A stretch of DNA of 62,159 bases, from contig RSEE01000124.1 of assembly GCA_003971905.1 (NCBI GenBank), positions 124,001-186,159 of the forward strand, given 5' to 3'. The position numbers and the translations under genes are program-made. The notes below the pieces were generated by a model that worked only from the letters and a program-made list of their open reading frames with translations, had not been told where the DNA came from and did no database searches. The stretch is from Moniliella sp. 'wahieum' (Eukaryota). Shown here one piece after another: positions 1-62,159 of the stretch. Every line of letters starts with the position of its first letter. Position 1 is the stretch's first letter.

Positions 1-803
1 GCTTCATCTCGGTAAAGAGGATGACACGGCTGAATGCCGGGTCAGAGGCAAATCGACAGCCAATTGTCGCTTCTCCTTCTGGCCACAAAGATGACGTTCT
101 GCTTAATCTTTTCCGCCGTCGTGGCAGCTGGGGTGACCTCGACCCGAACAGGGTCGGGCCGGAGAAGGGTGTGAGCCAACTGGGCCACCTTCGGGGGCAT
201 AGTAGCCGAAAAAAAGTAATTTTGCCGTTCCGACGCCGGCGGTAACTGAGCAACGATCCTGCGCACATCATGAATGAACCCCATATCCAACATCCGATCC
301 GCTTCGTCCAGAACAAACGTTTCGACCTGGTCGAAACGAACGTAGCCTTGGCCGTGCAGGTCAAGCAGGCGACCGGGCGTAGCAATCAAAACGTCCAGCC
401 CACCCTGCAAGGCGGTCGTCTGAGGCTTTTGGCCGACGCCACCGTAAATGACAGCGTGATGGATGCTCGATGGGCCTGAGCTGGGCAAGTGTTGGCTGTA
501 CTTGGCGATGGAACGGTCAATCTGGATGGCAAGCTCGCGGGTTGGGGTGACAATGAGGGCACGGAAAGCGTTGGTTACGCGCTTGACTGGGTGGGTGGAG
601 AGACGCTGAAGGATGGGGAGAGTAAAGGCAGCAGTCTTGCCCGTACCGGTCTGGGCAATCCCCAATAAATCTTGGCCCGCTAGCGCAACGGGGATCGCCT
701 GGGCCTGGATGGGGGTCGGATGGACGTACCCAGCCATGGCAAGCGCCTGTTGCAGCTCGGGCCGCAGCCCGAGGCGGGCGGTAAACTTGGTCGCGGTGTT
801 CAT
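1..803 (-). CDS. rhlE: DEAD-box RNA helicase, bacterial RhlE-like (3' part runs off the window)
   Basis: ATG at 803. Motifs: Q (PTPIQAQAIP), I (AQTGTGKT), Ia (PTRELA), GG (YGGVGQKPQ), Ib (TPGRLLD), II (LDEADRMLDMGFIHDV) and III (SAT). After a frameshift near 70-50 it reads DPAFSRVILFTEMK (motif IV). No intron is visible. Confidence 0.85.
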
Positions 804-2550
804 GGGCGGCTGAGGGGGTGAGTGATGGAGGGAGGCCAAAGAAGAAACACAAAGAAGAAATCCAAGGCCTGCTCTGCCCGGCGGAAGAAAGGAGGGGGGC
901 AGCCCTACGTGGACGACGGCACAAGTGGAGTCCATTCCATCGATCGGTGCAGACAAAACTTGCACTTTTCTTTCAACTTTCAAAAGACGGGCTTCAAAGA
1001 TTCAACGTGTTGTTTGTTTCCTGCCATGGTGGAAGCCCTGTTCAACATGGTGGACTTGACCGAATATAGTTAGTAGCGGTGTGCTGCTGCCACACTTCAA
1101 AGGGCTGATCGCACCCAATGGACGGGTTGGAGCAGGTGGAAGCTTCAGGAGCTGTTGGCCTGGTAGCGGCGATGCTGCTGGAGTGAAACAACGGTCACCG
1201 CACACTAAAAAAGACGTGACACAACATGTGTTGGGCTGTGCGTACACCGCCGGAGAACCAAGAGGCCAACACCACACGGCCATCCTGGCAGCCAGCGCGA
1301 AATTAAAGAGAACGTTTGGGGTGAAAAGCGGTGCAGAAGCCTGAGGGACAAGAGCAACACTCCTTGGCCCCGCCCTAGCAGCTTGAATCAGGAGCTTCAA
1401 TAAGCTTCAAGCTTGAGCGCGCGGTCAATCTCAGGCCAGCCCCCTTGCGGTGCCGACAAAACGAGGAGTTATATACGGTTTTACCTTGTAGGCATTGTCC
1501 GGACTTTTATATGCTTCTACTGTAAGAGGCAGATAGGGGCTCTTTAGTATAGGTGGTTTGTATGATACAAGACCACTAACTACTTACTAACGTCCGGTGG
1601 GCTCGCTGGTGATCCAGATTGAGCATCTCGATACGTCTGATGCATCTCTTCTCCTTTTTAGACCGCGGTCTGGACAGTCCGGTCCGTGTGTCGTCTTGTC
1701 CCCATGTTTTTGGCCTGCTGCGCCCAGCTTGTGCTACAGAGCCATGTGGAGCCTTGCATGGACGCTTTTTAGCCTATTAGGCTTTCTGCCTAAGGCAACA
1801 ATGGCCTTTAAGCGCTATAAGCCGCTGTTGAATCGATCGCTCCCGGGCGGCATACCTCTCTCCTACTACATCCTGTGGGGCATTGGACTAGCTCTAGGGA
1901 CCATATCTCGCTCGTGTACAAACAATCTCTGTTCTCTACAACTTGCGAGGACCTGACCCAGTCATCAGTCACAAACAGTAACTTTACTAGTCAATGTTCA
2001 ACGCTATAGTTACCTTTCCTTACCGTCCGACCGTCCCACCCCACAGTTCGCCCCACAATTGAAGTGGTCGTCCCACACACAGATCGAGGCCGCCGGTAGT
2101 CACTTCACTATCGGCGCGCTATACCAAACAGGCGTCTTCATTGTGTCAGGTGATCGGCGTTATCAACCACAGTGCCTCAGCTTCCTCGACGCCTCAGCCC
2201 GATCAGCCTAAAGCCGACTCGTACGCTTGCGCTCCCGCACGGCACACACCAAGCTCCCAACTGTCCTGTCGTTCCAGCACCGATGCAGAGACGAGACACT
2301 GCCCCAATCGAGCAAAATAGGTAAGTACGAGAAGAGACTAGGGCGGGAAATGGGGAGATCACGAGAGAGTATGCGTGTTTTTCTGCTGAAGAACTGACGA
2401 GGCGGTTGGGAGGAAGAGATATTGCGGGTAAATCCTGGGAAGGTATACGAGAGTGGGAATAAGGACGAAGGTAGCGGATGAAGTTTCATCCCATTCAGAT
2501 CGAAGCTGACCGGCTGACTAGTGACCTAGTGACCGCTATTCATTTATCCG

Positions 2551-2710
2551 TGTCGGCCTCGCTACTACCACAGAATGTGAGCACTGAACGTCGTATTGGA
2601 CTAAGAAGCTTCTGCGACTGACTCGTCCAGAAGACTGGTGCGAGCTCGGAAGGAATGAAAGCTGACTCACGTGACTCAGGGTCCGCGCGGTCCTAGGACG
2701 GATGTCAACA
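2551..2710 (-). repeat. 3' LTR of copia element
   Basis: TGTCGGCCTC...GATGTCAACA. Matches 7397-7556 apart from two single-base indels. Confidence 0.95.
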
Positions 2711-5700
2711 CCCCCGCTGACCGGAGGGCCCAGTCATGTGGACTGGATCCATCTCCTCGACGCGGAGTTGAGCAAGATGGCTTGTCAGGGCGGGACGGCC
2801 GAGAGGCTTGGTGAGGACGTCCGCTGGGTTCCTTTCGCCGGGGATGTGTACAAGTATGGCCTCGCCCGAGTCCACGTGTTGCCGTACATTGTGGTACCGG
2901 ATCTTCAGCTCTCGGAGCTTGCCGGTGCTGCCAAATTTGTGGGCGAGATCGACGACAGACTTATTGTCGCAATACCAATGAATGGGTGTACCCTCGCCGA
3001 TGGCCCCAAGCTCGATCATGATGTTCTTGACATAGTTGGCGTCAACCAGTCCATCATATCCTGCCGTATATTCGGCGGCGCGGGGTACTGGTAACGCTCT
3101 TCGGCTGAAGAATGGATCGCCACGACACCGGCACACCGTACACCATCAGTAGGCATCCAGATGTGGAGCGTGCCTGGATGGGATCTCCCGCCAAGTCGGA
3201 ATCTGTATACAGCGCAATGGCCGGTGCATCTGATGTTGGGGTAACCTCAGGCCTTTCCTCGAGTATGGTACAGGTAGCGAAGGAAGTCATCGACTGCTTG
3301 ATGATGCTGCTGCGATGGGTCGGCAGCGGCTCTGCTGAGGGCCGTGATAGCGAAGAGGGAGTCAGGCCGGCCCATTCGTGCAGCCCACAGTCCCGATCCG
3401 ATCTTCCCTGATATGCCTTGCGCAAGGCTGGGAGGGATGGGGGTTCAGGGTCGGCACGGGGCGGTATCCGTACGGGATGTGGGAGAGTCCGGATCCACGG
3501 GGCTTTGAGTGTGGTGTTGCCACCACTTCCTCGATGAACTTTGGTTGGCTCAGGTACAGCTCCCCACCGATCCGATCGTATTGGCATCCCAGGTGGTAGT
3601 GAAGGGGACCGTTACCACGAACATCAATGTGTGTTTATCTCGGCCATAAACTCCTCGTACTTTTGGTGTGACTTGCATGCGAGGAGCAGATCGTCGGTGT
3701 GGACCGCCAGGAGGATCTGCTCACCCGGTGGTGCAGCGCGCACGAACAACAGGGCTCGGTCAAGCTTTGCGTGAAGCCGAGCTTGTCACGCAGCAGGTTC
3801 CGGATGTATCGTGCCCAGTTTGCTCCGCTTGATGTAGCCGTATAGACTCTTCTTGAGACGCCACACGCGACCACCCGCTTCGGGGAAGTAGGGGGGGGCG
3901 GATGTAGACTGCTTCTTCGAGGGGGGCGTTCAGGTACGCTGCATTGACGTCCGCCGAGAAGAGGCCAAACTTAACTTACTCTCGGCCAGCACGACGAGGG
4001 TCAGGGATGGCAGGTGTGCGCACCGATGGTGCGAACGTCTGGCCCCAAGTCTCGGCCGATTGGTTGGTGTCCGCCCGCGAAAGCGCGCGCGGTGGCGCAG
4101 GAACCGGCCCTCGGCGTCCGTCTTTGTGGTGATGCGCCATAGTCCTATGAGGATTTGTGCACCGGTGGTGGGTACGTAGCCTCGTAGGTGCCGTATCGCG
4201 CGAGTGTGGCCCCTCGTCGGCCATAGCCTGCTTGACCATGGCAAAGGAGGGGTGAGTCTCGAGACCCTTGAGCGTCTTGGGAGCGAGGGGTACGCCATCC
4301 TTGGTGAGCTGAACCGTGTCCGGGTGGATGGGTGCGCTGAGAGCAGTCATGGCGGCGTATTCGGGAGGTTGAACTGTGTCGGCAAACGGGGGGGCGGATG
4401 TGTCAGGTAGGGGGCGGGCGATGCCGATCTCTGGTGCGGCGCAGTGGGGCGTGGCGGCTGCAGCACGAGCATGGTAGGTCGTGTCGGTGGGGTCGTCAGC
4501 GATTGGGAGTGTGTGCAGGTCGAGGGAGGTGCGGTGGTGCGCTGGCGGAGGGGGTAGCGGCGCGGAGGGGGGTGGTGGTGGGAGCGGGTGTCTGGGGTGT
4601 GGCGGCGGTTCGGGGCATGGGTGCTGCCGCGGCTGGCGGAGTAGGGTTAGCGTCTTTTCACTGTCGATTTTAATTTGAGGTGATTTGGAGATGTCGGGTG
4701 GGAAGTGGTCGGGGTGGAGGGGGTAGATGGCGTTGCCCCATTTGTACGGTTTCGACCAGCGGTAGGTGAAGGTACCCAGGGATGGTTGGTATGTGGCGAA
4801 GAGCCATCCCTTTGATCCGCGCTGATGGTGGTATCCTACCAGCATACCTTCCTCTGCCCGCGCGCTGAGCTTGTGCTCGCGGCGTGACTCGGGCAGATGG
4901 AGGTATGCAACGCGGCCAAAGGGTTGCATCGGTAACGAGTATGCGTGGCCTTTGTATCGCTCAAATCGCGATTTGTTGTCTTCCCCGGATGTTTTGAGTG
5001 GCATTGTTTTGGGTGAAGCACGCAGCGTGGAGGCTGTGTTCCCACCAGTCCGACGTCGGAAGACCTGTACCCAAGAGCAACTGCCTTGCACGAGTCGTTA
5101 TGGTTCGGATGGCACGCACAGCCACACGTTGCTAGCACTCTGCCCCGGATTGTCCGTTCTGACGTGATGCCTTGCTCGTCCAGAAAAGGTTGCAGTGCGC
5201 TTGTCAAGGGGGCGTTGTCCGTGCGCAAAGTCCGCAGCAGTCTGTCCGGGCCGTAGCGTTGCTCCCGCAATATGAGGTTCCGCAGTTCCTTCGTTGCAGC
5301 GCCCTTTGTCGGGATCGCTGTGTGTGAAGACGTACCGCGTGAAGTCATCAACGGCGACGAGGGCGTATCCGTGCCCCATGCCGGTTACCCGGGGGAGGTA
5401 CTACGTCGACGTGGAGGACCTCGAAAGGTCTTTTGGATCGGAGGCGGTCCCGGCTCGGATGGGGCGATGCTGTCGCTAGTGCCACCGCGCAGTTGGGCAA
5501 TCCCACTCTGAACGACAGAGGGAGATATGCTTGGCTGTGACGCGGAGGCCTGCGGTTTCCGATCGTGTAAGCCAGGGGAGGAGGTCGATGGCTGCGTGGT
5601 TCCAGCGTTTGGGGCTTTAGAGACGTGGTCCAGGGCCAGGGATGCTGCGAGGAGTTTGGGGTTGAGGGTGGGTCGGCCGCGGTTTGATCGGTTTGGGTCG

Positions 5701-6118
5701 CCATGGCCCGCAGGGGTGTGGGTGGCGTTCGCGGGTTGTGTAAGATCGTGAATTGATAGTCACTGCCGGTTACTTTTCGTAGGGTGGATCCTGGGTTACC
5801 AAGCCAGATACCCTTCTGGTGTGGGGCGAAGTATGATGCGATTCCGGTGTTCGACAGGTGTGCTACACTGACGAGATTTCGGCTGAAACGGGGCATGTAT
5901 AGGCTGTTGGGGAGTTTATCTCCATTTGGTGTCCTCCTAAGCATCGGATACGGATTGTGGCCGTGCCTCGTCCTTCCGCCTTTACATGTGTCCCGTTAGC
6001 AACCTCTATCTCGTCGTCGCAAGGGGTCATGGATGTGAAGACGGATTTGTCCTTTCAAATGATGGGAATGCCCCACTGTCATATAATGCCCGATGATTCG
6101 CATTTCGCCCCCGAGTTC
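2705..6118 (-). CDS. pol: Copia pol (protease, integrase, reverse transcriptase, RNase H), frameshifted
   Basis: Protease YDSGA at 6083-6069, then IEVANG. Integrase LHVDV, YALVAVDDFTRY, LRTDN and EEGMLVGY. RT remnant GRFLRHRAR. RNase H YTDSDLAG..RSTSG, VSWRS, AEY, YCDNKS and NPADVLTKPL. Confidence 0.92.
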
Positions 6119-7346
6119 CTAGTAGTCAGCTGTGCCCGCATCAACGTCAATCACTTCAGACTCGGGAGAGCTCGCTCTTGAGCGACGTGAGTTGGCTCGG
6201 CCTGGGTTGCGCGGAGGGACAACAGGTTTTATTAGACGTCGCGCTGCGCCAGGGTTTGGTTGGTGCGTCTTGCCCTTGGTTTGTGTCCGCGAGGTTGTCG
6301 TCGCGGCTTTGCCCCCGCTGGAGTTTTTTTCCCCCGCTGTGGGTCGTCCCCCGCTGTCGGGTCGAGTCCAAGGCGTTCCTCCGTTGACCGGCTTGCCTCC
6401 GTTTCTCTTCCTTTCTCCACCGGGATACGTGGCGGCTGGTATGTCCATCACGGCCTGCCGTAACTTGTCTAGACTCGAGCGCTCTTCACGCTGGCGAATG
6501 CTCATGTCGCGTAAGCCGAGTAGGATCCCAGTGCGTTCCTGCTCTTCCGTAAGTGGGATGCCCGCGGTCAGGCTTGCACTGATCTCTTCCATGTAGTCGA
6601 GGTAGTCTCGACCCGATCGGTTTCCTTGGTCGGCGCGAAAGTAGCGATGAGTAGAGGCCCTCTGTTTGCGGTAGGCGTATATCCATACCGCTGACGCAGC
6701 ATGTTCAGCGTGTCCTGGGTGCATGATATTTCGTGGTGGGTGCGGATCGTCCGGAAGAGGGTTGACGGCATGGCTTCCCTAAGAAGGTTGTGCAAGCGTC
6801 TGTCGAGGTCCTCGGTGAAGTAGCGGGAGCTGCGACCATTCTGGACGACGTCGCTTGGTGGGGGTGGGCATCTGTTATCGCGAAGAGAATTCGTCCCAAG
6901 CGCTGTAGGCGGACGGGTCTTTGTTCAGATCAGGCCATTGATATTCTTGTGGGAGACTCGCGTAGTGATCTGTAAAGGTCGTACTCGGTCGCGAGGCTGC
7001 GCCTGTAGGTGCCCCCAAAGTTCGTTGGGTTGAGTTTCCATTTGGTGGATGTTTTGCACCACAAAATTCGTAGCCCGTCGAACCCAGTTTGTCGTGATAG
7101 ACGTAGGTTCGTCCTTCCATCCAAGCCACTCGGCTCTGTCGTGTATAGCTCTGTTGATCTTCTCTTTAACGACATCGATGTCGTTCGTCTTCTTGAACCA
7201 CAGGTGCGCTTCGGCGCAAAGCATCATGAGTTCCTCGTTGTCGGTGCCAATCGGGGGGATCGCGACCGGTTGGTGTCCAGTAATCGCGCTTGTTCACCAT
7301 TGTGGTGTCGCTGACCGAGAGATCGGTGTTAGCGTTGGCGCCCATG
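6119..7346 (-). CDS. gag: Copia gag-like ORF (frameshifted), ending in TAG at 6121-6119
   Basis: Chained ORF pieces between the 5' LTR and the protease (6925-7227, 6568-6795, 6119-6724), ending in a basic low-complexity region. Assigned by position. Confidence 0.7.
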
Positions 7347-7396
7347 GTGGGTGTAGTTTTGGCCAGCTCAGGGATGAGCAGATAAGGATGTAACTC

Positions 7397-7556
7397 TGTC
7401 GGCCTCGCTACTACCACAGAATGTGAGCACTGAACGTCGTATTGGACTAAGAAGCTTCTGCGACTGACTCGTCCAGAAGACTGGTGCGAGCTCGGAAGGA
7501 ATGAAAGCTGACTCACGTGACTCAGGGTCCGCGCGGGTCCTAGGACGGATGTCACA
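7397..7556 (-). repeat. 5' LTR of copia element
   Basis: TGTCGGCCTC...GATGTCACA, followed by TSD ATCCG. Confidence 0.95.
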
Positions 7557-8408
7557 ATCCGGCCTCTTACATCCATCCATCCATCCTGAAATAGCGACTG
7601 TGCCCCTCGGACGCCGGAAGTCCGTGCATGCGAGAGCCAGTTGGGTAGCACCCTGGCAAAATCTCAGACATCCGGCGCTCGCGCCGAGGCGCCGAATGAT
7701 TAGCGTTTAGCGAGGGCCTGAGGCACCGAGTTGCTCCTGGGGTAGTCCGTATTCACTAGCACTGCCCTGCTCACTAGCTCTCACTAGTCACTTCTAAGAT
7801 CTAAGGCTAATAGGTCCTCTGGCGCTCTCTGGCGCTGGGGCTGAGCAGGCCGGGGTTACGTTGTTGGGTGCACGCGTGAGCGGAGTTGGTGCGTCCTGTG
7901 GCTTTGGGAAGGCTTGGCGGTCATCGATCATCATGCATCATCATCGATCAAATCATTGGCCTGAACAAAAAGTCAACATCATGCCACAGCCGCCCACGTG
8001 CCTGCTCCGCGGGGAGCACCGCGTGCGTTGGAAACTTAATCATTCGCCTTGAATCATGAATCGTTCACCACATTGTGCTTACGATCGGCCCAGAGTATAG
8101 ATTCGATCCACACTGCCCCTGCGATCTGACGCCGACGTCAGAAGTCCGGTGGAGTAGGCGCAGGCAGGCTGTGTGTGCCCCTGCGCCTTCCTCTCCGTCG
8201 CGCACCTGCAGGGCTCGACAACGCCTTCTGGTCTCCCAGGGGCGCAGAGGATCGATCGGAATCGAGGGATATATAACCACAGGCCGGGGTCAGCCCTCCT
8301 CTCCCTACCGCCACAACACCGTCTTTTCTCTCCCACTGTCACTACCACTACCACCAACCCCAACACCACCAACACCGACACCAACACCAACACCACTGCT
8401 TCCGCAAC

Positions 8409-9101
8409 ATGCGCCTTACCCTCACTAGCACTGCTTTGTTGGCCTCTGCCTGTGCCGCCGGCCTGGTCCAAGCCTTCCCCGCCCCCTCGGCCCCGAATCT
8501 CGAAGCTCGCGACGATCCCTCCTTCAGGCCGATCGGCCCCTTTGTCATGCAGCTCAAGGACCAGTGGATCACGATCAACCAAGACGAGCTGGACGTGACG
8601 TCCGACAAGGATGCGCGTACCCACTTCCTGTTTACCCCGGCCGAGTCGAACATGTACGATGTGCACGGTACGATTGGAGGGTACAAGGAGTTTTGGGACG
8701 AAACGTTTGGCTTTTTCTCGCCGGCGGACGATACGAGTAAGTGTGTGCAGGGGCAGAGCAACTACACTCGTGCTACGCACTTTACTGTGGGTCCCTGCAC
8801 CAAGCACAAGGGCTCAGCCGAGTTTGGTCTGCAGCTCTTCCACCTGCTCGCTGGTTCGGCGTATACCGATGGCGAAGGGGGCCTGCCTCAATCACACAAC
8901 TACACCACGGATTGGATTCCCTTTGGCGAGAAGGGTCCTACCGAGCCAGGAGATTACAACGCGTACGGGTCCTCGAAACCAATGAACGGATGGCGCTTTT
9001 ACCCGCGCAAGTCGGATGGCGTGCGCCTGCAGGCCCAACCCATCGGCAACGGGGTAGGCGACACATTGCAGTTCCTCAACGAGACATTTTACAACATTTA
9101 A
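8409..9101 (+). CDS. Secreted protein of unknown function (candidate effector), 230 aa
   Basis: Intact intronless ORF. Signal peptide MRLTLTSTALLASACAAGLVQA, propeptide-like ..NLEAR, two Cys in the mature part, N-glycosylation sequons NYT/NYT/NET. TATA-like ATATATAA at ~8270. Confidence 0.85.
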   Translation: MRLTLTSTALLASACAAGLVQAFPAPSAPNLEARDDPSFRPIGPFVMQLKDQWITINQDELDVTSDKDARTHFLFTPAESNMYDVHGTIGGYKEFWDETFGFFSPADDTSKCVQGQSNYTRATHFTVGPCTKHKGSAEFGLQLFHLLAGSAYTDGEGGLPQSHNYTTDWIPFGEKGPTEPGDYNAYGSSKPMNGWRFYPRKSDGVRLQAQPIGNGVGDTLQFLNETFYNI

Positions 9102-10669
9102 AGGGCAAGTCTACACGACAAGGGAGATGAATGTTGAGTGTTGCACAACATAACCCTCTCTCCCCTCCGGCGCGCGCTGCCAAATGCGTTTCGATGACCT
9201 GTTGGTTCAAAACCCCCCGTTTTTCTCCCTTGGCAAAGACATTCGCTTTCTCCTGTTGCCCGTAGGCTCATTAGCCTCTGGTACCGTTTCGACCTGGGGC
9301 TCGGTCGGGACAATATTCTCTTTTGTGCACGTTGAGCCTGAACAACTTCGAGGGATCCCAGGGACCACGATTTTGACATGGAGGGTGTCAAACCAGTTGA
9401 TTGATGTTACTTTGAACAGTGAACGTACGGAACGTTGAAGGAGCACCCGAGCTTGGGATCTCTGCGACCAGTAGGCACTCGCTATAGACAGTCCGTGCTC
9501 GTAGTTTCGACGTATACGTATCCTGTCGGCAAGAAACTCTGTATTCAGCATTCAGCATTGAGTATTCAGCATCGACATAGAGGCTTTGGATTTGAGGTTA
9601 TATATGCCCAGTTCTCTGCCCCAGCCTGTTTCGATCGTATATTCCCTAGAACCCTCTCCACAGGAGGAAGGGATATGGCAAAGCACAATGTGCAGTGTAG
9701 CATTGTACGTTTTCCGGTTCCACTCTGCCCAAGCAAAGAGTCCAGCGTTGGAGTGACAACTTCTAAGGAGACAGACCGCCAAGGAGTAGAGCCCGAATCG
9801 TCAGGCCTAACATGGGAGAACGACAGTACAAAGAAGAGGAAGGACGAAGGAAAAGAGCCACAAACCCAAACGTGTCCGTGCCAATCACCTCCGTCCAACC
9901 GTACCAAGGGCCAAGAAAGAAAAGGATAAGCGTGGTAGCAGGGGGGGGGTGGCAGAGGGGGTCGGATGGGCATACGTGCGTGTAGGCGAGCCATATTCTT
10001 CTTAATGGTTGGTCGTCAACATGTGAACGAGACAGGGTGGTGTGCTACAGATGACCTCCTTGCTCGGGCTGGCCAGAGCGCACAGGAACGTCTCACCTCG
10101 GTTGCTCCCTTTCCTCCAATATCTTCCCGCCTGCATTCTCTTCACGTATGTACTGGCGTGTTGTCGATGCGGCTACGAATACTTCCGTTGCTCTCTACCA
10201 CATTTACTGTGGAGCTCGGTACCCCAAGTGTGCAACCCCAAAACACTTATGCTTACGCTTACGGTGTAGGCTGTAGAGCACGATAGCACTGCATCTAGTC
10301 CATCCAAGACAAATGGATTTGGATTTTGAGTCACCCGCCCGAGCGCGAGCGGGTGTACGAATGCCCGTGTCGAGCAGACGCAGAGGATCATGCAACCCAG
10401 GACCGTGCCAATCAGGAGGCCTGGGGGAGAAGAGGGGAGAAGAAGCATGACAAGTGACAGGAGGGAAGAGAGACCTCACTTCTCATTCCCCAGAATTCAA
10501 ATACCTAGCAACGCACTGCACGGCTACCGCAACGCAACGCAACACAATGCAACCCAATGCAGCGCGGGCAGGAAACGATGTGGGCTACCCATACATGGCC
10601 CGGTCCGAGCAGGAGGGAGACACACACGGCCGACCGAGCCCGCGCCCGCGCATGGGAAACACGCAGCGC

Positions 10670-11092
10670 TTACGCAGCGGTCTTCTTGAGCTCTTGGCCC
10701 AAGAGCTTCCTCCGCTGCTGCTTGAGGTGGGTGATTTCAAAGCGTTGGAAGTCGGTGGTGGACTTCTTAGCCTGACGGGCAGCCAGGGTCTTGGCCCAGT
10801 TGGACGCTGCCCACTTCTCGGCCACGCCGGCCTTTTCAAAGTACTTCTTAACGACCTTGGAGCGAGCTGCGCGGGGCAAGTCCTTGACCACAAACTTGGT
10901 CAGGATCAAGTACTTGTACTGGAACGCTTGGCGTGCGACGCCAGTCGTGGGCCCGTCAATGATGGCCCGGTTGGCATCAATGATCTCGGCAATGACGGCC
11001 AACTTGCCATTGATCGGCGACGTTTCGTCGTTGATCAGCACCACACGGCCCACCTCGACGAAACGCTTGAAAGAGGATACTTGGCTCGACAT
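10670..11092 (-). CDS. RPL14: 60S ribosomal protein L14 (eL14)
   Basis: MSSQVSSFKRFVEVGRVVLIN..GKLAVIAEIIDANRAIIDGP..TDFQRF. A 5'-UTR intron at 11093-11171 (GTACGT..CTAAC..CAG) ends immediately before the ATG. Confidence 0.97.
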   Translation of the reverse strand: MSSQVSSFKRFVEVGRVVLINDETSPINGKLAVIAEIIDANRAIIDGPTTGVARQAFQYKYLILTKFVVKDLPRAARSKVVKKYFEKAGVAEKWAASNWAKTLAARQAKKSTTDFQRFEITHLKQQRRKLLGQELKKTAA

Positions 11093-11812
11093 CTGCACCA
11101 CAGGCAAGCGCAAGGAAGGAAGGGTTAGTGAGTGCAAGGGCGAGGACGACGGCAGGGCCAAGGCCACGTACGGGAAAGGACGACCTTGGAGAGCGATGGA
11201 GAGAAACAAGCGACCGCGCGGAGACACCGTGCGTGGTCTTCGGGCGAGCGGGACGGGGGCGCCTACAGCGCACGCGGGTTGCGTGCTGGCACGGCGGCGC
11301 GTGAGACTGCCGTTGTGCGGGGCGCTTAGGGTTGCTGCGGCGAGTATTCGGCCAGCGATGGGTTTGCGACCGGTGAGCCATCCCCGGTCGCAGCGCGTGC
11401 CTGTTGAAATGTTCACCCATCCCGGCGCATAATGCAATGTTGCAAATCGAGTGGCGGCGTCTTGTTTGAGCGTCTTGCACCTCCGCTATCGCTGTCCCCC
11501 CGCTTACACCGACACGATGGACACGATGGACACGACGCACACGAGGGACACGATGGAGATGGCCCACATGATCTGACTGGTCGCTTCGCAGCTGCCTCTC
11601 CCTGTGCCCCCTAGTGACGCCAAATGGCGATGTGGAAAGTAGATGCAATGTCCGTCTTGGCGCCTGCGCCACGCACCAAGCCCAGGATTCAAGGCGGTCG
11701 CTACACATAGATACGGGTATCAAATGGCTTCTCAGTCTGAGGCCGCACGGTGAGGGGTGAGGCCGGTGAGGGGGTGCGGCTCACCATCGCCCTCACAGAC
11801 CCCTTTCCTGCT

Positions 11813-14800
11813 TCACTCGCTCGACCGCTCTGCCTGGTCGCAACGCAGCAGCACCGGTGCGCCGAGCTGGACCGACCCGACGGACGTGCGCTCGGGTGCC
11901 CAGGCAAGGTGCGTGCCAAATACGACACGGCCATTGGAAGCTCTGCGGCGCTGAGAGATGCTGAGTAAAGTTTGAGGCAACTTGCGTCCGGTCCACTGAT
12001 CGATAGCTACCATTTGACACCTTCTACACGGGCCGAGAGAAACGAAGGTTTCTCCTCCCACTTGGATCCGGCTCAGTTGGTCCCAGGTAACGCACACCAC
12101 GTGCCTGCCTCGGCTTGCTGCGCGGCGAGGAGAGAGGCGTCGTTGGCGGTTGCAGCTGGAGGCGAAGGAGCTGGCGTGGTCCATGGTGATGCACAGGGAA
12201 CAAGTGGGTCCATACGTCTCGGTCGCTTGGCCGGGCGCTCTTGTCCTCCGTTCAGGTCCGCCTCCGTATCCGCCTCCGCCTTCGCCTCCGCCTCCGTATT
12301 CACATTTGCATTCGTATCCGAGCCAAGCGAAGCGACCTCATGCCCAGGCTGAGAGGGAAGAGGAGAATGGACAGTATCTGGGGGCCCAACGACGAAATTG
12401 GCGCGGAACCTGCGCGCGACATTACGCCAATGTAAGTTGCTCAAGGGCTTTTCGCCCTTGGCAGCCAAATCCTTCTCGATCCACGCTGCGACCGCCTGGA
12501 CCGCGCCTTGGTGCAGCAGTAAAAAGGGACTTTCGTTAGCGAGCAAGATAGGTGGTGGGTGGGTAGGGCACCATCCAATCCGTCGGGTCCGGAAAGGTCA
12601 GAGGAGGGAAGTAATTTGGTATGACGATGTGCTTGGTCAGGTGGCAGACGGGCCAGGTAGCTCTTCGACCGAGGAAGCGAGAAAAAGCATGGGTGATATG
12701 GGGTGCATCGTAGATCCGAGCGAGGACATTATCCGCGCACACGCGAAGAGGTTGGTCGCCCTGTGCGTTGGTGCCATACGGAATGAGCACAAGATCGTCG
12801 TCGTCTAAGTTGCCTGGGGCTTCCGGGTGGATTGGGGTGTTGTACGGCACGGGTTCGGGCCGACCGCGCGCAGCACAGTGAACGCGCGGAAACCGAATTT
12901 CCAACACTTGCTTGGCCCGATCCACAAACGGTCGGATAGTCGCCATTCTCGGTTCTCGTTTTTGACTGATCGCTCGCCCCGTATCCAGATCAATCACGCA
13001 CCATTCCCGGTCATGCAACAGTCCCGATCGAGTCAAGGGCCACGCCACCTCGGCTCCTTGCTCTCCCACTGAAAGTTCTTGTCCTGCACAGGACTGATCG
13101 GATACAGCGTCGCCATCTTCAACACGATGTCCGACGTGGGGGCAAGGGGAAGGGGAAGGGGAAGGGGAAGGGGAACGGGACGGGCAACTTCTTGCTGTTT
13201 TGCTGGCATGTCAGTCTGGTCCACAAAGTACATTTTGATAAACTCGATCAACTCATCCACATCCGACGCCGTGTTCCACACGCTCAACGAGGCACGAATT
13301 GACGCGGCTGGATCATCCTCGTCCGGCTCGGCAGGAGGGGGTTTGGGTTGGTCGGTGCCACCTGTGCCTGGATCGGTGTCGATGCCAGGTCCGGGGCCGG
13401 CCCCGGACCCTGCGATCGCCGCATACACACGCGACCGGGCCAAAGGACAAGAATCTGGTGCGTCCACTACGGCCTGAGCGGCCGTATCGCACCCCGCACC
13501 TTGCTCGTACACCTTCCACAGCAACTCCTCCGCATGGGCAAGTTGTTCTTCTGTTGCTGGTCCAGCTTGGTCGGCGGGGCAAAGAGTGTGGGAGACGGCG
13601 ACGCCTGCATTGCAGTGGCGGCCTACGCGAACATGGACGTTGGCGAGGGAAGCAAGACGTGCGAATTCGGAGGCGGGAACACGAGTTCCAGTCGAAGAGA
13701 GCAGAACAAACGCAGCGGTGGGACCTTGATCGCGATGGGACGTATCGGATGTGTCGGACGGATCAGACGGGTCCAAGCCTGCGCCTGTGGCCCATTGAGC
13801 CGCCTCGTGGCTGGACGACAAGACTCGTACAGCCGGGGTGCCATTGGCATGGCGGACGTGGGCAAGGCGCGTGTGAAGGTGGTAGGCAAGAAAACGTAAG
13901 TGTGCAGCTTGCTTGTCCCACGCGCCTAACACACGATGACACGCTTGCATCGCATGGCGCAACGCCACAATACCATGCACGTTGATCGTGCCATCCTCGA
14001 ACCGGGCCGGGAGACTACTGGGCCGAGCCACTTGGATGCCCTTCTGCGGCAGTAGGACCGAGACGGTGCCACCGCCATAATAAGGTTTGGCACGCAACAT
14101 GGATCCGCTCGAGGACTTGACCACCAGCCCGCCCAGGCCCGTTGGTGCGCCATATACCTTGTATAGAGAGAAGGCGATGAAATCGGGGGCAGAGTCGTAG
14201 CCTTCCTCGGTGGAAGAAGGTAGGGTCATCCGGTTGGAAGAGAGGTAGGCGGCGGCATCAACCAAGATCCGAGGTCGCGGCTGGGCAGCACAGAGATGGG
14301 CGAGCAACTGATCGTATTTACGTCCGGTTGCATTACATTGGAGCGGGAGGATGGCCAGCTGGTCGTGCGTCCAGGGATGGTGACGCATGTGTGCCTCGGT
14401 GAGTGCACCATGGGTCAGCCCGCGCGCCTGGGCAATCCCCGCAGGCCCACGACCGAAGTGTGAGCCTCGAGAAGATGGACGAGGTGCGGGCCCGGTGCCG
14501 AGGTGGAAAAGGCAAAGCTCTGTGCAACCGTTTGGAGCGAAGCGGTAGTGCCAGAGGTAAAGATCAGGTCCCAGCCGCCGCCGTCGCTGGGCAAGGAAAA
14601 GAGTTGGGTCAACACGTCGTGGCGAGCCTGCTCGACCATGTTGGCGGCACGGACGCCTGCTGCACTGAGGCTGTGCGGGTTGGCGTAGAAATGCTGGGCG
14701 AGGTCGTCGGCCCAGGCGCGGACGCCGGAGATGGGGGTAGGAGGCATGCCAGCCGCATCGAGGTAGAGCCCGCCAAAGTTGGTGCCATCGGGCAAGGTGT

Positions 14801-14876
14801 GGGCGTGGAGGGCGGGGAGCTCGGCGTGGCGGATGCGATGGATGTAGTCGTTGTAGGCTTCGTGGGCATTGGGCAT
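11813..14876 (-). CDS. hxB: Molybdenum cofactor sulfurase (aminotransferase-V + MOSC_N + MOSC), frameshifted
   Basis: LYLDAAG, YANPHS, IFTSGTTASL, EAHTSVVGLR, PLP-lysine motif SLYKVYGAPTGLG, GGGTV, RFEDGT, VRVGRHCN. MOSC_N: GLLHDREW..SQKREPRM. MOSC: ANESPFLL, RFRANFVV, PCRRC. Confidence 0.92.
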
Positions 14877-15804
14877 GGCAGGGACACTGGCGGTGGTGGC
14901 AAGGGCCGAGGGGCGGTGGAGGAGGAGCCGCGTAGACGGTGGCGGCGGAGGAGGCGGCCTGGCTTCCGAGCGGGGACGACGGACAGGGCCAGCGGGCGTG
15001 TAAGCGGTCTGGGTTCTGAGGCGCCCACTGGCAGTTGCCAGTGGCGTTAGTCAACAAACGCCAGCCGGCTGCCGCCGCCCGAAGCCACCGCCACCCAGCA
15101 CGGAGCAGTGTCGGCCGATGCCGGTTATCGATTATCAGCTGAACATGTCACATGTGCCATGCGTCTCCACTCTTCCGTACTCAGTCGTCGCTTGTGGAGC
15201 GTCGGCCCGGGTCCAAGTCCGCACTGTGGAGCAGCAGCTTCCATCGCTTCTGCAACTTGCGGCGCCACCAAGAAGTGGGCGAGGCGCTTGTCAGGCCTGA
15301 GGCTCAGGACCTAGGGGGAGGAAGCGGGGCCGAGGAGCCACATCCCCGTCACGCGTCCATACTGAGTTGCTCAGCGATCAGTATCTGTCGGAGGGCCTAC
15401 AAATCGGCGCAAGAAGATAAATGTACGATGTGGCTTAAGTTTTGAGTCTCGTTGGGAAGTATGAGGGTAAGCCTAGCTGCCTGAATGCGGCATTGCCAAT
15501 CCAGTCGCGCCCATTGAGATTGTACGCCTTTTATTGGTCTGTTTGGGTAAGGCGGTAACTGAGTACTGAGTACTGGACCAAGAAAAGAACACTTGGTCGT
15601 ACTGACTGCGTCCGTGTCTGCTCGTGTGCAACTTGCCTTGCTCTCCCATCTGCTCATTGCTGGGTCAGTATTCAGTATTCCGTACACAGTGCGGTGTTGG
15701 TGGCCAGAGGGACGGGCGATCATGCACCATGAATCATTGCAATTCGCGCCGCCCCGGAACATGTTCCATGCCATTACCCATTGGCCTCGGTCGGAATCAG
15801 GAAA

Positions 15805-17027
15805 TCAGTACAGCATCGAGCTCATATCCGCGCGGATGCGATCTACGGGAACAGTCCCTCTGTGCGACGAACGCGGCGATGGCAATGTCGGGTCCCACAA
15901 GTACTTGAGAGCCGTGGCCTTGATCACTTCTGGGGTCACCTGATCAACCTGGGTCTTAAACTGGTCCAAGGACACGCGGGTGCCCGTGGTGGCGAGTTGA
16001 TGACCGATCGTGTGCCAATCCCAAGGGAAGACCCTGGTCCAGGGAGAAAGCGAGTTTCAGTTGTGCCTTGGCGCGTTCGACGTCCAAAGTAGTGGGCGCA
16101 ATGCTCTGTCGCTGCCATTCCTTCAAGATAAAGTGAGTCGTATCGTCCAGCCGATCAATCTGGTCCGACTCGACGTACACGCCCCACAGGCCCGTGTCGG
16201 AAAAGGAATGACTAAAGTGGTTGTACGAGATGGCCAACTGGTTTCTGCCACCTTGGACGACAGTCGGCTGGAGAGCAAGGTTGATGCGCCCAGAGAGCGG
16301 TCCAGTTGCCCAGGATGGCTTGCAGCACGAGCAAGGGAACGTAATCGGGGCTGGTATAGCTAGCACCTTCGACGGCGATGGCAAAGTTGCACGTTGGGTA
16401 TGCATCGTCGCGGATCCGCACGTCTGATCCAACAAACTGCGTCGGCGTCGTCTTGGGCAACAGCAGCGGGTTGGCCGAGGTGGGGAGAGAGGTGAATAAT
16501 GATTTGGCTACGCTGACCAGTTGGTCATGGTCCACCGCGCCCGTAGCTACGATGGTCGGTTGTCCGAAACAAGGTACTTGTCCTGGAACAACTTCAATTG
16601 GTCCGGCACCAACCTATGTACCGACTCGTCCCCTTCGATCGTCTGGCCCAGCGCTTGCCTTTGGAACGCGACCGCATACAAGTGCTCAAACACAATGTCC
16701 TTAATGGGCTTATCGGTCTCATGCCGTTGCAGCCTTGGTCCGCTCTGTCTCCAACGCAGCTTGGCTCAAGTCGGGATTTTGTAACAGACGCGCCAAGGCG
16801 GCCACCGTCTGGATGCATCCTCCCCCAGCGATTCCACATAAAACGCCGTGCTTTCCCGGACGTGTAGCCATCCAACTTGTACCCCAACTTGTCCACCTCG
16901 GCCGCCGCGCCTGTCCAATGCGCCGCCCCACCCCCGACATACACACACACACACACCACACACACACACAACCACAAACAACACACACACAAACACACAC
17001 ACACACACACACCCACACCAAACACAC

Positions 17028-17070
<43 letters not shown>

Positions 17071-17422
17071 CATCCACCGGGTCAACAGTTGGTTCGGTCG
17101 TGCTCTACGTGCACGGCAGCAAGGACGACTACGGGCAGCGGAGAAGGGAGCGAAGCACACGCACCGGTGATGGAAACTTGGCTGAACAAGTTAGCGAGGC
17201 CACTGGCATCGGAAGCGTCGGTACGACTACCAGCGTTGATCCATGCACCGACGGTTGCCGTCTTGGCAGCCGGGTTGGCCTCGGTAGCAATGGTCAAGCG
17301 TTGTCTAGGACGCTGAGCTGGGTGATGGGCGTGCTCGGGGCGGCGGTGGCAAAGGCGCGGGAGGGCACAGCCGCCCGATGTACGGCAGGCACAGCGCGGC
17401 AGAACAGCAGGCGGACCGACAT
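15805..17422 (-). CDS. M16 peptidase family, beta-MPP / cytochrome bc1 Core-1-like protein lacking the HxxEH motif
   Basis: Mitochondrial presequence MSVRLLFCRAV..RAFATA; LTIATE..TATVGAWINAGSR; YTS; FVGSDVRIRDD; DTGLWGVY; VERAKAQLK; C-terminus KYLWD..RIRADMSSMLY*. Intron at 16911-17164. Confidence 0.88.
16938..17070 (+). repeat. Imperfect (CA)n microsatellite inside an intron
   Basis: Seen directly; lies within the minus-strand GTGCGT...CAG intron 16911-17164. Confidence 0.97.
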
Positions 17423-19070
17423 GGACGACGGTGAGGCCTGATTCGCAGGCGAGGAGGCAACGAGCAATGCAAAGCAAACGTTAGCGTTAATCCAGCAGTT
17501 GCGATTGGCTGCCGTCTGTGTTGGTGTGGGTTATTAACAACCCTACTCGGGCGCAGTGTTAGATCTTAGAAATGGACGGGTCACGTGCCTCCCTTGTCTG
17601 CCTAGGAAACGAGTCCACAGGGAGACTACGTTCGAGCGGTGTTTCGAAATGAAAAAAAGATCGGGGAGGTGGAGGTGGATCTGGGATCTGGATCTGGGGT
17701 GTTGCATGTTGGACCAGGTTAGAGTCCGGGCAGGCCACATCCACAGACGCTCCTCTCAGGCTCACGCGCCCACGGGCGCAGCTGAGCCTCAGCGCCCAGG
17801 CTGCGCGCCTCGCGTATTTGGCCCCTCGGGCGTGCCGGTTGGACCCGAATGTGGCTTGCAGTCTGAGAACTACTACTCGGTACTCAGTCTTATATCGATC
17901 CCTTAGGCCTTAGCACAGAAGGAAGGACTGGACTGACAATCGTCACGCGATGTTACCGGTTACCACATCGAAGACGCACGATCCTCACGCATGAGCTGCA
18001 TGAGCATAACCGCAGAGCCGGGGTGTATTGGGGCACGGGCGATCGTCATCCCATATCGCCAAGGCAAGGCCAGGCTGAGCGCTGACATGTGGCAAGGGCT
18101 GACATGGACTTCGACGATCGAACGCTCTGCCGCTCGCCGCAGCGCTCGTCGGCCTCATCCACGGTGGCGCTGAGCCGCTGAAAACGTTGATCGTCTTGAT
18201 CATCCGAGGCCGCAGGCCTCACGGGCCTCACGCGTCACGCCGGAAGCCCTGACATGTTACAGGGCGCCGGTGACGTCCAACTGCCGTTCATCGCTTCCGT
18301 CTGGACAAGGCGTGGGCTGGTGTGTGTGAGTACAGTACATATGCTTTTGGCTCGAGCGCTCCAGGCAGAACCCGCGACGCTTCTCAGATCTCTTGTGCCG
18401 GCAAGCGAAGGGCCCCACACCACCAGCAGGCACTAGGCAGCTCGCACCAGCTTGCTGCCCCGATTCATGATTCATGATTAATGATTGCGGAGCGGCAGCT
18501 CTCTTGGCCCACGCGCGTGCACGCTCACGCCACCTTTGCTTGTCCTTCTGGGCGATCCATTTCCCGATCGCACGTTGCTTGGTACCCGTGGTGTTACTAG
18601 TTACTGGTTCCCTTACCGGGTGAGAATGAGGCCTGAGGCCCTGAGGCCTGAGGTGAGGTGCACTACGCGTCGGCCTACGTCAACGTCAAAATGAGCATGT
18701 CAACGCACCACACAGACTGTGTCACAGGTGCGCTGTCAGCTGTGTGCTCAGGCTCAGGCGCAGTACCAGTGCGAGGGAGCCTCAGCGTCAGCGCAGGGCG
18801 AGTGACAGGTAGCGCTGAGCAGCGCCACGCATACTACACAGCCCCCGTGCCCCCTTCCCTGCTTTGCTTAGGCTCAGCCTGAGCGCTGAGGCTCAGCGCT
18901 CGCTCCGTCCCAAGCAACAACCAAGCGCCAGCAACCTGGACCCTAGATATATATCCTACGTCGAGACGAGGCAGGCTGTCGTCTTGCCACCCCTCCTCAA
19001 CTTTCCTACCTCCTCCTTGCGACTTCCTCCTTGCTCCCTCGTTGATTGTCTGCCCGTCTGGTTACTTACC

Positions 19071-19391
19071 ATGGTCCAACTTGAACCCACCGACTGGGGC
19101 GTTGTGAGTACAGATTCCCATCCTGCTGGTTTGGAGGGGGCGTTTGGTGCGCGGGAGAGGTGGCCGAGCCAGCTGCGCTGCCATGCGGGCCATGCGAGCT
19201 AACGACGATTCCTTTGTGTGCAGCTGCTCATCACAATCATCATTCCTCCCATTGGCGTGTTCATCCTCACCGACGGCTGCGGCATTGAATTCTGGATCGA
19301 TGTGGTGCTTACCATTTGCGGCTGGTTCCCCGGCGTGTTGGCTGGGCTGTACTGCTTCTACACGCGCAACAAGGACAAGCTCTCCTCCTAA
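19071..19391 (+). CDS. PMP3: Pmp3/RCI2-family plasma membrane proteolipid, 66 aa, two exons (19071-19103, 19224-19391)
   Basis: Spliced product MVQLEPTDWGVLLITIIIPPIGVFILTDGCGIEFWIDVVLTICGWFPGVLAGLYCFYTRNKDKLSS*. Intron GTGAGT..GCTAAC..CAG keeps the frame. Not shown by the ORF track. Confidence 0.93.
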
Positions 19392-20147
19392 GTGGGGTTA
19401 AGTGGGCTTAAGCGCTAAGCAGCCTTGAGTATACCTTTTTGTTTTCCCTATCCCCGCAGTGCATACCCGCACGTCCACGCCCATCTCTGGCTACTCCGGT
19501 CAATTGGGTTGGTGTGGGAGCACCCCATGCGTGGGGATGCGGTTGAACCCCCCCCCCCCCTTTCTTCCTCCTGTCTGGGCAGGTGCTGCAAGCACCGCTT
19601 CCTACCCTACACCCTTTGCTCTCGAGATGCGAGGCAAGGGTGCCGTGATACCAACTGTGCACCCAAGTGGTGTTTGTTTTCCGTAACTTCTGTTTCTTGA
19701 ACCTCTCTGGCTGGGAGCATGGTGAGCAATGGGTAGGGCACAGTGATGATAGCTAGTGAGCAGTGGATGGTATGGTATGGATGGTATGGCATGGGTGGTA
19801 TGGTCTGGTGTGGTGTGGGGTTAGGCTGCGGGGATGGTAGGGTTGGGGCAGCGCATCACGTGCCATTCGCCACCGCCGCTGCGGGGCAGCCTGCCAGCGC
19901 CAAGCATGCGCTGACGTGGCACGCGGGGGGCAGGCACGGCGCCAGTGCCACGCGTGGGCAACATTCAATATTCAATAGTATATTCAACCCAACACGCGCT
20001 CTGCGTTCGCAGCCCAATCAGAATCAGAATAGGCCCAGCTGTGGCGTGTTGATTTCCGAGTTGCACGTCTGCTGGCGCCACCTCTTTCTTGGCGCGTCTC
20101 CACCACCGCTTTTTTTTCTTTTGCTTTTCCTGTTCTTCGCGCCCGCC

Positions 20148-23021
20148 ATGGCCACCACGCGCATCCGCGTACGCACCCGCAGCGCCGCCGCCCCGCCCCG
20201 CCGCCTTCCGGCCCCACTTCCACCTCCACCTCCGCCTCCGCCTCTGCCTCTGCCTCTGCCTCCCCCGCCGCCGCGCCCGCCGCCCGCGCGTCTCACCGGC
20301 TCCTTCTCCCTCCCCGCCCTGCCCCGCCCCCGCCACCCCCACCCCCGCACCGGCGCCCGCGCCGCCCGCGCCGCCTCCACCTCCACCTCCGCCGCGTCAG
20401 CTGCCACGGGTGCCGCTCACGCCCGCACCGCCACCACCGACTGGCGCTGGCGCTGCTCGTGCGTCTTCGCGCGCTGCTTTGGCGTCCCGAGGGCAATGTC
20501 CAGCCGGCGCGGCATCCTGCCGAACTAGTGGAGAACGTACCCGACAAAGACGATGTGGTGTACTGGTCCTCGATTGCTCGTCCTATTGATCTCACCACGA
20601 TTGAAGATAAGGCGCGCAGGGGCCAGTACGCCACCCGTCCGAGTTTGAAGCGGACATGATGTTGCTCTTTTGTAATGCGCGTCGTGTTTTGATCCAGGGC
20701 ACGCCGCAGTTCGCCTTGGCCTGTGTGCTGCAACGATTTTACCAGCAACTGACCAGTTGGCCTTCGGACGCTTCTCCCGACGAGGTGAGTGCGCACATGG
20801 ATTCGGTCTACCAGGTCGTCACCGATAACCCGCACCACATTGATTCCAGTGTCCCACTCGGTCCGGGTGTGGCGACGCCCGTGCCTGAAGCCTTTGGCGT
20901 CGGAACAGGCTCGGAATCTTACCGTCCACAATCCAGCCTTCTGTACTGGCTTGTCGCGTAGCCAGCAAGAACAAGCTCGCCTTCTCTAGTGTTCCCTACA
21001 AGGGCCGCAACTACCGCCCGGGCGACTGGGTCCATCTCATCAACCCATCCGACCCTTCCAAACCGATTGTGGGGCAGATCTTCCGTGTGTTCCAGAAAAC
21101 CTCTACTACTGCTACTGGCAGTGGCAGTGGCAGTGGCAGCACTCCTCCCGCCCCCCGACCCTCTTCTCCCCGCCGTCGACCTCCTCCGATCCATGGTACG
21201 TATCCGTGTGCTGGTACTACCGTCCTGAGGATACGGTGCACCCACCTTCGCGGCGCTTTCTGGTCGGGGAAGTGTTCAAGACCGGTCTTGTGGTGGACCA
21301 TGCGATCCAGGACATTCTAGAGCCCACATGCGTGATGTACGCTACGCGGTACGTACGCGGGTCGTCCGGGGATGGACCGAGACTGGCTTAGCAGGTCGAG
21401 GTGGTGGTGAACCGTACGTGGTGCAGTTCCGGTACAACGAACAGCAGCGCGTATTTACCAAGATCAAGAACTGGTCCAGCTGTCTGCCCGAGGACGTACG
21501 GCGGACTTGTTCCGAGGCTGCAGTGGTGCCATTTGAAGATAAGGCCGTGCGAACGTTAGACCGACAAGTCCCTTCTCCGTTGCTCAGTGGCGTCCGGGGA
21601 CCCGGCCTGCTGTGCAAGGAAGAAGATGTCAAGCGGCCTACGGGCATCGCGGCCGGTTCTAACGCCGAAGACCTGTTCCCTGTACCTGTTGCGCCAGGGG
21701 CCGGACCACCCAACAAGAAACGTAAACGGCCCAGTGCAAATGCAAGTGCTGCGCGCAAGCTTGCACGCGCGGGGTCGGCGGTCCAGGGCACTCTGCCGCC
21801 AGGGACGTTGGATCCGCGCGACGCGCACCGTGCGGCGTACAATGACTTGACGCATCACTTGGCCGCGGCGTATGGCGAGGCGGCAATCGGGTATGCGCAT
21901 CAGAGTTTGCAGCCTACCTCTGGTTTGCCTGGTTTGTCGGGTGTGTCGGGGTTGTCTGGGGTGTCTGGGACCGAGGTGGACCCACTGCGTCTGGCTTCCT
22001 CCCTTGCCCCGGCGCTCACTCTCCCCCCGCACGTGATCAAGTCTACCGCTGACATGTTGGCGGCGATGCGCGATGCGTCGGTGCACGCTACGGGTCTTGC
22101 GCCCCCGGTTCCGGGGAGGCGTTGCTCCGTGTTGGTGCGGCCGGGATGGGGACGAGGACAGACAAGGAGAAGGAGAAGGAGAAGGATAAGGATAAGGTCG
22201 TGGACGCGGACAAGGGCAAGGGGAAGAAGATGAGGTACAGGCGCAGATTCGAAGGACACTCGAGTTGGTTCCGTCTACGACACAGCTACGTTTGTTGGTG
22301 GTAAGGTACCCGTACCTTCCCACCAGCTTCACCTGCTTCGTCCCCCTCGGAACCTCCTACCACACCTCCTCCACAAGAACCGCGTGCGCCATTGACTTGG
22401 CTACCTGCGCCCTTGCCCCCCTTTACCCTTACCCTTACCCTCGTCCTTACCTTCATCTGTACCCTCATCGTTAGCGTTGTCCTCGTCTGTACCTTTACCC
22501 CCGTCCGCTACGCCATTCAAGACGTACGCGCAACGCTCGGCTATGGCCCTGTGGGGCTACACCCCTGCTCCGCCCGAATCCTTCCACACCCTTCCTTACC
22601 TCGCACATACCGCCCACCGTCTCGACTTGGCGTCTACTGACGAGGCGCGCCGGCAAGGCGCGACTAGCCTCCCTCCGCGCCTACTGCGCCCACCGCGCCC
22701 GATGCGCCTGCTACGGAGGGTGCGGATGCTGCAGCCCAAGCACAAGAACGGGACCAAGAACGGGAACAAGAACAAGAACAAGAAGCGGTGGATGCACTGG
22801 AAGCGCAACTGACGGAACTCAATGCGCTCAGTGGGTCGCCGTTGGACGGTGCGCTACCCTTACCCCTTGGTCTGGGATGGGGATGGAGTTGGAGCTGGAC
22901 GTGGCGCTGGGCAGACCCGATGCGCTCGAGGGGTTGGTGCCTATGCTCAGTGTGGGTGTTGAGACGGATTGACTGGTCAGATGGGAGGTGTGAGGTGGGA
23001 GGGGTGAGGGGTGAGGGGTGA
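20148..23021 (+). CDS. RSC1: RSC complex subunit Rsc1/Rsc2-like (bromodomain + BAH), frameshifted; end approximate
   Basis: Bromodomain YWSSIARPIDLTTIE..LLFCNAR. BAH domain PSKPIVGQIFRVF, CWYYRPEDTVH..EVFKTG, FRYNEQQRVFTKIKNWSSCLPE. Confidence 0.82.
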
Positions 23022-23659
23022 GGGGTGAGGTGATGGTGAATATTGAATGTGCAAATCCGACCGGGGCTCGCTCAGGCTCAGGCTGACGATCTCGACGATC
23101 TCGATGGTTCTTTCCTCCTCGACACGGTGGACGTAAGATTTAAGATACCCTGTTAATTGGGTGACTCTTGACATCCTGGCCCATGTCCCAGATTCCATGT
23201 CCCATGTGCCATTTTCTTCCTCTCTCGGGCCCCCGAGCTGTACCAGCTGTACATACCCTACCGTACCCGCTCTGAACGTGTGAAAAATATATATACCAGG
23301 GCGAACCGATCTCCCCTGCTCCGTCGCATTTTTTCGTTTTGTTTCGTTTTGTTTTGTACCTTGCTGCGGGAGGAGTGATTTGGCCACCGTGAGTATACTC
23401 TAGCGTCTGCGCCGTCATCTGCGCGCCCTTGCCCGCAAACGAGACGGGGTGGTGGGTGGTGAGCACCGATCCATCCAGCCGGTCGAGGCACTCACGCATC
23501 GGCCATGGCTGACGCGCTGACGGCTGCTGGGCGCGCGGGGCACGTGGCTGGTTCGGTGCAAGCTGCTGGGACAAGCGTGCGGCGGCGTGGGGCTGGGATG
23601 GGGTTGGTAAGCACTTCGAAGCTACTCTCCCACCCCCCACGCCTCTGCGCATCGCCACC

Positions 23660-26600
23660 ATGCCCAGCTGGGGTCTTGGGCGCGGGCAGCCGTCGCAGTA
23701 TGCCGTGCTCACACCCGACAACCGTCTTCCCACCTCCACCTCCGCCTCCGCCTCGCTCCGCCGCCGCCGCCGCCCACCGCGCCCGCCTGGTCCGCCCGCC
23801 TCGCCCACCGCGCGCCTCCTCCGCTCGTCACGGCCCCCGAGCAGACTGCCTCTGCCTCTGCCTCGGCGCCTGGGTCCACGTCGCTGCCTACGCCTACCAC
23901 CGCAGGTCCTGGTGGGCCTAGCGTGGGGGACCTGTACCCCGTCGGACGTCTGTCGTCCGGGGTGGCGACGCACGTGCTGTGCTGGGTACCTGTTCCGCAC
24001 TTGGTGCAATGTGCGTTGGCCAGTCGGAACCTCCTGCGAGCCGTGGCGGACGAACGTGTGTGGGCGTTCAAGTGGACTGCAGCACAATGGGATCCGATTT
24101 CTTCTGCTTCACTTACTGATCCGCCGAGGTGAAGCGGTGGGAAGAAGAGTTAACTTTACGTGCGCAGCACGACCATCGACCACCTCGTACTACCACCACC
24201 TTGTCCGTACCGACCAGTGGCCTTTCCCCCCGCCCGTCCCTGGTGGAAGAAGAAGAGTTTGGACAGTTCACCTCGGCCGAACCAGAGTGGGGCGAGTTCA
24301 CCCCTGCGCCCAGTACAGCTGCGGCGCCTGCGGTGCAAGCTGTGGCTCCGACGCCTGGGACGGCCCTGGCCGGGCGCGGAGGGAGCTTGGCCCATGGTCT
24401 GGCTAGTGTCACCCTAGCTTCCAAAGCGCAGTCTAGCCTGCACGCTCCGGACCAAGTGTTTTCCCATTCCTCATCTACGTCCCCCGCGCCCGAGGGCAGT
24501 ACGGTGTTTAGCTTTTCGGCGGAAACTGCGGCAACGAGTAAGCCGGTCCCTCAACTACGTCATACCTTGGCAGCTGCTGCGCTGCTCGCTCGGCGCACAC
24601 AGGTACTTCCTATCGTCCGTGCATTGAAGGTCGAGGGGGGAACGAGTAACTTGGCACAAGAGGAGAGGAAGGGGATGGCGATGCATCTTTGCCTGGTGCG
24701 TTGGCGCATCCTCCCTCGCCGGACTGGACGTATCGACCCAAGCGGTTTTTTGGGCAACGTGGCGCGTCTGTTGGCGTATCCCGTCTTACTCTTTTCTGAA
24801 AAGGAGGCTCATGCAGTATGGCCCAACTTAGTCCGCACAGGGCGGCACTTGGCGCAGCACGCGCTACTCCCATCGTTTGTCGCTGCCGATGCAAGGCGGT
24901 CCGATGCGGTGCGCGCGGGCGAGGTGGCACGTAATGCGCAAGTGACCCGTCGGGCCGTGGTACGGGCAGAGGAAGATATGCGCGCGACGGCACATGCGTT
25001 GTGGTCACTTGGTTCGGCGTTGGAGCAAGGGGATCCAGTTGCAGTCAGTGCGCGCAACGGGTTTGCTGATCCGAGTTTGGTGCCTGTGTCCGAATCGACG
25101 TTTGTGCTCGAGTCGAGCGAGGAGGAGGAGGAGGAAGTAAGTTCAATGGCGATTGCGCCTGCCGCGCACTTTCTCGAGACGAGGGCGTTGTTTGGAACGC
25201 AGATCCAATCGCCTCTTCGGTCCCACGATCCATTGTCCAACGTACTTCCCGGTGCGGATGCGGCGGTACTGGAGCGCAAGGCCGAGGTCAAATTGGACTT
25301 TGGTCCAATGGATGCGTTTATGGCTTCTGTATCGAAGCACGTCGAGTCGGACGGCGGACTGGCTGCACGCGTGTTTCCTTTATCCCTGGACGTGGTGCTA
25401 GCGCTGGCAGACAAGGCAGCGGAAGATGTGGTAATGGTGTACATCAAGCCCCTCTTGGCGCGCGCGAGCGAACTGGACGATACTTGGTCCACACGTCACC
25501 CCGTACCGCCCGACGCAGCTGGCGCCCCGCGTCCACGTGGCTCGGACGGTCTGGTCCCACCGGCGTGTACCCCCGCGCCGTTGCGGCAGCCTATACCCAA
25601 TCGCTCCAACTGGCCGTGGCGGCACGAGCGGTCCAAGGGCCAGGAAAAGAAACGCGTACGTTGCAGCGGTGCGAGGAGGTGGTGCATCGAATGTGGACAC
25701 CATTCGTGGTAGGGTACTTGGAGCAAGAACGGGCATGGGCCGAAGCTGCGATGCGAGCTGCATGTGCAGTGTGGACGCACAAGTTAGAACGTCGGTTGGA
25801 GCAGCAGAACCCGCACTCGCATTCGGACTCGGACTCGCACCCACATGACGATGTAGCTCCGCACGATGCAGCGCATGCCAAACGCTCCGCTTTGGCTGCT
25901 GCGAAAAACGCGTTGCTCAAGCCGGTTGTTCTTGTGCCCCGGGCCGCCGCGTCGGCCTGGTCGGGTTCAAGTGGACTTCGTCTTCCGACCCGTCTCGTGC
26001 GGCGGGGGACACGTCTCATCCCGCTCCCGACCAAGAAGACCAAGATGAGAAGAAGAACAAAGACGAGGAAGAAGAGAGGAAGAGGAAGAGGAAGAGAAAA
26101 AGCGCAACAACGTGCTCGTGACGAAGCCGCTCGGGAAATTATGCCGGAGGAAGCAGTGTGGGGGAGCGGATCGAGCGAGCCCGAGGACGCCAAGGGCTCC
26201 AACGACACCAAGGACACCACGGTGGGTGGGCTCCCGGGTCGAGTGTGGAGGCAGGGGACGAACGGGGCGAAGCACGCATGTCCATGGCGTCACTGTTGGA
26301 CTTGGATACGGTAGTGAGTGTGATCCAGGCACATCGGCAATCTCTCCGGCGCATGGAGGCGTTTACGTACTTTGAAGGGGAAGTGGGGGAGCAAGCGCGT
26401 CAAGAACGGGAGATGTTGGCATTACAATTTTTCACTCTATTGGACAAGGAACATGTGCAACCTGCGTTCCAACGAGCCCAGGAACAAGTGGAGCAGTGGA
26501 CGCCTTCCCTCTCTGTTGAGGCTACGGCGTCCGAGTCGACTATGCTCCACACGGCCCAAGCAGCCGATTACGTTGCACCCGTGGTACAGTTTACCGCGTT

Positions 26601-27422
26601 GACGCATGTTGCCGACGCGTTGTTGCAGTTGGTGCAAGTGTACGTCGATACGGAACTGCTTCGTGCTGTGGGGCCTGCGGCGCGCGCGCAAGATGGGGGG
26701 GGGGCAAGAAAGCGTCGACCCGTGCCGGGGGCGGAGGCGGAGGCGGAGGCGGGACTGTGGCCGTGGACTTTTTGCACCCTGTCGTGCGTGAACAAGCGCG
26801 GTTCCAACGCGCGGTGGATGCACGTGTGGCGCTCGGGCTCAACTTGGGGGTGGACGTGTTGATGCGACAAGCAGAGTACTTGTTATCGACGTTACAGCAA
26901 GCTTCGGACTTTGATCCTCCTGTGGAGGAGGGCAAGCCACCTGATCTAGCTGCTTCAACCCATGCGTGTGAGGTGGTAACGGCGTGTTTGGGGGTACACT
27001 GTCGTGTGCTACGTGACGTGGTGGAGCGGGAGACAAGGGACGTGTTTTTCCGTGAAATCGGCACAAGACTACACAGTTTGTTAGTACGCCACTTGAAGCG
27101 TCAAGTCATCTCGACCCGAGGCGGGTGGCAAGTGATTGCCGATGTGAATGCGTACCATGCACTGGTGATGCAGCACCTTCGTCTGCCGATGTGGGCAAGT
27201 TATTTGATGGACTCAAGATGCTCGCGCACCTGTTTGTCGTGGAAGGCGCGCGGGAACTCAGTGCGCTGGTCAAAAGGTCGTTTGGCTGCTGATGGCGCTG
27301 CGGGTCCACCGGAAGAAGTGGCTGAACTGCTAAGAGCTCGCAAGGATTATCGATTGATCGCCCCGGCCATCGATAAGGAGTTGTATGGGTTCAAGGTTCA
27401 GGAAGATTGTCTGATCCAATAG
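23660..27422 (+). CDS. RCY1: Recyclin-1 (F-box + Sec10-like domain + CaaX), frameshifted
   Basis: F-box-like VGRLSSGVATHVLCWVPVPHLVQCALASRNL..DERVW. Sec10-like FFREIGTRLHSLLVRHLKRQVIS..GGWQVIADVNAY. C-terminal CaaX motif EDCLIQ*. Confidence 0.87.
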
Positions 27423-28346
27423 CTGGGCTCCTCTGCTCTCCCCTCCTCTGCTCTCTCTGCTTTGCTTTGCTCTGCTCTCCCCTCTCTGCTCTGCTCTCCT
27501 CTCTCAATCTCCTCTCGTCTTGCCATGATTCATGATGCACGTCGACCGCACCGGCTCACTACGCTTGGCTACAGAATACCCACCATAATTCATGTTGCCA
27601 ATATCCGCCATCTGTACTTGTCTGCCCGGGGACCTGCTGGGAGCTAGAACGTGGGGCCGGGTACGTGCGCTCCATTGCATGCATCTTGTTTGCCTACGCG
27701 CCACATTCACCTCTGGGGCTATTGTACCGAAGTAGAGGTAGAGGGAGAAGTACAGGTACAGGATGCATTGGAGGTAGAGGTAGAAATACAGGTAGAGGAG
27801 ATGCATTGAAACGTGCGAGCCAACCGAGGGTTTTGTTTGTCCCTCCCTCTCCTCCTCGATCGGCAGGATCGTCACCGTTTCCTTCCTCGTGAGATCTGAG
27901 CTCTGAGCGTCTGAGATGAGATGGAGGATGGGGACACGAGGGGCAGGGTGAATGACTGATTGAAGTGAATGAAAATGTCGACTTGTGCATATGCCCCACC
28001 ATCCGGCCTCCGAAGCTCAAGGCATCTGAATCTGACCCCCAAGGCTTGAAGGGGAGCTTGTTGGTTCGGCTGGTACTATAGGGAGGAGAGGATGATCGAG
28101 GTATGGGCTGTTAATTACTGACCCTGTGGCAAAGAACGTCGCCCAAGTAGATACATACCCGTGGGAACCGCAGGCAACGAGCAACTACGTTCAACGTACA
28201 ACGTTCACCGTTCACATGCATCATGGCAACCCGCGCTGCCATCTGCCTTCCCCTGGCGGACTGAGGCAGTGCATCGTTCTCGCACACCGCCTCGGGCCAA
28301 TCCGCCAGGGGCGGGACAGGGGGTGGGTGTGGTGGTGTCCAGGTGG

Positions 28347-28388
28347 TGGGGATGGGGATGGGGATGGGGATGGGGATGGGGATGGGGG
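28347..28388 (+). repeat. (GGGGAT)n hexamer repeat
   Basis: Seen directly. Confidence 0.9.
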
Positions 28389-29102
28389 TGGGAGGGGCTA
28401 GGGATGGGAGGGGATGCAGATGGGCAGATCACCATGCGAGTAGAGGGCTAGGCGCTAGACGCCAGTCACGTGGTGGGACATGGTTCTAGCGTACTGGTAC
28501 TCACCGTGACGCGTGAGTCTGAGTGATGCACTGCTGCGCTGCACTGCCCCCGCACTGCTCTGCTCTGCTGCGTGCTGCGAGCGTCCAAGTGCACACGCCT
28601 GCGCGGCACGGAGGCAGTGTAGTCCAAGGACGAGCGACTAGGGCAGTGCTGCCAGCGCAAGTGCAAGCTGGCAGGCCAGGCGTACGTAAGGAGCACCAGC
28701 GACGCGCGAGTCGCGCGTCGGCAGGCGTGGGGATCATCGATCATCGATCATCGATCAGGATGCGTCTCAGGCCTCAGGACCCAGACGCGTATCAGCATCG
28801 GAGCCAGGGACACAGGACCAGCACCCGGATGCGGTAGCCTACGCAGGACCAACCCGCACCAGTTCGCATCCTCTCGTCACACAGGTGCTGCCCCACACTG
28901 CCCTCCTGCCCCTGTCTCCCCCGGCATGCAGCAGCAAACGCAGCAACGCAGCAACGTAGCATCCTGCCTCGTCTGCTCCCACCTCCTCTGCTCCCTCCCA
29001 TCCATCGTCGCTTTAATACGCCCCCCATCCCATCCCCTTCTCTTCTCTTCTCTTCCATCCCATCCCCTCTACCCCCCACACCCACGTCTCCACTCCCGCA
29101 CC

Positions 29103-29486
29103 ATGGGCGACCTCGCGAAAGCATCTGGATGCAATACTGCATCTACTGTACGTCGGCCTCGCCCCGCTCTTCTACCACCTGACCCTCACCTGACCCTCCC
29201 CCCCTTCCCGACAGCCAACGTCGGGAGGACTGGTGCACGTGCCTGGACTGCCGATGCAACTGTTGCTGGGACAAGGGCGAGTTGCCACCAGAAGAAGAAG
29301 ATCAGGCTGGGGCAGCAGCAGCAGCAGATGCTTCCCACCCGCTTCCGCCCTCGGACTACACTGCACACACCAACCCTACCACCGCCGCCCTCCTGGTCCG
29401 ACGACAGTCCAAGCGCCATCCCCCGCCCTGAAAAGTTCGAGTACGCACCAGCACAGGAGATGAAGGTGCCTTCGCCCCCCAGTTGA
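29103..29486 (+). CDS. Putative small cysteine-rich protein (spliced, frame uncertain)
   Basis: ACCATGG start after a pyrimidine-rich leader. Intron 29148-29214 (GTACGT..CTGAC..CAG). One frame of exon 2 reads REDWCTCLDCRCNCCWDKG, but an indel is needed to join it to the ATG. Confidence 0.45.
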   Translation: MGDLAKASGCNTASTVRRPRPALLPPDPHLTLPPFPTANVGRTGARAWTADATVAGTRASCHQKKKIRLGQQQQQMLPTRFRPRTTLHTPTLPPPPSWSDDSPSAIPRPEKFEYAPAQEMKVPSPPS

Positions 29487-30321
29487 ACGTGGAACGTCGA
29501 TTCCCGCTTCGTGTCCATCCCACTGGTTGCGCATTCCAGCCTGGCTCCTTCCTTTCCGTCCCTCATGGTTCCCTCATGTGGTCGGATGGTGAGTAGGACG
29601 ATGCCCAGGACCATGATCATACAACCGTGGGCGTTACGCGCGACGCGCGCGAGACTAACAGGGGGCAAGCCGCAGGGCAGATGCATGAAATTTGATCTTG
29701 TGTTATTTTGTTTGGTTTTGGTTTTGGTTTTGGTGTGGTGGTCGGGTTTTGTTTGGCCTGGGCGCGCATGGAAGCTTGACGACGCGTCGGGTCCATACAT
29801 GGTGCGTGCGTGGTGCAGCTAACTGGGAATGGAGGTGGTAAAGTCATAACATTCTCTACATCGCACGCTCCCATTCACAAGACGTAGCACACAAGGCAGT
29901 TAAGTTTGGATGGATGGAGGGAGGGAGGGAGGGTTGGATGGTAGTGAAGCCGTGGGCCGTGGGCCGTAGGCTGTGGCTCGGGCGCGCACCAATACCCTAC
30001 GCTGTACCTGGTCGACGAGCTTGCTGGTTCTTGCTAGTTCCGCCAGGCCGAACCAACCAACCGTCCGGGACCGGGCCCGGGGGGCACTTAGTACTTACTT
30101 ACCCTCGACCCCTCCCTCCTCCCTCCCGACCGAACGACCCAGGACGACCGGGTCCAGTCCCCGTCCCATGCGCACATTCGCCTCGTATCCTATCCAGCTC
30201 CTTTCTGCTTACTCCTGCTTGCTCCTTGCTCCTCCCTCCTTGCTCCCGCTTGCTCCTGCCTTACGCCCATCTGCTGGCTCCCAGCTCCGGGCCCCCACCT
30301 TCTTGCTCCTACTTAGCCAAA

Positions 30322-31016
30322 TCAGTCCAAGTCCGCCACCAACACCCACTCCAACGTATCGTCCACCTGAGGTTTGCTTATCCTCGCCTGGCCATCCGCG
30401 TCCGTACCCATTTCCACGTCCGCACCCACACCGGCGTCTGCACCCGCACCCGCACCCGCACCGGGCGCGACGTGCCAACCGAGCAACGCACTATGCTCCC
30501 CCAGCGCGCACAGGCGCAATCTATCCGCCCGCCGACGCGCACGAAATACAAAGTGTAATGCTCGTCGTCCGGGCGCTCGTCCACCAGCGGAACGCTCGTA
30601 GGGCTACTGGAGCTGGTGGAAGCGAAGGTGGGAGTGGGAGTGGCAGGGTCCAAATTGGACTGCCACGCGCTGAAGCGGTGCCATGCGTAGGAGTGGCGTG
30701 GTGGAACCAAGCGGACGAAGGGAGGTGGGGTGGATGTGGGTGCGAGGGGGAGAGACTAGTGGAGCCAGGGACAGCGGAAGCCAAAGCCAAAGCCAAAGCC
30801 AAAGACGAAGCAGAGGCAGAGGCAGCAAGTACGCGACGCGCTTGGACCGGAGCAAAGCGGAACCATGCGCATACGCCGAGGGCTTGCCAGAACGGTTGGT
30901 TGGTCCTTCTCGAGTGAGCGGATGCGGTATGCCAGATGCCAGGAGTACCGTTGAGGACGAAGGGGACGAAGGGAAGAAGGGGAGGATGACAATGACGAAG
31001 GGGGATCATCGATCAT
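30322..31016 (-). CDS. Hypothetical protein (frameshifted pieces)
   Basis: Protein-like segments SWHLAYRIRSLE, DEHYTLYFVRV and DDTLEWVLVADLD* are separated by low-complexity runs. No family recognised. Confidence 0.3.
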
Positions 31017-31353
31017 TGATCAGAAGGAGACGTCAAGCTTCAAGCTTCAAGTGCAGCAACGTGCGCAAGAGCGGGGCGAGCATTGAAGGTCAGGGAAATG
31101 CACCCAAGTCAAGTCCAAACAGAGAATGTATGCGGTGATCAGGGTACTGCAGGGCATGCACGACGCCCTGCTGTAGCGTGCGCTGTATCGTCCCATGCCA
31201 GCGGCGCCGGCGCCACACGCATCGTCACACCCCGCGCTCCCCGTCGTTGCAGCCTTGCTGCACTGGATGGAAGAGCAATACCGGAACCACTAGTCAGTGT
31301 ACTTCTCTCGAACCGAGTGGCACCAACGGCATCACCAGTCCGACCAACAACCG

Positions 31354-31466
31354 CTTCAACCTTCAACCTTCAACCTTCAACCTTCAACCTTCAACCTTCA
31401 ACCTTCAACCTTCAACCTTCAACCTTCAACCTTCAACCTTCAACCTTCAACCTTCAACCTTCAACC
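31354..31466 (+). repeat. (CTTCAAC)16 perfect heptamer tandem repeat
   Basis: 113 bp with 7-bp period, counted directly. Confidence 0.97.
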
Positions 31467-32529
31467 GTGACGATGATTGGAGCGACAGACTACAGGTGCA
31501 TGCGCATGTGCATGTGCCCCGGCACGATCTCCGTCTCGTCGGACTAAGATGACTGTGCTTCGAACAGAGAGCACACAACCCATGGCGGGACGAGCCGGTC
31601 CGAGTTGCAAAACGGAGGACCGAGCTTGTTCGCAATGCAACTCATCCCGGTCGCTAGGCTCCCCACAAACACACAACCGAGGGCTTGAGGGCTTGAGAGC
31701 TTGATCGACAAAGTACGTGGGGGGGGATGGAACAGAAGAGTTGTCGGGTAACGATGCCTGCCATAGCGTTACTTGTCGCTGTTGACGGAGCCAGCACTCC
31801 ACCGATTGTCGACAGATGGGCGATTGGATACACTCAGATCATGAACCGGAACCTGGCGTTCGAGGGGAGGCGATGCGCTTTTGGATTGAAAAAGTCCAGG
31901 ACCGAGGTCGAGGCACGTCCAATCATCTAAGGGAAGGCCAAAACGGCGGGGGGGGGGGTCGATGTGAATGGCGCCCGTGCTCCACTAATTCTGGACACAT
32001 CAGAGAAGCATAGTGCTGAATTGTGCTAAAGTTGGAGGCCGTTCAGCAGGGTTAACCTTTGGCACACCGCACTAATAGTGTCCCAACAGGTACCAGTCCG
32101 ACTCAGTAGTCGGTGGGCGCACCAGGCGATATATAGTGCTCTGCTGTCGCAGCTCCCGACTAACCTTAGACGCGGGCGCACCAGGTGGCAGGGATCGAAG
32201 CTCTGTTTCAGTGAGCGCTCCCGCCGGCAGTCCGCGCTCCGCCCTGTTCGTTGTCGCACAGCCAGCGCACAAGGCGGTAATTGGAGGCAGGCGCGCACCA
32301 GGCTACAGTTGTCCTTCTAAGGGATCGCACCTCAGTTGGCCGTGACAGCGAGCGCCCCAGGCTATATCGCTTTCACCTTCTCTCATAAGCGTATACATTT
32401 AGGCCTGAGTCGGGACGGGCTGGCCTCGAGCAGGATAATGCTCACCGGCGAAGGAAGGTCCGTGTTGGTACGGTCATTGTAGGCAATCAGACGCTGGATG
32501 GAAGCCGTCCTGGGTCCATACGAGCTTTC

Positions 32530-33482
32530 ATCGTCCATAAGCAGACCCACATCTTCTGCCAGCTTCACAGGGTTGGATGCCTGCTCCGCCGCACCGCGCC
32601 AGCGGGCTGGAGGAACCTCTTGTTGCGGAGCATGACCACTTCTTCCCGCCTTCGTCCGTATGGCCGTAGTGATTAGGAGAGAGCATTTGTTCGGGGAAAA
32701 GTTGAGACGTTTTGCTAAACAACTGCGTCGGTTTCGCGAGGTACATGTCGGCAACCTACTGAACCAACTGGTTCTACTCGTCTTCTGTTCTCCCATAACC
32801 CTCCTCTGCCGCGGTTACGCCAGTTCGCCGCGCCGCGGGTTGCGATCGTTGCTTCTCCACCACCATTTGAGCGCGTTGTCACGGAACGTTCATGTCCCAG
32901 CCGCTGGTTTGTGTCAGCAGTATTATTGCCCCCATGGTACGAGTGTGCAGGTCTGCATTTGGTGACTGGCTGGGTGTTGTCCCCCTGAACGAGGGCTTAC
33001 TTGGAAGGCTGACGATCATTGCCGCTCCTGCTACGCTCCACCCGTCCTTTCGTGCTCGCTTCCACCAAAATTCGGCCGTCGTCTAGCCGGTTCAAACGGT
33101 TCTCGTCGGTTCTTGTGGTAGTGCCACCCCAGAGAGTGGCAGCCAGCATGGCAGCTCCAAGGGCACCAGCCTCGTTGGGTCAATTGTCCCTTCGACGTCA
33201 ATCACTTGGAAGGACCCCTGCTACATGTCCGACTAGACGACCTCATCGCCAAATGTGCCAGCCATGAGTCGCTTGGTGTCAAACACTATGTTGCGCGGGG
33301 TAATGCCGATGGGGTGAGTGGCCTCATCGACTTCACTGATGAAGTGCTGCCATTCGTCGATGGCGACAGAGGAGGGAGTGGTGAGGTTGCCCGGGTCGTT
33401 GGGAATGATTAATGACTGCCGCCTGGTCGTTATTCCAGGCAGAGGAGGACGTGCCGAGAGCGATGCCAATTGGTTTGGTCAT
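32530..33482 (-). pseudogene. HSP70: Degenerate, internally deleted Hsp70 (SSA-type) relic; left end uncertain
   Basis: MTKPIGIALGTSSS (cf. GIDLGTTYS); IIPNDPGNLTTPSSVA (cf. IIANDQGNRTTPS); PRNIVFDTKRLM..F.DEVV*SDM*; then directly IDP-NEAGALGAAMLAATLWG (cf. [20 protein letters not shown]). Contains in-frame stops. Confidence 0.85.
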
Positions 33483-35563
33483 GGCAGGGGGGGGAAGTAG
33501 GGAGATTGAATAGTGAGGCCTGAGGCCTGGGGAGATAGCCATACTGCGTGTGGGAGTGCGCGGGGAGACGCACTTGTTGGTTAAACGTTAAACGTTGATG
33601 GCTGCGTCCGAGCAGTACAACAGGGGAGTTGGGCGGGTGGAATGGTACCAGCACGCGCTGCTCTGCGCCACCCACTCTCACACACCTCTCATACCTCAAG
33701 CTCTTCACGCTGGCACTATTAATATGCGCCACAATAACCTCTTCGTCCTCCCCTCAGGCAGGCCTCATATACCACACCCCAACGTGATGTACATAGTACT
33801 GTACCACACACGCATGTAAGCATCTCACACTGTTGCCGTAGTTGCTGTGGGGGATGGGGGTACACAGCCCTGTCGTCCTAGGGGCGAGGAACCTACAGCG
33901 CAGGCTGGTTACCCCCTTTTTTGGTGGTTGCGACAGAATGTACCAGGACAGACTCAATAACAACAAAGAGGGATGATTGACGAGCGAACGAGGAAGCAGG
34001 GTTCAACATACTCAACAGGCGAGTGTATATTACGTCAAAGCTAATCGAAATCTCTGGTCCCCAACCTATTGGACCTTGCGAGCCCCTCCACAAAAGCTCC
34101 CCGTTAGATTTGAGGGGCACAATCTTGTCGCAGCCTCGTCAGCACTGCTAGCCACAACCTGCTGAACCAGATGGTGGCAAGGCTGCCCAGCGGGGTTGTT
34201 TCCCAATTGTGGCCTATATAAAGCTTGTCAGAAAACCTTTCCCGCCATTCTAGTCGCAATCTTGCCCGCCACCCTATTTCGCGACATTGTGAATAGCGAC
34301 CAGCCTCGTTCCACATGTTAAAAAGGGAGGTTTTTCCAAAAAAAAACTTGTGGTTTCCCCAGCCGAAAAAGTGGACATTAGTAGACCGTTGCACCATAAA
34401 AGCACAACTATTATGTTGAAGCGATCAACTGACCCAATATTTGTATGTCCGTTTTCACATGAAAAGTCGTCAAAAACAAGTTTGTAGACTGGTGGTGAAG
34501 AGTATACATTGGAAGCGCTGGGCACAACGTATCATAACAACATTCGTAGCCCATCTAGACCCGTCTACACGTTCGTTGCTTTGATTGTACCGCCCGCACA
34601 AGAGATGAGATGGTCTGATGTACACCGCTGGTACCAAAATGTCTCCATATCTCAGCCGCCTCTCATTCGTTCTGGCTCAAATTTGGCACGTTGCCAGCGG
34701 TCAGCATGCACTGCGGGGAGAGGCGTCAGACGGATACGATGTCTGCCCCATGATCAGAGGCGGCGGCGCACGTAGAGGCGTGCTAGCACCAAGTGAAGCA
34801 CTGTGGTACGTATGGTGGACGAAGCTCAGCACGAGACGTCCATGCATGGTGACATGTGGGTGGTGGTGGTGGAGTGGTGGCGCCAGTGGCGCTGGTAGGC
34901 GTGGGCATGGCAGCGGCAGCGGCAGCGGCGGCAGGCAGGCCAGCCGGCTCGTCCGCGATCCACGCCAGCCTCAACGCGGCCAATTCATGCCGACCAGTAG
35001 ATCTATTAGAAACACGCCATCAAAGGGATAGTGGCGTAGTTTACAACTAACGCCACATCTGTGTACGATACTTCGGATTGTCCAGGAGCAATCTAACCGT
35101 CTAATCCTAATATTTGAGCTTGTTCTCTATAGTCCTCTGCCCACATGTCGGTAGTATAGTCCGAGAGAATGTCATGGGGTTAGGTCATTTGTGGTGCACT
35201 ATGAGAAGGTGGTTGACTTGCAAGGGCACTGACACAGGTCGGAGTCAGAGGGGCGGTAAGTGGCGAGTAATCCTGCGCCGTCTCATGTTGTAGGTGTCAG
35301 GGTTTTGTGGGTGTGGGGCGCATCACTGACGTCCTGCTGAAGCTTTCACAGGAGTTCCTTCTCACAGATCTTCTTAGCCGTGTGTTGTACCTAATTCAGC
35401 ACACAAGAACCAAAACACCGTGCATGTGTCCATTTGTATAGACTCTGTATACGCATTGCGATGGCACACACTTTCCTATATACATACGACTCAGGCCTCT
35501 GCTGTGTGGTTATAAAGTTCATCCCCTTCTCCTTGCCCACCACCACCACCAGCCCCATCCACG

Positions 35564-38500
35564 ATGCAAGCCCATGACTTTTACAAGTCCTATGAAGACC
35601 ACCTCCCCTCCTGGCATGATTATGACGATGAGGATAACCGCCCTAATGCTGTTTCCTTGCATGACTCCACATCATTGTTGCCCCAACCCGCCGCCTCTGA
35701 GCAGAATGATGTGCTTCTTGCCGATGCTGCTGGGAAGCCCAATGCACTGTCCAAGCCAGTGTCGGTACCTGTGCCCATGATGCCAGAAGAACCAGGCCAG
35801 TGTGGATGGGCCATCAAGCGTCTGCTGCTCGTAACACCAGGATGACCGACACTGTCACTCATCCCTTGTCGCAGCCGCCATTGCATCCTCAACCGAAGGC
35901 CGCGTCTCCAACAATAGTTTCTTCTTTTTCTGATAGGGCTAGCACTTTCCTGGGCTCGCTCACCAGCAGCCAAGGCTCCACCCTCCCCTCTTCATCGAAG
36001 TCAGCGCTCAGGTCGGGATGCCTGGGTTGACCGTCGTACATGAGTACTCGGGCAATAACTCAGACGAAGAGCAGTCGGGCCGCTTTGTAAACTCGTACTT
36101 CGACGACCAGCCTGCCAGCATGCATTACGACCTGAACGCGAGCGAGTCGATGCTCCACCACAGACATCCATTCCCTACCACCGACTTCCCTTCATTATTC
36201 GATGGTGCTTCGGTCCCTGGAGAAAAACGAAAGGACACTGCTGCGTTCGTCATGGAATCATTGGGCGAAGACGAACAATCGCCAGAGCAGATGGAACTGT
36301 TAAGAGAAGCGAAGAGTCCAATCAGTTGGAATACAAAGGGAGGGCCCACCCCAATGTCCGGGCTAGCGTGCCCTCAGATGATGATCCCACGTTGCCTATC
36401 CACACCCTGCGTGTATGGCTCTTAGGACCATCGTTTGCGACGGCTTTTTCCAGTCTCTATGTCGTCTTTACCGCATGGGGGTGGACCGTTACTGTAATTC
36501 AGTCGGCTGTGCTGGTACAGATATTTTGTTGGCCCTTGGGCTTTCTTATGTCCAAGGTACCATATCCTTCCTCTTGGCCTCTCGCTTGGTTCATTAACCC
36601 AGGTCCCTTCAACATCAAGGAGCACGCGCTCATCTGCATCATGGCCACGGTTAGTATCGGACCTTCGTTGTCGCTCAATGTGCTGATGATTCACAACATG
36701 CGCTCCTAAACTTCCCGGGGCCGACAGGGTACAAGGTTCTCTTGATGATTTCTAGTTCTTGTATGGGTCTGTCGTATGCAGGGCTGTTTGACCGCACACT
36801 GGTCTTGCCTGGACGAATGCTCTGGCCCACCGTGCTCTCTACCTCAGCTTTGCTCACCACGCTGCACCGCGTACGCGCTAGCAACTGGCCCCGTCAAAAG
36901 GTGTTTTATGTTACGCTTGTGCTTGCCTTTGGCTGGGCCTGGGTGTCAGGCTATGCCTTTTCGGCTTTTCAGGCATTTGCGTACGTTATTTGCCATGTTT
37001 GCTCTCAGGCCCCGAAGTGGACTACTACTAACCGACTTTCATGCCCCATCTTTACTATACTTATTCGCTGTGGCGATGCCCGGGCGACTGCGCGCTTCAA
37101 TATTTATACACGCATCTAATACCAGATGGATCCCTTGGTGTGCTCCCACTTCATACGTCCCTAACCTCCTCTTTGGTGGCCAGGGTGGTATGGGTCTCTG
37201 GCCTACGTTTTCGCTCGATTGGATCACCATCTGCGAATCCTTGCCGTCTCCTCTCATCACGCCATTCTTTGCTCAAATCAACATCGTGATCGGATACCTC
37301 ATCTTTGGTGTCGTGGTTCCATCGCTCATCACCTTCTCTCACAAGGGCTCAGCACAATACATGCCATGGCTACAGTCCGTTTCTTTTGACCGGTTTGCTC
37401 GATCCTACCGGTTGAAGGTTGTGCCCTCTCATACCGCTCCCCATCGCGGTATCACTTTTAACGCCGATTCATATGAGTCGTACTCCAAGCCTTATTGGCC
37501 GGCCACCAACTTGGTGTCCAAGGGGTGTTCTCTTGCTCTGGTCCCGGCAGTCTGGGTTCATTTTCTACTCTTTGATTTGATTCCCACCGTGAGTGATTAC
37601 CGGCTTCCAGCTCAAGAGGAGGAAGACGTGCATGCTCAACTCATCCAGCGATATCAACCCATTCCTGCTTGGTGGTGGCTTGCGCTGTTTCTGAGTTCGC
37701 TGGCTATGGCGGTAGGCGCCTGCGAGGGGTACCATACAGGCTTGCCCATTTGGGCCCTGCTTCTCTCCATCTTCCTTGGCTTCGTTTTTGTCCTCCCCCT
37801 CGGCATCGTAACCGCCCTGACAGCCATCACACCTTCTCTCGATTTTGTTTTCAGATGGATTGGCGGCTACGTCGTTCCGGGCAATGCAGTCCCATGGATC
37901 CTTTTCAGTCTCTACCCTACTGTCGGCGTGAACCAGTCGATTCAGATGCTGTCGCAACTCAAGTTGGGTGTGTACTTTAAGTTGCCTCCACGCAGCACCT
38001 TTCTCAGTATTATTGCCATCCAGCTCGCATCCTGTGGCATACAGATCGTCACAGCCCATGCGCTCGGGGCGGGAGGTTCAACCACAGTATTACTTGCCGA
38101 CGCGGTGAGTATCGGCCTAGTGGGTTCCAAGCGTACATTTGGCCAAGGGGGTGAATACAACTGGATCAACTTCTTCTTTCTTGTTGGATTTCTCGCACCC
38201 ATCCCCTGCTGGCTATTATGTTATTATCGCGTGAACCTACCGGCACCTTTCGAACAGTTCAACGTCCGTCGGCTCCGCGATGTTGTTCACACACCGTTGA
38301 TATTGACGGCTGTTCCCCAGACATACGATTTTTATCCCGTGTCTGTGACCAGCTGGGCCTGGGTTGGGCTCCTTGCTCGGTTCACCCTGAATCGCAGTCG
38401 ATTGAGGAACTACTTTGCGGCACTGTGCTACGTCTTGTCATCCTCTTTGTACACGGGTTCGGCTGCCAGCTACTTTGTCGCCTATATGATTCCCGTGTTT

Positions 38501-38713
38501 TCGGGTAAGTATGGCAAATCCCTCAGTCCACCAGTTTGGTGGGGGACCCAGATTCAATGGATCCCGAATGAGGCTCTACCAGCTTATGGCTCAGACGAAA
38601 GGGAGCCGTCCTTGTTTTGGAAGAATTCTTCTCGCCTCTTTCATTCCCATGCAGGTGCCTTTGCCCCTGCCCCCAATGGCATGTGGCTTCCACCGCCGTC
38701 TTCCCACAGCTAA
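35564..38713 (+). CDS. OPT-family oligopeptide transporter, frameshifted; start uncertain
   Basis: HPNVRASVPSDDDPTLPIHTLRVWLLG, INPGPFNIKEHALI, SLDW..SPLITPF, EDVHAQLIQRY, KLGVYFKLPPR and many TM segments. Intron at ~36982-37125. Confidence 0.9.
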
Positions 38714-39392
38714 GTTTTAGGGAATGCAAGTGTATGCACCACCTGCTTGTCAATTTAATGTTGAGCAGGTGTCTACATTATCTCTCTCCGTTCTTTGGTT
38801 TGCTCTTTTTTCCCTACCTGAATTTTGCCCGACTTGGACACGTCCAACCTACCTGATCACTATCTATCCGTATGCTCTCTCTTGCAAGCAGGCAGGCTGA
38901 ACCCAGATATATGCTCTATAGACCTTGCTTTCCATCAATTTGCCTATGCCCCCACTTTCTTTTACATTCCCCTGCTCGGCACCAGCTCCCTAGATACACA
39001 GGACCATCGCTTGGGAAAGGGCCAGAATGAAGGTCAGCCGGAGGCGGATGTCATGTGCATCAGGGACGGGGAGGCAAGAATCAGGCCAGGTGCTAGGGCC
39101 TTGGTCGTAGATTTGGATCGGTTGCGGGAATGAGGGGGGGAAGAGCGAGTGACATTGTAGGGGTAGACCGACAATTGGAAACATGCACCCCCCCACCACG
39201 TCGTTGTCGGCATGGAAGGTCCATTCGGCCATTTTCTGCACGTCGAGCGATTCCTCGTCGCCATGAATCATTCCTGCACGGCTGCGGGGTTGGTTTCGGA
39301 TAAAACCAAGTTCCCGGAAGAAATGGTTTAAAAGCACGGCCATAAGCTGTAGTGCGTTTGGCCAGTATCCAAATCTCATGTCATATCTCGCT

Positions 39393-40340
39393 GATTCCAT
39401 GTCATTGGCAGAGCTTAAGGCTGGGACAGGGGAACGCTACGTCTAATCCTAACCGTTCATCTTGGGGTTACTTGGGGGCACCACCAGGGTCAAGGAACCA
39501 GGGGATCGCCAGGATATCAGGACCCTCCGGCTCGCGCCATCCGGTCCCGTACCCTAGGTAGCGCGTGTGGACACGGATGAACGTGGTTGACATCCGAGCG
39601 AGGAACCATGTCCACTGAGACTTAGTAGCCATCTCCTTCCAATGCGCAAACAACTTGCCCGCCGTCTTGGTGCCGTAGTATCCTCGCGTCGTCAAAACCA
39701 GGGGGAAAAACGTCTCTTGAGTGCATCCCTGGTACTTGGCGTTCTTGTCGCATTCTGCTTGTTCAAGCATCCGAAGCAGCTCCTTCTCCCGGCGTTCCAA
39801 GGGGGTTGCGGTGCTCGCATGCACCACCCTCCGGAACGCGCTCTGCGCCTCCAGCGATTCCGTGTCGCGCAGCGTGTGGTCGACTTCCATTCCTGATCCT
39901 CCCAGTGCTCCGGGCCCCATCACGCGGTAGTCGGTACGCCGTCTCCTCTGTCTCCCGCCATCCTCGTCCTCCACAATTGGTTTCGTTGTGACGTGGGTGT
40001 CGGGGATGGAGCGTAGGAGCTGGAGAATGGGCTCCCGCACTGCCTCATGCAATGCACCGAACTTGGCCTGGGAGCGGGTGCAAGACATGATGTGCTCCAG
40101 CGAGGACATGACACCGCACTTGCACATGCTGCGCGTGGTGCGGCACAGCGTGCGGAGCTGGAGACCAACCTGGACCTGCTGGTCGGAGAGCTTGAGGTAC
40201 GGGACGGACGGAATGGCGGAGAGCCAGTTGTGGCTCAGCGGGTTGCTGTGCTCAACCACATGACGACCATCGGCAGCGTCCAGCTTCTGGAGCAGCTCTT
40301 GGCGACTTTGTCCCACATGTCGCGGCAGCGCTGCCAGGCG
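39393..40340 (-). mobile_element. 5'-truncated CRE/SLACS(Cnl1)-like non-LTR retrotransposon fragment (CCHC + restriction-like endonuclease)
   Basis: WLSAIPS..LKLSD..GLQLR; CKCG..EHIMSC zinc knuckle; LHEAV; RRTD; VDHT; DKNAKY; FFPLVLTTRG. A 10-bp direct repeat ATATCTCGCT at 39383-39392 and 40341-40350 is a candidate TSD. Confidence 0.8.
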
Positions 40341-41248
40341 ATATCTCGCTATAAAGAAGCTTATCCTCGTGTTTGCGCCAAGGATATATATCCAAGAAAT
40401 TCGCACTTGTTTAATCCTAAGTTCGATCAAATGCATTTTTTGGGTGGGTTATAGGGTCTCCATTCTGTCCTGCGGCCACATCAACTTTCGCCATCGCGGC
40501 CTTAAACGTTGCGCTTCAAACTTGATGCCCCTTCAGCACCCAGGACCACGCATCCACTCTCTCTCCTGTGGCCACCTTCTCCTCCAAAGCATGGGTTAGG
40601 TTAGGGGGGTAGCAAGGTCATGACCAGTGTAGCATAAAAACGTACCGCCAAATCGAAAATGCGAAGACGCATGGTCGACCAAGTCGGCTTCAGGAACACC
40701 GTCAACAGAACTTGGACAAACTTTGTCACACGACCGATATGGGCCAGGAGTTGTCCCGGTCAAAAGTGAACTCTTCCAGACCTCGCGGGGAAGAACAAGC
40801 CGCTTGCGGACGGAAAGCCAAGCCTAAATCCTTATTGTTGCCGATCCTGCTCTAGGGATGCAGACAAACCCATACCGCGAAGAGTCATTTGTACCATTTC
40901 TGTCAGTGGCGAGTCAGTATAGCACAAGTGATCCTGGGGTGTGCCGCGAGAGCTGATGGTCCTGACCTTTTTGTGCTCCAGCAAGCGTTTGAAATGCTGG
41001 CGTGGTTTGGACATGGTAAAGCCCCTAGCCAACGATTCCTTTCGCATTGCTTGACGAAAAGACCACCCGAAGAGTCTTGATGTCGCATAGACTTTCCTCG
41101 ATGAGTATCCATGTTAACGCCTGTAACCCATCATTAACAGTTTCCCGCCTGCCCTCCTCCATTGGCCTCCTCGCGAGGTGGCCAGTCACGCTCGCCATTG
41201 GTACTACAATATCACTCTCCCTGTCGTTACATTGTAATACATTCGCAC

Positions 41249-42067
41249 TTAGTCTTCCATGTCGACGTCCAAGGCGTCCTTGGCCTTCTGCTCTGCTTCC
41301 TGTCCGGGTAACGTCAGTACACTGTCTACCGACTCATCCAGAGTTTGCAAGAAAAGAACGTACTTGTGCCATCTGGAGCGGGACAAGTTGGTGCTTGCCC
41401 TTGGTTTCCGGGCCGATCCAGGACAGTTCCAGCTCAAAGTCCTTGTCCTTTGCATCGTCATGGACCTTGTAGATGATCTCTGCTGCCCGTTCCATGCTGC
41501 GGGAGCGTGATCGTGTCCCAATCAATCTTCTCCAGTTCGGTTTTGGCCAGTTGACGGCCCTTGCCAATGGCCGTGCCGGTAGCCGCGGAACTCGCCAGAA
41601 GGTTCAATCATGTACAGACCAGGCTTTCCCGTGTGAGGGTCGAGACCGGCAAGGATGGTGCTAATGCCAAACGGTCGGACCGAACTGTAGAGCGTATAGG
41701 CATCGGCGTACTGAGACAAGCGCGCCGCCAGCGCTTGGGGGCGAATGGCTCGTGGAAGTTGTCACGGAAGCTTTCGCATTCTTCGCGTGCACGGCCGGCC
41801 ATGTGGCGGCCATCGGCAATGAGGCCGGCGGTGGCAAGGCCGAGGTGGGTGTCGACACTAAAGATGCGACGGTTGCTGGGTGCGCGGGGGACGAGAGCTT
41901 GCTCGTCACCAGCTTCTCGACGGCGAGCACGACGCCCTGGGGGGTGCGGATGCCGATGGCGGTTGCCGGCATCTCGACGGCCTTGAGGGCGTACTCGACT
42001 GGAAGAGACGGCCGTCGGGGGAGTGGTGCTGGTGGAGAGGTGCGTACCCGGTGCCCTGGGAAGCCAT
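41249..42067 (-). CDS. PRE10: 20S proteasome subunit alpha-7, frameshifted
   Basis: [79 protein letters not shown]. Confidence 0.95.
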
Positions 42068-42381
42068 GTGTTGGGGGTGGGCGGGGGGGGGGGGGCGGCT
42101 GGTGAGAGAGGTATTTGGTACGCAAGCGTGGGGGGGGGGGAACGCGCGGGGCATTCCGCGGGGCCACGTGGTGGGGGCAGGGGATGACGGCGATGAACAT
42201 TTCAGTGGGCTGGGGCGATTGAATATTGATGGCGATGACGATTGGGTGGCTGCGCCTGGTGGCGCCTGGCTGGCCGGTGGCTGCGCCGCTGAGCTCACTC
42301 AGCGTTCAGGCTGCGCGCTTCCTCTGCGCCCCCCTTCGCCCTCCCCTCCACCACCCCCTCCGCCGTCCCACCCCCCCCACC

Positions 42382-45300
42382 ATGGCCATCTCCAAAAAGG
42401 CCGGCGCCAAGAAGGCGCGCGCCGGCGGCGCTGCCCCCAAGACCACCAAGAAGCCTTATGCGCCCGGCGGCGTCGCCAAGGCCGACTGGCGCGAGGGCTT
42501 CAAGAAGCCCCAGGCCCGGCGTCAGCGACATGACCCTCCTCACCAAGCTCACCAACAGGCCATCAACGAAAACCTCAAGAAGCGCTTCTTCAAACCAGGA
42601 GATCTATGTTCGTACCCTACCTCCGCCCCTACCGTCATGCGCCCACACCCGCTGACCCCCCCCCCCCCCCCCCCTGCAGACCTACATTGGCAATGTGCTC
42701 ATCTCGGTCAATCCCTTCCGCGACTTGGGCCTCTCACGCCCGAGGTGCTCGAATCGTACCGCGGCAAGAACCGCCTGGAGATGCGCCCCCATGTGTATGC
42801 GATTGCTGAGGGCATGTTCTACAACATGCAGGCCTATCATGACAACCAATGCGTCATTATCTCGGGCGAGTCGGGCGCCGGCAAGACCGAGGCGGCCAAG
42901 CAGATTATGCATACATTGCTGCTGTTTCGGGCGACCAAGGCGGTGGAATTGAGAACGTGAAACAGATGGTGTTGCAACCAACCCGCTGCTCGAGTCCTTT
43001 GGGTGCGCCAAAACGCTCCGCAATAACAACTCCTCCCGCCACGGCAAACGACACCTCGAAATCATGTTCAACGCCCAGGCGCACCCATTGGCGCCAACAT
43101 CACCACTATCTACTGGAAAAGAACCGTGTGTGGGCCAGATCAAGTCGGAGCGCAACTTCCACATCTTTTACCAGCTCGCCAAGGGTGCCTCTGCGGCGCA
43201 GCGCGAACTGTTCGGCCTCCAAGGCCCCGAGGCGTACCAGTACACTGCCGGCGCCAAGTGTCTCGACGTGATGGGATCGACGATGTGCAGACTTTAAGGG
43301 AACGATCCAGGCGATGAACGTGATTGGTCTGAGTCAAGCCGAGCAGGACATTTTCCGTATGATTGCTGCCATTCTGTGGTTGGGCACACCCAGTTCTCTG
43401 AAAACAAGGATGGCAATGCCCAGTCGCCGACACGAGCGTGACAGATTATGTGGCGTATCTGTTGGAGGTGGATGGGGCGCGGTGCACCGTGCGTTGACGA
43501 TTCGCATCATGGACACGATGCGTGGCATGCGCCGCGGGTCTGTGTACGAGGCGCGCTCAACACCCCGCCTCAGACCGAGTCGGTCCGCGACGCACTTTCC
43601 AAAGCGATCTACAACAACCTCTTTGACTGGATCGTCGCTCGTGTTAATCAGTCCCATGCACACCCAGGGTACCACGGCCACGTGATTGGTTGTCCTGGAC
43701 ATTTACGGGTTTGAGATCTTTGACAACAACTCGTTTGAGCAGCTTTCATCAACTATGTCAATGAGAAGTTACAGCAGATTTTTATCCAGCTCACGCTTAA
43801 GCGCGAGCAAGAAGAGTATGCGGCCGAGCATATCAACTGGATCCGATCAAATTCTTTAATAACAAGATTGTCCTGCGACCTCATTGAAGAGAAGCGCCCG
43901 CCCGGCGTGTTTTGCCGCGCTGAACGATGCCTGCGCTACGACGGGCCCATCCGATCCCAGTGCGGCGGACCAGTCCTTCTCCAGCGCTTGAGCATGCTTT
44001 CTGCCAACGCGCACTTTGATGGGCGAGGCAACAAGTTCCTTATCCGGCACTATGCTGGCGATGTGATGTACAACATCAAGGGCATGACCGACAAGAACAA
44101 GGATGCGCTGCTGAAGGATATTCTTGATTTGGTTGACTCGAGTCAGAACCAATTCCTGCACACCCTCTTCCCCGCCGCCCCGACCCATCGTCCAAGAAGC
44201 GCCCCCCAACGGCCGGAGACCGGATCAAAGCGTCGGCCAACGCACTGGTAGACAAGCTGATGAGTCCCACCGTCGTACATTCGTACCATCAAGCCCAACC
44301 GACCAAGAAACCTACCGACTATGACGACCAGCAGGTCCTCCATCAAGTCAAGTATCTTGGTCTGCAAGAAAACATTCGTGTTCGTCGGGCTGGGTTTGCC
44401 TATCGCAACACATTTGAGAAGATGGTGGAACGCTTCTACCTTCTCTCTCCCACACGTCCTATCTGGCGAGTATACGTGGGAGGGGCGATTCGCGATCGGG
44501 CTGCCAGCAGATCTTGCAAGACACAGGCATCGCACGGGACGAATGGCAATGGGCCAACCAAGCGTTCATCAAGAACCCCGAGACGCTCTTTGCCCTGGAC
44601 CATGCGGGACCGCTATTGGCACAACATGGCGATGCGGATTCAGCGTGCGTTCCGCAACTACCTGCGCTACAAGCACGAATGCGCCCGGCGGATTCAGCGC
44701 ATGTGGCTCAACAAGAAGAGGCTATCAAGTACGTCGAGTTCCGTGACTATGGCCACAAGCTCCTCCAAGGCCGCAAAGAGCGCCGCCGCTTCTCTCTCAT
44801 TTCTATGCGCAAGTTTATGGGCGACTATTTGGACGTGAATGGCGGGTCAGTCGAGGGCGATCTCCTTCGTCGCGCGGCAGGGATTGGCTCGACACCTGTC
44901 ACCTTCTCCTCCCGCGGCCAAATCTTGGTGCACCGTGCCCTTCGTTCGTCCAAGCCGTCCCCTCGGTTCATCCTGCTAACGGACAAGGAACTTTTGATTG
45001 TCGTGACCCAATTGGTGAACAAGCAGCCGACGACGATGCTCGAGCGCAAGATCCCGCTCTCTTCCATTGCCCAGGTGGGACTATCTCAGCTGCGAGACGA
45101 CTGGATTGTGATTAATCTGCGTGGCCAGGATCCGGAGGGAGACCCGGTTTTGCATTGTTACCTCAAGACTGAACTTGCTGCTCGTCTTGCCCGTCAGACG
45201 GGGGGGAACGTGCGTGTGAATGTGGCCAACACGCTAGACTATGGTAAGAAAAGGGCAAGCGCGCTCAGATTTCCTTCAAGAAGGACGAGATGATCAAGCG

Positions 45301-46262
45301 GGACGACGAGTACAAGTCGCATGTCGTTTCGGTCCCGTCGGGCGAACCGGCGGGCTCGCTGTCCCGTCCCCGGCACGGCGCAAGCCCGGTGTAGTACGTC
45401 CCGTGACAACGGGCAAGCTGCTCAAGGCTGGCGGACCGAGCAACCGAACCGTGCTCGGCAAGCAGCACGCGCTCGTCCTGCGCCCAAGGCGGCCCGACCC
45501 TTGCCTAGTTCCAACGGTACATCTGCCCAGCGGCCACTGCCACACCCGCTACCACAGGGCAGTCCACCGTGCCCCGCCCGCCCCCCCGCCCCTGAACCCG
45601 AGGAAGAGGAAGAGGATGACGACCCATCGGTGCCCATGTACAAGGCTCTGTATGACTTTGCCGCTCGTCGTCCGGGAGATGTCGTTGACGGCCGGCGAGC
45701 TACTGGAGGTGGAACAGCAAGCCGACAATGGTGCGTACTTCTTTTGTTTTTTTTTTTTTGTTTTCTTTGGTACGGGGGAGAGAGGCTAACCTGGATTTGT
45801 GCTATCTATGGATAGGTTGGTGGCTGGTCAAAAAGGGAGGTTTGGAAGCCTGGGCTCCGTCGGCGTACCTGGAACTTGTTCCGCCCAAGCCCAAGAAACC
45901 CAAAGTGCGTCGGGCCCCGCCGGCTCCGGCGGCACCAGCACCAGCGCCTGCTGCGGCGCCTGCACCGCGCGCGGCCAAGCCCAAGTTCAGACGGTGCAAT
46001 CGAGTGTGCGGGGGAATGCGCATGCGGTGGCGGCGATACATCGGCTGCGCCTGTGGCGGTGATGCCGGGGATGGGCGCCAGGTGGGTTTGCTGAGGTGCT
46101 GGCGAAGAGGAAGGCGCGATAGCCGCAGCGAACGGTGGGGGCGGCGCGAGCAGCGGCTCGGCGCCCAGCAGCGGTGCCTCGACGCCCCGGCCGCCGATCC
46201 CGCCCAAGCCCAAGCCGGGCGTGGCGGGTCGCAAGATGCCGCCTCCGCCGCCGCGGCGGTGA
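42382..46262 (+). CDS. MYO1: Class I myosin (motor, IQ, TH1, SH3), frameshifted
   Basis: [43 protein letters not shown] (TEDS site), [29 protein letters not shown]3 YKALYDF..GWWLVK..WAPSAYL. Introns near 42611-42678 and 45732-45814. Confidence 0.97.
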
Positions 46263-46702
46263 AGCTGGCGCAGTTGGAAGTGCTGGAAGCGAGGTGGCTC
46301 GGGAGCGGAGAGGCAACACACACATAGACTCGCTGAACTGGCTGGGACGCGGGACGCTGCGTGGCGACTGCAATGGACTGTCTTCGACGCGCTATCCTAT
46401 ATCGCGCGATCGCTTATCTGAATCTGAATACCAATGCGACTCCGTCAATATTCCCATCCTGCGACAGGGGGACGCTGCCTGTAACCCTACGTCGTATAAG
46501 CACGCTTATTTTTCTTTTTATTCTAGCCCCACACAGCTTTCGCCCTCCACTGCGCCCGCGTGCCTGTCTGCGTTTTCCGCTGTTTCCTGTTCGAAGCGTC
46601 GTGGTCGTCCGGCCACGCGACCGCCGCCCACGCCGCCTGCACCGCCACCGCCATCGCCACCGCCATCACCACCGCCATCGCCGCCGCCCCGCCTCCCCCC
46701 GC

Positions 46703-48721
46703 ATGACGCTCTTCTGGCGCGCCCTCGCGCAGCTCGTCGAGTGGGCCGCCGTGCTCCAGACCCTCTTCTACCTGCCCCTCGCCCTCGACCTGGCCGGCAC
46801 CGACGCCTTCCTCGCCCTCGGCGCCGCGCTGGCCAGCTACGCCTTTGTCCCTCGCCTCCCTCCGCCTCGCTGCTCGTCGCTCTACTCTCGCCTCCGTACT
46901 CGCCGCCATCCTCACCGCATCCCAGCTGGTCGCCATCCCCGCTGCCCTGCTCGTCTGCTTCAACGTCTACTCCCCGCCGCCCAGTCCTACTTTGCCGGCG
47001 TTGCCAAACGCACCGCCTCGGAACCTGCCCGTGCGGCTGCGGCAGTCAGGGCTGTCTTTGTCTCTGAGCCGGCTGCGGCCGCCGCCGCATCGGCCCGCTT
47101 TGCTGCTGCCCATCCTCGCGTGCCGGCCGCCATCGCGGCGGCGGTAGGCTACGTGGAGACGTTGGACGTGGATGCGCTGGCGGACATGGCATGGCGCACC
47201 GCTGTACGCTGGACCCGTTATCTAGCGCACCACGTGCCAGCCTGGTGGTCCACCCTACTTCGTTCCTCTTCCCCGCTCTTCTCCCTCTTGGAAGGCGTCG
47301 CATCTGTCCTCGTTATTCAGGCCCTCGGCTCCATCTCCCGCTGGGTCATTGCCGTTTCCCTCGCCCGCCCGCTCGCTCCCACCACCCGGAGACGCAAATG
47401 CTTTCCCTCTTGCCTTCCTTTGGCCTGGGCGGCGCAGAGGGATGGCAACTCCTCTTCCTCCTTGTCTCTGCTTTTGTCTATGTCACCTCGGCAGCATTGT
47501 GGTACTCGTTTGAGGGCGCGACACGCAACCGTCCGCGCGCGGCTGCGGCCGTGGGGGCATCCGTCTCCTCTACCCTGTGGCTTACCGCCATCGCATTTGG
47601 CGTGCGCAAGGGCAACGTAGTCGAGACAAGTCTCATGTTTGCTTACGTTGTATTCAATGTCACCCAACTCTCCGACTCGCTCGCCTTTACTGCGGACCCG
47701 CTCGCGCTCATTCGCGGATTCAAGCGCACCACATCGGCTGCTGCTGCCGCGGCGGCGGCAGATGTGGGGTCAGGCGGATTGCCCTACCCTGTTTCCAGTC
47801 CTTTTGGGCCTTGCTCGAACTGCTTGCCCGCTTGGTCGAACAAAGCGTCGACTTTCTCGCTGCTGCTTCGGCGGCGCTGCCCAAATCGGTCCTGGTCAGC
47901 CTGTGTACCGTTTGATGGTGCTTTACCTCGCTTCGCGTATCCTCCCCATGCTCAAGCGTGGTGGGCCACCACGATGGCTCAACGATTCCTTCCCTTCCAC
48001 CCCGGGCGATAGCCCCAGCCGCAGCCCGCACATCTGCCGCCCGTCGTTGCGCCCGGGGGCGTACGACGTACCGGACGACGATGAGGATACTTATACAGTG
48101 TATGATGACGATACGTTGACGCCTCATCCCGAGGACCCAGTGATCACCGAGTGGGCGCTGGACCACGCCTCCGAAGACCCATTTGCCCTGGACGATCATG
48201 ATCTTGCCAGTACAATCCGAGTAGCGTATCGGTATCCCCCCTTCTCCTGCTCCCCCCCACCAGCGGCACTGGGGGGCTCCAACCTCCCGCACCGCCATCC
48301 TCCATTTCGCGGCAATCTTCCCGCTCCAACCGCTCCACCCACTCCGTCCGTTCCACCCGCTCTACCCCACGTGAGCACCTCAGTCGCCTTTCCGTGTCTG
48401 GAAACGAGAAGAATAAGGTCCCTTGGCCCGCGGAGGAGGATGGTACCAGTGTTCGTTCCCGTTCCCATCTTCCCTTCCTCCTATGGACGACACTGCGCCT
48501 CTACTCCACTTGACGGACAATTCGTTTGGCGCGTTTGACTCGATTCTGTGCTACTCGCGCTTGATTATGATTGCAGTGTACTCGCATCTGTTGTGTTGGA
48601 CCAGTCGCACCAGATTTACTGGCGCTTCCTCACGGTCGCCATTACATTGACCTTGTGGACTGCCGAACTGTGCTTTGCAACCGAAGGCGCCGACGCGTTC
48701 ACAAGGGATTGGTCCCTCTGA
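46703..48721 (+). CDS. ICE2: ER membrane protein Ice2, frameshifted
   Basis: YLPLALDLAG..FLAL, WSTLLRSSSPLFSLLEG..VLVIQALG, RKGNVVETSLMFAYVVFN, YRLMVLYLASRI, YSRLIMIAVYSHLL. Confidence 0.88.
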
Positions 48722-48796
48722 TGTCAAGCTTCGAGCTTCAAGCTTCGAGCTTCAAGCTTCAAGGCGGTCCAACATTACCCAGCTTTCTCCACTTCC

Positions 48797-48940
48797 TTGC
48801 TCTCCTCTCTCCTCTCTCCTCTCTCCTCTCCTCTCTCCTCTCTCCTCTCTCCTTTCTCCCTCTCCTCTCTCTCTCCTCTCTCCTCTCTCCTCTCTCCTCT
48901 CTCCTCTCCTCTCCTCTCTTCTCTCTCTCTTCTCCCTCCC
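48797..48940 (+). repeat. Pure C/T polypyrimidine tract, (CTCTCCT)n-like
   Basis: ~140 bp made almost entirely of C and T, between the convergent ICE2 and ROK1 3' ends. Confidence 0.93.
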
Positions 48941-49015
48941 CGCTTGCCCTTTGATCTCTCGTCTTTCCCCAGGCTGATACCCTAAAAGCTACCCTGTTAA
49001 CCCTCTGCCCCCCCG

Positions 49016-51034
49016 CTATCCATTCTCGTCGCCTTTGTTGATAAGTTCCCCCCCTCGGGCGCTATGCCTCATTAGTCGCTCGACATATGCCGCATCGTCT
49101 ACATGAATAGCTTTTGCATATAGCCAACCTGGCCACCTCCATGCCCAAACCTCCATACCCAGATTTGTGGGGCGACCTGGTCGGCCGGGTGTACATGTGC
49201 ATTTCATGGGCTGGCCAGTCGTTTCTTCTTGTGCTTCTTGGGAGCGGCAGGTTTGCGCTCCCCTTGTTCCTCCTCTGTCGTGTCCATCTCACCCGCTGCA
49301 ATGCGGGCGCGGTGCTTTTTGGTCATCCCCTGAAGCGCCTTGGGATGCTTGCTCGTCTTGCCGCCCCTCAAATGGGAAGGAAGCACGCCACTGGCTTCGC
49401 GGACATCTTGTCGCTTGGGCATGCTGTCGTAACTTTTTCCGGTCGCCCGACGAGGGTCCTTTCAACTCGTTCATCCACTCTGGCACCTCCTGCCCCGACT
49501 CGCGCATCACATTCACCACCATCTTGAGGTGCGGCGCATCGTCCGTGGTAAAAAACGTGATTGCATCACCACTTTGCCCTGCTCGACCCGTTCGACCGAT
49601 CCGATGAATGTACGTTTGGCTCGACTGGGGGAAATCGTAATTGATCACTGTCTTGATGCCCTGCAGGTCAATTCCACGCGCCAACACGTCGGTCGCGATC
49701 AGCGCCCAGGTTTGGCCAGCTTTGAGGTTATCGAGCGCGCGCTGCCGCTGTCCAGGGGTGCGGTGGGCATGCATCGTATCCACTCGCAAGCCATCGTAGA
49801 CCAAATTGTGAAACAAATGGTTGGCCCGCTCGTTGCTTTGCACAAAGAGCAACGCTGGTGGTTTGAGGCGACCTTGCTGGACCAAATTCCGCAGTGCAAG
49901 CAACTTGCCTTCTTCGGACCCAACAAATTCCAATGTCTGGCTGACATGCTCCGATGCGCCGTCCCGGTGGCCCACCGCGACACGCACAGGGTCGGTCGTA
50001 AAGCTCCGCGCTAACAACTCGGTCCCAGAAGGCAAGGTGGCACTGAACAGGGCCGTACGGCGGGCCGGGTGCGAGGTGGCAGCCAAAACGTCGTCCATTT
50101 GGGACAAAAGTTGTCCTCCAACAGCCGATCCGCTTCATCCAACACCAACAACTCCACCTCGCGCAAATCCACTTCTTCTTCCTGCACTGCACGTACCAAC
50201 CGTAGCGGCGTACTGATCAACACGTCGGGCGTCTTGACCCGGTGCGTCTGCTCAGCCTTGGACCGCGACATGTTCTCGCCCAACTGTTGGATCTTCCACC
50301 GCTTGGAGCCCTTGAGGTGCCCGTCCGTACCGTACGCAAGTACAACCAGGGTATCGTGGATCTGGGTCGCCAGCTCGCGCGTGGGAGCCACAACCAGCGC
50401 CCGCGCACCGCCCTTGTCCGTCTTGGGCCGGGGCGCACCGAGGAATGTAAGAGGGGAAGACAGTATGGCCAACGTTTTGCCCGACCCCGTAGGCATTGGC
50501 AAACACGTCCCGCCCCGAAAGTAGCGCTGCCATCGCGGCTTTCTGAATCGGGGTAGGTCGGAGCCAGCCATGCTGGACCACATGTCGCACGAGGGCCTTG
50601 TGTACGCCCCACCGTACGCTCAGCTCGTGCCAGGACACAAGCGGTGCAGGCGGGTCGCCCGACAACTTGAGCCGGTTGGCACGGCAGAAGGAAGCGACCG
50701 CATCAGGCGCCAGGGGACCCGAACCGTACTCGGGATCGTCAAATCCTTCGCCTGTATATGCCTCTTCGGGTTGCTCGCGTTTCCTCTTGCCCGTGTCCTT
50801 GGGCGCAGACTTGCCCTTGCTGCTCACCGATGCGAAGAAGTCAAGTTCGGGGGGGAGCGCGAGCGGCGCGGCAGCGGCGGCGGTGGCGGCGGGAGGCGGC
50901 TTGCTCGCGGCACTGGACGCAACGGGCGGGGTGCGCTTGGCCTGGCCGAACAGCTGCGCATCGGAGGAGAAGCGATTGGTGTCGAAGCGGATGCCGCCGC
51001 CGGCGGTGAGCGTGTGGAAGACGTCGGAGCTCAT
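49016..51034 (-). CDS. ROK1: ATP-dependent RNA helicase Rok1/DDX52, frameshifted; end uncertain (49016-49289)
   Basis: MSSDVFHTLTAGGGIRFD, PTPIQ, PTGSGKT, PTRELA, STPLRL, LDEADRL, FSAT, EEGKLLALR, PPALLFVQS, TDVLARGID, YIHRIGRTGRAG, VNVMRESGQEVPEWM. Confidence 0.94.
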
Positions 51035-51287
51035 CCTCCGCGCGATGGGTGGGATGGTGGGATGGGTGGGCTGCGTTGCTTGTTGAGGCGGAAAAAAAAG
51101 CGGAGGGCCCCCGCGACCAAAAAAAAAAAGGCTGACCTAAGCCTATAACCTGGGGTTGCACATTTCAATGCAAATCGTCACGTGCCACAGTTGCGGTCAC
51201 GTGCGGTTACATACACCACCCCTTCCGGCCTCCTGGGCCTGAATACGTCACTCGGCCCGGCCGCCGCCGCCGCGCTGCGCCGCCGCC
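51035..51287. promoter_or_regulatory. Short divergent promoter between ROK1 and DYN2, with two GTCACGTG E-boxes
   Basis: ~250 bp between opposed ATGs; GTCACGTG at 51177-51184 and 51196-51203; A-tracts near ROK1. Confidence 0.55.
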
Positions 51288-52154
51288 ATGACGACCGCCG
51301 TGCCCAGCATGTACGGCACCGCGCCGCCCGCGCCCCCACCGCCGCGCCCTCCCACTCCGACGCCCTCTCCGGCCCCGGCATTGCCGGCGTGGGCGCCGCC
51401 GGCTACCCGCCCCCACACCCCCACCCCCCACCGACGCGCCCCCATCGCCCGCACCCAGCCCAGCTCCGTGTACGGCCCCGCCCACGCCCCCTCCATCGCC
51501 ACCGCCATCCCCGGCACACACGCCACCGTCTATACCCACACCGCGCCTGGCCCCCCCTCCCCGCTGCCTTCACCGCGCCCCCCCCACCCACCACACACCG
51601 CCGTGCCCAGCATCGCCCGCCGGCTGCTCCCAGCATGGTGCCCACGCTCCCCGCCGGCCATTACCCACCCCTACTGCACCCTCCGTTGCCCCTCCCCCTA
51701 CCGCCAAGGCATCTGCCGTTGGCATTCCGGGCCTGCCTCCGCCCACCGGCGGCGTCGTCACCGCCCCACCCTCCGGGCCACGATCAAGAACGTTGACATG
51801 TCACCTGAGATGCAGACGGCGTGCGTGGACTTGGCCCTAGAAGCGTTGCAGTCCTACACACTCCCCAAAGACATGGCGGCCTTTACCAAGAAGAGTTTGG
51901 ATGCTCGCTATGGCCCTACCTGGCAGAGCATCGTGGGCATCAAGTATGGCTCCTATGTCACCCATGGTACGTCTGTGTCTGTTTTCCTTTAGGGCTAGCA
52001 CTGACAATCTTGCCCCCCGGGGTTGGCAGAGGTGCGGCACTTTATCTACTTTTGTATGTATCTTGTCCCGATCGCGCATCCTGCCACAGAGTACCGATGT
52101 ACTGACGCTGCTTCAGACTTGGGAGACTATGCGTTCCTTTTCTGGCGCGCTTAG
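51288..52154 (+). CDS. DYN2: Dynein light chain LC8 family protein with a Pro-rich N-terminal extension
   Basis: ATIKNVDMSPEMQ..KDMAAFTKKSLDARYGPTWQSIVG..GSYVTHE-VRHFIYFYLGDYAFLFWRA*. Introns 51967-52029 and 52054-52116 restore the frame. Confidence 0.92.
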
Positions 52155-52918
52155 TTGCTAGTTTCTTCTCAAAACTATTAAGGACTGAGGGGTTCGGTGC
52201 GACGGTGTGCTACGCTTGTTCATATCTGCACCTATACGACACCTGCCCTCGTGTGCTCGCTTTGTCGGGGTGCAAGCCACCGCCCATCGAGCCTCGCTCT
52301 TTCTTCGTGGGGGGGGGTTGCAAGATCGTACGAACAGCTAGACGTTCTGGGCCGCTTGAATAGCTTGGTCCGAACCTGTCTTGTTTCCAGGAGGAACTTA
52401 TACTATATCGCTGTTCAACCACACCCCAACAAGGCTCTTTTGATAATCGAGTCTGGTAGTCAGGCATAAGACATGGGCTAGGCGAGCCAGGGGGTCTCCT
52501 TGACAATCCCTTCCATGGCGTTCCACCCATTCCCTCTCTCCTCTGCAGTGTTCCTCCCCGTCCTCCAACCCCGTCTCCCTGGGGAGGCCCGGAGCGTATG
52601 CCAGACTGGCTCCAGCATTACCGGTATGGTTTGTCTTCGCGATGTGGCTCCTCTCTGACAGTGAAATACTGCGAATCCCCAACGTACGCAAGACACACAT
52701 AATGGTACCCCTACTGACCACCTGATCCAAGGGGACGGTGGGTGCACAGTTTATATACAGCGGAGCATCTTCCATTTCAATCTGTTCTTTTTTTTAGAAG
52801 CCCATTGGCTGCATTAACGCTGCGCTTCATTCCAACCCCACTTGGAATCGCGATCCACTGCCCGCCATGAGCGTCGTCCTGGCTGGCGTGAGGACGTGGG
52901 CTCGCGTCGAGATCGGAT

Positions 52919-55278
52919 ATGGGACCGGTGGGAAGCGGGGCAATGGGCCTTGGGCTTGGTCGGGTGCTGTGTGGCGGCCGGGGCGCCAGCTTCACGCTTC
53001 GGCCTGCCGCTCCTTACCACGCAGCACGGCCAGCATTGCCGAGTCGGTGGAGGCGGTGCGACGGCACCCCGAGGCGGCGCGGCGCGGCGCGGTACGAGGA
53101 GACGCCGCGGGACGAGCTGGTGCGCCGGTTGGTTGCGCTCGAGCTTGCGCTCGAAGGGGTGGAGGAGAATGTGCGCGCGCGGCTCGAAGCCCAGCTCAAC
53201 ATCTCTAAAAAGGCCGCTTTGGCACGCAGCCCTCGCCCCGTCGGCCCCAACGCTCCTATGACGTTTTGGGTCAGCCGTGCCGGAAGATCGCGCTCCGGTT
53301 CAGCTACGACGGCGAGCCGTACTTGGGTCTTGCGGCCCAGGTCGGGCTCGACACTCTCATGCCCACCCCCTTTGGTCACCCGGCTCCACACGAGCTCGCG
53401 CCTGAAGATCTGGGTCCCGGCACCAACTCGGTCGAGGCGGTGCTCTGGCATGCTCTCTCCCGCCTCCGCCTCGTCGCCCCCGAGTACGGGATGCGCGGCG
53501 CCGACTTTTCCCGCTGCGGACGTACCGATCGCGGGGTGTCGGCGGCCACACAAGTGGTGAGCCTATGGGTACGAAGTAAAACAGTGGACGAGTGGGAAGC
53601 GCGCAAGGCTGAACGGCGCAAGTTCCGCCACGAAGACCAGCACGCCACCGATCCCATTATCAATCGCCGTCCTGCCCTCGATGCTGGGGAAGCCGATCGA
53701 ATTTGTTCCGGCCGAAGAGGAGCTGCCGTACATTGTCTCCCTCAACAACGTTTTGCCCCCTACTTCGTGTCACGGGCTGGTCTCCCGTTCGCCCTGATTT
53801 TAATGCGCGCTTCGATTGTCGGTACCGGCACTACAAGTACTTCTTTACCGATGGTGCGCCGCCGTCGTTGAGGGGGGTGGAGGGACACTCTATGCCCCCG
53901 GTCGGCACCATGCTGGGACCAAATTGGACATTGCCGCCATGCGCGACGCGGCCTCTCGGTTCTTGGGCGAACACGATTTTCGCAACTTGTGCCGTGTGGA
54001 TCCGACCAAGCAGACAAGCAACTTTCGTCGCCGCATTGATGGTATCAGCATCGATCCCGTCCAGTCCAATTGGCCTTGCGTCCGAGTCCGCAAGACGACA
54101 GACCCTCGACCCTGCCGTAGGGGCGTACCCTCCCTCGTTCGACGTATCTTCCGACCCCAACCGAGAACAGATGTACGTGCTCAACCTCCGTGGGTTGGCC
54201 TTCCTCTACCACCAAGTCCGCCACATGGTCGCCGTCTTGTTTATGGTGGGCACCGGCGTGGAGCAGCCCAGTGTGGTGGACGAACTGCTCAATGTGGAGA
54301 CTGGCGCCGTGGCAGCGGATCGGTTGGCAATGCGGATTGCTGGGTGGAACTTGGGCACCGATGCACCGCCCGGACATGCGGATCGGGTGACTATCCCGGG
54401 CTCCACGGCCACCAGCTTGGATGGCAAGGTAGCTACCGACGGGCCTCAGGACTACGAAGCAGTACAGCGGCGTAAGGAGGAAGCGCTTCGTGTGGTCGAA
54501 GCGCACCGTGCTGCCGTGCGCGCCGGGCAGAAGGGAGAGAACGGGGAGAACGAATTGCAAAAAGGGTTGGATGACCTGTACGATTCGCTGCCTGTCATTG
54601 ACAGTCGTCCCATCTACGAGCTGGCCAAGGGAGAGCCACTTCTTTTGTGGGACTGTGGATTCCGTGCTACTGATCTGCAATGGCGCACCGGCAGCGACGA
54701 TGCTCCCCTCTTGCCTCTGGCCCCGTCGGACGCGAGCAACCCGACCGATGGGTCGGATGTGCCTAACGAGATGGATTGGACCAGCATGGTGCGTGCCACA
54801 CGGGCCATGCAAGCCAAGCAACCAGACAAGGATGTCGCATGCCACATTCTTGCCCGCTACCTCCATGCAGAATGGACGCGCATGCGTATCAAGGCGGAGA
54901 TGTACCGGCATTTCGTCCTGGCTGCGCCTACGCCTTCGTCGGGCGGGTGGACGCCCGCCTCGACGCTCTACCACCAAGCCCGACAGCCCACGCTTATCCC
55001 TCCCCCCCCTCCCGACGAGATCCACAAGGGCGATACCTTTGTCGCGCTTGGGCACGGTACTTCGCGCCCGGGTCTGCCCAACTGGAAAAAAATCGCGACC
55101 CTACACCGGGAGGAATCCGCCTGAGGTGCGCAATGCCCGGTTCCGCATCAACAAGGGGTGGAAAGTGGAGCGAAGACGAGCGCGATCCAACGAGAAGTAT
55201 TCCCTGCCTTCGGTCGAGGACCCGGCAGCGAGCGCGGCAAACGAAACCAAGGAAGACCGTGACGGCCATGCAGAGTAA
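52919..55278 (+). CDS. DEG1: tRNA pseudouridine(38/39) synthase, TruA family, frameshifted; start approximate
   Basis: RKIALRFSYDG, FSRCGRTDRGVSA, FNARFDCRYRHYKYFF, FLGEHDFRNLCRVD, AFLYHQVRHMVAVLF. Confidence 0.93.
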
Positions 55279-55720
55279 TCTGACGGTCATGCAGAGTACA
55301 CTATACCGTACTGCTTGCTACCCCCCACTCACTCGTGAGTCGCGGATTTCCTTGAGCGAACGCGCATTCCAACTGGACCTCGATGGTCTATCCTGAGGGC
55401 ACCGGCCCACCACAGTCTTATGTCCGGGACTGTTGTACACGTCCAGAAACGGACCAAAAAGCAAGGTATGCTACGATGCTCAATATTCAGACAGGAAACG
55501 GGACAGAAAGATACACAAGTTGGTTGTACAAACACGCTACACTAGGGTACAACACGTTCTCTTTCGCGACGGTGGGTCGAGAGAGGCACCTGAAAAAAAC
55601 ACAGGTGGTACACAAAAGCCTTGTAGGTCATGGGAGACGTAGAGTTCCAACAAGAAAAAGGGGAGGGGAGGTAGAAGTGAGGTAGAACGGCCGTAGCTAC
55701 TGACGATGTTCGTTCGTGAC

Positions 55721-57242
55721 TTACTCGGGCCCCAAGATGCGGCGCCACCAGACAAACGCCACGGCGGACGCAGCGATCACACCCATTCCCAAGCCGAGAC
55801 CACACCCATGTCGGCCGCAGTGGGTGGACCAGGCGGGTGAGAACGGTGTCTGGCGCGACAGCGCCGGCGACGAGGAAAGTAGAAGAAGCAGCTTTGCCGC
55901 GCCCTGACAGAGAGGCAGAGGTGGAGTGGAAGGGGAATTGGACGCGGCATAGCCCCAGGGCGGACACCCAGGCTCAGATCGGTGGACGAGCGGAGCCGCG
56001 GAGAACCTGGCGTTCCAACCGGTACGACAGGGATCCGACAGAGCCACTGGAAACGTCGCCTTCGGCCGCTTCGAGTTCAGGAATGCCCAGCTCGGCGAGC
56101 GCAAGTGGGTCGGGGAAGACAAGGCCCAACGTGGCAGCATCCGTGGGAACGGAGGACGAATGGTCGTCCTCGCCTGCCGCGCCCGCGCATCGCCATCACT
56201 TTCCCCGTCATTCTCAGGGCGACCTAGAGGGGCTCGAGAGCGGTGGGTACGCGACGCGCCGTGATGACGGCGACGGGGGAACTGGGTGGCAGGGCTGTTG
56301 GGTGGCAGGGAGGGATACGAAGGATCCAACTCGTCCCGGATCGTTTCCAGATCAGCAAATGCCTCTGCGATCGCTTGCTGTAGTTGGTTGGGATCGTCCG
56401 AGCCAAGCGTGATGACCGGTCCGGCCGAGCGAGTAGCACCCCGGGGCTCGGAAGGAGGCAAGACAAGGGACTGATCCAACGGACTGAGCAGCGCCGAGCT
56501 AGCGGGGAAATCAGTGTCGCCCTCGACTTCGCTATCGGACAAGGTGCGCCACGGACCAATGGGAGTAACGCGAAGCGGGGTGCCGCCCTGATCGGTGGGT
56601 GGCAGTCGTGCGGGGCCGTAGGGGGTGGACCAGTGATGGGGATGGGCCAGAGAGCAGGGATGCACTTGGAGAGACAGACTTCGATGCGAGCCTGGTGGCC
56701 GCGGGGATGGGTGGAAGGGACAAAGGCATAGCTGCGCTCCGACGCCTGGCTCGCGGCCTCGTGTGGGCTGCTGCCACGCACGCTGCGACCGGGACTGGGG
56801 CTTAGGCTGGGACTGGGACTAGCACTGCCAGAGCTGTTGGTTCGACCGCGCGGGCCATGGGGGCCATGGCAGACCCGACCGCCGACGCCGACGCATCCAC
56901 GCCGCCACCGAGATGGAAGCGCAGGGAAGGGCGGCCGGCGCTGGGCGTGGCCGAGACCCAGTCGGGGCCACAGACGACAGAGACGGCGTCAGAAAGGGGG
57001 TGGACGAGGGGGACTGTGAACTGGAGGACGACGCATCGGGGGTCTGGCCGACCAGCGCAACGCCAGCGCCCGTGTCGGGGAGGATGAGGGCAGGGCTGAT
57101 GCGGGCAAGGGAGGGGCTGCTGCTGGAGGGGCTGGTGGCGACACCGAGGCTGCCGCTGCCGCTGGGGGAGCTGATGGAGGGCGGCGGAGGCGGCGTGCGC
57201 GGCGGCGTGAAGGGCGGCGGGGGCGGCGAGCGCATGGGCATG
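55721..57242 (-). CDS. Hypothetical Ser/Pro-rich protein with a C-terminal transmembrane anchor
   Basis: GCCATG start MPMRSPPPPPFTPP; low-complexity body; ends GLGLGMGVIAASAVAFVWWRRILGPE*. Confidence 0.6.
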
Positions 57243-57514
57243 GCGGTGGCAGTGGCGGTGGCGGTGGTAGTGCGGCGAGAGGGGCGGGCGGGCAGGAAGA
57301 GAGAGTGGCGCCGTGCTGATATCTGCGGTAGGATCTTATAGGGGCTCGCACTTTGCGGTGCGGTGCGTTGCGTTGCGTTGCTTTCTGATGGGCCAGTGGC
57401 TAGCAGCGGCATCGCTTGTATCTTGCATTCCCCGATCTGATCGGATCTGCCGGCGCCGGAGTAGCGCAGCGCAGCAGGCCGCCCCATCGATCCCCAGCAG
57501 ACGCACAGCAGCGG

Positions 57515-60500
57515 CTACGAGCATCCTACCAACCCCAGCGGCCCCAGCGCCCACACAGACAACATGCAGCAATCACAATTGACGCCCCGCCTGGGCTGCC
57601 CCAACTCAACTGAAGAACGGCAGCTTGACTCGCCCGCCCTTGGGCGTCCTCGAGGCAGCGTGCGCGTCTCGCCGCTCCCGCCCCGACTCAGGGCCTGTGC
57701 CGCTCCGCGATCGGCCCGACGGGCGGTCAAGCGGGAGGCTGTGCGCGCTGGGCGTGCGTGGGTCGACCGACTTGTCTCGCCCCCTGGCTCCCGAGACCCA
57801 CGAGCATACGGCGCGCGTGAACTGTGGTACCCGCCAGTGTCCTTGGACCGCCCCTTGGCCTCCTCACGCTCACGCTTACGTTCACGTTCACGTTCACGCT
57901 CACGCTCACGCCACTCCCTCTCCTCCTCCTCCTCCTCCTCCTCTGAATCTTCCGACCGCCGACTGGGACCCCACGATCCGCCCTCGGACCGTGACCCCAG
58001 CGCGTCCTCGCGTGCGTCCCGCCCCGCACCCCCACGTCCTGCCAATCCGGCAGAGCCGAGAGCAGCTGGGCACGGAAGGCCGGCAAGAGTTTGCGTGTGT
58101 GGAGCAAGTTGGGTGGGGGGAAGGAGATGGAAGCTGGACTGTAGCGTAATTCGCCCACATCTTCTTCCGCCATCAAATGTTGTCCACATGGGTCCAAGTC
58201 GTCGAACCAGAGGTGCGGGTAAGTCTGCGCTTCTGTTCCGCGTGCTTCGGTGCGACACACACCATCGTCCATCCGAACCCCATTCGCCTTCATGAGGCGT
58301 TGCATCAGACGGTCAATGTCTTGGACTTCTTGTTGGAAACGAGGGTCGGGGGAAGCTGCGATTCGCCCAACAACGACCTTGTACCGCGTACTTCTTCTTC
58401 CTCTTCCTCCTCGTCATCGTGAGCAAACAAAAAGTCGCGCCGCACCTCCAACTCGCGCCGCACTTTTTGCCACAACGTCCAGGTTTGCAGATACTCAATC
58501 TCGCGCAGGATGCGTTTCGTGTCCTCGGGTTTGATCCGTTCGTCCGCCAACAGTGCCTCGACGTTCAACTCGATATTGGGCTTGGACCGGTCGGCTGGGT
58601 GGGCAGGATCAGAGGTACCGAGCGCCATGTAATCCGTAGCCAGTTGGATCCATTCCAAGATCGGTTGTGCGGCGGGGGTCAGTTCATGGACCAGGCCGTA
58701 TAGCGCGTCCTCGTGGCGCTTGCACAGCGCCACCCACGCTGCCGGGGAAGGGTCGGAAGATTGTCGGGTCGCCATCAGGTCATCCAAGAACGCTTGTAGG
58801 TCGTCGAGCCATTGACCTAGATCGGCATGGGCCAAGGCGAGCTTGAGCGCATCGTAAAATACATACTCGAGCGCATCTTTGATCAACGTGGGTACCAATG
58901 CGCGCCATTCGCCACTTCGAGTGCTTGTTGTCGATCGCGTAACCTCCGCGCCTCACGAAGCACAAGCTTCAGCAAGGCGAATTGCTGTGCCATCGTCTCC
59001 TCCTCACGAGTGAGACCGTCGGAAGTAGCGTATTCGGCAGCAGCGCGCGTCGCCGCAAATGCTTGTTTCGCCTCGGCATTGGCGCGAGAAGAATGACGGG
59101 CCGAGGTGGTCGGATAGGCGGCATCCAGGTGGCCCCGGTACTTGCTCATCCCAAAGCACCGTTGCATCTCTAACACATCGTCGGCATCGACCGGACTCAG
59201 CCCGCGCGTCGAAGTACCTTGCTTGCCAGCGTACCCGTGCCGCGGCGATTCCAGCAAGATGGTAGTTACCACATCGTCACCCGTGTCCAGTGTCTTTCGT
59301 TCGATCGCCAGACGCTCGACCCGGTCCGAATGGGAGACGTAGTCCAAGATCCGGTTGACAAGGGGTACTTGGTCCGTCAGCACGGCCGCCTTGAGTGGTG
59401 TCAACAAGTCCTTCTCGATCACTTCCATGTCCCGTTTGATCAGAAAGGCAGCGATCCGTTGGAGCAGGCTCTTGCTCCCGGCCGGCTTGGCGAGAAGGAG
59501 GCCAAGAAAGGACTGGACGATCAATTGGGGGTTGCTGTAGCGCAGCAACTGTTTGGTAGCCCACCAAGGGAAGAGGGTATGAATGCCCTTGATCACACGG
59601 AACGAAGCATTGGCCTCGGGCGAGGTGACAAAGGTAGTGTACAGGAACGTGGCCACTTCTTCACGCAAGTTCTCGGCTGCGTTGCGGAACCGACTGGGCA
59701 GGGCATCGAGCGAGGAAACATCCAAGTACCGCCACGCATCTTCCAGGCCATCTTCATGTTCCACCACATACTCTTTGAATGCACCGGCGTCGCGTCCGAT
59801 CCGAGCCGCTTCCTGCCCAGCCAACATTGGCGCGCGACCTCCGCCTCGATCGCTGGATCGCCCGACGCATTGCCCGTCGCTCCCGGGACAAATAGATCAT
59901 CAATCTGGGCAAGAAGATACGAGTCTACCTGGACCGGTTTGTCCATCCCGCGCTTCACCGTCCCCCGGCCCCACTCCTTACCTACGCCCCACTTCTCCGT
60001 CCCGGGCATCCCGGGACCCGGACCGCGCTGTTCGCCTTCGCCTCGAATCCCAATACCGCGGGAAAAGAACTTGGACAAGAGCGACACTCCTGACAGGGCC
60101 CAATACCGGCGCTGCGTCAACTCGGCCCGTTCGAGTGTCGTGCTAAAGTTGCGTGCGGCCAATTCGTCCATCAACACTTGGACCCGCGACTGCCAGAACT
60201 TGGTCGGCGCTGTATCCAGACCTGGGAGCGAGCGGAGGTGGGTTTGGAACAAGTGGCGCAGAATGACAGGTTGCGTGATGCGCTCGCTACCCCTCACTTG
60301 GCTTTCATCTTTTGGTACGCCATGCGGTGCATACGGGTCCTCGACCGGATCCACCGTCGTGTCCTTCGTGTACTCGTTGACCAGGTCCTTGCGTGCCCGT
60401 GTGAGTTCAGGACGTCGGGCCGAGAAGGGAGCGCCATAGACGGTCAATGTACTGAGCTTTTCCAGTTCACTCGCCTCGTGGGCCAATTGAAGTGAGACGA

Positions 60501-62159
60501 GGGCTCGAACGAGGTAGTGGCGTTGCTCAGGCGTGAGATGCTTGGGGTTGGAACTAGGTTTGGCCGCAGGAGGAGGTCCAGAGGGGAGGACAGGTGACGA
60601 AGCCTTGTCCAATGGATTGACATGCGGTGCAGGGGGCGGGATGGGGTCTCGTGTCGTCCTAGGATCCGGAGAGAGAGGAGGAACACCTCCATACACCGAG
60701 CCTAGAGCCGATTGAATGCTTCGTCCCTGTGCATTGGTCGCCGTAAGCTTCGCTAGTGCATCTTGCGTCAGAGGCGTCTTAGGTTTGGGCAGTGTCTTCT
60801 GCAAAAGAAGTGTCAGTATGCTACTGTTAATTGCCCCGTGCAACCCACCCATTCAAAGCCAAAAAGAAAGAAAAGGACACACCTCAATCTCACGCTCATC
60901 CTCTAGCTCCTCCATCCTAGACGATTGTCCCTGCGATCCCGAGAAAGCTCGCGAGGAAGGCTCAGCCCTTGGGTCGCGCTTGATCCCCCCCGGCATCAGC
61001 GAGTTGGAAGTCAAGCTCGGGGAGAGAGTGGGTTACCGTACTTGTCGTACAGCGGCACCTCTTTCTTCGCCAAGGGAAACCCACGGGGTTTGCAGCCTGC
61101 TGAGCGGCTTTAGCTTGGCGTTGCTGTAAGATGGTCGTGACGGACGCCGACGAAGCTGGGGGGAGCGGTCGTGCGGCCGTGCGAGGGGTCGGATTGGAAT
61201 TGGCATTAGGATTGGAATTCAGATTCGCATTCGTATTGGCGGCGAACTTGCGCGGAGCATTGCGAGGCGTGCCTACCCCGTTGGACTCCCTTGGACGAGA
61301 AACTTGGTCGTCGTAGCGGGATCGAGCGTACTCGTCCTCTGCCCCCCACTCGGTCTCCACTTCCTCATCGGCATACATGGGCCCCGGTTCCTCGTACATC
61401 CCAGCTGCAGTTCGAGCACGGGGCGGCTCATACTCGGCATCGTCAATATACTCCTCCTCTTCGTACTGCTGCATGGGGTAATCCTCCATTGTCCTTGAGC
61501 GAAGCGGAAGAGCGGTCGACCGGGACGGGCGTTCTGAGTCGGCCGAGTCTGAGCAGCCTGCGAAACCTGCGAAGCGGGCGGGTACCGCGGGTCAATGTAC
61601 GGCGCTTCCTCCTCGTCATCAAAGTCCTCCACTGTCGACCGCTCCTGGTCGTCCGAACGAACGTCGGCTTCCCATTCGCGCGCGCGAGCTGCGGCCTGCG
61701 CAGCAAGCGACGCGACCTCTCTTTGTTTTCGGGTGGGGGCGGGAGAGGCGCGGGGGCAACAGGGAAGTGGAAGTAGTAAAGTCGCGAAACGCGTCCGGGA
61801 TGCGCGGCGAGGGAGGTATGGCAGCTCCTTCACGGGTAAAGCGCGCGTTGACCATCGATGCGGTTGGAGCCAGACGACCATTCAGCCGTTGGGCCCATTG
61901 GCCGAGATGACAGAGCGAGCATCGTGGTCATAACCATTGAACGTGCGAGGTACATCCAAGCTGCGTTTGGGCATACGCGGTACATCCATACTGTACTTGG
62001 GCATACGCGGCACGTCCATACTGCGCTTAGGCATGCGAGGCAGATCCATGCTGAGTTTAGGTGGGGGCCGATTCATGTCGATGCTTTTCTTAGGCAGGGG
62101 ACGTTGGACGTCGATACTGCGCTTGGGCACGCGCGTCATGTCCATCGATTGCTTGGGCA
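57515..62159 (-). CDS. PXB + DUF3818 domain protein (Ypr097w/Lec1-like); 5' end beyond window, 3' end approximate
   Basis: PXB-like HLTPEQRHYLVRALVSLQL..LRHLF..LPGL..FWQSRVQ. DUF3818-like EVATFLY..IHTLFPW..LRYSNP..LLAKPAGSKSLLQRI, LAHADL..DDLQAFLDDL, LCKRHEDALYGLVH. Whether the acidic and repetitive 60900-62159 part belongs to the same gene is inferred. Confidence 0.78.
61940..62159 (-). repeat. Coding 30-33 bp tandem repeat encoding PK(R/K/L/Y/Q)S(M/I/L)D units
   Basis: PKQSMDMTRV PKRSIDVQRPL PKKSIDMNRPP PKLSMDLPRM PKRSMDVPRM PKYSMDVPRM PKRSLDVPRT. Confidence 0.88.

Follow-up and report, generated by a model that had tools for sequence, protein, structure and literature searches.

An RhlE-type DEAD-box helicase gene of probable bacterial descent linked to fungal genes

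Results

Features of the locus

The window (the whole stretch of 62,159 nt that was analysed) carries at its left edge, on the minus strand, part of a DEAD-box helicase gene of the bacterial RhlE type. Upstream of the start codon lie a pyrimidine-rich leader, a non-coding flank, an LTR element and then fungal genes. Coordinates of the main features are listed here, P0001 being the RhlE protein of Aliidongia dinghuensis (526 aa):

2 to 46, minus strand: continuation of the helicase gene in a third frame (-3), SDPAFSRVILFTEMK, matching P0001 residues 244-258, start of Helicase_C (tblastn)
49 to 87, minus strand: continuation of the helicase gene in a second frame (-1), CGQKEKRQLAVDL, matching P0001 residues 230-242 (tblastn)
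87 to 803, minus strand: RhlE-type helicase, RecA-like domain 1, residues 1-239; open frame with motifs Q, I, Ia, GG, Ib, II and III
468 to 485, minus strand: PSSGPS insertion, 18 nt in-frame, in the surface loop that leads from helix 89-103 to strand 116-119 (AF2 model)
804 to 903, minus strand: pyrimidine-rich leader, 74% C+T over 100 nt and 80% over the last 40
904 to 2541, no strand: non-coding flank with a host-like dinucleotide signature and without Pfam or NCBIfam family or similarity to rhlE flanks
933 to 935, minus strand: upstream in-frame ATG in a stop-to-stop frame reaching 1001; would add 44 residues if used by a transcript beginning farther upstream
2542 to 2690, no strand: LTR copy, 149-nt core, 97% identical to 7388-7536
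2691 to 7387, minus strand: interior of the LTR element, its sole Pfam match being an SH3-like domain in the ORF at 3976-5097
7388 to 7536, no strand: second LTR copy, direct repeat of 2542-2690

The helicase gene

DEAD-box proteins have two RecA-like domains with ATP bound between them; they clamp single-stranded RNA and open or remodel duplexes locally. The helicase frame opens with an ATG at 803-801 and runs for 253 codons to a TGA at 44-42 (literal ORF 803..42). The ORF described by an earlier, sequence-only reading of this DNA is thus real and lies on the minus strand, but it ends at 42 only by way of two 1-nt frameshifts. All four peptide strings quoted in that reading (LLGIAQTGTGKTAAF, YGGVGQKPQ, LDEADRMLDMGFIHDVRRIV and DPVRVEVTPAATTAEKIKQ) are present in the minus-strand translation of 803..42.

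Pfam DEAD matched residues 30-207 (E 2.8e-44, 151 bits). The complete series of domain-1 motifs of DEAD-box (SF2) proteins, from Q through III, was found: Q (GYVHPTPIQ) at residues 25-33, I (AQTGTGKT) at 50, Ia (PTRELA) at 87, GG at 121, Ib (TPGR) at 142, II (DEAD) at 166 and III (SAT) at 199. An abrupt start at the Q motif had been pointed out before, and the initial Met indeed stands six residues ahead of the conserved Phe of the Q region (F7), the same as in bacterial relatives. No intron was seen in the visible part of the gene, which had been described as intronless. An AF2 model built on a 44-row alignment (mean pLDDT 92.8, pTM 0.89) displayed an alpha/beta topology with alternating strands and helices, as in a RecA-like domain. 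Among 77 columns conserved to at least 97% in 240 homologues, the window helicase (labelled WIN in alignments and trees) retains 76, the sole change being L to V.

Frameshifts and assembly noise

A tblastn search of P0001 against positions 1-1200 returned three colinear pieces. Residues 1-229 matched 803..87 in frame -2 (67% identity), and the two short continuations listed above followed after 1-nt frameshifts in T-runs near nt 86 and nt 47. The literal stop at 42 is due to these two frameshifts, homology continuing beyond it to base 2. The gene extends past the window edge, so that besides domain 1 the window includes only ~15 residues (SDPAFSRVILFTEMK) from the start of domain 2. An intron at the frame changes was rejected since the aligned residues are contiguous, without a gap.

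Frame changes were also encountered in conserved host genes. The molybdenum-cofactor (MoCo) sulfurase gene (11825-14855, minus strand), aligned with a 69%-identical homologue (P0241), fell into six pieces separated by five gapless frame changes near 14433, 13096, 12660, 12560 and 12082, all at short homopolymer runs; the segments beside them were 51-76% identical to P0241. The host's eukaryote-type DEAD-box gene (49295-50641, minus strand) displayed two gapless frameshifts within its catalytic core, one between GRDVFANA and TGSGKT and the other after DEADRLLEDNF. Inspected by eye, all nine sites (seven in host genes and two in the helicase) are short homopolymers apparently called short, mostly by one base. 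This pattern is the mark of a noisy, indel-prone assembly, and the two helicase frameshifts are most likely homopolymer errors of the same origin, not gene decay. Because conserved host genes bear frameshifts of this kind, those of the helicase are not readable as pseudogenisation. The practical lesson is that frameshifts in this noisy assembly are no evidence of pseudogenisation; with an assembly this prone to indels, apparent pseudogenes in the window need read support before they are believed.

Family assignment and relatives

The top NCBIfam model for the helicase was RhlE (NF007882; 3.8e-81, 273.4 bits, profile positions 5-237 of 456), whose 743-bit cut-off applies to whole proteins and is out of reach for half a protein. 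Runners-up were RhlE2 (259.9 bits), RhlE1 (256.7) and CshA (213.7), then RhlB, SrmB and DbpA.

Proteins were searched in a collection of 5.8 billion clusters in two length ranges (444-2000 and 139-443), with ~8000 candidates scored and the best 120 retained in each. These best 240 listed relatives displayed 57-67% identity and every named one was bacterial: Aliidongia, Azospirillum/Azospirillaceae, Stellaceae and Rhodospirillales stood on top, and Bdellovibrio, Myxococcota, Bacteroidota and Verrucomicrobia were also represented. No eukaryote-labelled protein occurred among the best 240 listed, about one quarter of the database proteins being named, and other fungi contributed no orthologue to this list. 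Cluster labels were inspected for ten unnamed relatives; none was eukaryotic and one cluster was Azospirillum. The nearest ESM Atlas clusters were 100% Bacteria. The window protein itself was absent from the 5.8-billion-cluster collection.

Among solved structures, the best bacterial matches were Hera (155 bits), CshA (152) and DeaD (152), and the best eukaryotic ones DDX23 (150), Vasa (149), Dbp2 (141), DDX3X (136) and Ded1 (121). These scores are about half of the 296-311 bits reached with bacterial RhlE, and no eukaryotic helicase exceeded 150 bits among all PDB chains. Eukaryotic Dbp2/DDX5, Ded1/DDX3X, Prp28/DDX23, Has1, Dbp10, Dhh1 and eIF4A share the SF2 DEAD-box fold and motifs with the window helicase, but scored only 109-150 bits against ~300 for bacterial RhlE. 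The bacterial RhlE type proposed by the sequence-only reading is upheld by the concordance of NCBIfam ranking, PDB scores, named relatives and tree placement (see below). The contrast that it drew with fungal DEAD-box helicases also held: the helicase falls outside every eukaryotic DEAD-box family represented among solved structures.

In comparison with bacterial RhlE (NF007882, nearest P0001), the window helicase shares the start point and the domain-1 motifs, including DEADRMLDMGFIHD, and is colinear over residues 1-258. Identity to RhlE of Rhodospirillales (P0001) amounted to 64-67% by BLASTP and to 69-70% over the columns kept for the trees. It differs from bacterial RhlE by its fungal gene neighbours, a GC3 of 0.695 against a median of 0.885, four insertions and a long branch. 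A common RhlE-like core is shared with RhlE1 and RhlE2 of P. aeruginosa (NF053711 and NF053710; 257-260 bits, slightly under the generic RhlE model). RhlE1 and RhlE2 are distinguished by their C-terminal extensions, and a basic, low-complexity C-terminal extension is typical of RhlE; in the present helicase both regions lie beyond the window. Bacterial RhlE-like proteins have been linked to ribosome assembly, RNA decay and cold adaptation. They are summarised in PMC8266600 as widespread in Proteobacteria and poorly understood.

Phylogenetic placement and donor search

Two quick maximum-likelihood trees were built with IQ-TREE (LG+C20+F+G4 by PMSF) from rows picked by hand among the 240 proteins and 80 bacterial loci. 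One tree had 70 rows (44 proteins and 24 loci, plus a piece of the eukaryote-type helicase of the window); the other had 56 rows (37 proteins and 18 loci), the eukaryote-type piece being left out. The helicase was placed inside a bacterial RhlE clade in both, of 26 rows in the former and 21 rows in the latter. Both clades consisted of Azospirillaceae, Aliidongia and Rhodospirillales, with an SH-aLRT of 94, just under the mark of 95 and from quick trees only. The end branch of the helicase was long (0.53 and 0.70, against medians of 0.20 and 0.25). Nesting in a conserved eukaryotic or mitochondrial clade, named beforehand as the outcome that would speak against a transfer, was not observed in either of these two quick trees. 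For comparison, the window's eukaryote-type DEAD-box gene (49295-50641) displayed 27% identity to P0001, and the piece of it included in the 70-row tree had a branch of ~10.

A closer bacterial relative was sought in three further samples. In a GTDB pattern scan with one genome per species, the top identity among the matches listed was 61%, a scan that missed the best lineages. One alphaproteobacterial order displayed a match in 33 out of 33 genomes, with a top identity of 62%. A sample of 401 genomes from alphaproteobacteria gave matches at E<=1e-70 in 50 of them, with a top identity of 64%; one of these genomes is unpublished and none of the conclusions depends on it. No close bacterial donor, that is none above 67% identity, was thus present in the collections searched.

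Insertions in the helicase domain

A PSSGPSS insertion had been noted previously; it is real in the form PSSGPS (residues 107-112) and absent from all 240 nearest homologues. Residues 101-110 were modelled with a mean pLDDT of 87. Four small insertions were identified altogether: A9 and PSSGPS, each found in 0 of the 240 homologues, PA at 189-190 in one and P216 in two. A conserved core combined with Pro/Ser-rich loop inserts and a long branch is compatible with purifying selection in a lineage that is unsampled among bacteria. The simplest candidate for such an independent history is a fungal lineage.

Composition of the gene and of its upstream flank

The helicase ORF displayed a GC content of 0.59 and a GC3 of 0.695, the latter within the range of 12 host coding segments (0.565-0.795). 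In 54 homologous segments from alphaproteobacteria, GC3 had a median of 0.885 and ranged from 0.634 to 0.95, only two of them being at or below 0.70. Dinucleotide distance (delta*, x1000) to the host part of the window was 91.8 for the helicase ORF. Host material gave similar values, with a median of 91.1 for 15 coding chunks (seven of which were higher) and of 98.5 for 300 random pieces of 717 nt (174 higher). The median for 80 homologous bacterial segments was 158.7, seven of the 80 being as near to the host as the helicase ORF. Codon-usage log-likelihood under a host table was dropped as evidence: it mostly follows GC3, and 36 of the 80 bacterial homologues scored at least as high as the helicase.

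The flank at 804-2540 (1737 nt) displayed a GC content of 0.53 and a delta* of 64.7; at that length the host median was 66.6 and 105 out of 200 host pieces were higher. None of 67 bacterial flanks upstream of rhlE was as near to the host (minimum 66.9, median 140). No stop-to-stop frame of the flank exceeded 134 aa, whereas the longest frame of the bacterial flanks was never below 182 aa (median 351); this comparison is weaker, since assembly indels may shorten frames. No significant family was detected in the flank with Pfam (26 frames) or NCBIfam (15 frames), three sub-threshold Pfam matches having E values of 0.006-0.07. Comparison of the flank with the 80 bacterial loci by tblastx gave no match, and a blastn search with 1-2541 as query found, elsewhere in the window, only a chance-level match of 33 nt.

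The leader had been called pyrimidine-rich and counted in favour of a transfer. The first point stands (74% over 100 nt on the strand of the gene); the second does not, the leader being a merely host-typical feature. The window has 16.9 such strand-biased tracts per 10 kb, whereas the 80 bacterial loci have only 2.4. No Shine-Dalgarno-like purine run was seen by eye ahead of the ATG. The GCCCATG start context, likewise offered as support, has no value as evidence, its -3 position being C.

As judged from these comparisons, bacterial homology ends at the start codon, and everything upstream resembles host intergenic DNA. The likeness of gene and flank to the host and not to bacteria agrees with the earlier suggestion of a transfer rather than contamination, the domestication suggested with it being conjectural. 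Both an ameliorated composition and a flank of host DNA, the marks sought for a transferred gene, were found in the GC3 and delta* of the ORF and flank.

The fungal neighbourhood

Pfam searches on 26 long frames of the window identified Sec10, ICE2, OPT, a PX-associated/DUF3818 domain, tRNA pseudouridine synthase, Aminotran_5, Helicase_C and a retroviral-polymerase SH3-like domain. Among named proteins, those most similar to the MoCo sulfurase came from Tilletiaria anomala (41%), Thecaphora frezii (37%), Naganishia and Ustilago/Pseudozyma, which points to a host from a seemingly isolated Ustilaginomycotina-like lineage.

The element bounded by the two LTR copies (~5 kb, 2542-7536) is a degenerate copia-like element. 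No reverse transcriptase or integrase-core match was found in it by Pfam on 16 frames. Its frame at 3976-5097 is long and proline-rich.

The helicase lies on the same assembled sequence as this element and the fungal genes, so the contiguity with a fungal retrotransposon claimed earlier holds at the level of the assembly. The label Rok1, given earlier to the helicase at 49-51 kb, could not be confirmed: this gene is of eukaryote type and its best PDB matches are DDX23/Prp28 and DDX3X.

Discussion

Origin of the helicase gene

The window helicase probably results from a genuine horizontal transfer of an RhlE-type gene from a bacterium to a fungus, a reading that withstood all the tests applied here. 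As far as sequence comparison goes, the donor would have been of alphaproteobacterial, Rhodospirillales-like ancestry and the recipient the nuclear genome of an Ustilaginomycotina-like basidiomycete. The transfer would not be recent, because composition has become host-like and loop insertions are present: the gene would have drifted to the composition of its host and gained four small Pro/Ser/Ala-rich loop insertions while keeping all catalytic motifs. The helicase was found nested in a bacterial clade without close eukaryotic homologues, about one quarter of the database proteins being named, and it is linked to the LTR element and to fungal genes within the assembled window (linkage at assembly level). 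Several observations weigh against a transfer: the gene stands at the very edge of the window, its visible part is devoid of any strictly eukaryotic gene feature, its literal sequence has two frameshifts, and the listed relatives include no orthologue from a second fungus that would speak for vertical inheritance within a fungal clade. Nor are the composition tests fully specific, seven of 80 bacterial segments being as host-like in delta* and two of 54 similar in GC3. That the gene is truly contiguous with the fungal DNA, has a C-terminal half that is intact, and is expressed and functional in the host is inferred.

An assembly artefact, in which DNA of a contaminating or associated bacterium became fused to the end of a fungal contig, for instance through a chimeric long read, seems unlikely. 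It would agree with a gene cut by the window edge, where base 1, if it is a contig end, could belong to the overhang of a chimeric read. It would also agree with the position of both frameshifts within 90 nt of base 1, as where consensus depth drops at a contig end, and with the visible noise of the assembly. Yet such an artefact presupposes a join no more than ~100 nt from the start codon, as 804-2540 is non-coding and host-like, free of family matches, closer to the host in delta* than any of the 67 bacterial flanks and with no ORF above 134 aa (bacterial minimum 182). The donor would, moreover, have to equal the host by chance in GC3 and dinucleotides, unlike 52 of 54 alphaproteobacterial homologues. 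No bacterium above 67% identity appeared in the collections searched, and the presence of insertions that none of 240 homologues shares agrees with a long separate evolution. Little probability is likewise given to a dead relic, that is a true transfer with real frameshifts, or with integration of no more than a 5' fragment, so that no helicase is made. The sequence as given does hold two frameshifts, and the C-terminal domain lies beyond the window; but 239 codons run without a stop, motifs are intact and only one of the 77 highly conserved columns has changed. Both frameshifts resemble, as homopolymers one base short, the seven found in two conserved host genes, one of which encodes a core DEAD-box helicase, and homology remains colinear after each shift.

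Vertical inheritance of an old eukaryotic DEAD-box lineage, for instance one derived from the mitochondrion, is very improbable. The alphaproteobacterial affinity in the trees would suit it, as would the upstream in-frame ATG, which could provide an N-terminal extension. Against this, the helicase is 57-67% identical to bacterial RhlE and nested among these proteins, not sister to them; no eukaryote label occurred among the best 240 listed, the nearest ESM Atlas clusters were entirely bacterial, and eukaryotic PDB helicases remained at or below 150 bits against ~300 for bacterial RhlE.

Possible role and comparison with known transfers

Under the preferred reading of a bacterium-to-fungus transfer, the product would carry out ATP-dependent local RNA unwinding or remodelling by means of two RecA-like domains, by analogy with any DEAD-box protein. 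More tentatively, and with somewhat greater doubt than confidence, the gene may encode a working nuclear RhlE with loops reshaped in eukaryotic style and a pyrimidine-rich promoter of host type, kept by a smut-related lineage. If so, the fungus would have gained a bacterial-type RNA remodeller beside its own helicases, serving for example RNA metabolism in the cold or under stress, and an organelle role could be envisaged if the upstream ATG added a targeting peptide.

Bacterium-to-fungus transfers are known, for example of metabolic and stress genes in Malassezia and other fungi, and their cargo consists mostly of metabolic, transport or stress enzymes. The present case resembles them in that an intronless gene of bacterial type with ameliorated composition stands beside native genes; it differs in its cargo, an RNA helicase being unusual. 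If confirmed, it would be a rare transfer of an RNA-processing rather than a metabolic gene, and a helicase acting on host RNAs would offer a simple way of testing how easily proteins that handle RNA pass from one domain to another. No report of an RhlE-type transfer into fungi was found in the literature at the level of titles and abstracts.

Other features of the window

Some minor features were observed outside the helicase locus. A pure pyrimidine (CT)n-like tract of ~140 nt with CTCTCCT repeats occupies 48800-48940, just 3' of the end of the eukaryote-type DEAD-box gene; among the 105 strand-biased tracts of the window, none is stronger. No telomere repeat was detected at either window edge. 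Near the right edge, at 61946-62061, a 30-nt tandem repeat is present in 3.4-3.9 copies with 79% matches. The OPT oligopeptide transporter gene (36059-38713, plus strand) is split into two ORFs of the same frame, 36059-36709 and 36749-38713, which lie 40 nt apart; the split may be due to a short intron that keeps the frame, to a stop or to an error in the assembly.
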